The translations under genes were made by a program, and so were the position numbers. A stretch of DNA of 64,000 nucleotides from Lingula anatina. Lineage: Eukaryota; Animalia; Brachiopoda. Where the stretch lies: positions 4,340,001 through 4,404,000 of the forward strand of contig JBPQGU010000016.1 in the NCBI GenBank assembly GCA_051362555.1, read 5' to 3'. Below the pieces are notes generated by a model. It made no database searches. It saw only the letters and a list, made by a program, of their open reading frames with translations, and was not told where the DNA came from. Numbering within the stretch: position 1 is the first letter of the stretch; every line of letters starts with the position of its first letter. Of this stretch, positions 1-64,000 are shown one piece after another.

Positions 1-297
1 AAAAAGTGACGAAAATCAATCTACCACACCTGTCATTCATAAAAAATGTGGAAACGTGCCCGGGTCACTTCATCAAGGCCCGCAATTCTAGCTTTAAAGA
101 TGATCCAAAAATAAGCTCTGAGAACAGAATCTGAAAGGGGGGGGGAGACATAGTTTTTGCTCTATTTCTTCCTTAATGTTGACACCACCACTCTTCCAGC
201 ACTTTATTCTTACTACAAATGACCGAACACACCTACCTGACAATATAATGAAGAAAAAAAATTTTCATCCCTACCTGGCCAAAATTGAAGAAATCTC

Positions 298-313
298 ACA
301 GTGCCGGCACTGT
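298..313. repeat. 16-bp perfect palindrome ACAGTGCCGGCACTGT (one per monomer; first copy given)
   Basis: Self-complementary sequence read directly; present in nearly every monomer. Confidence 0.95.
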
Positions 314-3300
314 TCAAAATCACTCAAAATCACCAAAAATCGACCCGTCTCCGATTTTTCCAAAAAGTGACGAAAATCAATCTACAACACCTGTCATTCA
401 TAAAAAATGTGGAAACGCGCCCGGGTCACTTCATCAAGGCCCCCAATTCTAGCTTTAAAGATGATCCAAAAATAAGCTCTGAGAACAGAATCTGAGAGGG
501 GGGGGGGGAGACAGAGTTTTTGCTCTATTTCTTCCTTAATGTTGACACCACCACTCTTCCAGCACTTTATTCTTACTACAAATGACCGAACACACCTACC
601 TGACACTATAATAAAGAAAAAAAATTTTCATCCCTACCTGGCCAAAATTGAAGAAATCTCACAGTGCCGGCACTGTTCAAAATCACTCAAAATCACCAAA
701 AATCGACCCGTCTCTGATTTTTCCAAAAAGTGACGAAAATCAATCTACCACACCTGTCATTCATAAAAAAATGTGGAAACGCGCCCGGGTCACTTCATCA
801 AGGCCCCCAATTCTAGCTTTAAAGATGATCCAAAAATAAGCTCTGAGAACAGAATCTGAGAGGGGGGGGGAGACAGAGTTTTTGCTCTATTTCTTCCTTA
901 ATGTTGACACCACCACTCTTCCAGCACTTTATTCTTACTACAAACGACCAAACACACCTACCTGACACTATAATGAAGAAAAAAAATTTTCATCCCTACC
1001 TGGCCAAAATTGAAGAAATCTCACAGTGCCGGCACTGTTCAAAATCACTCAAAATCACCAAAAATCGACCCGTCTCCGATTTTTCCAAAAAGTGACGAAA
1101 ATCAATCTACCACACCTGTCATTCATAAAAAATGTGGAAACGTGCCCGGGTCACTTCATCAAGGCCCGCAATTCTAGCTTTAAAGATGATCCAAAAATAA
1201 GCTCTGAGAACAGAATCTGAGAGGGGGGGGGGAGACAGAGTTTTTGCTCTATTTCTTCCTTAATGTGGACACCACCACTCTTCCAGCACTTTATTCTTAC
1301 TACAAATGACCGAACACACCTACCTGACACTATAATGAAGAAAAAAAATTTTCATCCCTACCTGGCCAAAATTGAAGAAATCTCACAGTGCCGGCACTGT
1401 TCAAAATCACTCAAAATCAACAAAAATCGACCCGTCTCCGATTTTTCCAAAAAGTGACGAAAATCAATCTACCACACCTGTCATTCATAAAAAATGTGGA
1501 AACGCACCCGGGTCACTTCATCAAGGCCCCCAATTCTAGCTTTAAAGATTATCCAAAAATAAGCTCTGAGAACAGAATCTGAAAGGGGGGGGGGAGACAT
1601 AGTTTTTGCTCTATTTCTTCCTTAATGTTGACACCACCACTCTTCCAGCACTTTATTCTTACTACAAATGACCGAACACACCTACCTGACACTATAATGA
1701 AGAAAAAAAATTTTCATCCCTACCTGGCCAAAATTGAAGAAATCTCACAGTGCCGGCACTGTTCAAAATCACTCAAAATCACCAAAAATCGACCCGTCTC
1801 CGATTTTTCCAAAAAGTGACGAAAATCAATCTACAACACCTGTCATTCATAAAAAATGTGGAAACGCGCCCGGGTCACTTCATCAAGGCCCCCAATTCTA
1901 GCTTTAAAGATGATCCAAAAATAAGCTCTGAGAACAGAATCTGAGAGGGGGGGGGGGAGACAGAGTTTTTGCTCTATTTCTTCCTTAATGTTGACACCAC
2001 CACTCTTCCAGCACTTTATTCTTACTACAAATGACCGAACACACCTACCTGACACTATAATAAAGAAAAAAAATTTTCATCCCTACCTGGCCAAAATTGA
2101 AGAAATCTCACAGTGCCGGCACTGTTCAAAATCACTCAAAATCACCAAAAATCGACCCGTCTCCGATTTTTCCAAAAAGTGACGAAAATCAATCTACCAC
2201 ACCTGTCATTCATAAAAAAATGTGGAAACGCGCCCGGGTCACTTCATCAAGGCCCCCAATTCTAGCTTTAAAGATGATCCAAAAATAAGCTCTGAGAACA
2301 GAATCTGAGAGGGGGGGGGGGAGACAGAGTTTTTGCTCTATTTATTCCTTAATGTTGACACCACCACTCTTCCAGCACTTTATTCTTACTACAAACGACC
2401 AAACACACCTACCTGACACTATAATGAAGAAAAAAAATTTTCATCCCTACCTGGCCAAAATTGAAGAAATCTCACAGTGCCGGCACTGTTCAAAATCACT
2501 CAAAATCACCAAAAATCGACCCGTCTCCGATTTTTCCAAAAAGTGACGAAAATCAATCTACCACACCTGTCATTCATAAAAAATGTGGAAACGTGCCCGG
2601 GTCACTTCATCAAGGCCCGCAATTCTAGCTTTAAAGATGATCCAAAAATAAGCTCTGAGAACAGAATCTGAAAGGGGGGGGGAGACATAGTTTTTGCTCT
2701 ATTTCTTCCTTAATGTTGACACCACCACTCTTCCAGCACTTTATTCTTACTACAAATGACCGAACACACCTACCTGACACTATAATGAAGAAAAAAAATT
2801 TTCATCCCTACCTGGCCAAAATTGAAGAAATCTCACAGTGCCGGCACTGTTCAAAATCACTCAAAATCACCAAAAATCGACCCGTCTCCGATTTTTCCAA
2901 AAAGTGACGAAAATCAATCTACAACACCTGTCATTCATAAAAAATGTGGAAACGCGCCCGGGTCACTTCATCAAGGCCCCCAATTCTAGCTTTAAAGATG
3001 ATCCAAAAATAAGCTCTGAGAACAGAATCTGAGAGGGGGGGGGGAGACAGAGTTTTTGCTCTATTTCTTCCTTAATGTTGACACCACCACTCTTCCAGCA
3101 CTTTATTCTTACTACAAATGACCGAACACACCTACCTGACACTATAATGAAGAAAAAAAATTTTCATCCCTACCTGGCCAAAATTGAAGAAATCTCACAG
3201 TGCCGGCACTGTTCAAAATCACTCAAAATCACCAAAAATCGACCCGTCTCCGATTTTTCCAAAAAGTGACGAAAATCAATCTACCACACCTGTCATTCAT

Positions 3301-6300
3301 AAAAAATGTGGAAACGCACCCGGGTCACTTCATCAAGGCCCCCAATTCTAGCTTTAAAGATGATCCAAAAATAAGCTCTGAGAACAGAATCTGAGAGGGG
3401 GGGGGGAGACAGAGTTTTTGCTCTATTTCTTCCTTAATGTTGACACCACCACTCTTCCAGCACTTTATTCTTACTACAAATGACCGAACACACCTACCTG
3501 ACACTATAATGAAGAAAAAAAATTTTCATCCCTACCTGGCCAAAATTGAAGAAATCTCACAGTGCCGGCACTGTTCAAAATCACTCAAAATCACCAAAAA
3601 TCGACCCGTCTCCGATTTTTCCAAAAAGTGACGAAAATCAATCTACCACACCTGTCATTCATAAAAAATGTGGAAACGCGCCCGGGTCACTTCATCAAGG
3701 CCCCCAATTCTAGCTTTAAAGATGATCCAAAAATAAGCTCTGAGAACAGAATCTGAGAGGGGGGGGGAGACAGAGTTTTTGCTCTATTTCTTCCTTAATG
3801 TTGACACCACCACTCTTCCAGCACTTTATTCTTACTACAAATGATCGAACACACCTACCTGACACTATAATGAAGAAAAATAATTTTCATCCCTACCTGG
3901 CCAAAATTGAAGAACTCTCACAGTGCTGGCACTGTTCAACATCACTCAAAATCACCAAAAATCGACCCGTCTCTGATTTTTCCAAAAAGTGACGAAAATC
4001 AATCTACCACACCTGTCATTCATAAAAAAATGTGGAAACGCGCCCGGGTCACTTCATCAAGGCCCCCAATTCTAGCTTTAAAGATGATCCAAAAATAAGC
4101 TCTGAGAACAGAATCTGAGAGGGGGGGGGGGAGACAGAGTTTTTGCTCTATTTCTTCCTTAATGTTGACACCACCACTCTTCCAGCACTTTATTCTTACT
4201 ACAAACGACCAAACACACCTACCTGACACTATAATGAAGAAAAAAAATTTTCATCCCTACCTGGCCAAAATTGAAGAAATCTCACAGTGCCGGCACTGTT
4301 CAAAATCACTCAAAATCACCAAAAATCGACCCGTCTCCGATTTTTCCAAAAAGTGACGAAAATCAATCTACCACACCTGTCATTCATAAAAAATGTGGAA
4401 ACGTGCCCGGGTCACTTCATCAAGGCCCGCAATTCTAGCTTTAAAGATGATCCAAAAATAAGCTCTGAGAACAGAATCTGAAAGGGGGGGGGAGACATAG
4501 TTTTTGCTCTATTTCTTCCTTAATGTTGACACCACCACTCTTCCAGCACTTTATTCTTACTACAAATGACCGAACACACCTACCTGACACTATAATGAAG
4601 AAAAAAAATTTTCATCCCTACCTGGCCAAAATTGAAGAAATCTCACAGTGCCGGCACTGTTCAAAATCACTCAAAATCACCAAAAATCGACCCGTCTCCG
4701 ATTTTTCCAAAAAGTGACGAAAATCAATCTACAACACCTGTCATTCATAAAAAATGTGGAAACGCGCCCGGGTCACTTCATCAAGGCCCCCAATTCTAGC
4801 TTTAAAGATGATCCAAAAATAAGCTCTGAGAACAGAATCTGAGAGGGGGGGGGGGGAGACAGAGTTTTTGCTCTATTTCTTCCTTAATGTTGACACCACC
4901 ACTCTTCCAGCACTTTATTCTTACTACAAATGACCGAACACACCTACCTGACACAATAATAAAGAAAAAAAATTTTCATCCCTACCTGGCCAAAATTGAA
5001 GAAATCTCACAGTGCCGGCACTGTTCAAAATCACTCAAAATCACCAAAAATCGACCCGTCTCTGATTTTTCCAAAAAGTGACGAAAATCAATCTACCACA
5101 CCTGTCATTCATAAAAAAATGTGGAAACGTGCCCGGGTCACTTCATCAAGGCCCCCAATTCTAGCTTTAAAGATGATCCAAAAATAAGCTCTGAGAACAG
5201 AATCTGAGAGGGGGGGGGGAGACAGAGTTTTTGCTCTATTTCTTCCTTAATGTTGACACCACCACTCTTCCAGCACTTTATTCTTACTACAAACGACCAA
5301 ACACACCTACCTGACACTATAATGAAGAAAAAAAATTTTCATCCCTACCTGGCCAAAATTGAAGAAATCTCACAGTGCCGGCACTGTTCAAAATCACTCA
5401 AAATCACCAAAAATCGACCCGTCTCCGATTTTTCCAAAAAGTGACGAAAATCAATCTACCACACCTGTCATTCATAAAAAATGTGGAAACGTGCCCGGGT
5501 CACTTCATCAAGGCCCGCAATTCTAGCTTTAAAGATGATCCAAAAATAAGCTCTGAGAACAGAATCTGAGAGGGGGGGGGAGACAGAGTTTTTGCTCTAT
5601 TTCTTCCTTAATGTGGACACCACCACTCTTCCAGCACTTTATTCTTACTACAAATGACCGAACACACCTACCTGACACTATAATGAAGAAAAAAAATTTT
5701 CATCCCTACCTGGCCAAAATTGAAGAAATCTCACAGTGCCGGCACTGTTCAAAATCACTCAAAATCAACAAAAATCGACCCGTCTCCGATTTTTCCAAAA
5801 AGTGACGAAAATCAATCTACCACACCTGTCATTCATAAAAAAATGTGGAAACGCGCCCGGGTCACTTCATCAAGGCCCCCAATTCTAGCTTTAAAGATGA
5901 TCCAAAAATAAGCTCTGAGAACAGAATCTGAGAGGGGGGGGGGAGACAGAGTTTTTGCTCTATTTCTTCCTTAATGTTGACACCACCACTCTTCCAGCAC
6001 TTTATTCTTACTACAAATGACCGAACACACCTACCTGACACTATAATGAAGAAAAAAAATTTTCATCCCTACCTGGCCAAAATTGAAGAAATCTCACAGT
6101 GCCGGCACTGTTCAAAATCACTCAAAATCACCAAAAATCGACCCGTCTCCGATTTTTCCAAAAAGTGACGAAAATCAATCTACCACACCTGTCATTCATA
6201 AAAAATGTGGAAACGCGCCCGGGTCACTTCATCAAGGCCCCCAATTCTAGCTTTAAAGATGATCCAAAAATAAGCTCTGAGAACAGAATCTGAGAGGGGG

Positions 6301-9300
6301 GGGGAGACAGAGTTTTTGCTCTATTTCTTCCTTAATGTTGACACCACCACTCTTCCAGCACTTTATTCTTACTACAAATGATCGAACACACCTACCTGAC
6401 ACTATAATGAAGAAAAATAATTTTCATCCCTACCTGGCCAAAATTGAAGAACTCTCACAGTGCTGGCACTGTTCAACATCACTCAAAATCACCAAAAATC
6501 GACCCGTCTCCGATTTTTCCAAAAAGTGACGAAAATCAATCTACCACACCTGTCATTCATAAAAAATGTGGAAACGCGCCCGGGTCACTTCATCAAGGCC
6601 CCCAATTCTAGCTTTAAAGATGATCCAAAAATAAGCTCTGAGAACAGAATCTGAGAGGGGGGGGGGGGAGACAAAGTTTTTGCTCTATTTCTTCCTTAAT
6701 GTTGACACCACCACTCTTCCAGCACTTTATTCTTACTACAAATGACCAAACACACCTACCTGACACTATAATGAAGAAAAAAAATTTTCATCCCTACCTG
6801 GCCAAAATTGAAGAACTCTCACAGTGCCCGCACTGTTCAAAATCACTCAAAATCACCAAAAATCGACCCGTCTCCGATTTTTCCAAAAAGTGACGAAAAT
6901 CAATCTACCACACCTGTCATTCATAAAAAATGTGGAAACGCACCCGGGTCACTTCATCAAGGCCCCCAATTCTAGCTTTAAAGATTATCCAAAAATAAGC
7001 TCTGAGAACAGAATCTGAGAGGGGGGGGGGAGACATAGTTTTTGCTCTATTTCTTCCTTAATGTTGACACCACCACTCTTCCAGCACTTTATTCTTACTA
7101 CAAATGACCGAACACACCTACCTGACACTATAATGAAGAAAAAAAATTTTCATCCCTACCTGGCCAAAATTGAAGAAATCTCACAGTGCCGGCACTGTTC
7201 AAAATCACTCAAAATCACCAAAAATCGACCCGTCTCCGATTTTTCCAAAAAGTGACGAAAATCAATCTACCACACCTGTCATTCATAAAAAATGTGGAAA
7301 CGCGCCCGGGTTACTTCATCAAGGCCCCCAATTCTAGCTTTAAAGATAATCCAAAAATAAGCTCTGAGAACAGAATCTGAGAGGGGGGGGGGGGAGACAG
7401 AGTTTTTGCTCTATTTCTTCCTTAATGTTGACAGCACCACTCTTCCAGCACTTTATTCTTACTACAAATGACCGAACACACCTACCTGACACTATAATAA
7501 AGAAAAAAAAATTTTCATCCCTACCTGGCCAAAATTGAAGAACTCTCACAGTGCCGACACTGTTCAAAATCACTCAAAATCACCAAAAATCGACCCGTCT
7601 CCGATTTTTCCAAAAAGTGACGAAAATCAATCTACCACACCTGTCATTCATAAAAAATGTGGAAACGCACCCGGGTCACTTCATCAAGGCCCCCAATTCT
7701 AGCTTTAAAGATTATCCAAAAATAAGCTCTGAGAACAGAATCTGAGAGGGGGGGGGAGACATAGTTTTTGCTCTATTTCTTCCTTAATGTTGACACCACC
7801 ACTCTTCCAGCACTTTATTCTTACTACAAATGACCGAACACACCTACCTGACACTATAATGAAGAAAAAAAATTTTCATCCCTACCTGGCCAAAATTGAA
7901 GAAATCTCACAGTGCCGGCACTGTTCAAAATCACTCAAAATCACCAAAAATCGACCCGTCTCCGATTTTTCCAAAAAGTGACGAAAATCAATCTACCACA
8001 CCTGTCATTCATAAAAAATGTGGAAACGCGCCCGGGTCACTTCATCAAGGCCCCCATTTCTAGCTTTAAAGATGATCCAAAAATAAGCTCTGAGAACAGA
8101 ATCTGAGAGGGGGGGGGGGAGATAGAGTTTTTGCTCTATTTCTTCCTTAATGTTGACACCACCACTCTTCCAGCACTTTATTCTTACTACAAATGACCGA
8201 ACACACCTACCTGACACTATAATAAAGAAAAAAAATTTTCATCCCTACCTGGCCAAAATTGAAGAAATCTCACAGTGCCGGCACTGTTCAAAATCACTCA
8301 AAATCACCAAAAATCGACCCGTCTCTGATTTTTCCAAAAAGTGACGAAAATCAATCTACCACACCTGTCATTCATAAAAAAATGTGGAAACGCGCCTGGG
8401 TCACTTCATCAAGGCCCCCAATTCTAGCTTTAAAGATGATCCAAAAATAAGCTCTGAGAACAGAATCTGAGAGGGGGGGGGGAGACAGAGTTTTTGCTCT
8501 ATTTCTTCCTTAATGTTGACACCACCACTCTTCCAGCACTTTATTCTTACTACAAATGACCAAACACACCTACCTGACACTATAATGAAGAAAAAAAATT
8601 TTCATCCCTACCTGGCCAAAATTGAAGAAATCTCACAGTGCCGGCACTGTTCAAAATCACTCAAAATCACCAAAAATCGACCCGTCTCCGATTTTTCCAA
8701 AAAGTGACGAAAATCAATCTACCACACCTGTCATTCATAAAAAATGTGGAAACGCGCCCGGGTCACTTCATCAAGGCCCGCAATTCTAGCTTTAAAGATG
8801 ATCCAAAAATAAGCTCTGAGAACAGAATCTGAGAGGGGGGGGGGGGAGACAGAGTTTTTGCTCTATTTCTTCCTTAATGTGGACACCACCACTCTTCCAG
8901 CACTTTATTCTTACTACGAATGACCGAACACACCTACCTGACACTATAATGAAGAAAAAAAATTTTCATCCCTACCTGGCCAAAATTGAAGAAATCTCAC
9001 AGTGCCGGCACTGTTCAAAATCACTCAAAATCAACAAAAATCGACCCGTCTCCGATTTTTCCAAAAAGTGACGAAAATCAATCTACCACACCTGTCATTC
9101 ATAAAAAATGTGGAAACGCGCCCGGGTCACTTCATCAAGGCCCCCAATTCTAGCTTTAAAGATGATCCAAAAATAAGCTCTGAGAACAGAATCTGAGAGG
9201 GGGTGGGGAGACAGAGTTTTTGCTCTATTTCTTCCTTAATGTTGACACCACCACTCTTCCAGCACCTTATTCTTACTACAAATGACCGAACACACCTACC

Positions 9301-12300
9301 TGACACTATAATGAAGAAAAAAAATTTTCATCCCTACCTGGCCAAAATTGAAGAAATCTCACAGTGCCGCACTGTTCAAAATCACTCAAAATCACCAAAA
9401 ATCGACCCGTCTCCGATTTTTCCAAAAAGTGACGAAAATCAATCTACCACACCTGTCATTCATAAAAAATGTGGAAACGCACCCGGGTCACTTCATCAAG
9501 GCCCCCAATTCTAGCTTTAAAGATGATCCAAAAATAAGCTCTGAGAACAGAATCTGAGAGGGGGGGGGAGACAGAGTTTTTGCTCTATTTCTTCCTTAAT
9601 GTTGACACCACCACTCTTCCAGCACTTTATTCTTACTACAAATGACCGAACACACCTACCTGACACTATAATGAAGAAAAAAAATTTTCATCCCTACCTG
9701 GCCAAAATTGAAGAAATCTCACAGTGCCGGCACTGTTCAAAATCACTCAAAATCAACAAAAATCGACCCGTCTCCGATTTTTCCAAAAAGTGACGAAAAT
9801 CAATCTACCACACCTGTCATTCATAAAAAATGTGGAAACGCGCCCGGGTCACTTCATCAAGGCCCCCAATTCTAGCTTTAAAGATGATCCAAAAATAAGC
9901 TCTGAGAACAGAATCTGAGAGGGGGGGGGGAGACAGAGTTTTTGCTCTATTTCTTCCTTAATGTTGACACCACCACTCTTCCAGCACTTTATTCTTACTA
10001 CAAATGACCGAACACACCTACCTGACACTATAATGAAGAAAAAAAATTTTCATCCCTACCGGGCCAAAATTGAAGAAATTTCACAGTGCCGGCACTGTTC
10101 AAAATCACTCAAAATCACCAAAAATCGACCCGTCTCCGATTTTTCCAAAAAGTGACGAAAATCAATCTACCACACCTGTCATTCATAAAAAATGTGGAAA
10201 CGCACCCGGGTCACTTCATCAAGGCCCCCAATTCTAGCTTTAAAGATGATCCAAAAATAAGCTCTGAGAACAGAATCTGAGAGGGGGGGGGAGACAGAGT
10301 TTTTGCTCTATTTCTTCCTTAATGTTGACACCACCACTCTTCCAGCACTTTATTCTTACTACAAATGACCGAACACACCTACCTGACACTATAATGAAGA
10401 AAAAAAATTTTCATCCCTACCTGGCCAAAATTGAAGAAATCTCACAGTGCCGGCACTGTTCAAAATCACTCAAAATCACCAAAAATCGACCCGTCTCCGA
10501 TTTTTCCAAAAAGTGACGAAAATCAATCTACCACACCTGTCATTCATAAAAAATGTGGAAACGCGCCCGGGTCACTTCATCAAGGCCCCCAATGCTAGCT
10601 TTAAAGATGATCCAAAAATAAGCTCTGAGAACAGAATCTGAGAGGGGGGGGGGGGGAGACACAGTTTTTGCTCTATTTCTTCCTTAATGTTGACACCACC
10701 ACTCTTCCAGCACTTTATTCTTACTACAAATGACCGAACACACCTACCTGACACTATAATGAAGAAAAAAAATTTTCATCCCTACCTGGCCAAAATTGAA
10801 GAAATCTCACAGTACCAGCACTGTTCAAAATCACTCAAAATCACCAAAAATCGACCCGTCTACGATTTTTCCAAAAAGTGACGAAAATCAATCTACCACA
10901 CCTGTCATTCATAAAAAATGTGGAAACGCGCCCGGGTCACTTCATCAAGGCCCCCAATTCTAGCTTTAAAGATGATCCAAAAATAAGCTCTGAGAACAGA
11001 ATCTGAGAGGGGGGGGGGGAGACAGAGTTTTTGCTCTATTTCTTCCTTAATGTTGACACCACCACTCTTCCAGCACTTTATTCTTACTACAAATGACCGA
11101 ACACACCTACCTGACACTATAATGAAGAAAAAAAATTTTCATCCCTACCTGGCCAAAATTGAAGAACTCTCACAGTGCTGGCACTGTTCAAAATCACTCA
11201 AAATCACCAAAAATCGAACCGTCTCCGATTTTTCCAAAAAGTGACGAAAATCAATCTACCACACCTGTCATTCATAAAAAATGTGGAAACGCGCCCGGGT
11301 CACTTCATCAAGGCCCCCAATTCTAGCTTTAAAGATGATCCAAAAATAAGCTCTGAGAACAGAATCTGAGAGGGGGGGGGAGACAGAGTTTTTGCTCTAT
11401 TTCTTCCTTAATGATGACACCACCACTCTTCCAGCACTTTATTCTTACTACGAATGACCGAACACACCTACCTGACACTATAATGAAGAAAAAAAATTTT
11501 CATCCCTACCTGGCCAAAATTGAAGAACTCTCACAGTACCGGCACTGTTCAAAATCACTCAAAATCACCAAAAATCGACCCGTCTCCGATTTTTCCAAAA
11601 AGTGACGAAAATCAATCTACCACACCTGTCATTCATAAAAAATGTGGAAACGCGCCCGGGTCACTTCATCAAGGCCCCCAATTCTAGCTTTAAAGATGAT
11701 CCAAAAATAAGCTCTGAGAACAGAATCTGAGAGGGGGGGGGAGACAGAGTTTTTGCTCTATTTCTTCCTTAATGTTGACACCACCACTCTTCCAGCACTT
11801 TATTCTTACTACAAATGACCGAACACACCTACCTGACACTATAATGAAGAAAAAAAATTTTCATCCCTACCTGGCCAAAATTGAAGAAATCTCACAGTAC
11901 CGGCACTGTTCAAAATCACTCAAAATCACCAAAAATCGACCCATCTCCGATTTTTCCAAAAAGTGACGAAAATCAATCTACCACACCTGTCATTCATAAA
12001 AAATGTGGAAACGCGCCCGGGTCACTTCATCAAAGCCCCCAATTCTAGCTTTAAAGATGATCCAAAAATAAGCTCTGAGAACAGAATCTGAGAGGGGGGG
12101 GGGGAAACAGAGTTTTTGCTCTATTTCTTCCTTAATGTTGACACCACCACTCTTCCAGCACTTTATTCTTACTACAAATGACCGAACACACCTACCTGAC
12201 ACTATAATGAAGAAAAAAAATTTTCATCCCTACCTGGCCAAAATTGAAGAACTCTCACAGTGCTGGCACTGTTCAAAATCACTCAAAATCACCAAAAATC

Positions 12301-15300
12301 GACCCGTCTCCGATTTTTCCAAAAAGTGACGAAAATCAATCTACCACACCTGTCATTCATAAAAAATGTGGAAACGCGCCCGGGTCACTTCATCAAGGCC
12401 CCCAATTCTAGCTTTAAAGATGATCCAAAAATAAGCTCTGAGAACAGAATCTGAGAGGGGGGGGGGGGAAACAGAGTTTTTGCTCTATTTCTTCCTTAAT
12501 GTTGACACCACCACTCTTCCAGCACTTTATTCTTACTACAAATGACCGAACACACCTACCTGACACTATAATGAAGAAAAAAAATTTTCATCCCTACCTG
12601 GCCAAAATTGAAGAACTCTCACAGTGCTGGCACTGTTCAACATCACTCAAAATCACCAAAAATCGACCCGTCTCCGATTTTTCCAAAAAGTGACGAAAAT
12701 CAATCTACCACACCTGTCATTCATAAAAAATGTGGAAACGCGCCCGGGTCACTTCATCAAGGCCCCCAATTCTAGCTTTAAAGATGATCCAAAAATAAGC
12801 TCTGAGAACAGAATCTGAGAGGGGGGGGGGGGAGACAGAGTTTTTGCCCTATTTCTTCCTTAATGTTGACACCACCACTCTTCCAGCACTTTATTCTTAC
12901 TACAAATGACCGAACACACCTACCTGACACTATAATGAAGAAAAAAAATTTTCATCCCTACCTGGCCAAAATTGAAGAAATCTCACAGTGCCGGCACTAT
13001 TCAAAATCACTCAAAATCACCAAAAATCGACCCGTCTCCGATTTTTCCAAAAAGTGACGAAAATCAATCTACCACACCTGTCATTCATAAAAAATGTGGA
13101 AACGCGCCCGGGTCACTTCATCAAGGCCCCCAATTCTAGCTTTAAAGATGATCCAAAAATAAGCTCTGAGAACAAAATCTGAGAGGGGGGGGGGAGACAG
13201 AGTTTTTGCTCTATTTCTTCCTTAATGTTGACACCACAACTCTTCCAGCACTTTATTCTTACTACAAATGACCGAACACACCTACCTGACACTATAATGA
13301 AGAAAAAAAATTTTCATCCCTACCTGGCCAAAATTGAAGAAATCTCACAGTGCCGGCACTGTTCAAAATCACTCAAAATCACCAAAAATCGACCCGTCTC
13401 CGATTTTTCCAAAAAGTGACGAAAATCAATCTACCACACCTGTCATTCATAAAAAATATGGAAACGCGCGCAGGTCACTTCATCAAGGCCCCCAATTCTA
13501 GCTTTAAAGATGATCCAAAAATAAGCTCTGAGAACAGAATCTGAGAGGGGGGGGGAGACAGAGTTTTTGCTCTATTTCTTCCTTAATGTTGACACCACCA
13601 CTCTTCCAGCACTTTATTCTTACTACAAATGACCGAACACACCTACCTGACACTATAATGAAGAAAAAAAATTTTCATCCCTACCTGGCCAAAATTGAAG
13701 AAATCTCACAGTGCCGGCACTGTTCAAAATCACTCAAAATCACCAAAAATCGACCCGTCTCCGATTTTTCCAAAAAGTGACGAAAATCAATCTACCACAC
13801 CTGTCATTCATAAAAAATGTGGAAACGCGCCCAGGTCACTTCATCAAGGCCCCCAATTCTAGCTTTAAAGATGATCCAAAAATAAGCTCTGAGAACAGAA
13901 TCTGAGAGGGGGGGGGAGACAGAGTTTTTGCTCTATTTCTTCCTTAATGTTGACACCACCACTCTTCCAGCACTTTATTCTTACTACAAATGACCGAACA
14001 CACCTACCTGACACTATAATGAAGAAAAAAAATTTTCATCCCTACCTGGCCAAAATTGAAGAAATCTCACAGTGCCGGCACTGTTCAAAATCACTCAAAA
14101 TCACCAAAAATCGACCCGTCTCCGATTTTTCCAAAAAGTGACGAAAATCAATCTACCACACCTGTCATTCATAAAAAATGTGGAAACGCGCCCGGGTCAC
14201 TTCATCAAGGCCCCCAATTCTAGCTTTAAAGATTATCCAAAAATAAGCTCTGAGAACAGAATCTGAGAGGGGGGGGGGGAGACAGAGTTTTTGCTCTATT
14301 TCTTCCTTAATGTTGACACCACCACTCTTCCAGCACTTTATTCTTACTACAAATGACCGAACACACCTACCTGACGCTATAATGAAGAAAAAAAATTTTC
14401 ATCCCTACCTGGCCAAAATTGAAGAAATCTCACAGTGCCGGCACTGTTCAAAATCACTCAAAATCACCAAAAATCGACCCGTCTCCGATTTTTCCAAAAA
14501 GTGACGAAAATCAATCTACCACACCTGTCATTCATAAAAAATGTGGAAACGCGCCCGGGTCACTTCATCAAGGCCCCCAATTCTAGCTTTAAAGATGATC
14601 CAAAAATAAGCTCTGAGAACAGAATCTGAGAGGGGGGGGGAGACAGAGTTTTTGCTCTATTTCTTCCTTAATGTTGACACCACCACTCTTCCAGCACTTT
14701 ATTCTTACTACAAATGACCGAACACACCTACCTGACACTATAATGAAGAAAAAAAATTTTCATCCCTACCTGGCCAAAATTGAAGAAATCTCACAGTGCC
14801 GGCACTGTTCAAAATCACTCAAAATCACCAAAAATCGACCCGTCTCCGATTTTTCCAAAAAGTGACGAAAATCAATCTACCACACCTGTCATTCATAAAA
14901 AATGTGGAAACGCGCCCGGGTCACTTCATCAAGGCCCCCAATTCTAGCTTTAAAGATGATCCAAAAATAAGCTCTGAGAACAGAATCTGAGAGGGGGGGG
15001 GGGGGAGACAGAGTTTTTGCTCTATTTCTTCCTTAATGTTGACACCACCACTCTTCCAGCACTTTATTCTTACTACAAATGACCGAACACACCTACCTGA
15101 CACTATAATGAAGAAAAAAAATTTTCATCCCTACCTGGCCAAAATTGAAGAAATCTCACAGTGCCGGCACTGTTCAAAATCACTCAAAATCACCAAAAAT
15201 CGACCCGTCTCCGATTTTTCCAAAAAGTGACGAAAATCAATCTACCACACCTGTCATTCATAAAAAATGTGGAAACGCGCCCGGGTCACTTCATCAAGGC

Positions 15301-15893
15301 CCCCAATTCTAGCTTTAAAGATGATCCAAAAATAAGCTCTGAGAACAGAATCTGAGAGGGGGGGGGGAGACAGAGTTTTTGCTCTATTTCTTCCTTAATG
15401 TTGACACCACCACTCTTCCAGCACTTTATTCTTACTACAAATGACCGAACACACCTACCTGACACTATAATGAAGAAAAAAAATTTTCATCCCTACCTGG
15501 CCAAAATTGAAGAAATCTCACAGTGCCGGCACTGTTCAAAATCACTCAAAATCACCAAAAATCGACCCGTCTCCGATTTTTCCAAAAAGTGACGAAAATC
15601 AATCTACCACACCTGTCATTCATAAAAAATGTGGAAACACGCCCGGGTCACTTCATCAAGGCCCCCAATTCTAGCTTTAAAGATGATCCAAAAATAAGCT
15701 CTGAGAACAGAATCTGAGAGGGGGGGGGGGAGACAGAGTTTTTGCTCTATTTCTTCCTTAATGTTGACACCACCACTCTTCCAGCACTTTATTCTTACTA
15801 CAAATGACCGAACACACCTACCTGACACTATAATGAAGAAAAAAAATTTTCATCCCTACCTGGCCAAAATTGAAGAAATCTCACAGTGCCTGT

Positions 15894-15915
15894 GTGTCAG
15901 GTAGGTGTGTTCGGT
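15894..15915 (-). other. 22-bp inverted templated insertion within one satellite monomer
   Basis: GTGTCAGGTAGGTGTGTTCGGT is the reverse complement of ACCGAACACACCTACCTGACAC (15807-15828). The monomer is 378 bp rather than 361 bp. Confidence 0.93.
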
Positions 15916-18900
15916 TCAAAATCACTCAAAATCACCAAAAATCGACCCGTCTCCGATTTTTCCAAAAAGTGACGAAAATCAATCTACCACACCTGTCATT
16001 CATAAAAAATGTGGAAACGCGCCCGGGTCACTTCATCAAGGCCCCCAATTCTAGCTTTAAAGATGATCCAAAAATAAGCTCTGAGAACAGAATCTGAGAG
16101 GGGGGGGGAGACAGAGTTTTTGCTCTATTTCTTCCTTAATGTTGACACCACCACTCTTCCAGCACTTTATTCTTACTACAAATGATCGAACACACCTACC
16201 TGACACTATAATGAAGAAAAAAAATTTTTATCCCTACCTGGCCAAAATTGAAGAAATCTCACAGTGCCGGCACTGTTCAAAATCACTCAAAATCACCAAA
16301 AATCGACCCGTCTCCGATTTTTCCAAAAAGTGACGAAAATCAATCTACCACACCTGTCATTCATAAAAAATGTGGAAACGCGCCCGGGTCACTTAATCAA
16401 GGCCCCCAATTCTAGCTTTAAAGATGATCCAAAAATAAGCTCTGAGAACAGAATCTGAGAGGGGGGGGGAGACAGAGTTTTTGCTCTATTTCTTCCTTAA
16501 TGTTGACACCACCACTCTTCCAGCACTTTATTCTTACTACAAATGACCAAACACACCTACCTGACACTATAATGAAGAAAAAAAATTTTCATCCCTACCT
16601 GGCCAAAATTGAAGAAATCTCACAGTGCCGGCACTGTTCAAAATCACTCAAAATCACCAAAAATCGACCCGTCTCCGATTTTTCCAAAAAGTGACGAAAA
16701 CCAATCTACCACACCTGTCATTCATAAAAAATGTGGAAACGCGCCCGGGTCACTTCATCAAGGCCCCCAATTCTAGCTTTAAAGATGATCCAAAAATAAG
16801 CTCTGAGAACAGAATCTGAGAGGGGGGGGGAGACAGAGTTTTTGCTCTATTTCTTCCTTAATGTTGACACCACCACTCTTCCAGCACTTTATTCTTACTA
16901 CAAATGACCGAACACACCTACCTGACACTATAATGAAGAAAAAAAATTTTCATCCCTACCTGGCCAAAATTGAAGAAATCTCACAGTGCCGGCACTGTTC
17001 AAAATCACTCAAAATCACCAAAAATCGACCCGTCTCCGATTTTTCCAAAAAGTGACGAAAATCAATCTACCACACCTGTCATTCATAAAAAATGTGGAAA
17101 CGCGCCCGGGTCACTTCATCAAGGCCCCCAATTCTAGCTTTAAAGATGATCCAAAAATAAGCTCTGAGAACAGAATCTGAGAGGGGGGGGGGAGACAGAG
17201 TTTTTGCTCTATTTCTTCCTTAATGTTGACACCACCACTCTTCCAGCACTTTATTCTTACTACAAATGACCGAACACACCTACCTGACACTATAATGAAG
17301 AAAAAAAATTTTCATCCCTACCTGGCCAAAATTGAAGAAATCTCACAGTGCCGGCACTGTTCAAAATCACTCAAAATCACCAAAAATCGACCCGTCTCCG
17401 ATTTTTCCAAAAAGTGACGAAAATCAATCTACCACACCTGTCATTCATAAAAAATGTGGAAACGCGCCCGGGTCACTTCATCAAGGCCCCCAATTCTAGC
17501 TTTAAAGATGATCCAAAAATAAGCTCTGAGAACAGAATCTGAGAGGGGGGGGGGAGACAGAGTTTTTGCTCTATTTCTTCCTTAATGTTGACACCACCAC
17601 TCTTCCAGCACTTTATTCTTACTACAAATGACCGAACACACCTACCTGACACTATAATGAAGAAAAAAAATTTTCATCCCTACCTGGCCAAAATTGAAGA
17701 AATCTCACAGTGCCGGCACTGTTCAAAATCACTCAAAATCAACAAAAATCGACCCGTCTCCGATTTTTCCAAAAAGTGACGAAAATCAATCTACCACACC
17801 TGTCATTCATAAAAAATGTGGAAACGCGCCCGGGTCACTTCATCAAGGCCCCCAATTCTAGCTTTAAAGATGATCCAAAAATAAGCTCTGAGAACAGAAT
17901 CTGAGAGGGGGGGGGGGGAGACAGAGTTTTTGCTCTATTTCTTCCTTAATGTTGACACCACCACTCTTCCAGCACTTTATTCTTACTACAAATGACCGAA
18001 CACACCTACCTGACACTATAATGAAGAAAAAAAATTTTCATCCCTACCTGGCCAAAATTGAAGAAATCTCACAGTGCGGGCACTGTTCAAAATCACTCAA
18101 AATCACCAAAAATCGACCCGTCTCCAATTTTTCCAAAAAGTGACGAAAATCAATCTACCACACCTGTCATTCATAAAAAATGTGGAAACGCGCCCGGGTC
18201 ACTTCATCAAGGCCCCCAATTCTAGCTTTAAAGATGATCCAAAAATAAGCTCTGAGAACAGAATCTGAGAGGGGGGGGGGGGAGACAGAGTTTTTGCTCT
18301 ATTTCTCCTTAATGTTGACACCACCACTCTTCCAGCACTTTATTCTTACTACAAATGACCGAACACACCTAACTGACACTATAATGAAGAAAAAAAATTT
18401 TCATCCCTACCTGGCCAAAATTGAAGAAATCTTACAGTGCCCGCACTGTTCAAAATCACTCAAAATCACCAAAAATTGACCCGTCTCCGATTTTTCCAAA
18501 AAGTGACGAAAATCAATCTACCACACCTGTCATTCATAAAAAATGTGGAAACGCGCCCGGGTCACTTCATCAAGGCCCCCAATTCTAGCTTTAAAGATGA
18601 TCCAAAAATAAGCTCTGAGAACAGAATCTGAGAGGGGGGGGGGGGGGAAACAGAGTTTTTGCTCTATTTCTTCCTTAATGTTGACACCACCACTCTTCCA
18701 GCACTTTATTCTTACTACAAATGACCGAACACACCTACCTGACACTATAATGAAGAAAAAAAATTTTCATCCCTACCTGGCCAAAATTGAAGAAATCTCA
18801 CAGTGCCGGCACTGTTCAAAATCACTCAAAATCAACAAAAATCGACCCGTCTCCGATTTTTCCAAAAAGTGACGAAAATCAATCTACCACACCTGTCATT

Positions 18901-21900
18901 CATAAAAAATGTGGAAACGCGCCCGGGTCACTTCATCAAGGCCCCCAATTCTAGCTTTAAAGATGATCCAAAAATAAGCTCTGAGAACAGAATCTGAGAG
19001 GGTGGGGGAGACAGAGTTTTTGCTCTATTTCTTCCTTAATGTTGACACCACCACTCTTCCAGCACTTTATTCTTACTACAAATGACCGAACACACCTACC
19101 TGACACTATAATGAAGAAAAAAAATTTTCATCCCTACCTGGCCAAAATTGAAGAAATCTCACAGTGCCGGCACTGTTCAAAATCACTCAAAATCACCAAA
19201 AATCGACCCGTCTCCGATTTTTCCAAAAAGTGACGAAAATCAATCTACCACACCTGTCATTCATAAAAAATGTGGAAACGCGCCCGGGTCACTTCATCAA
19301 GGCCCCCAATTCTAGCTTTAAAGATGATCCAAAAATAAGCTCTGAGAACAGAATCTGAGAGGGGGGGGGGAGACAGAGTTTTTGCTCTATTTCTTCCTTA
19401 ATGTTGACACCACCACTCTTCCAGCACTTTATTCTTACTACAAATGACCGAACACACCTACCTGACACTATAATGAAGAAAAAAAATTTTCATCCCTACC
19501 TGGCCAAAATTGAAGAAATCTCACAGTGCCGGCACTGTTCAAAATCACTCAAAATCAACAAAAATCGACCCGTCTCCGATTTTTCCAAAAAGTGACGAAA
19601 ATCAATCTACCACACCTGTCATTCATAAAAAATGTGGAAACGCGCCCGGGTCACTTCATCAAGGCCCCCAATTCTAGCTTTAAAGATGATCCAAATATAA
19701 GCTCTGAGAACAGAATCTGAGAGGGGGGGGGGGAGACAGAGTTTTTGCTCTATTTCTTCCTTAATGTTGACACCACCACTCTTCCAGCACTTTATTCTTA
19801 CTACAAATGACCGAACACACCTACCTGACACTATAATGAAGAAAAAAAATTTTCATCCCTACCTGGCCAAAATTGAAGAAATCTCACAGTGCCGGCACTG
19901 TTCAAAATCACTCAAAATCACCAAAAATCGACCCGTCTCCGATTTTTCCAAAAAGTGACGAAAATCAATCTACCACACCTGTCATTCATAAAAAATGTGG
20001 AAACGCGCCCGGGTCACTTCATCAAGGCCCCCAATTCTAGCTTTAAAGATGATCCAAAAATAAGCTCTGAGAACAGAATCTGAGAGGGGGGGGGGGGGGA
20101 GACAGAGTTTTTGCTCTATTTCTTCCTTAATGTTGACACCACCACTCTTCCAGCACTTTATTCTTACTACAAATGACCGAACACACCTACCTGACACTAT
20201 AATGAAGAAAAAAAATTTTCATCCCTACCTGGCCAAAATTGAAGAAATCTCACAGTGCCGGCACTGTTCAAAATCACTCAAAATCACCAAAAATCGACCT
20301 GTCTCCGATTTTTCCAAAAAGTGACGAAAATCAATCTACCACACCTGTCATTCATAAAAAATGTGGAAACGCGCCCGGGTCACTTCATCAAGGCCCCCAA
20401 TTCTAGCTTTAAAGATGATCCAAAAATAAGCTCTGAGAACAGAATCTGAGAGGGGGGGGGAGACAGAGTTTTTGCTCTATTTCTTCCTTAATGTTGACAC
20501 CACCACTCTTCCAGCACTTTATTCTTACTACAAATGACCGAACACACCTACCTGACACTATAATGAAGAAAAAAAATTTTCATCCCTACCTGGCCAAAAT
20601 TGAAGCAATCTCACAGTGCCGGCACTGTTCAAAATCACTCAAAATCAACAAAAATCGACCCGTCTCCGATTTTTCCAAAAAGTGACGAAAATCAATCTAC
20701 CACACCTGTCATTCATAAAAAATGTGGAAACGCGCCCGGGTCACTTCATCAAGGCCCCCAATTCTAGCTTTAAAGATGATCCAAAAATAAGCTCTGAGAA
20801 CAGAATCTGAGAGGGGGGGGGAGACAGAGTTTTTGCTCTATTTCTTCCTTAATGTTGACACCACCACTCTTCCAGCACTTTATTCTTACTACAAATGACC
20901 GAACACACCTACCTGACACTATAATGAAGAAAAAAAATTTTCATCCCTACCTGGCCAAAATTGAAGAAATCTCACAGTGCCGGCACTGTTCAAAATCACT
21001 CAAAATCACCAAAAATCGACCCGTCTCCGATTTTTCCAAAAAGTGACGAAAATCAATCTACCACACCTGTCATTCATAAAAAATGTGGAAACGCGCCCGG
21101 GTCACTTCATCAAGGCCCCCAATTCTAGCTTTAAAGATGATCCAAAAATAAGCTCTGAGAACAGAATCTGAGAGGGGGGGGGAGACAGATTTTTTGCTCT
21201 ATTTCTTCCTTAATGTTGACACCACCACTCTTCCAGCACTTTATTCTTACTACAAATGACCGAACACACCTACCTGACACTATAATGAAGAAAAAAAATT
21301 TTCATCCCTACCTGGCCAAAATTGAAGAAATCTCACAGTGCCGGCACTGTTCAAAATCACTCAAAATCACCAAAAATCGACCCGTCTCCGATTTTTCCAA
21401 AAAGTGACGAAAATCAATCTACCACACCTGTCATTCATAAAAAATGTGGAAACGCGCCCGGGTCACTTCATCAAGGCCCCCAATTCTAGCTTTAAAGATG
21501 ATCCAAAAATAAGCTCTGAGAACAGAATCTGAGAGGGGGGGGGGAGACAGAGTTTTTGCTCTATTTCTTCCTTAATGTTGACACCACCACTCTTCCAGCA
21601 CTTTATTCTTACTACAAATGACCGAACACACCTACCTGACACTATAATGAAGAAAAAAAATTTTCATCCCTACCTGGCCAAAATTGAAGAAATCTCACAG
21701 TGCCGGCACTGTTCAAAATCACTCAAAATCACCAAAAATCGACCCGTCTCCGATTTTTCCAAAAAGTGACGAAAATCAATCTACCACACCTGTCATTCAT
21801 AAAAAATGTGGAAACGCGCCCGGGTCACTTCATCAAGGCCCCCAATTCTAGCTTTAAAGATGATCCAAAAATAAGCTCTGAGAACAGAATCTGAGAGGGG

Positions 21901-24900
21901 GGGGGGGAGACAGAGTTTTTGCTCTATTTCTTCCTTAATGTTGACACCACCACTCTTCCAGCACTTTATTCTTACTACAAATGACCGAACACACCTACCT
22001 GACACTATAATGAAGAAAAAAAATTTTCATCCCTACCTGGCCAAAATTGAAGAAATCTCACAGTGCCGGCACTGTTCAAAATCACTCAAAATCACCAAAA
22101 ATCGACCCGTCTCCGATTTTTCCAAAAAGTGACGAAAATCAATCTACCACACCTGTCATTCATAAAAAATGTGGAAACGCGCCCGGGTCACTTCATCAAG
22201 GCCCCCAATTCTAGCTTTAAAGATGATCCAAAAATAAGCTCTGAGAACAGAATCTGAGAGGGGGGGGAGACAGAGTTTTTGCTCTATTTCTTCCTTAATG
22301 TTGACACCACCACTCTTCCAGCACTTTATTCTTACTACAAATGACCGAACACACCTACCTGACACTATAATGAAGAAAAAAAATTTTCATCCCTACCTGG
22401 CCAAAATTGAAGAAATCTCACAGTGCCGGCACTGTTCAAAATCACTCAAAATCACCAAAAATCGACCCGTCTCCGATTTTTCCAAAAAGTGACGAAAATC
22501 AATCTACCACACCTGTCATTCATAAAAAATGTGGAAACGCGCCCGGGTCACTTCATCAAGGCCCCCAATTCTAGCTTTAAAGATGATCCAAAAATAAGCT
22601 CTGAGAACAGAATCTGAGAGGGGGGGGGGGAGACAGAGTTTTTGCTCTATTTCTTCCTTAATGTTGACCCCACCACTCTTCCAGCACTTTATTCTTACTA
22701 CAAATGACCGAACACACCTACCTGACACTATAATGAAGAAAAAAAATTTTCATCCCTACCTGGCCAAAATTGAAGAAATCTCACAGTGCCGGCACTGTTC
22801 AAAATCACTCAAAATCACCAAAAATCGACCCGTCTCCGATTTTTCCAAAAAGTGACGAAAATCAATCTACCACACCTGTCATTCATAAAAAATGTGGAAA
22901 CGCGCCCGGGTCACTTCATCAAGGCCCCCAATTCTAGCTTTAAAGATGATCCAAAAATAAGCTCTGAGAACAGAATCTGAGAGGGGGGGGGGAGACAGAG
23001 TTTTTGCTCTATTTCTTCCTTAATGTTGACACCACCACTCTTCCAGCACTTTATTCTTACTACAAATGACCGAACACACCTACCTGACACTATAATGAAG
23101 AAAAAAAATTTTCATCCCTACCTGGCCAAAATTGAAGAAATCTCACAGTGCCGGCACTGTTCAAAATCACTCAAAATCACCAAAAATCGACCCGTCTCCG
23201 ATTTTTCCAAAAAGTGACGAAAATCAATCTACCACACCTGTCATTCATAAAAAATGTGGAAACGCGCCCGGGTCACTTCATCAAGGCCCCCAATTCTAGC
23301 TTTAAAGATGATCCAAAAATAAGCTCTGAGAACAGAATCTGAGAGGGGGGGGGAGACAGAGTTTTTGCTCTATTTCTCCTTAATGTTGACACCACCACTC
23401 TTCCAGCACTTTATTCTTACTACAAATGACCGAACACACCTACCTGACACTATAATGAAGAAAAAAAATTTTCATCCCTACCTGGCCAAATTTGAAGAAA
23501 TCTCACAGTGCCGGCACTGTTCAAAATCACTCAAAATCACCAAAAATCGACCCGTCTCCGATTTTTCCAAAAAGTGACGAAAATCAATCTACCACACCTG
23601 TCATTCATAAAAAATGTGGAAACGCGCCCGGGTCACTTCATCAAGGCCCCCAATTCTAGCTTTAAAGATGATCCAAAAATAAGCTCTGAGAACAGAATCT
23701 GAGAGGGGGGGGGAGACAGAGTTTTTGCTCTATTTCTTCCTTAATGTTGACACCACCACTCTTCCAGCACTTTATTCTTACTACAAATGACCGAACACAC
23801 CTACCTGACACTATAATGAAGAAAAAAAATTTTCATCCCTACCTGGCCAAAATTGAAGAAATCTCACAGTGCCGGCACTGTTCAAAATCACTCAAAATCA
23901 ACAAAAATCGACCCGTCTCCGATTTTTCCAAAAAGTGACGAAAATCAATCTACCACACCTGTCATTCATAAAAAATGTGGAAACGTGCCCGGGTCACTTC
24001 ATCAAGGCCCCCAATTCTAGCTTTAAAGATGATCCAAAAATAAGCTCTGAGAACAGAATCTGAGAGGGGGGGGGGGGAGACAGAGTTTTTGCTCTATTTC
24101 TTCCTTAATGTTGACACCACCACTCTTCCAGCACTTTATTCTTACTACAAATGACCGAACACACCTAACTGACACTATAATGAAGAAAAAAAATTTTCAT
24201 CCCTACCTGGCCAAAATTGAAGAAATCTTACAGTGCCCGCACTGTTCAAAATCACTCAAAATCACCAAAAATTGACCCGTCTCCGATTTTTCCAAAAAGT
24301 GACGAAAATCAATCTACCACACCTGTCATTCATAAAAAATGTGGAAACGCGCCCGGGTCACTTCATCAAGGCCCCCAATTCTAGCTTTAAAGATGATCCA
24401 AAAATAAGCTCTGAGAACAGAATCTGAGAGGGGGGGGGGGAGACAGAGTTTTTGCTCTATTTCTTCCTTAATGTTGACACCACCACTCTTCCAGCACTTT
24501 ATTCTTACTACAAATGACCGAACACACCTACCTGACACTATAATGAAGAAAAAAAATTTTCATCCCTACCTGGCCAAAATTGAAGAAATCTCACAGTACC
24601 GGCACTGTTCAAAATCACTCAAAATCACCAAAAATTGACCCGTCTCCGATTTTTCCAAAAAGTGACGAAAATCAATCTACCACACCTGTCATTCATAAAA
24701 AATGTGGAAACGCGCCCTGGTCACTTCATCAAGGCCCCCAATTCTAGCTTTAAAGATGATCCAAAAATAAGCTCTGAGAACAGAATCTGAGAGGGGGGGA
24801 GACAGAGTTTTTGCTCTATTTCTTCCTTAATGTTGACACCACCACTCTTCCAGCACTTTATTCTTACTATAAATGACCGAACACACCTACCTGACACTAT

Positions 24901-27900
24901 AATGAAGAAAAAAAATTTTCATCCCTACCTGGCCAAAACTGAAGAAATCTCAAAGTGCCGGCACTGTTCAAAATCACTCAAAATCACCAAAAATCGACCC
25001 GTCTCCGATTTTTCCAAAAAGTGACGAAAATCAATCTACCACACCTGTCATTCATAAAAAATGTGGAAACGCGCCCGGGTCACTTCATCAAGGCCCCCAA
25101 TTCTAGCTTTAAAGATGATCCAAAAATAAGCTCTGAGAACAGAATCTGAGGGGGGGGGGGGGGGAGACAGAGTTTTTGCTCTATTTCATCCTTAATGTTG
25201 ACACCACCACTCTTCCAGCACTTTATTCTTACTACAAATGACCGAACACACCTACCTGACACTATAATGAAGAAAAAAAAATTTCATCCCTACCTGGCCA
25301 AAATTGAAGAAATCTCACAGTGCCGGCACTGTTCAAAATCACTCAAAATCACCAAAAATCGACCCGTCTCCGATTTTTCCAAAAAATGACGAAAATCAAT
25401 CTACCACACCTGTCATTCATAAAAAATGTGGAAACGCGCCCGGGTCACTTCATCAAGGCCCCCAATTCTAGCTTTAAAGATGATCCAAAAATAAGCTCTG
25501 AGAACAGAATCTGAGAGGGTGGGGTAGACAGAGTTTTTGCTCTATTTCTTCCTTAATGTTGACACCACCACTCTTCCAGCACTTTATTCTTACTACAAAT
25601 GACCGAACACACCTACCTGACACTATAATGAAGAAAAAAAATTTTCATCCCTAGCTGACCAAAATTGAAGAAATCTCACAGTGCCGGCACTGTTCAAAAT
25701 CACTCAAAATCACCAAAAATTGACCCGTCTCCGATTTTTCCAAAAAGTGACGAAAATCAATCTACCACACCTGTCATTCATAAAAAATGTGGAAACGCGC
25801 CCGGGTCACTTCATCAAGGCCCCCAATTCTAGCTTTAAAGATGATCCAAAAATAAGCTCTGAGAACAGAATCTGAGAGGGGGGGGAGACAGAGTTTTTGC
25901 TCTATTTCTTCCTTAATGTTGACACCACCACTCTTCCAGCACTTTATTCTTACTTCAAATGACCGAACACACCTACCTGACACTATAATGAAGAAAAAAA
26001 TTTTCATCCCTACCTGACCAAAATTGAAGAAATCTCACAGTGCCGGCACTGTTCAAAATCACCAAAAATCGACCCGTCTCCGATTTTTCCAAAAAGTGAC
26101 GAAAATCAATCTACCACACCTGTCATTCATAAAAAATGTGGAAACGCGCCCGGGTCACTTCATCAAGGCCCCCAATTCTAGCTTTAAAGATGATCCAAAA
26201 ATAAGCTCTGAGAACAGAATCTGAGAGGGGGGGGTGAGACAGAGTTTTTGCTCTATTTCTTCCTTAATGTTGACACCACCACTCTTCCAGCACTTTATTC
26301 TTACTACAAATGACTGAACACACCTACCTGACACTATAATGAAGAAAAAAAATTTTCATCCCTACCTGGCCAAAATTGAAGAAATCTCACAGTGCCGGCA
26401 CTGTTCAAAATCACTCAAAATCACCAAAAATCGACCCGTCTCCGATTTTTCCAAAAAGTGACGAAAATCAATCTACCACACCTGTCATTCATAAAAAATG
26501 TGGAAACGCGCCCGGGTCACTTCATCAAGGCCCCCAATTCTAGCTTTAAAGATGATCCAAAAATAAGCTCTGAGAACAGAATCTGAGAGGGGGGGGGGAG
26601 ACAGAGTTTTTGCTCTATTTCTTCCTTAATGTTGACACCACCACTCTTCCAGCACTTTATTCTTACTACAAATGACCGAACACACCTACCTGACACTATA
26701 ATGAAGAAAAAAAATTTTCATCCCTACCTGGCCAAAATTGAAGAAATCTCACAGTGCCGGCACTGTTTAAAATCACTCAAAATCACCAAAAATCGACCTG
26801 TCTCTGATTTTTCCAAAAAGTGACGAAAATCAATCTACCACACCTGTCATTCATAAAAAATGTGGAAACGCGCCCGGGTCACTTCATCAAGGCCCCCAAT
26901 TCTAGCTTTAAAGATGATCCAAAAATAAGCTCTGAGAACAGAATCTGAGAGGGGGGGGGAGACAGAGTTTTTGCTCTATTTCTTCCTTAATGTTGACACC
27001 ACCACTCTTCCAGCACTTTATTCTTACTACAAATGACCGAACACACCTACCTGACACTATAATGAAGAAAAAAATTTTCATCCCTACCTGGCCAAAATTG
27101 AAGAAATCTCACAGTGCCGGCACTGTTCAAAATCACTCAAAATCACCAAAAATCGACCCGTCTCCGATTTTTCCAAAAAGTGACGAAAATCAATCTACCA
27201 CACCTGTCATTCATAAAAAATGTGGAAACGCGCCCGGGTCACTTCATCAAGGCCCCCAATTCTAGCTTTAAAGATGATCCAAAAATAAGCTCTGAGAACA
27301 GAATCTGAGAGGGGGGGGAGACAGAGTTTTTGCTCTATTTCTTCCTTAATGTTGACACCACCACTCTTCCAGCACTTTATTCTTACTACAAATGACCGAA
27401 CACACCTACCTGACACTATAATGAAGAAAAAAAATTTTCATCCCTACCTGGCCAAAATGAAGAAATCTCACAGTGCCGGCACTGTTCAAAATCACTCAAA
27501 ATCACCAAAAATCGACCCGTCTCCGATTTTTCCAAAAAGTGACGAAAATCAATCTACCACACCTGTCATTCATAAAAAATGTGGAAACGCGCCCGGGTCA
27601 CTTCATCAAGGCCCCCAATTCTAGCTTTATAGATGATCCAAAAATAAGCTCTGAGAACAGAATCTGAGAGGGGGGGGGGAGACAGAGTTTTTGCTCTATT
27701 TCTTCCTTAATGTTGACACCACCACTCTTCCAGCACTTTATTCTTACTACAAATGACTGAACACACCTACCTGACACTATAATGAAGAAAAAAAATTTTC
27801 ATCCCTACCTGACCAAAATTGAAGAAATCTCACAGTGCCGGCACTGTTCAAAATCACTCAAAATCACCAAAAATTGACCCGTCTCCGATTTTTCCAAAAA

Positions 27901-30900
27901 GTGACGAAAATCAATCTACCACACCTGTCATTCATAAAAAATGTGGAAACGCGCCCGGGTCACTTCATCAAGGCCCCCAATTCTAGCTTTAAAGATGATC
28001 CAAAAATAAGCTCTGAGAACAGAATCTGAGGGGGGGGGGGGGGGAGACAGAGTTTTTGCTCTATTTCTTCCTTAATGTTGACACCACCACTCTTCCAGCA
28101 CTTTATTCTTACTACAAATGACCAAACACACCTACCTGACACTATAATGAAGAAAAAAAATTTTCATCCCTACCTGGCCAAAATTGAAGAAATCTCACAG
28201 TGCCGGCACTGTTCAAAATCACTCAAAATCACCAAAAATCGACCCGTCTCCGATTTTTCCAAAAAGTGACGAAAATCAATCTACCACACCTGTCATTCAT
28301 AAAAAATGTGGAAACGCGCCCAGGTCACTTCATCAAGGCCCGCAATTCAAGCTTTAAAGATGATCCAAAAATAAGCTCTGAGAACAGAATCTGAGAGGGG
28401 GGGGGAGACAGAGTTTTTGCTCTATTTCTTCCTTAATGTGGACACCACCACTCTTCCAGCACTTTATTCTTACTACGAATGACCGAACACACCTACCTGA
28501 CACTATAATGAAGAAAAAAAATTTTCATCCCTACCTGGCCAAAATTGAAGAAATCTCACAGTGCCGGCACTGTTCAAAATCACTCAAAATCACCAAAAAT
28601 CGACCCGTCTCCGATTTTTCCAAAAAGTGACGAAAATCAATCTACCACACCTGTCATTCATAAAAAATGTGGAAACGCACCCGGGTCACTTCATCAAGGC
28701 CCCCAATTCTAGCTTTAAAGATGATCCAAAAATAAGCTCTGAGAACAGAATCTGAGAGGGGGGGGGAGACAGAGTTTTTGCTCTATTTCTTCCTTAATGT
28801 TGACACCACCACTCTTCCAGCACTTTATTCTTACTACAAATGACCGAACACACCTACCTGACAATATAATGAAGAAAAAAATTTTCATCCCTACCTGGCC
28901 AAAATTGAAGAAATCTCACAGTGCCGGCACTGTTCAAAATCACTCAAAATCACCAAAAATCGACCCGTCTCCGATTTTTCCAAAAAGTGACGAAAATCAA
29001 TCTACCACACCTGTCATTCATAAAAAATGTGGAAACGCGCCCGGGTCACTTCATCAAGGCCCCCAATTCTAGCTTTAAAGATGATCCAAAAATAAGCTCT
29101 GAGAACAGAATCTGAGAGGGGGGGGAGACAGAGTTTTTGCTCTATTTCTTCCTTAATGTTGACACCACCACTCTTCCAGCACTTTATTCTTACTACAAAT
29201 GACCGAACACACCTACCTGACACTATAATGAAGAAAAAAAATTTTCATCCCTACCTGGCCAAAATTGAAGAAATCTCACAGTGCCGGCACTGTTCAAAAT
29301 CACCAAAAATCGACCCGTCTCCGATTTTTCCAAAAAGTGACGAAAATCAATCTACCACACCTGTCATTCATAAAAAATGTGGAAACGCGCCCGGGTCACT
29401 TCATCAAGGCCCCCAATTCTAGCTTTAAAGATGATCCAAAAATAAGCTCTGAGAACAGAATCTGAGAGGGGGGGGGGAGACAGAGTTTTTGCTCTATTTC
29501 TTCCTTAATGTTGACACCACCACTCTTCCAGCACTTTATTCTTACTACAAATGACCGAACACACCTACCTGACACTATAATGAAGAAAAAAAATTTTCAT
29601 CCCTACCTGGCCAAAATTGAAGAAATCTCACAGTGCCGGCACTGTTCAAAATCACTCAAAATCACCAAAAATCGACCCGTCTCCGATTTTTCCAAAAAGT
29701 GACGAAAATCAATCTACCACACCTGTCATTCATAAAAAATGTGGAAACGCGCCCGGGTCACTTCATCAAGGCCCCCAATTCTAGCTTTAAAGATGATCCA
29801 AAAATAAGCTCTGAGAACAGAATCTGAGAGGGGGGGGGGGAGACAGAGTTTTTGCTCTATTTCTTCCTTAATGTTGACACCACCACTCTTCCAGCACTTT
29901 ATTCTTACTACAAATGACCGAACACACCTACCTGACACTATAATGAAGAAAAAAAATTTTCATCCCTACCTGGCCAAAATTGAAGAAATCTCACAGTGCC
30001 GGCACTGTTCAAAATCACCAAAAATCGACCCGTCTCCGATTTTTCCAAAAAGTGACGAAAATCAATCTACCACACCTGTCATTCATAAAAAATGTGGAAA
30101 CGCGCCCGGGTGACTTCATCAAGGCCCCCAATTCTAGCTTTAAAGATGATCCAAAAATAAGCTCTGAGAACAGAATCTGAGAGGGGGGGGGAGACAGAGT
30201 TTTTGCTCTATTTCTTCCTTAATGTTGACACCACCACTCTTCCAGCACTTTATTCTTACTACAAATGACCGAACACACCTACCTGACACTATAATGAAGA
30301 AAAAAAATTTTCATCCCTACCTGGCCAAAATTGAAGAAATCTCACAGTGCCGGCACTGTTCAAAATCACTCAAAATCACCAAAAATCGACCCGTCTCCGA
30401 TTTTTCCAAAAAGTGACGAAAATCAATCTACCACACCTGTCATTCATAAAAAATGTGGAAACGCGCCCGGGTCACTTCATCAAGGCCCCCAATTCTAGCT
30501 TTAAAGATGATCCAAAAATAAGCTCTGAGAACAGAATCTGAGAGGGGGGGGGGGGAGACAGAGTTTTTGCTCTATTTCTTCCTTAATGTTGACACCACCA
30601 CTCTTCCAGCACTTTATTCTTACTACAAATGACCGAACACACCTACCTGACACTATAATGAAGAAAAAAAATTTTCATCCCTACCTGGCCAAAATTGAAG
30701 AAATCTCACAGTGCCGGCACTGTTCAAAATCACTCAAAATCACCAAAAATCAACCCGTCTCCGATTTTTCCAAAAAGTGACGAAAATCAATCTACCACAC
30801 CTGTCATTCATAAAAAATGTGGAAACGCGCCCGGGTCACTTCATCAAGGCCCCCAATTCTAGCTTTAAAGTTGATCCAAAAATAAGCTCTGAGAACAGAA

Positions 30901-31103
30901 TCTGAGAGGGGGGGGGAGGCAGAGTTTTTGCTCTATTTCTTCCTTAATGTTGACACCACCACTCTTCCAGCACTTTATTCTTACTACAAATGACCGAACA
31001 CACCTACCTGACACTATAATGAAGAAAAAAAATTTTCATCCCTACCTGGCCAAAATTGAAGAAATCTCACAGTGCCGGCACTGTTCAAAATCACTCAAAA
31101 TCA

Positions 31104-31111
31104 CCAAAAAT
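31104..31111 (+). repeat. Target-site duplication, left copy (CCAAAAAT; right copy at 31780-31787)
   Basis: Uninterrupted monomers carry CCAAAAAT once at this position (e.g. 30743-30750); here it occurs on both sides of the element. Confidence 0.93.
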
Positions 31112-31188
31112 CACCCTGAGCTTCAGAGCTAACTTGACACTAACCTTTTCACTGTAGCCTATCTCCATCGTGTCAAGTAACCTCTGAC
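31112..31188 (+). repeat. Left terminal inverted repeat (77 bp)
   Basis: Exact reverse complement of 31703-31779 when read base by base; the match ends at 31189/31702. Confidence 0.97.
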
Positions 31189-31214
31189 GAAAATAGTTTG
31201 ACCTAGTTTATATA

Positions 31215-31275
31215 AGCCAATCAAATCCATGTTTCAAAATTTTTCACCAAAGTTTGGTGAAAACGCTGATTGGTT
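31215..31275. promoter_or_regulatory. CCAAT-box pair (NF-Y-type) upstream of the helicase fragment
   Basis: AGCCAATCA at 31215-31223 and TGATTGGTT at 31267-31275 flank a 23-bp hairpin. Function is inferred from motif only. Confidence 0.4.
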
Positions 31276-31391
31276 GACCGTCAATCGGCAATCCTCGGCT
31301 GATTCCGCAAGCTCCATACTAACAACATAGTTATTGTCGAGTGCGGAGACATCCGAGTAGTTCCGAGTGTATTACCGTACACAAAGAAAGC

Positions 31392-31566
31392 AAGGCGAGT
31401 GACTACGAAAAAGAATGTGTTCAGTTATCTCTTGATTCTTTGCAAAATATGAGTAAATCGGAATTGAAACCATAGGGTCTAGCAGTTTGAGGCCCTGCAT
31501 CATTATCTACTGAGAGACGATGTTATTTGCGTGCTGCCCACAGGTTACGGCAAGTCCCTGATATTC
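31392..31566 (+). pseudogene. Disrupted N-terminal fragment of a RecQ-like superfamily-2 helicase (Q-motif region and motif I/Walker A)
   Basis: Manual translation: 31392-31472 gives KASDYEKECVQLSLDSLQNMSKSELKP, then a stop and a 7-bp frameshift; 31483-31566 gives QFEALHHYLLRDDVICVLPTGYGKSLIF. This fits the RecQ-family pattern (F/L)(R/K)PxQxEAIxxxLxGxDVxxxxPTGxGKSLx(Y/F). Downstream motifs (Ia, DEAH) are absent. Confidence 0.85.
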
Positions 31567-31577
31567 AGCCTTATCTT

Positions 31578-31687
31578 TGATTGGTCCGGATTTGAACAAA
31601 GCGCGCTTTGACTCGTTCGCGTTCATTGGCTAGATCGTTTAATGAGTCATTGAGTGCGGGCTTTTAAATTTGATTGGCGGGCGGCGG
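31578..31687 (-). promoter_or_regulatory. Cluster of three minus-strand CCAAT boxes plus a GC-rich box inside the right TIR
   Basis: TGATTGG at 31578, CATTGGC at 31624 and TGATTGG at 31671 (spaced 46-47 bp apart); GGCGGGCGGCGG at 31676-31687; ATGAGTCAT at 31642-31650. Confidence 0.4.
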
Positions 31688-31702
31688 AGGCAATCGAATC
31701 TG

Positions 31703-31779
31703 GTCAGAGGTTACTTGACACGATGGAGATAGGCTACAGTGAAAAGGTTAGTGTCAAGTTAGCTCTGAAGCTCAGGGTG
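31703..31779 (-). repeat. Right terminal inverted repeat (77 bp)
   Basis: GTCAGAGGTTACTTGACACGATGG...GCTCAGGGTG is the exact reverse complement of 31112-31188. Confidence 0.97.
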
Positions 31780-34700
31780 CCAAAAATCAACCCGTCTCCG
31801 ATTTTTCCAAAAAGTGACGAAAATCAATCTACCACACCTGTCATTCATAAAAAATGTGGAAACGCGCCCGGGTCACTTCATCAAGGCCCCCAATTCTAGC
31901 TTTAAAGTTGATCCAAAAATAAGCTCTGAGAACAGAATCTGAGAGGGGGGGGGAGGCAGAGTTTTTGCTCTATTTCTTCCTTAATGTTGACACCACCACT
32001 CTTCCAGCACTTTATTCTTACTACAAATGACCGAACACACCTACCTGACACTATAATGAAGAAAAAAAATTTTCATCCCTACCTGGCCAAAATTGAAGAA
32101 ATCTCACAGTGCCGGCACTGTTCAAAATCACTCAAAATCACCAAAAATCGAACCGTCTCCGATTTTTCCAAAAAGTGACGAAAATCAATCTACCACACCT
32201 GTCATTCATAAAAAATGTGGAAACGCGCCCGGGTCACTTCATCAAGGCCCCCAATTCTAGCTTTAAAGATGATCCAAAAATAAGCTCTGAGAACAGAATC
32301 TGAGAGGGGGGGGGGGGGGGGAGACAGAGTTTTTGCTCTATTTCTTCCTTAATGTTGACACCACCACTCTTCCAGCACTTTATTCTTACTACAAATGACC
32401 GAACACACCTACCTGACACTATAATGAAGAAAAAAAATTTTCATCCCTACCTGGCCAAAATTGAAGAAATCTTACAGTGCCCGCACTGTTCAAAATCACT
32501 CAAAATCACCAAAAATTGACCCCTCTCCGATTTTTCCAAAAAGTGACGAAAATCAATCTACCACACCTGTCATTCATAAAAAATGTGGAAACGCGCCCGG
32601 GTCACTTCATCAAGGCCCCCAATTCTAGCTTTAAAGATGATCCAAAAATAAGCTCTGAGAACAGAATCTGAGAGGGGGGGGGGGAGACAGAGTTTTTGCT
32701 CTATTTCTTCCTTAATGTTGACACCACCACTCTTCCAGCACTTTATTCTTACTACAAATGACCGAACACACCTACCTGACACTATAATGAAGAAAAAAAA
32801 TTTTCATCCCTACCTGGCCAAAATTGAAGAAATCTCACAGTACCGGCACTGTTCAAAATCACTCAAAATCACCAAAAATTGACCCGTCTCCGATTTTTCC
32901 AAAAAGTGACGAAAATCAATCTACCACACCTGTCATTCATAAAAAATGTGGAAACGCGCCCGGGTCACTTCATCAAGGCCCCCAATTCTAGCTTTAAAGA
33001 TGATCCAAAAATAAGCTCTGAGAACAGAATCTGAGAGGGGGGGGAGACAGAGTTTTTGCTCTATTTCTTCCTTAATGTTGACACCACCACTCTTCCAGCA
33101 CTTTATTCTTACTATAAATGACCGAACACACCTACCTGACACTATAATGAAGAAAAAAAATTTTCATCCCTACCTGGCCAAAACTGAAGAAATCTCAAAG
33201 TGCCGGCACTGTTCAAAATCACTCAAAATCACCAAAAATCGACCCGTCTCCAATTTTTCCAAAAAGTGACGAAAATCAATCTACCACACCTGTCATTCAT
33301 AAAAAATGTGGAAACGCGCCCGGGTCACTTCATCAAGGCCCCCAATTCTAGCTTTAAAGATGATCCAAAAATAAGCTCTGAGAACAGAATCTGAGGGGGG
33401 GGGGGAGACAGAGTTTTTGCTCTATTTCATCCTTAATGTTGACACCACCACTCTTCCAGCACTTTATTCTTACTACAAATGACCGAACACACCTACCTGA
33501 CACTATAATGAAGAAAAAAAAATTTCATCCCTACCTGGCCAAAATTGAAGAAATCTCACAGTGCCGGCACTGTTCAAAATCACTCAAAATCACCAAAAAT
33601 CGACCCGTCTCCGATTTTTCCAAAAAATGACGAAAATCAATCTACCACACCTGTCATTCATAAAAAATGTGGAAACGCGCCCGGGTCACTTCATCAAGGC
33701 CCCCAATTCTAGCTTTAAAGATGATCCAAAAATAAGCTCTGAGAACAGAATCTGAGAGGGTGGGGTAGACAGAGTTTTTGCTCTATTTCTTCCTTAATGT
33801 TGACACCACCACTCTTCCAGCACTTTATTCTTACTACAAATGACCGAACACACCTACCTGACACTATAATGAAGAAAAAAAATTTTCATCCCTAGCTGAC
33901 CAAAATTGAAGAAATCTCACAGTGCCGGCACTGTTCAAAATCACTCAAAATCACCAAAAATTGACCCGTCTCCGATTTTTCCAAAAAGTGACGAAAATCA
34001 ATCTACCACACCTGTCATTCATAAAAAATGTGGAAACGCGCCCGGGTCACTTCATCAAGGCCCCCAATTCTAGCTTTAAAGATGATCCAAAAATAAGCTC
34101 TGAGAACAGAATCTGAGAGGGGGTGGAGACAGAGTTTTTGCTCTATTTCTTCCTTAATGTTGACACCACCACTCTTCCAGCACTTTATTCTTACTTCAAA
34201 TGACCGAACACACCTACCTGACACTATAATGAAGAAAAAAATTTTCATCCCTACCTGACCAAAATTGAAGAAATCTCACAGTGCCGGCACTGTTCAAAAT
34301 CACCAAAAATCGACCCGTCTCCGATTTTTCCAAAAAGTGACGAAAATCAATCTACCACACCTGTCATTCATAAAAAATGTGGAAACGCACCCGGGTCACT
34401 TCATCAAGGCCCCCAATTCTAGCTTTAAAGATGATCCAAAAATAAGCTCTGAGAACAGAATCTGAGAGGGGGGGGGAGACAGAGTTTTTGCTCTATTTCT
34501 TCCTTAATGTTGACACCACCACTCTTCCAGCACTTTATTCTTACTACAAATGACCGAACACACCTACCTGACACTATAATGAAGAAAAAAAATTTTCATC
34601 CCTACCTGGCCAAAATTGAAGAAATCTCACAGTGCCGGCACTGTTCAAAATCACTCAAAATCACCAAAAATCGACCCGTCTCCGATTTTTCCAAAAAGTG

Positions 34701-37700
34701 ACGAAAATCAATCTACCACACCTGTCATTCATAAAAAATGTGGAAACGCGCCCGGGTCACTTCATCAAGGCCCCCAATTCTAGCTTTAAAGATGATCCAA
34801 AAATAAGATCTGAGAACAGAATCTGAGAGGGGGGGGGGGAGACAGAGTTTTTGCTCTATTTCTTCCTTAATGTTGACACCACCACTCTTCCAGCACTTTA
34901 TTCTTACTACAAATGACCGAACACACCTACCTGACACTATAATGAAGAAAAAAAATTTTCATCCCTACCTGGCCAAAATTGAAGAAATCTCACAGTGCCG
35001 GCACTGTTTAAAATCACTCAAAATCACCAAAAATCGACCCGTCTCTGATTTTTCCAAAAAGTGACGAAAATCAATCTACCACACCTGTCATTCATAAAAA
35101 ATGTGGAAACGCGCCCGGGTCACTTCATCAAGGCCCCCAATTCTAGCTTTAAAGATGATCCAAAAATAAGCTCTGAGAACAGAATCTGAGAGGGTGGGGT
35201 AGACAGAGTTTTTGCTCTATTTCTTCCTTAATGTTGACACCACCACTCTTCCAGCACTTTATTCTTACTACAAATGACCGAACACACCTACCTGACACTA
35301 TAATGAAGAAAAAAAATTTTCATCCCTAGCTGACCAAAATTGAAGAAATCTCACAGTGCCGGCACTGTTCAAAATCACTCAAAATCACCAAAAATTGACC
35401 CGTCTCCGATTTTTCCAAAAAGTGACGAAAATCAATCTACCACACCTGTCATTCATAAAAAATGTGGAAACGCGCCCGGGTCACTTCATCAAGGCCCCCA
35501 ATTCTAGCTTTAAAGATGATCCAAAAATAAGCTCTGAGAACAGAATCTGAGAGGGGGTGGAGACAGAGTTTTTGCTCTATTTCTTCCTTAATGTTGACAC
35601 CACCACTCTTCCAGCACTTTATTCTTACTTCAAATGACCGAACACACCTACCTGACACTATAATGAAGAAAAAAATTTTCATCCCTACCTGACCAAAATT
35701 GAAGAAATCTCACAGTGCCGGCACTGTTCAAAATCACCAAAAATCGACCCGTCTCCGATTTTTCCAAAAAGTGACGAAAATCAATCTACCACACCTGTCA
35801 TTCATAAAAAATGTGGAAACGCGCCCGGGTCACTTCATCAAGGCCCCCAATTCTAGCTTTAAAGATGATCCAAAAATAAGCTCTGAGAACAGAATCTGAG
35901 AGGGGGGGGGAGACAGAGTTTTTGCTCTATTTCTTCCTTAATGTTGACACCACCACTCTTCCAGCACTTTATTCTTACTACAAATGACCGAACACACCTA
36001 CCTGACACTATAATGAAGAAAAAAAATTTTCATCCCTACCTGGCCAAAATTGAAGAAATCTCACAGTGCCGGCACTGTTCAAAATCACTCAAAATCACCA
36101 AAAATCGACCCGTCTCCGATTTTTCCAAAAAGTGACGAAAATCAATCTACCACACCTGTCATTCATAAAAAATGTGGAAACGCGCCCGGGTCGCTTCATC
36201 AAGGCCCCCAATTCTAGCTTTAAAGATGATCCAAAAATAAGCTCTGAGAACAGAATCTGAGAGGGGGGGGGGAGACAGAGTTTTTGCTCTATTTCTTCCT
36301 TAATGTTGACACCACCACTCTTCCAGCACTTTATTCTTACTACAAATGACCGAACACACCTACCTGACACTATAATGAAGAAAAAAAATTTTCATCCCTA
36401 CCTGGCCAAAATTGAAGAAATCTCACAGTGCCGGCACTGTTTAAAATCACTCAAAATCACCAAAAATCGACCCGTCTCTGATTTTTCCAAAAAGTGACGA
36501 AAATCAATCTACCACACCTGTCATTCATAAAAAATGTGGAAACGCGCCCGGGTCACTTCATCAAGGCCCCCAATTCTAGCTTTAAAGATGATCCAAAAAT
36601 AAGCTCTGAGAACAGAATCTGAGAGGGGGGGGAGACAGAGTTTTTGCTCTATTTCTTCCTTAATGTTGACACCACCACTCTTCCAGCACTTTATTCTTAC
36701 TACAAATGACCGAACACACCTACCTGACACTATAATGAAGAAAAAAAATTTTCATCCCTACCTGGCCAAAATTGAAGAAATCTCACAGTGCCGGCACTGT
36801 TCAAAATCACTCAAAATCACCAAAAATCGACCCGTCTCCGATTTTTCCAAAAAGTGACGAAAATCAATCTACCACACCTGTCATTCATAAAAAATGTGGA
36901 AACGCGCCCGGGTCACTTCATCAAGGCCCCCAATTCTAGCTTTAAAGATGATCCAAAAATAAGCTCTGAGAACAGAATCTGAGAGGGGGGGGGAGACAGA
37001 GTTTTTGCTCTATTTCTTCCTTAATGTTGACACCACCACTCTTCCAGCACTTTATTCTTACTACAAATGACTGAACACACCTACCTGACACTATAATGAA
37101 GAAAAAAAATTTTCATCCCTACCTGACCAAAATTGAAGAAATCTCACAGTGCCGGCACTGTTCAAAATCACTCAAAATCACCAAAAATTGACCCGTCTCC
37201 GATTTTTCCAAAAAGTGACGAAAATCAATCTACCACACCTGTCATTCATAAAAAATGTGGAAACGCGCCCGGGTCACTTCATCAAGGCCCCCAATTCTAG
37301 CTTTAAAGATGATCCAAAAATAAGCTCTGAGAACAGAATCTGAGAGGGGGGGGGGGAGACAGAGTTTTTGCTCTATTTCTTCCTTAATGTTGACACCACC
37401 ACTCTTCCAGCACTTTATTCTTACTACAAATGACCAAACACACCTACCTGACACTATAATGAAGAAAAAAAATTTTCATCCCTACCTGGCCAAAATTGAA
37501 GAAATCTCACAGTGCCGGCACTGTTCAAAATCACTCAAAATCACCAAAAATCGACCCGTCTCCGATTTTTCCAAAAAGTGACGAAAATCAATCTACCACA
37601 CCTGTCATTCATAAAAAATGTGGAAACGCGCCCAGGTCACTTCATCAAGGCCCGCAATTCAAGCTTTAAAGATGATCCAAAAATAAGCTCTGAGAACAGA

Positions 37701-40700
37701 ATCTGAGAGGGGGGGGGAGACAGAGTTTTTGCTCTATTTCTTCCTTAATGTGGACACCACCACTCTTCCAGCACTTTATTTTTACTACGAATGACCGAAC
37801 ACACCTACCTGACACTATAATGAAGAAAAAAAATTTTCATCCCTACCTGGCCAAAATTGAAGAAATCTCACAGTGCCGGCACTGTTCAAAATCACTCAAA
37901 ATCACCAAAAATCGACCCGTCTCCGATTTTTCCAAAAAGTGACGAAAATCAATCTACCACACCTGTCATTCATAAAAAATGTGGAAACGCACCCGGGTCA
38001 CTTCATCAAGGCCCCCAATTCTAGCTTTAAAGATGATCCAAAAATAAGCTCTGAGAACAGAATCTGAGAGGGGGGGGGAGACAGAGTTTTTGCTCTATTT
38101 CTTCCTTAATGTTGACACCACCACTCTTCCAGCACTTTATTCTTACTACAAATGACCGAACACACCTACCTGACACTATAATGAAGAAAAAAATTTTCAT
38201 CCCTACCTGGCCAAAATTGAAGAAATCTCACAGTGCCGGCACTGTTCAAAATCACTCAAAATCACCAAAAATCGACCCGTCTCCGATTTTTCCAAAAAGT
38301 GACGAAAATCAATCTACCACACCTGTCATTCATAAAAAATGTGGAAACGCGCCCGGGTCACTTCATCAAGGCCCCCAATTCTAGCTTTAAAGATGATCCA
38401 AAAATAAGCTCTGAGAACAGAATCTGAGAGGGGGGGGAGACAGAGTTTTTGCTCTATTTCTTCCTTAATGTTGACACCACCACTCTTCCAGCACTTTATT
38501 CTTACTACAAATGACCGAACACACCTACCTGACACTATAATGAAGAAAAAAAATTTTCATCCCTACCTGGCCAAAATTGAAGAAATCTCACAGTGCCGGC
38601 ACTGTTCAAAATCACCAAAAATCGACCCGTCTCCGATTTTTCCAAAAAGTGACGAAAATCAATCTACCACACCTGTCATTCATAAAAAATGTGGAAACGC
38701 GCCCGGGTCACTTCATCAAGGCCCCCAATTCTAGCTTTAAAGATGATCCAAAAATAAGCTCTGAGAACAGAATCTGAGAGGGGGGGGGGAGACAGAGTTT
38801 TTGCTCTATTTCTTCCTTAATGTTGACACCACCACTCTTCCAGCACTTTATTCTTACTACAAATGACCGAACACACCTACCTGACACTATAATGAAGAAA
38901 AAAAATTTTCATCCCTACCTGGCCAAAATTGAAGAAATCTCACAGTGCCGGCACTGTTCAAAATCACTCAAAATCACCAAAAATCGACCCGTCTCCGATT
39001 TTTCCAAAAAGTGACGAAAATCAATCTACCACACCTGTCATTCATAAAAAATGTGGAAACGCGCCCGGGTCACTTCATCAAGGCCCCCAATTCTAGCTTT
39101 AAAGATGATCCAAAAATAAGCTCTGAGAACAGAATCTGAGAGGGGGGGGGGGAGACAGAGTTTTTGCTCTATTTCTTCCTTAATGTTGACACCACCACTC
39201 TTCCAGCACTTTATTCTTACTACAAATGACCGAACACACCTACCTGACACTATAATGAAGAAAAAAATTTTCATCCCTACCTGGCCAAAATTGAAGAAAT
39301 CTCACAGTGCCGGCACTGTTCAAAATCACTCAAAATCACCAAAAATCGACCCGTCTCCGATTTTTCCAAAAAGTGACGAAAATCAATCTACCACACCTGT
39401 CATTCATAAAAAATGTGGAAACGCGCCCGGGTCACTTCATCAAGGCCCCCAATTCTAGCTTTAAAGTTGATCCAAAAATAAGCTCTGAGAACAGAATCTG
39501 AGAGGGGGGGGGGAGGCAGAGTTTTTGCTCTATTTCTTCCTTAATGTTGACACCACCACTCTTCCAGCACTTTATTCTTACTACAAATGACCGAACACAC
39601 CTACCTGACACTATAATGAAGAAAAAAAATTTTCATCCCTACCTGGCCAAAATTGAAGAAATCTCACAGTGCCGGCACTGTTCAAAATCACTCAAAATCA
39701 CCAAAAATCGAACCGTCTCCGATTTTTCCAAAAAGTGACGAAAATCAATCTACCACACCTGTCATTCATAAAAAATGTGGAAACGCGCCCGGGTCACTTC
39801 ATCAAGGCCCCCAATTCTAGCTTTAAAGATGATCCAAAAATAAGCTCTGAGAACAGAATCTGAGAGGGGGGGGGAGGCAGAGTTTTTGCTCTATTTCTTC
39901 CTTAATGTTGACACCACCACTCTTCCAGCACTTTATTCTTACTACAAATGACCGAACACACCTACCTGACACTATAATGAAGAAAAAAAATTTTCATCCC
40001 TACCTGGCCAAAATTGAAGAAATCTCACAGTGCGGGCACTGTTCAAAATCACTCAAAATCACCAAAAATCGACCCGTCTCCGATTTTTCCAAAAAGTGAC
40101 GAAAATCAATCTACCACACCTGTCATTCATAAAAAATGTGGAAACGCGCCCGGGTCACTTCATCAAGGCCCCCAATTCTAGCTTTAAAGATGATCCAAAA
40201 ATAAGCTCTGAGAACAGAATCTGAGAGGGGTGGGGAGGCAGAGTTTTTGCTCTATTTCTTCCTTAATGTTGACACCACCACTCTTCCAGCACTTTATTCT
40301 TACTACAAATGACCGAACACACCTACCTGACACTATAATGAAGAAAAAAAATTTTCATCCCTACCTGGCCAAAATTGAAGAAATCTCACAGTGCCGGCAC
40401 TGTTCAAAATCACTCAAAATCACCAAAAATCGACCCGTCTCCGATTTTTCCAAAAAGTGACGAAAATCAATCTACCACACCTGTCATTCATAAAAAATGT
40501 GGAAACGCGCCCGGGTGACTTCATCAAGGCCCCCAATTCTAGCTTTAAAGATGATCCAAAAATAAGCTCTGAGAACAGAATCTGAGAGGGGGGGGAGGCA
40601 GAGTTTTTGCTCTATTTCTTCCTTAATGTTGACACCACCACTCTTCCAGCACTTTATTCTTACTACAAATGACCGAACACACCTACCTGACACTATAATG

Positions 40701-43700
40701 AAGAAAAAAAATGTTCATCCCTACCTGGCCAAAATTGAAGAAATCTCACAGTGCCGGCACTGTTCAAAATCACTCAAAATCACCAAAAATCGACCCGTCT
40801 CCGATTTTTCCAAAAAGTGACGAAAATCAATCTACCACACCTGTCATTCATAAAAAATGTGGAAACGCGCCCGGGTCACTTCATCAAGGCCCCCAATTCT
40901 AGCTTTAAAGATGATCCAAAAATAAGCTCTGAGAACAGAATCTGAGAGGGGGGGGGAGACAGAGTTTTTGCACTATTTCTTCCTTAATGTTGTCACCACC
41001 ACTCTTCCAGCACTTTATTCTTACTACAAATGACCGAACACACCTACCTGACACTATAATGAAGAAAAAAAATTTTCATCCCTACCTGGCCAAAATTGAA
41101 GAAATCTCACAGTGCCGGCACTGTTCAAAATCACTCAAAATCACCAAAAATCGACCCGTCTCCGATTTTTCCAAAAAGTGACGAAAATCGATCTACCACA
41201 CCTGTCATTCATAAAAAATGTGGAAACGCGCCTGGGTCACTTCATCAAGGCCCCCAATTCTAGCTTTAAAGATGATCCAAAAATAAGCTCTGAGAACAGA
41301 ATCTGAGAGGGGGGGGGGGGAGACAGAGTTTTTGCTCTATTTCTTCCTTAATGTTGACACCACCACTCTTCCAGCACTTTATTCTTACTACAAATGACCG
41401 AACACACCTACCTGACACTATAATGAAGAAAAAAAATTTTCATCCCTACCTGGCCAAAATTGAAGAAATCTCACAGTGCCGGCACTGTTCAAAATCACTC
41501 AAAATCACCAAAAATCGACCCGTCTCCGATTTTTCCAAAAAGTGACGAAAATCAATCTACCACACCTGTCATTCATAAAAAATGTGGAAATGCGCCCGGG
41601 TCACTTCATCAAGGCCCCCAATTCTAGCTTTAAAGATGATCCAAAAATAAGCTCTGAGAACAGAATCTGAGAGGGGGGGGGAGACAGAGTTTTTGCTCTA
41701 TTTCTTCCTTAATGTTGACACCACCACTCTTCCAGCACTTTATTCTTACTACAAATGACCGAACACACCTACCTGACACTATAATGAAGAAAAAAAATTT
41801 TCATCCCTACCTGGCCAAAATTGAAGAAATCTCACAGTGCCGGCACTGTTCAAAATCACTCAAAATCACCAAAAATCGACCCGTCTCCGATTTTTCCAAA
41901 AAATGATGAAAATCAATCTACCACACCTGTCATTCATAAAAAATGTGGAAACGCGCCCGGGTCACTTCATCAAGGCCCCCAATTCTAGCTTTAAAGATGA
42001 TCCAAAAATAAGCTCTGAGAACAGAATCTGAGAGGGGTGGGGAGACTGAGTTTTTGCTCTATTTCTTCCTTAATGTTGACACCACCACTCTTCCAGCACT
42101 TTATTCTTACTACAAATGACCGAACACACCTACCTGACACTATAATGAAGAAAAAAAATTTTCATCCCTACCTGGCCAAAATTGAAGAAATCTTACAGTG
42201 CCGGCACTGTTCAAAATCACTCAAAATCACCAAAAATCGACCCGTCTCCGATTTTTCCAAAAAGTGACGAAAATCAATCTACCACACCTGTCATTCATAA
42301 AAAATGTGGAAACGCGCCCGGGTCACTTCATCAAGGCCCCCAATTCTAGCTTTAAAGATGATCCAAAAATAAGCTCTGAGAACAGAATCTGAGAGGGGGG
42401 GGGAGGCAGAGTTTTTGCTCTATTTCTTCCTTAATGTTGACACCACCACTCTTCCAGCACTTTATTCTTACTACAAATGACCGAACACACCTACCTGACA
42501 CTATAATGAAGAAAAAAATTTTCATCCCTACCTGGCCAAAATTGAAGAAATCTCACAGTGCCGGCACTGTTCAAAATCACTCAAAATCACCAAAAATCGA
42601 CCCGTCTCCGATTTTTCCAAAAAGTGACGAAAATCAATCTACCACACCTGTCATTCATAAAAAATGTGGAAACGCGCCCGGGTCACTTCATCAAGGCCCC
42701 CAATTCTAGCTTTAAAGATGATCCAAAAATAAGCTCTGAGAACAGAATCTGAGAGGGGGGGGAGACAGAGTTTTTGCTCTATTTCTTCCTTAATGTTGAC
42801 ACCACCACTCTTCCAGCACTTTATTCTTACTACAAATGACCGAACACACCTACCTGACACTATAATGAAGAAAAAAAATTTTCATCCCTACCTGGCCAAA
42901 ATTGAAGAAATCTCACAGTGCCGGCACTGTTCAAAATCACCAAAAATCAACCCGTCTCCGATTTTTCCAAAAAGTGACGAAAATCAATCTACCACACCTG
43001 TCATTCATAAAAAATGTGGAAACGCGCCCGGGTCACTTCATCAAGGCCCCCAATTCTAGCTTTAAAGATGATCCAAAAATAAGCTCTGAGAACAGAATCT
43101 GAGAGGGGGGGGGGAGACAGAGTTTTTGCTCTATTTCTTCCTTAATGTTGACACCACCACTCTTCCAGCACTTTATTCTTACTACAAATGACCGAACACA
43201 CCTACCTGACACTATAATGAAGAAAAAAAATTTTCATCCCTACCTGGCCAAAATTGAAGAAATCTCACAGTGCCGGCACTGTTCAAAATCACTCAAAATC
43301 ACCAAAAATCGACCCGTCTCCGATTTTTCCAAAAAGTGACGAAAATCAATCTACCACACCTGTCATTCATAAAAAATGTGGAAACGCGCCCGGGTCACTT
43401 CATCAAGGCCCCCAATTCTAGCTTTAAAGATGATCCAAAAATAAGCTCTGAGAACAGAATCTGAGAGGGGGGGGGGGAGACAGAGTTTTTGCTCTATTTC
43501 TTCCTTAATGTTGACACCACCACTCTTCCAGCACTTTATTCTTACTACAAATGACCGAACACACCTACCTGACACTATAATGAAGAAAAAAATTTTCATC
43601 CCTACCTGGCCAAAATTGAAGAAATCTCACAGTGCCGGCACTGTTCAAAATCACTCAAAATCACCAAAAATCGACCCGTCTCCGATTTTTCCAAAAAGTG

Positions 43701-46700
43701 ACGAAAATCAATCTACCACACCTGTCATTCATAAAAAATGTGGAAACGCGCCCGGGTCACTTTATCAAGGCCCCCAATTCTAGCTTTAAAGTTGATCCAA
43801 AAATAAGCTCTGAGAACAGAATCTGAGAGGGGGGGGGGAGGCAGAGTTTTTGCTCTATTTCTTCCTTAATGTTGACACCACCACTCTTCCAGCACTTTAT
43901 TCTTACTACAAATGACCGAACACACCTACCTGACACTATAATGAAGAAAAAAAATTTTCATCCCTACCTGGCCAAAATTGAAGAAATCTCACAGTGCCGG
44001 CACTGTTCAAAATCACTCAAAATCACCAAAAATCGAACCGTCTCCGATTTTTCCAAAAAGTGACGAAAATCAATCTACCACACCTGTCATTCATAAAAAA
44101 TGTGGAAACGCGCCCGGGTCACTTCATCAAGGCCCCCAATTCTAGCTTTAAAGATGATCCAAAAATAAGCTCTGAGAACAGAATCTGAGAGGGGGGGGGA
44201 GGCAGAGTTTTTGCTCTATTTCTTCCTTAATGTTGACACCACCACTCTTCCAGCACTTTATTCTTACTACAAATGACCGAACACACCTACCTGACACTAT
44301 AATGAAGAAAAAAAATTTTCATCCCTACCTGGCCAAAATTGAAGAAATCTCACAGTGCCGGCACTGTTCAAAATCACTCAAAATCACCAAAAATCGACCC
44401 GTCTCCGATTTTTCCAAAAAGTGACGAAAATCAATCTACCACACCTGTCATTCATAAAAAATGTGGAAACGCGCCCGGGTCACTTCATCAAGGCCCCCAA
44501 TTCTAGCTTTAAAGATGATCCAAAAATAAGCTCTGAGAACAGAATCTGAGAGGGGTGGGGAGGCAGAGTTTTTGCTCTATTTCTTCCTTAATGTTGACAC
44601 CACCACTCTTCCAGCACTTTATTCTTACTACAAATGACCGAACACACCTACCTGACACTATAATGAAGAAAAAAAATTTTCATCCCTACCTGGCCAAAAT
44701 TGAAGAAATCTCACAGTGCCGGCACTGTTCAAAATCACTCAAAATCACCAAAAATCGACCCGTCTCCGATTTTTCCAAAAAGTGACGAAAATCAATCTAC
44801 CACACCTGTCATTCATAAAAAATGTGGAAACGCGCCCGGGTGACTTCATCAAGGCCCCCAATTCTAGCTTTAAAGATGATCCAAAAATAAGCTCTGAGAA
44901 CAGAATCTGAGAGGGGGGGGAGGCAGAGTTTTTGCTCTATTTCTTCCTTAATGTTGACACCACCACTCTTCCAGCACTTTATTCTTACTACAAATGACCG
45001 AACACACCTACCTGACACTATAATGAAGAAAAAAAATGTTCATCCCTACCTGGCCAAAATTGAAGAAATCTCACAGTGCCGGCACTGTTCAAAATCACTC
45101 AAAATCACCAAAAATCGACCCGTCTCCGATTTTTCCAAAAAGTGACGAAAATCAATCTACCACACCTGTCATTCATAAAAAATGTGGAAACGCGCCCGGG
45201 TCACTTCATCAAGGCCCCCAATTCTAGCTTTAAAGATGATCCAAAAATAAGCTCTGAGAACAGAATCTGAGAGGGGGGGGGAGACAGAGTTTTTGCACTA
45301 TTTCTTCCTTAATGTTGTCACCACCACTCTTCCAGCACTTTATTCTTACTACAAATGACCGAACACACCTACCTGACACTATAATGAAGAAAAAAAATTT
45401 TCATCCCTACCTGGCCAAAATTGAAGAAATCTCACAGTGCCGGCACTGTTCAAAATCACTCAAAATCACCAAAAATCGACCCGTCTCCGATTTTTCCAAA
45501 AAGTGACGAAAATCGATCTACTACACCTGTCATTCATAAAAAATGTGGAAACGCGCCTGGGTCACTTCATCAAGGCCCCCAATTCTAGCTTTAAAGATGA
45601 TCCAAAAATAAGCTCTGAGAACAGAATCTGAGAGGGGGGGGGGGGAGACAGAGTTTTTGCTCTATTTCTTCCTTAATGTTGACACCACCACTCTTCCAGC
45701 ACTTTATTCTTACTACAAATGACCGAACACACCTACCTGACACTATAATGAAGAAAAAAAATTTTCATCCCTACCTGGCCAAAATTGAAGAAATCTCACA
45801 GTGCCGGCACTGTTCAAAATCACTCAAAATCACCAAAAATCGACCCGTCTCCGATTTTTCCAAAAAGTGACGAAAATCAATCTACCACACCTGTCATTCA
45901 TAAAAAATGTGGAAATGCGCCCGGGTCACTTCATCAAGGCCCCCAATTCTAGCTTTAAAGATGATCCAAAAATAAGCTCTGAGAACAGAATCTGAGAGGG
46001 GGGGGGAGACAGAGTTTTTGCTCTATTTCTTCCTTAATGTTGACACCACCACTCTTCCAGCACTTTATTCTTACTACAAATGACCGAACACACCTACCTG
46101 ACACTATAATGAAGAAAAAAAATTTTCATCCCTACCTGGCCAAAATTGAAGAAATCTCACAGTGCCGGCACTGTTCAAAATCACTCAAAATCACCAAAAA
46201 TCGACCCGTCTCCGATTTTTCCAAAAAATGATGAAAATCAATCTACCACACCTGTCATTCATAAAAAATGTGGAAACGCGCCCGGGTCACTTCATCAAGG
46301 CCCCCAATTCTAGCTTTAAAGATGATCCAAAAATAAGCTCTGAGAACAGAATCTGAGAGGGGTGGGGAGACTGAGTTTTTGCTCTATTTCTTCCTTAATG
46401 TTGACACCACCACTCTTCCAGCACTTTATTCTTACTACAAATGACCGAACACACCTACCTGACACTATAATGAAGAAAAAAAATTTTCATCCCTACCTGG
46501 CCAAAATTGAAGAAATCTTACAGTGCCGGCACTGTTCAAAATCACTCAAAATCACCAAAAATCGACCCGTCTCCGATTTTTCCAAAAAGTGACGAAAATC
46601 AATCTACCACACCTGTCATTCATAAAAAATGTGGAAACGCGCCCGGGTCACTTCATCAAGGCCCCCAATTCTAGCTTTAAAGATGATCCAAAAATAAGCT

Positions 46701-49700
46701 CTGAGAACAGAATCTGAGAGGGGGGGGGAGGCAGAGTTTTTGCTCTATTTCTTCCTTAATGTTGACACCACCACTCTTCCAGCACTTTATTCTTACTACA
46801 AATGACCGAACACACCTACCTGACACTATAATGAAGAAAAAAAATTTTCATCCCTACCTGGCCAAAATTGAAGAAATCTCACAGTGCCGGCACTGTTCAA
46901 AATCACTCAAAATCACCAAAAATCGACCCGTCTCCGATTTTTCCAAAAAGTGACGAAAATGAATCTACCACACCTGTCATTCATAAAAAATGTGGAAACG
47001 CGCCCGGGTCACTTCATCAAGGCCCCCAATTCTAGCTTTAAAGATGATCCAAAAATAAGCTCTGAGAACAGAATCTGAGAGGGGGGGGAGGCAGAGTTTT
47101 TGCTCTATTTCTTCCTTAATGTTGACACCACCACTCTTCCAGCACTTTATTCTTACTACAAATGACCGAACACACCTACCTGACACTATAATGAAGAAAA
47201 AAAATTTTCATCCCTACCTGGCCAAAATTGAAGAAATCTCACAGTGCCGGCACTGTTCAAAATCACTCAAAATCACCAAAAATCGACCCGTCTCGGATTT
47301 TTCCAAAAAGTGACGAAAATCAATCTACCACACCTGTCATTCATAAAAAATGTGGAAACGCGCCCGGGTCCCTTCATCAAGGCCCCCAATTCTAGCTTTA
47401 AAGATGATCCAAAAATAAGCTCTGAGAACAGAATCTGAGAGGGGGGGGGGAGGCAGAGTTTTTGCTCTATTTCTTCCTTAATGTTGACACCACCACTCTT
47501 CCAGCACTTTATTCTTACTACAAATGACCGAACACACCTACCTGACACTATAATGAAGAAAAAAAATTTTCATCCCTACCTGGCCAAAATTGAAGAAATC
47601 TCACAGTGCCGGCACTGTTCAAAATCACTCAAAATCACCAAAAATCGACCCGTCTCCGATTTTTCCAAAAAGTGACGAAAATCGATCTACCACACCTGTC
47701 ATTCATAAAAAATGTGGAAACGCGCCCGGGTCACTTCATCAAGGCCCCCAATTCTAGCTTTAAAGATGATCCAAAAATAAGCTCTGAGAACAGAATCTGA
47801 GAGGGGGGGGGGGGAGACAGAGTTTTTGCTCTATTTCTTCCTTAATGTTGACACCACCACTCTTCCAGCACTTTATTCTTACTACAAATGACCGAACACA
47901 CCTACCTGACACTATAATGAAGAAAAAAAATTTTCATCCCTACCTGGCCAAAATTGAAGAAATCTCACAGTGCCGGCACTGTTCAAAATCACTCAAAATC
48001 ACCAAAAATCGACCCGTCTCCGATTTTTCCAAAAAATGATGAAAATCAATCTACCACACCTGTCATTCATAAAAAATGTGGAAACGCGCCCGGGTCACTT
48101 CATCAAGGCCCCCAATTCTAGCTTTAAAGATGATCCAAAAATAAGCTCTGAGAACAGAATCTGAGAGGGGGGGGGAGACTGAGTTTTTGCTCTATTTCTT
48201 CCTTAATGTTGACACCACCACTCTTCCAGCACTTTATTCTTACTACAAATGACCGAACACACCTACCTGACACTATAATGAAGAAAAAAAATTTTCATCC
48301 CTACCTGGCCAAAATTGAAGAAATCTTACAGTGCCGGCACTGTTCAAAATCACTCAAAATCACCAAAAATCGACCCGTCTCCGATTTTTCCAAAAAGTGA
48401 CGAAAATCAATCTACCACACCTGTCATTCATAAAAAATGTGGAAACGCGCCCGGGTCACTTCATCAAGGCCCCCAATTCTAGCTTTAAAGATGATCCAAA
48501 AATAAGCTCTGAGAACAGAATCTGAGAGGGGGGGGGAGGCAGAGTTTTTGCTCTATTTCTTCCTTAATGTTGACACCACCACTCTTCCAGCACTTTATTC
48601 TTACTACAAATGACCGAACACACCTACCTGACACTATAATGAAGAAAAAAAATTTTCATCCCTACCTGGCCAAAATTGAAGAAATCTCACAGTGCCGGCA
48701 CTGTTCAAAATCACTCAAAATCACCAAAAATCGACCCGTCTCCGATTTTTCCAAAAAGTGACGAAAATCAATCTACCACACCTGTCATTCATAAAAAATG
48801 TGGAAACGCGCCCGGGTCACTTCATCAAGGCCCCCAATTCTAGCTTTAAAGATGATCCAAAAATAAGCTCTGAGAACAGAATCTGAGAGGGGGGGGGAGG
48901 CAGAGTTTTTGCTCTATTTCTTCCTTAATGTTGACACCACCACTCTTCCAGCACTTTATTCTTACTACAAATGACCGAACACACCTACCTGACACTATAA
49001 TGAAGAAAAAAAATTTTCATCCCTACCTGGCCAAAATTGAAGAAATCTCACAGTGCCGGCACTGTTCAAAATCACTCAAAATCACCAAAAATCGACCCGT
49101 CTCGGATTTTTCCAAAAAGTGACGAAAATCAATCTACCACACCTGTCATTCATAAAAAATGTGGAAACGCGCCCGGGTCCCTTCATCAAGGCCCCCAATT
49201 CTAGCTTTAAAGATGATCCAAAAATAAGCTCTGAGAACAGAAGCTGAGAGGGGGGGGGAGGCAGAGTTTTTGCTCTATTTCTTCCTTAATGTTGACACCA
49301 CCACTCTTCCAGCACTTTATTCTTACTACAAATGACCGAACACACCTACCTGACACTATAATGAAGAAAAAAAAATTTCATCCCTACCTGGCCAAAATTG
49401 AAGAAATCTCACAGTGCCGGCACTGTTCAAAATCACTCAAAATCACCAAAAATCGACCCGTCTCCGATTTTTCCAAAAAGTGACGAAAATCAATCTACCA
49501 CACCTGTCATTCATAAAAAATGTGGAAACGCGCCCGGGTCACTTCATCAAGGCCCCCAATTCTAGCTTTAAAGATGATCCAAAAATAAGCTCTGAGAACA
49601 GAATCTGAGAGGGGGGGGGAGACAGAGTTTTTGCTCTATTTCTTCAATAATGTTGACACCACCACTCTTCCAGCACTTTATTCTTACTACAAATGACCGA

Positions 49701-52700
49701 ACACACCTACCTGACACTATAATGAAGAAAAAAAATTTTCATCCCTACCTGGCCAAAATTGAAGAAATCTCACAGTGCCGGCACTGTTCAAAATCACTCA
49801 AAATCACCAAAAATCGACCCGTCTCCGATTTTTCCAAAAAGTGACGAAAATCAATCTACCACACCTGTCATTCATAAAAAATGTGGAAACGCGCCCGGGT
49901 CACTTCATCAAGGCCCCCAATTCTAGCTTTAAAGATGATCCAAAAATAAGCTCTGAGAACAGAATCTGAGAGGGGGGGGGAGACAGAGTTTTTGCTCTAT
50001 TTCTTCCTTAATGTTGACACCACCACTCTTCCAGCACTTTATTCTTACTACAAATGACCGAACACACCTACCTGACACTATAATGAAGAAAAAAAATTTT
50101 CATCCCTACCTGGCCAAAATTGAAGAAATCTCACAGTGCCGGCACTGTTCAAAATCACTCAAAATCACCAAAAATCGACCCGTCTCGGATTTTTCCAAAA
50201 AGTGACGAAAATCAATCTACCACACCTGTCATTCATAAAAAATGTGGAAACGCGCCCGGGTCCCTTCATCAAGGCCCCCAATTCTAGCTTTAAAGATGAT
50301 CCAAAAATAAGCTCTGAGAACAGAATCTGAGAGGGGGGGGGGGAGGCAGAGTTTTTGCTCTATTTCTTCCTTAATGTTGACACCACCACTCTTCCAGCAC
50401 TTTATTCTTACTACAAATGACCGAACACACCTACCTGACACTATAATGAAGAAAAAAAATTTTCATCCCTACCTGGCCAAAATTGAAGAAATCTCACAGT
50501 GCCGGCACTGTTCAAAATCACTCAAAATCACCAAAAATCGACCCGTCTCCGATTTTTCCAAAAAGTGACGAAAATCAATCTACCACACCTGTCATTCATA
50601 AAAAATGTGGAAACGCGCCCGGGTCACTTCATCAAGGCCCCCAATTCTAGCTTTAAAGATGATCCAAAAATAAGCTCTGAGAACAGAATCTGAGAGGGGG
50701 GGGGGAGACAGAGTTTTTGCTCTATTTCTTCAATAATGTTGACACCACCACTCTTCCAGCACTTTATTCTTACTACAAATGACCGAACACACCTACCTGA
50801 CACTATAATGAAGAAAAAAAATTTTCATCCCTACCTGGCCAAAATTGAAGAAATCTCACAGTGCCGGCACTGTTCAAAATCACTCAAAATCACCAAAAAT
50901 CGACCCGTCTCCGATTTTTCCAAAAAGTGACGAAAATCAATCTACCACACCTGTCATTCATAAAAAATGTGGAAACGCGCCCGGGTCACTTCATCAAGGC
51001 CCCCAATTCTAGCTTTAAAGATGATCCAAAAATAAGCTCTGAGAACAGAATCTGAGAGGGGGGGGGAGACAGAGTTTTTGCTCTATTTCTTCCTTAATGT
51101 TGACACCACCACTCTTCCAGCACTTTATTCTTACTACAAATGACCGAACACACCTACCTGACACTATAATGAAGAAAAAAAATTTTCATCCCTACCTGGC
51201 CAAAATTGAAGAAATCTCACAGTGCCGGCACTGTTCAAAATCACTCAAAATCACCAAAAATCGACCCGTCTCCGATTTTTCCAAAAAGTGACGAAAATCA
51301 ATCTACCACACCTGTCATTCATAAAAAATGTGGAAACGCGCCCGGGTCCCTTCATCAAGGCCCCCAATTCTAGCTTTAAAGATGATCCAAAAATAAGCTC
51401 TGAGAACAGAATCTGAGAGGGGGGGGGAGGCAGAGTTTTTGCTCTATTTCTTCCTTAATGTTGACACCACCACTCTTCCAGCACTTTATTCTTACTACAA
51501 ATGACCGAACACACCTACCTGACACTATAATGAAGAAAAAAAATTTTCATCCCTACCTGGCCAAAATTGAAGAAATCTCACAGTGCCGGCACTGTTCAAA
51601 ATCACTCAAAATCACCAAAAATCGACCCGTCTCCGATTTTTCCAAAAAGTGACGAAAATCAATCTACCACACCTGTCATTCATAAAAAATGTGGAAACGC
51701 GCCCGGGTCACTTCATCAAGGCCCCCAATTCTAGCTTTAAAGATGATCCAAAAATAAGCTCTGAGAACAGAATCTGAGAGGGGGGGGGAGACAGAGTTTT
51801 TGCTCTATTTCTTCAATAATGTTGACACCACCACTCTTCCAGCACTTTATTCTTACTACAAATGACCGAACACACCTACCTGACACTGTAATGAAGAAAA
51901 AAAATTTTCATCCCTACCTGGCCAAAATTGAAGAAATCTCACAGTGCCGGCACTGTTCAAAATCACTCAAAATCACCAAAAATCGACCCGTCTCCGATTT
52001 TTCCAAAAAGTGACGAAAATCAATCTACCACACCTGTCATTCATAAAAAATGTGGAAACGCGCCCGGGTCACTTCATCAAGGCCCCCAATTCTAGCTTTA
52101 AAGATGATCCAAAAATAAGCTCTGAGAACAGAATCTGAGAGGGGGGAGGAGACAGAGTTTTTGCTCTATTTCTTCCTTAATGTTGACACCACCACTCTTC
52201 CAGCACTTTATTCTTACTACAAATGACCGAACACACCTACCTGACACTATAATGAAGAAAAAAAATTTTCATCCCTACCTGGCCAAAATTGAAGAAATCT
52301 CACAGTGCCGGCACTGTTCAAAATCACTCAAAATCACCAAAAATCGACCCGTCTCCGATTTTTCCAAAAAGTGACGAAAATCAATCTACCACACCTGTCA
52401 TTCATAAAAAATGTGGAAACGCGCCCGGGTCACTTCATCAAGGCCCCCAATTCTAGCTTTAAAGATGATCCAAAAATAAGCTCTGAGAACAGAATCTGAG
52501 AGGGGGGGGAGACAGAGTTTTTGCTCTATTTCTTCCTTAATGTTGACACCACCACTCTTCCAGCACTTTATTCTTACTACAAATGACCGAACACATCTAC
52601 CTGACACTATAATGAAGAAAAAAAATTTTCATCCCTACCTGGCCAAAATTGAAGAAATCTCACAGTGCCGGCACTGTTCAAAATCACTCAAAATCACCAA

Positions 52701-55700
52701 AAATCGACCCGTCTCCGATTTTTCCAACAAGTGACGAAAATCAATCTACCACACCTGTCATTCATAGAAAATGTGGAAACGCGCCCGGGTCACTTCATCA
52801 AGGCCCCCAATTCTAGCTTTAAAGATGATCCAAAAATAAGCTCTGAGAACAGAATCTGAGAGGGGGGGAGACAGAGTTTTTGCTCTATTTCTTCCTTAAT
52901 GTTGACACCACCACTCTTCCAGCACTTTATTCTTACTACAAATGACCGAACACATCTACCTGACACTATAATGAAGAAAAAAAATTTTCATCCCTACCTG
53001 GCCAAAATTGAAGAAATCTCACAGTGCCGGCACTGTTCAAAATCACTCAAAATCACCAAAAATCGACCCGTCTCCGATTTTTCCAAAAAGTGACGAAAAT
53101 CAATCTACCACACCTGTCATTCATAAAAAATGTGGAAACGCGCCCGGGTCACTTCATCAAGGCCCCCAATTCTAGCTTTAAAGATGATCCAAAAATAAGC
53201 TCTGAGAACAGAATCTGAGAGGGGGGGGTAGAGACAGAATTTTTGCTCTATTTCTTCCTTAATGTTGACACCCCTACTCTTCCAGCACTTTATTCTTACT
53301 ACAAATGACCAACACACCTACCTGACACTATAATGAAGAAAAAAAATTTTCATCCCTACCTGGCCGAAATTGAAGAAATCTCACAGTGCCGGCACTGTTC
53401 AAAATCACTCAAAATCACCAAAAATCGACCCGTCTCCGATTTTTCCAAAAAGTGACGAAAATCAATCTACCACACCTGTCATTCATAAAAAATGTGGAAA
53501 CGCGCCCGGGTCACTTCATCAAGGCCCCCAATTCTAGCTTTAAAGATGATCCAAAAATAAGCTCTGAGAACAGAATCTGAGAGGGGGGGGGGGAGACAGA
53601 GTTTTTGCTCTATCTCTTCAATAATGTTGACACCACCACTCTTCCAGCACTTTATTCTTACTACAAATGACCGAACACACCTACCTGACAGTATAATGAA
53701 GAAAAAAAATTTTCATCCCTACCTGGCCAAAATTGAAGAAATCTCACAGTGCCGGCACTGTTCAAAATCACTCAAAATCACCAAAAATCGACCCGTCTCC
53801 GATTTTTCCAAAAAGTGACGAAAATCAATCTACCACACCTGTCATTCATAAAAAATGTGGAAACGCGCCCGGGTCACTTCATCAAGGCCCCCAATTCTAG
53901 CTTTAAAGATGATCCAAAAATAAGCTCTGAGAACAGAATCTGAGAGGGGGGGGAGACAGAGTTTTTGCTCTATTTCTTCCTTAATGTTGACACCACCACT
54001 CTTCCAGCACTTTATTCTTACTACAAATGACCGAACACATCTACCTGACACTATAATGAAGAAAAAAAATTTTCATCCCTACCTGGCCAAAATTGAAGAA
54101 ATCTCACAGTGCCGGCACTGTTCAAAATCACTCAAAATCACCAAAAATCGACCCGTCTCCGATTTTTCCAACAAGTGACGAAAATCAATCTACCACACCT
54201 GTCATTCATAGAAAATGTGGAAACGCGCCCGGGTCAATTCATCAAGGCCCCCAATTCTAGCTTTAAAGATGATCCAAAAATAAGCTCTGAGAACAGAATC
54301 TGAGAGGGGGGGGGGGGGAGACAGAGTTTTTGCTCTATCTCTTCAATAATGTTGACACCACCACTCTTCCAGCACTTTATTCTTACTACAAATGACCGAA
54401 CACACCTACCTGACACTATAATGAAGAAAAAAAATTTTCATCCCTACCTGGCCAAAATTGAAGAAATCTCACAGTGCCGGCACTGTTCAAAATCACTCAA
54501 AATCACCAAAAATCGACCCGTCTCCGATTTTTCCAAAAAGTGACGAAAATCAATCTACCACACCTGTCATTCATAAAAAATGTGGAAACGCGCCCGGGTC
54601 ACTTCATCAAGGCCCCCAATTCTAGCTTTAAAGATGATCCAAAAATAAGCTCTGAGAACAGAATCTGAGAGGGGGGGGGAGACAGAGTTTTTGCTCTATT
54701 TCTTCCTTGATGTTGACACCACCACTCTTCCAGCACTTTATTCTTACTACAAATGACCGAACACATCTACCTGACACTATAATGAAGAAAAAAAATTTTC
54801 ATCCCTACCTGGCCAAAATTGAAGAACTCTCACAGTGCCGGCACTGTTCAAAATCACTTTAAATCACCAAAAATCGACCCGTCTCCGATTTTTCCAAAAA
54901 GTGACGAAAATCAATCTACCACACCTGTCATTCATAAAAAGTGTGGAAACGCGCCCGGGTCACTTCATCAAGGCCCCCAATTCTAGCTTTAAAGATGATC
55001 CAAAAATAAGCTCTGAGAACAGAATCTGAGAGGGGGGGGAGACAGAGTTTTTGCTCTATTTCTTCCTTAATGTTGACACCACCACTCTTCCAGCACTTTA
55101 TTCTTACTATAAATGACCGAACACATCTACCTGACACTATAATGAAGAAAAAAAATTTTCATCCCTACCTGGCCAAAATTGAAGAAATCTCACAGTGCCG
55201 GCACTGTTCAAAATCACTCAAAATCACCAAAAATCGACCCGTCTCTGATTTTTCCAACAAGTGACGAAAATCAATCTACCACACCTGTCATTCATAGAAA
55301 ATGTGGAAACGCGCCCGGGTCAATTCATCAAGGCCCCCAATTCTAGCTTTAAAGATGATCCAAAAATAAGCTCTGAGAACAGAATCTGAGAGGGGGGGAG
55401 ACAGAGTTTTTGCTCTATTTCTTCCTTAATGTTGACACCACCACTCTTCCAGCACTTTATTCTTACTACAAATGACCGAACACATCTACCTGACACTATA
55501 ATGAAGAAAAAAAATTTTCATCCCTACCTGGCCAAAATTGAAGAAATCTCACAGTGCCGGCACTGTTCAAAATCATTCAAAATCACCAAAAATCGACCCG
55601 TCTCCGATTTTTCCAAAAAGTGACGAAAATCAATCTACCACACCTGTCATTCATAAAAAATGTGGAAACGCGCCCGGGTCACTTCATCAAGGCCCCCAAT

Positions 55701-58700
55701 TCTAGCTTTAAAGATGATCCAAAAATAAGCTCTGAGAACAGAATCTGAGAGGGGGGGGGGGGAGACAGAGTTTTTGCTCTATTTCTTCCTTAATGTTGAC
55801 CCCACCACTCTTCCAGCACTTTATTCTTACTACAAATGACTGAACACACCTACCTGACACTATAATGAAGAAAAAAATTTTCATCCCTACCTGGCCAAAA
55901 TTGAAGAAATCTCACAGTGCCGGCACTGTTCAAAATCACTCAAAATCACCAAAAATCGACCCGTCTCCGCTTTTTCCAAAAAGTGACGAAAATCAATCTA
56001 CCACACCTGTCATTCATAAAAAATGAGGAAACGCGCCCGGGTCACTTCATCAAGGCCCCCAATTCTAGCTTTAAAGATGATCCAAAAATAAGCTCTGAGA
56101 ACAGAATCTGAGAGGGGGGGGGAGACAGAGTTTTTGCTCTATTTCTTCCTTAATGTTGACACCACCACTCTTCCAGCACTTTATTCTTACTACAAATGAC
56201 CCAACACATCTACCTGACACTATAATGAAGAAAAAAAATTTTCATCCCTACCTGGCCAAAATTGAAGAAATCTCACAGTGCCGGCACTGTTCAAAATCAC
56301 TCAAAATCACCAAAAATCGACCCGTCTCCGATTTTTCCAAAAAGTGACGAAAATCAATCTACCACACCTGTCATTCATAAAAAATGTGGAAACGCGCCCG
56401 GGTCACTTCATCAAGGCCCCCAATTCTAGCTTTAAAGATGATCCAAAAATAAGCTCTGAGAACAGAATCTGAGAGGGGGGGGGGGGGGAGACAGAGTTTT
56501 TGCTCTATTTCTTCCTTAATGTTGACACCACCACTCTTCCAGCACTTTATTCTTACTGCAAATGACCGAACACACCTACCTGACACTATAATGAAGAAAA
56601 AAAATTTTCATCCCTACCTGGCCAAAATTGAAGAAATCTCACAGTGCCGGCACTGTTCAAAATCACTCAAAATCACCAAAAATCGACCCGTCTCCGATTT
56701 TTCCAAAAAGTGACGAAAATCAATCTACCACACCTGTCATTCATAAAAAATGTGGAAACGCGCCCGGGTCACTTCATCAAGGCCCCCAATTCTAGCTTTA
56801 AAGATGATCCAAAAATAAGCTCTGAGAACAGAATCTGAGAGGGGGGGGGAGACAGAGTTTTTGCTCTATTTCTTCCTTAATGTTGACACCACCACTCTTC
56901 CAGCACTTTATTCTTACTACAAATGACCGAACACACCTACCTGACACTATAATGAAGAAAAAAAATTTTCATCCCTACCTGGCCAAAATTGAAGAAATCT
57001 CACAGTGCCGGCACTGTTCAAAATCACTCAAAATCACCAAAAATCGACCCGTCTCCGATTTTTCAAAAAAGTGACGAAAATCAATCTACCACACCTGTCA
57101 TTCATAAAAAATGTGGAAACGCGCCTGGGTCACTTCATCAAGGCCCCCAATTCTAGCTTTAAAGATGATCCAAAAATAAGCTCTGAGAACAGAATCTGAG
57201 AGGGGGGGGGGAGACAGAGTTTTTGCTCTATTTCTTCCTTTATGTTGACACCACCACTCTTCCAGCACTTTATTCTTACTACAAATGACCGAACACACCT
57301 ACCTGACACTATAATGAAGAAAAAAAATTTTCATCCCTACCTGGCCAAAATTGAAGAAATCTCACAGTGCCGGCACTGTTCAAAATCACTCAAAATCACC
57401 AAAAATCGACCCTTCTCCGATTTTTCCAAAAAGTGACGAAAATCAATCTACCACACCTGTCATTCATAAAAAATGTGGAAACGCGCTCGGGTCACTTCAT
57501 CAAGGCCCCCAATTCTAGCTTTAAAGATGATCCAAAAATAAGCTCTGAGAACAGAATCTGAGAGGGGGGGGAGACAGAGTTTTTGCTCTATTTCTTCCTT
57601 AATGTTGACACCACCACTCTTCCAGCACTTTATTCTTACTGCAAATGACCGAACACACCTACCTGACACTATAATGAAGAAAAAAAATTTTCATCCCTAC
57701 CTGGCCAAAATTGAAGAAATCTCACAGTGCCGGCACTGTTCAAAATCACTCAAAATCACCAAAAATCGACCCGTCTCCGATTTTTCCAAAAAGTGACGAA
57801 AATCAATCTACCACACCTGTCATTCATAAAAAATGTGGAAACGCGCCCGGGTCACTTCATCAAGGCCCCCAATTCTAGCTTTAAAGATGATCCAAAAATA
57901 AGCTCTGAGAACAGAATCTGAGAGGGGGGGGGAGACAGAGTTTTTGCTCTATTTCTTCCTTAATGTTGACACCACCACTCTTCCAGCACTTTATTCTTAC
58001 TACAAATGACCGAACACACCTACCTGACACTATAATGAAGAAAAAAAATTTTCATCCCTACCTGGCCAAAATTGAAGAAATCTCACAGTGCCGGCACTGT
58101 TCAAAATCACTCAAAATCACCAAAAATCGACCCGTCTCCGATTTTTCCAAAAAGTGACGAAAATCAATCTACCACACCTGTCATTCATAAAAAATGTGGA
58201 AACGCGCCCGGGTCACTTCATCAAGGCCCCCAATTCTAGCTTTAAAGATGATCCAAAAATAAGCTCTGAGAACAGAATCTGAGAGGGGGGGGGAGACAGA
58301 GTTTTTGCTCTATTTCTTCCTTAATGTTGACACCACCACTCTTCCAGCACTTTATTCTTACTACAAATGACCGAACACACCTACCTGACACTATAATGAA
58401 GAAAAAAAATTTTCATCCCTACCTGGCCAAAATTGAAGAAATCTCACAGTGCCGGCACTGTTCAAAATCACTCAAAATCACCAAAAATCGACCCGTCTCC
58501 GATTTTTCAAAAAAGTGACGAAAATCAATCTACCACACCTGTCATTCATAAAAAATGTGGAAACGCGCCTGGGTCACTTCATCAAGGCCCCCAATTCTAG
58601 CTTTAAAGATGATCCAAAAATAAGCTCTGAGAACAGAATCTGAGAGGGGGGGGGGAGACAGAGTTTTTGCTCTATTTCTTCCTTTATGTTGACACCACCA

Positions 58701-61700
58701 CTCTTCCAGCACTTTATTCTTACTACAAATGACCGAACACACCTACCTGACACTATAATGAAGAAAAAAAATTTTCATCCCTACCTGGCCAAAATTGAAG
58801 AAATCTCACAGTGCCGGCACTGTTCAAAATCACTCAAAATCACCAAAAATCGACCCTTCTCCAATTTTTCCAAAAAGTGACGAAAATCAATCTACCACAC
58901 CTGTCATTCATAAAAAATGTGGAAACGCGCTCGGGTCACTTCATCAAGGCCCCCAATTCTAGCTTTAAAGATGATCCAAAAATAAGCTCTGAGAACAGAA
59001 TCTGAGAGGGGGGGGGAGACAGAGTTTTTGCTCTATTTCTTCCTTAATGTTGACACCACCACTCTTCCAGCACTTTATTCTTACTACAAATGACCGAACA
59101 CACCTACCTGACACTATAATGAAGAAAAAAAATTTTCATCCCTACCTGGCCAAAATTGAAGAAATCTCACAGTGCCGGCACTGTTCAAAATCACTCAAAA
59201 TCACCAAAAATCGACCCGTCTCCGATTTTTCCAAAAAGTGACGAAAATCAATCTACCACACCTGTCATTCATAAAAAATGTGGAAACGCACCCGGGTCAC
59301 TTCAATAAGGCCCCCAATTCTAGCTTTAAAGATGATCCAAAAATAAGCTCTGAGAACAGAATCTGAGAGGGGGGGGGGAGACAGAGTTTTTGCTCTATTT
59401 CTTCCTTAATGTTGACACCACCACTCTTCCAGCACTTTATTCTTACTACAAATGACCGAACACACCTACCTGACACTATAATGAAGAAAAAAAATTTTCA
59501 TCCCTACCTGGCCAAAATTGAAGAAATCTCACAGTGCCGGCACTGTTCAAAATCACTCAAAATCACCAAAAATCGACCCGTCTCCGATTTTTCCAAAAAG
59601 TGACGAAAATCAATCTACCACACCTTTCATTCAAAAAAAATGTGGAAACGCGCCCGGGTCACTTCATCAAGGCCCCCAATTCTAGCTTTAAAGATGATCC
59701 AAAAATAAGCTCTGAGAACAGAATCTGAGAGGGTGGGGGAGACAGAGTTTTTGCTCTATTTCTTCCTTAATGTTGACACCACCACTCTTCCAGCACTTTA
59801 TTCTTACTACAAATGACCGAACACACCTACCTGACACTATAATGAAGAAAAAAAATTTACATCCCTACCTGGCCAAAATTGAAGAAATCTCACAGTGCCG
59901 GCACTGTTCAAAATCACTCAAAATCACCAAAAATCGACCCGTCTCCGATTTTTCCAAAAAGTGACGAAAATCAATCTACCACACCTGTCATTCATAAAAA
60001 ATGTGGAAACGCGCCCAGGTGACTTCATCAAGGCCCCCAATTCTAGCTTTAAAGATGATCCAAAAATAAGCTCTGAGAACAGAATCTGAGAGGGGGGGGG
60101 GGGGGAGACAGAGTTTTTGCTCTATTTCTTCCTTAATGTTGACACCACCACTCTTCCAGCACTTTATTCTTACTACAAATGACCGAACACACCTACCTGA
60201 CACTATAATGAAGAAAAAAAATTTACATCCCTACCTGGCCAAAATTGAAGAAATCTCACAGTGCCGGCACTGTTCAAAATCACTCAAAATCACCAAAAAT
60301 CGACCCGTCTCCAATTTTTCCAAAAAGTGACGAAAATCAATCTACCACACCTGTCATTCATAAAAAATGTGGAAACGCGCCCAGGTGACTTCATCAAGGC
60401 CCCCAATTCTAGCTTTAAAGATGATCCAAAAATAAGCTCTGAGAACAGAATCTGAGAGGGGGGGGGGAGACAGAGTTTTTGCTCTATTTCTTCCTTAATG
60501 TTGACACCACCACTCTTCCAGCACTTTATTCTTACTACAAATGACCGAACACACCTACCTGACACTATAATGAAGAAAAAAAATTTTCATCCCTACCTGG
60601 CCAAAATTGAAGAAATCTCACAGTGCCGGCACTGTTCAAAATCACTCAAAATCACCAAAAATCGACCCGTCTCCGATTTTTCCAAAAAGTGACGAAAATC
60701 AATCTACCACACCTGTCATTCATAAAAAATGTGGAAACGCGCCCGGGTCACTTCATCAAGGCCCCCAATTCTAGCTTTAAAGATGATCCAAAAATAAGCT
60801 CTGAGAACAGAATCTGAGAGGGGGGGGGGGGAGACAGAGTTTTTGCTCTATTTCTTCCTTTATGTTGACACCACCACTCTTCCAGCACTTTATTCTTACT
60901 ACAAATGACCGAACACACCTACCTGACACTATAATGAAGAAAAAAAATTTTCATCCCTACCTGGCCAAAATTGAAGAAATCTCACAGTGCCGGCACTGTT
61001 CAAAATCACTCAAAATCACCAAAAATCGACCCGTCTCCTATTTTTCCAAAAAGTGACGAAAATCAATCTACCACACCTGTTATTCATAAAAAATGTGGAA
61101 ACGCGCCCGGGTCACTTCATCAAGGCCCCCAATTCTAGCTTTAAAGATGATCCAAAAATAAGCTCTGAGAACAGAATCTGAGAGGGGGGGGGGGGAGACA
61201 GAGTTTTTGCTATATTTTTTCCTTAATGTTGACACCACCACTCTTCCAGCACTTTATTCTTTCTACAAATGACCGAACACACCTACCTGACACTATAATG
61301 AAGAAAAAAAATTTTCATCCCTACCTGGCCAAAATTGAAGACATCTCACAGTGCCGGCACTGTTCAAAATCACTCAAAATCACCAAAAATCGACCCGTCT
61401 CCGATTTTTGCAAAAAGTGACGAAAATCAATCTACCACACCTGTCATTCATAAAAAATGTGGAAACGCGCCCGGGTCACTTCATCAAGGCCCCCAATTCT
61501 AGCTTTAAAGATGATCCAAAAATAAGCTCTGAGAACAGAATCTGAGAGGGGGGGGGGGAGACAGAGTTTTTGCTCTATTTCTTCCTTAATGTTGACACCA
61601 CCACTCTTCCAGCACTTTATTCTTACTACAAATGACCGAACACACCTACCTGACACTATAATGAAGAAAAAAAATTTTCATCCCTACCTGGCCAAAATTG

Positions 61701-64000
61701 AAGAAATCTCACAGTGCCGGCACTGTTCAAAATCACTCAAAATCACCAAAAATCGACCCGTCTCCGATTTTTCCAAAAAGTGACGAAAATCAATCTACCA
61801 CACCTGTCATTCATAAAAAATGTGGAAACGCGCCCAGGTCACTTCATCAAGGCCCCCAATTCTTGCTTTAAAGATGATCCAAAAATAAGCTCTGAGAACA
61901 GAATCTGAGAGGGGGGGGGGGAGACAGAGTTTTTGCTCTATTTCTTCCTTAATGTTGACACCACCACTCTTCCAGCACTTTATTCTTACTACAAATGACT
62001 GAACACACCTACCTGACACTATAATGAAGAAAAAAAATTTTCATCCCTACCTGGCCAAAATTGAAGAAATCTCACAGTGCCGGCACTGTTCAAAATCACT
62101 CAAAATCACCAAAAATCGACCCGTCTCCGATTTTTCCAAAAAGTGACGAAAATCAATCTACCACACCTGTCATTCATAAAAAATGTGGAAACGCGCCCGG
62201 GTCACTTCATCAAGGCCCCCAATTCTAGCTTTAAAGATGATCCAAAAATAAGCTCTGAGAACAGAATCTGAGAGGGGGGGGGGAGACAGAGTTTTTGCTC
62301 TATTTCTTCCTTAATGTTGACACCACCACTCTTCCAGCACTTTATTCTTACTACAAATGACCGAACACACCTACCTGACACTATAATGAAGAAAAAAAAT
62401 TTTCATCCCTACCTGGCCAAAATTGAAGAAATCTCACAGTGCCGGCACTGTTCAAAATCACTCAAAATCACCAAAAATCGACCCGTCTCCGATTTTTCCA
62501 AAAAGTGACGAAAATCAATCTACCACACCTGTCATTCATAAAAAATGTGGAAACGCACCCGGGTCACTTCATCAAGGCCCCCAATTCTAGCTTTAAAGAT
62601 GATCCAAAAATAAGCTCTGAGAACAGAATCTGAGAGGGGGGGGGGAGACAGAGTTTTTGCTCTATTTCTTCCTTAATGTTGACACCACCACTCTTCCAGC
62701 ACTTTATTCTTACTACAAATGACCGAACACACCTACCTGACACTATAATGAAGAAAAAAAATTTTCATCCCTACCTGGCCAAAATTGAAGAAATCTCACA
62801 GTGCCGGCACTGTTCAAAATCACTCAAAATCACCAAAAATCGACCCGTCTCCGATTTTTCCAAAAAGTGACGAAAATCAATCTACCACACCTGTCATTCA
62901 TAAAAAATGTGGAAACGCGCCCGGGTCACTTCATCAAGGCCCCCAATTCTAGCTTTAAAGATGATCCAAAAATAAGCTCTGAGAACAGAATCTGAGAGGG
63001 GGGGGGGGAGACAGAGTTTTTGCTCTATTTCTTCCTTAATGTTGACACCACCACTCTTCCAGCACTTTATTCTTACTACAAATGACCGAACACACCTACC
63101 TGACACTATAATGAAGAAAAAAAATTTTCATCCCTACCTGGCCAAAATTGAAGAAATCTCACAGTGCCGGCACTGTTCAAAATCACTCAAAATCACCAAA
63201 AATCGACCCGTCTCCGATTTTTCCAAAAAGTGACGAAAATCAATCTACCACACCTGTTATTCATAAAAAATGTGGAAACGCGCCCGGGTCACTTCATCAA
63301 GGCCCCCAATTCTAGCTTTAAAGATGATCCAAAAATAAGCTCTGAGAACAGAATCTGAGAGGGGGGGGGGGGGAGACAGAGTTTTTGCTCTATCTCTTCA
63401 ATAATGTTGACACCACCACTCTTCCAGCACTTTATTCTTACTACAAATGACCGAACACACCTACCTGACAGTATAATGAAGAAAAAAAATTTTCATCCCT
63501 ACCTGGCCAAAATTGAAGAAATCTCACAGTGCCGGCACTGTTCAAAATCACTCAAAATCACCAAAAATCGACCCGTCTCCGATTTTTCCAAAAAGTGACG
63601 AAAATCAATCTACCACACCTGTCATTCATAAAAAATGTGGAAACGCGCCCGGGTCACTTCATCAAGGCCCCCAATTCTAGCTTTAAAGATGATCCAAAAA
63701 TAAGCTCTGAGAACAGAATCTGAGAGGGGGGGGGGGAGACAGAGTTTTTGCTCTATTTCTTCCTTAATGTTGACACCACCACTCTTCCAGCACTTTATTC
63801 TTACTACAAATGACCGAACACACCTACCTGACACTATAATGAAGAAAAAAAATTTTCATCCCTACCTGGCCAAAATTGAAGAAATCTCACAGTGCCGGCA
63901 CTGTTCAAAATCACTCAAAATCACCAAAAATCGACCCGTCTCCGATTTTTCCAAAAAGTGACGAAAATCAATCTACCACACCTGTCATTCATAAAAAATG
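31780..64000 (+). repeat. Satellite DNA array, ~361-bp monomer (right arm)
   Basis: The same monomer resumes in register and in the same orientation after the insertion and continues to the right edge. Confidence 0.99.
38109..46758 (+). repeat. Two tandem copies of a 12-monomer, 4325-bp higher-order unit
   Basis: Diagnostic variants and monomer starts recur at a constant offset of 4325 (38109/42434, 38468/42793, 40626/44951, 40987/45312, 42037/46362). Confidence 0.92.

Follow-up and report, generated by a model that had tools for sequence, protein, structure and literature searches.

To which lineage of DNA transposons does a short element belong when it carries the beginning of a RecQ-like helicase gene between perfect terminal inverted repeats (TIRs) and is flanked by an 8-bp target-site duplication (TSD)? 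The question is raised by one insertion in the window examined here, a term that denotes the whole stretch of DNA analysed (64,000 nucleotides).

The insertion and its satellite target

The whole window, in a context that the original prediction does not mention, is a single array of a 361-bp satellite, present in about 175 copies and interrupted only by the element; repeat analysis places about 86 copies to its left (1–31111) and about 89 to its right (31780–64000). The monomers are homogeneous, with a mean identity of 99.4% to the consensus among the 131 that were scored. Length variation is found mainly in long G and A runs, and a perfect 16-bp palindrome, ACAGTGCCGGCACTGT, is present in most monomers.

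The insertion occupies 31112–31779 (668 bp) and is bounded by perfect 77-bp TIRs with CACCC...GGGTG termini (CA...TG). The left TIR (31112–31188, plus strand) starts with CACCCTGAG and the right TIR (31703–31779, minus strand) finishes with CTCAGGGTG; among contigs from public sequencing runs, X1 records 2 and 3 start precisely at 31112, and X5 record 23 stops precisely at 31779. In 200 shuffles of the element, the longest perfect inverted match was 16 bp, against 77 bp in the real sequence. The 8-bp TSD CCAAAAAT was located by register analysis at 31104–31111 and 31780–31787, and on the left also by the other satellite monomers, which represent the empty site and read CCAAAAAT followed directly by C(G/A)ACCC. 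Site spacing at the insertion is 1037 bp, equal to 361 + 668 + 8.

Among the registers tried, symmetric TIRs were obtained only with ends at 31112 and 31779 and the TSD CCAAAAAT; 9- and 10-bp readings require a left end that is short by one and two bases, respectively. The direct repeat can be read out to 10 bp because the next two bases of the CAACCC target variant are also the first two bases of the TIR (CA). This rare variant occurs in the target monomer, in the next monomer upstream (30743), and at 42940. The perfect 77-bp TIRs, CA...TG ends, and 8-bp TSD of the original prediction are borne out by the shuffle control and the empty sites, and its claim that only the 8-bp reading gives symmetric TIRs held in all registers tried. 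No second copy of the element is present elsewhere in the 64-kb window. The copy is likely to have entered the satellite recently, since its TIRs are perfect and it has not spread to other monomers.

An inverted pair of 18-bp motifs, 89% alike, lies inside the left TIR (31123–31140 and 31170–31187), and each end has such a pair; these may be regarded as putative transposase-binding sites. The motif TAGCCTA, which resembles the TAGCCTG terminus of the relatives described below, is also found inside each TIR (31155–31161 and 31730–31736), 43 bp from the end, and may be a chance occurrence or an older end that was extended outward. Inside the TIRs, the left arm (31189–31391, plus strand), with CCAAT at 31217 and ATTGG at 31269, would comprise the promoter and 5' untranslated region of the helicase gene. 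The right arm (31575–31702, minus strand) may be the inward promoter of a lost transposase gene, as suggested by ATTGG at 31580, 31625, and 31673, by loose contig ends, and by the convergent gene layout of relatives. The CCAAT/ATTGG boxes of both arms are predicted promoter elements. No coding remnant was recognised in the right arm, and Rfam gave no matches in 30700–32200.

A helicase remnant and its relatives

The helicase remnant lies between the arms at 31392–31571 on the plus strand, and its extent of about 58 codons was delimited by sequence searches and by reads of RNA run X16. AAG stands in place of the start codon and is followed by 26 codons up to ELKP, by a stop and a 7-bp insert at about 31473–31481, and, downstream, by the Q motif and motif I (QFEAL...VLPTGYGKSLIF). 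The ELKP / QFEALHHYLLRDDVICVLPTGYGKSLIF translation is found in frames +2 and +3, with the stop and insert between them, and the remnant is predicted to make no functional protein. The frameshifting insert (31473–31482) reads TAG-GGTC-TAG and resembles an excision footprint with a 3-bp duplication.

The remnant matches Pfam DEAD with E = 4e-4 and 20.6 bits, which is below the gathering cut-off of 26 bits. In a sequence search of the PDB, WRN was the best match (E 0.003), followed by RECQ1 and BLM, all of them weak. These host RecQ helicases resemble the remnant in the Q motif and motif I, but they score weakly, are without TIR context, and, in the WRN alignments, have C where the remnant has I after GKSL. 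With the read-through fragment as query, none of 8 candidates in a word-indexed search received a score, and HMMER with 30 residues returned 10 matches, including 4 that were repetitive junk (P0001, P0003, P0004, and P0006). A RecQ-like SF2 helicase of the transposon-borne type is present here as a remnant only. The frameshifted Q-motif/motif I segment that had been read from the letters was recovered in both frames with DEAD and WRN as matches, and the HMM check for an SF2 helicase yielded the DEAD match, though below the gathering score.

A profile built from the fragment and five short matches retrieved 1200 longer proteins at E ≤ 0.01, the best 120 of which were examined. The top of these best 120 consists of stand-alone RecQ-like helicases from soft and stony corals, hydrozoans, bivalves, hemichordates, and fish, mostly without RQC/HRDC and with several divergent copies per animal genome; microbial and viral RecQs appear lower down. 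For the metagenome scan, the best 80 of 482 confirmed stretches were considered. Sixty-six were treated as animal-type, and 14 were dropped by eye as probably microbial or viral (L067, L070, L084, L085, L092, L105, L106, L120, L121, L126, L132, L133, L136, and L137). Identity to the metagenome relatives is 52%–66%, with 52%–63% over 30 residues at loci linked to DUF6589. Small shares of the element's words were also seen in estuary metagenomes.

The type of helicase can be judged from the residue after LPTGxGKSL, which is I in the element and at 26 of 30 transposon-linked loci. It is C in 43 of 58 viral RecQs and in 7 of 10 that bear RQC/HRDC. The comparison uses 30 residues and is circular in part, since likeness to the fragment had determined the ranking of the loci. 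Within the same comparison, HMM scores are 57.8 bits for transposon-linked helicases versus 42.4 bits for RQC/HRDC-bearing RecQs and 48.4 bits for viral ones. The viral loci (58, L001–L058), many with giant-virus-type contig names, share the motif I form LPTG(Y/F)GKS with the transposon helicases; they were used as a control only, because the diagnostic residue is mostly C or T and their DNA does not resemble the ends.

The relatives also resemble the element in layout. A TAG(C/A)CT- or CA(A/T)(C/T)CTCG-type end was found 222–492 bp upstream of the Q motif at 29 of the 66 animal-type loci (371 bp in the element), the motifs having been chosen post hoc and without a shuffle control, and many of the other contigs being too short upstream. 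The terminal pattern YA-x-(C/T)-C-T is common to the element and these AcademH-like relatives. Two ends could be recognised at 10 loci, and a clear TSD at five of them, always of 9 bp: exact in L110, L117, and L123, and with one mismatch in L112 and L131. These five also show that short deletion derivatives retaining the helicase 5' end are common. No clear TSD was found in the remaining two-ended relatives (L101, L115, L119, L128, and L129). L117, which is 1637 bp long and has CATTCTCG ends, shows an exact 9-bp TSD and a helicase that starts about 200 bp in, much like that of the element; CA...TG termini are therefore not special. Beyond about 10–14 bases, the CACCCTGAG end was found at no metagenome locus, and a 29-base TIR pattern had no matches in the metagenomes.

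Candidate 8-bp TSDs in L075, L117 (inner), and L128 were rejected, because their 12/16 inverted matches do not exceed what the shuffled control gave (7 hits in 66). Two further loci deserve mention. In L093 (1625–1660), a TAGCCTG-type end is followed, 19 bp further in, by one of the CAACCTCG type, which suggests that one AcademH-like element was inserted in the TIR of another. L119 (1954–3006) is a helicase-remnant element with TAGACT ends, flanked by only a 3-bp repeat (AGC); the repeat has the length of an AcademX-type TSD and may be chance or a decayed TSD.

A transposase candidate emerged from 110 open reading frames at 38 loci, where in five cases (L066, L068, L071, L098, and L104) DUF6589 is encoded downstream of the helicase and on the other strand, L066 having a CA-type end and L068 a TAG-type end. 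No other transposase-like family was found downstream of such helicases at the 38 loci; one DDE_Tnp_4 reading frame lies outside the left end of L068. Full-length DUF6589 proteins keep the motifs DNxD, GD, WH, and DxxxE (D..D..H..E), which may form a DDE triad, and by its motifs, distribution, and context DUF6589 is a putative Academ-type transposase. The AcademH lineage of the Academ superfamily, reportedly described by Kojima in 2020, is said to occur in animals and fungi and to include one PHD sublineage. Atlas look-alikes of DUF6589 form eukaryotic clusters found most often in Cnidaria, Basidiomycota, and Mollusca, and 14% of the members of one cluster have PHD, which fits that reported range. 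A DUF6589 model (pLDDT 58) gave no usable match with Foldseek, VIA-align, or PDB sequence search, and says nothing on the transposase fold. For the element's own family, no transposase was retrieved in the element or in the metagenome TIR scan.

Copies of the family in public runs of the host

Nine public runs of one organism contain 68%–84% of the element's words, and none of the listed runs that contain these words is recorded as RNA. Run contigs were compared with 31000–31900 and then with 31375–31620. Besides the contigs that begin or end exactly at the element's boundaries, loose ends are found before 31112 in three X1 contigs and behind 31779 in four, and one X2 loose end is at 31781; left and right ends look alike in contigs, the TIRs being perfect, but the CA does belong to the terminus of the family. 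Perfect TIRs, empty sites, and shared contig break points together identify a TIR-bounded, mobile, multi-copy unit. As the host contigs end at the TIRs, the two flanks of a copy are unpaired, and the TSD is readable at one junction only. Reads of the satellite are very deep in runs X5 and X6 and almost missing from X1 and X2; the latter are therefore not whole-genome-like libraries.

The deleted form is not peculiar to the satellite copy. A 345-bp X1 contig with a depth of 478 matches 31379–31723 with one difference and no gap, and it carries the frameshifted, deleted form, which was therefore shared and amplified after breakage. Contig depth on both arms is far above that on the helicase piece, depth in this sense not being a copy number. 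Loose ends and a step in depth at 31369–31371 reveal siblings that have the same left arm and different interiors, and in X2, X5, and X22 the right arm is joined at 31575 by other members. One sibling carries an ATG of its own in that context. Such a pattern suggests either several related parents or deletion derivatives that arose independently.

Other copies preserve what the window copy has lost. In RNA run X16, 10 of 18 reads have T at 31393, which gives ATG where the window copy has AAG, and the 7-bp insert is missing in 33 of 41 reads, which restores an ELKPEQFEAL-type sequence. A 2201-bp X2 contig (depth 17), which starts inside the helicase and is not physically tied to a TIR, is also without the insert, differs at 7 of 91 positions over 31481–31571, and then continues. 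Thirty of its loose letters, translated by hand, give L-T-P-L-V-L-R-Y-M-R without a stop, in keeping with the F-Q-L-x-P-hydrophobic pattern of relatives. The departure of this contig after 31571 and the joins of other contigs at 31575 locate the internal-deletion junction at 31572–31574. Copies with the ATG, without the insert, or with a continued frame thus point to a multi-copy internal-deletion derivative, not a captured exon.

About 6% of run X16 yielded 186 reads, whose mate orientations are about equal over the helicase part. These reads show that family sequence occurs in poly(A) RNA; a promoter of its own and read-through both fit. Run X22 contributed 3 reads only, all from a diverged right arm. 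In X16, 21 first mates on the plus strand start at 31584, and depth triples to the right of this position. A transcript that starts or ends in the right arm could explain this, as could duplicates.

These copies also bear on pack-type capture, in which an unrelated MITE would have picked up a host RecQ exon, the alternative named in the original prediction. Siblings that share both arms but differ inside (31369–31371 and 31575) indicate that interiors do get swapped. However, the piece is not an internal exon but the 5' end of a gene, with its start codon and upstream DNA and at a transposon-like distance from the end; its motif LPTGYGKSLIF is of the transposon type and not of the C-bearing RecQ type; and its closest relatives are many divergent copies per animal genome. 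The transposon-type residue, the retained start codon, and the position near the TIR therefore weigh against capture, which we regard as very improbable.

Superfamily placement and the 8-bp target site

Very probably, the element arose by internal deletion from a two-gene DNA transposon of the AcademH type and is non-autonomous. The original prediction of an internally deleted helicase-plus-transposase copy is supported by the family copies and the relatives. It had left the lineage as either an AcademH variant or an undescribed family: the AcademH-like placement stands, whereas an undescribed lineage is not favoured by an anatomy that is common in relatives or by the 9-bp TSD of L117. The design of the element is already known and is common in marine-invertebrate DNA; a marine invertebrate is also the likely host, judging from the relatives and from the small shares in estuary metagenomes. 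AcademH elements are alike in having TIRs and a RecQ-like helicase gene near one end, and the helicase relatives face a DUF6589 gene and sit in elements with 9-bp TSDs. Two differences are the 8-bp TSD and the CACCCTGAG end, which contrasts with the TAG(C/A)CT or CA(A/T)(C/T)CTCG ends of the relatives. According to PMC10045372, AcademH has TSDs of 9 or 10 bp and AcademX of 3 or 4 bp. We file the element as AcademH-like and not as a proven member because its TSD is 8 bp, not 9–10 bp, and because no transposase of its own family was seen.

Other published sources offer further points of comparison. AcademH is also covered in PMC10799480, and Academ-H is listed in a sea anemone repeat table (PMC13018225). 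Among the curated Academ entries seen in supplement file 24 of PMC10294476 (14 of 100), 13 begin with TAG and 1 with TAC, which the TAG-type ends of the relatives match; no entry of this bivalve DDE library starts with CACCCT, CAACCT, or CAATCT.

By analogy with its relatives, the parent would have had a helicase gene and a DUF6589 transposase gene facing each other, each with a promoter between it and the nearer TIR. Most of the helicase and the entire transposase would have been lost through a deletion between 31571 and 31575, and loss of the start codon together with the 7-bp insert and its stop would have silenced the leftover helicase. The short element was probably amplified in trans by a transposase from a longer copy elsewhere in the genome, as only the ends are needed; such trans-mobilisation by cut-and-paste would accord with what is known of the family.

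Could the helicase, or its 5' end, have been acquired by a different superfamily? Kolobok elements have TTAA as their TSD, and hAT and P are among the groups that make 8-bp TSDs; the ends of hAT elements read YARNG. PMC12730594 reports 8-bp TSDs for Zisupton and Dileera, and CA..TG termini with a 7-bp TSD and no TIRs for Kyakuja, and PMC10045372 reports an 8-bp TSD for Merlin and a range that includes 8 bp for MuDR. The TSD of this copy is therefore like those of Zisupton/Dileera, hAT, Merlin, and P, as well as within the MuDR range, and its CA..TG termini are like those of Kyakuja, which differs in its 7-bp TSD and lack of TIRs. Helicases do ride in several lineages: KolobokH, recorded only from fungi, and Kolobok-1_CCri are DNA transposons that encode a RecQ helicase, according to the relevant part of PMC9587614. 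Kolobok is thus alike in its helicase but not in its TSD, which in the element is CCAAAAAT. In the passages of PMC12730594 and PMC10045372 that deal with these groups, helicase cargo is mentioned for neither Zisupton/Dileera/Kyakuja nor Merlin. No hAT, Zisupton, Merlin, or P transposase was seen in the element or downstream of related helicases at the 38 loci, where DUF6589 was the only transposase-like family. The AcademH-like relatives agree with the element in the distance to the helicase start and in the YA-x-(C/T)-C-T terminal pattern, and CACCC misfits the hAT end. Acquisition by one of these 8-bp-TSD superfamilies (hAT, Zisupton/Dileera, Merlin, P, or MuDR) is accordingly unlikely.

Within an AcademH-like placement, it must be asked whether 8 bp is the usual TSD of the family. 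The 8-bp junction is probably real and not a sequencing slip, since one-base losses at 2-base runs were seen in only 3 of 5,502 site-monomers (131 monomers scored). The family may nevertheless be an ordinary one with 9- or 10-bp TSDs, in which this junction lost the C of a CC or the CA of a CACA, or was cut one base short. The target continues with C and A, the first two bases of the TIR, and both losses give the observed sequence; all five clear TSDs in relatives, including that of the CA...TG element L117, are 9 bp; and the published range for AcademH is 9–10 bp. On the other hand, this explanation needs an extra event of a kind that, by assembly error or slippage, is rare, and the element's symmetric registers are 8 (exact) and 10 (one mismatch), versus 7, 9, and 11 in 9-bp relatives. 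We give the ordinary 9- or 10-bp family close to an even chance.

That an AcademH-like family of this kind usually makes 8-bp TSDs is plausible but somewhat doubtful. More specifically, and more tentatively, the element may stem from an AcademH sublineage that has CAC...GTG ends, was active recently, and would make an 8-nt stagger with its transposase-helicase pair. The host may still contain and transcribe an intact autonomous parent. A CAC-ended sublineage with 8-bp TSDs is what might be new here, a suggestion that is equally tentative; the portions of the literature searched contain no description of an 8-bp-TSD AcademH family, the primary AcademH paper and Repbase lying outside that search.

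If the family proves to make 9-bp TSDs, the element would be an ordinary non-autonomous AcademH copy. A passage of PMC10045372 suggests that the length of the TSD in Academ elements goes by the accessory enzyme: 9–10 bp for the helicase and 3–4 bp for the nuclease. An 8-bp sublineage, if true, would extend the 9–10-bp range and provide a natural comparison for this idea, and short elements of such a family could be misfiled as hAT or Zisupton on TSD alone. The family appears young, with perfect ends, an empty-site control, an apparently longer copy, and many RNA runs, and may therefore offer a handle for an active element.
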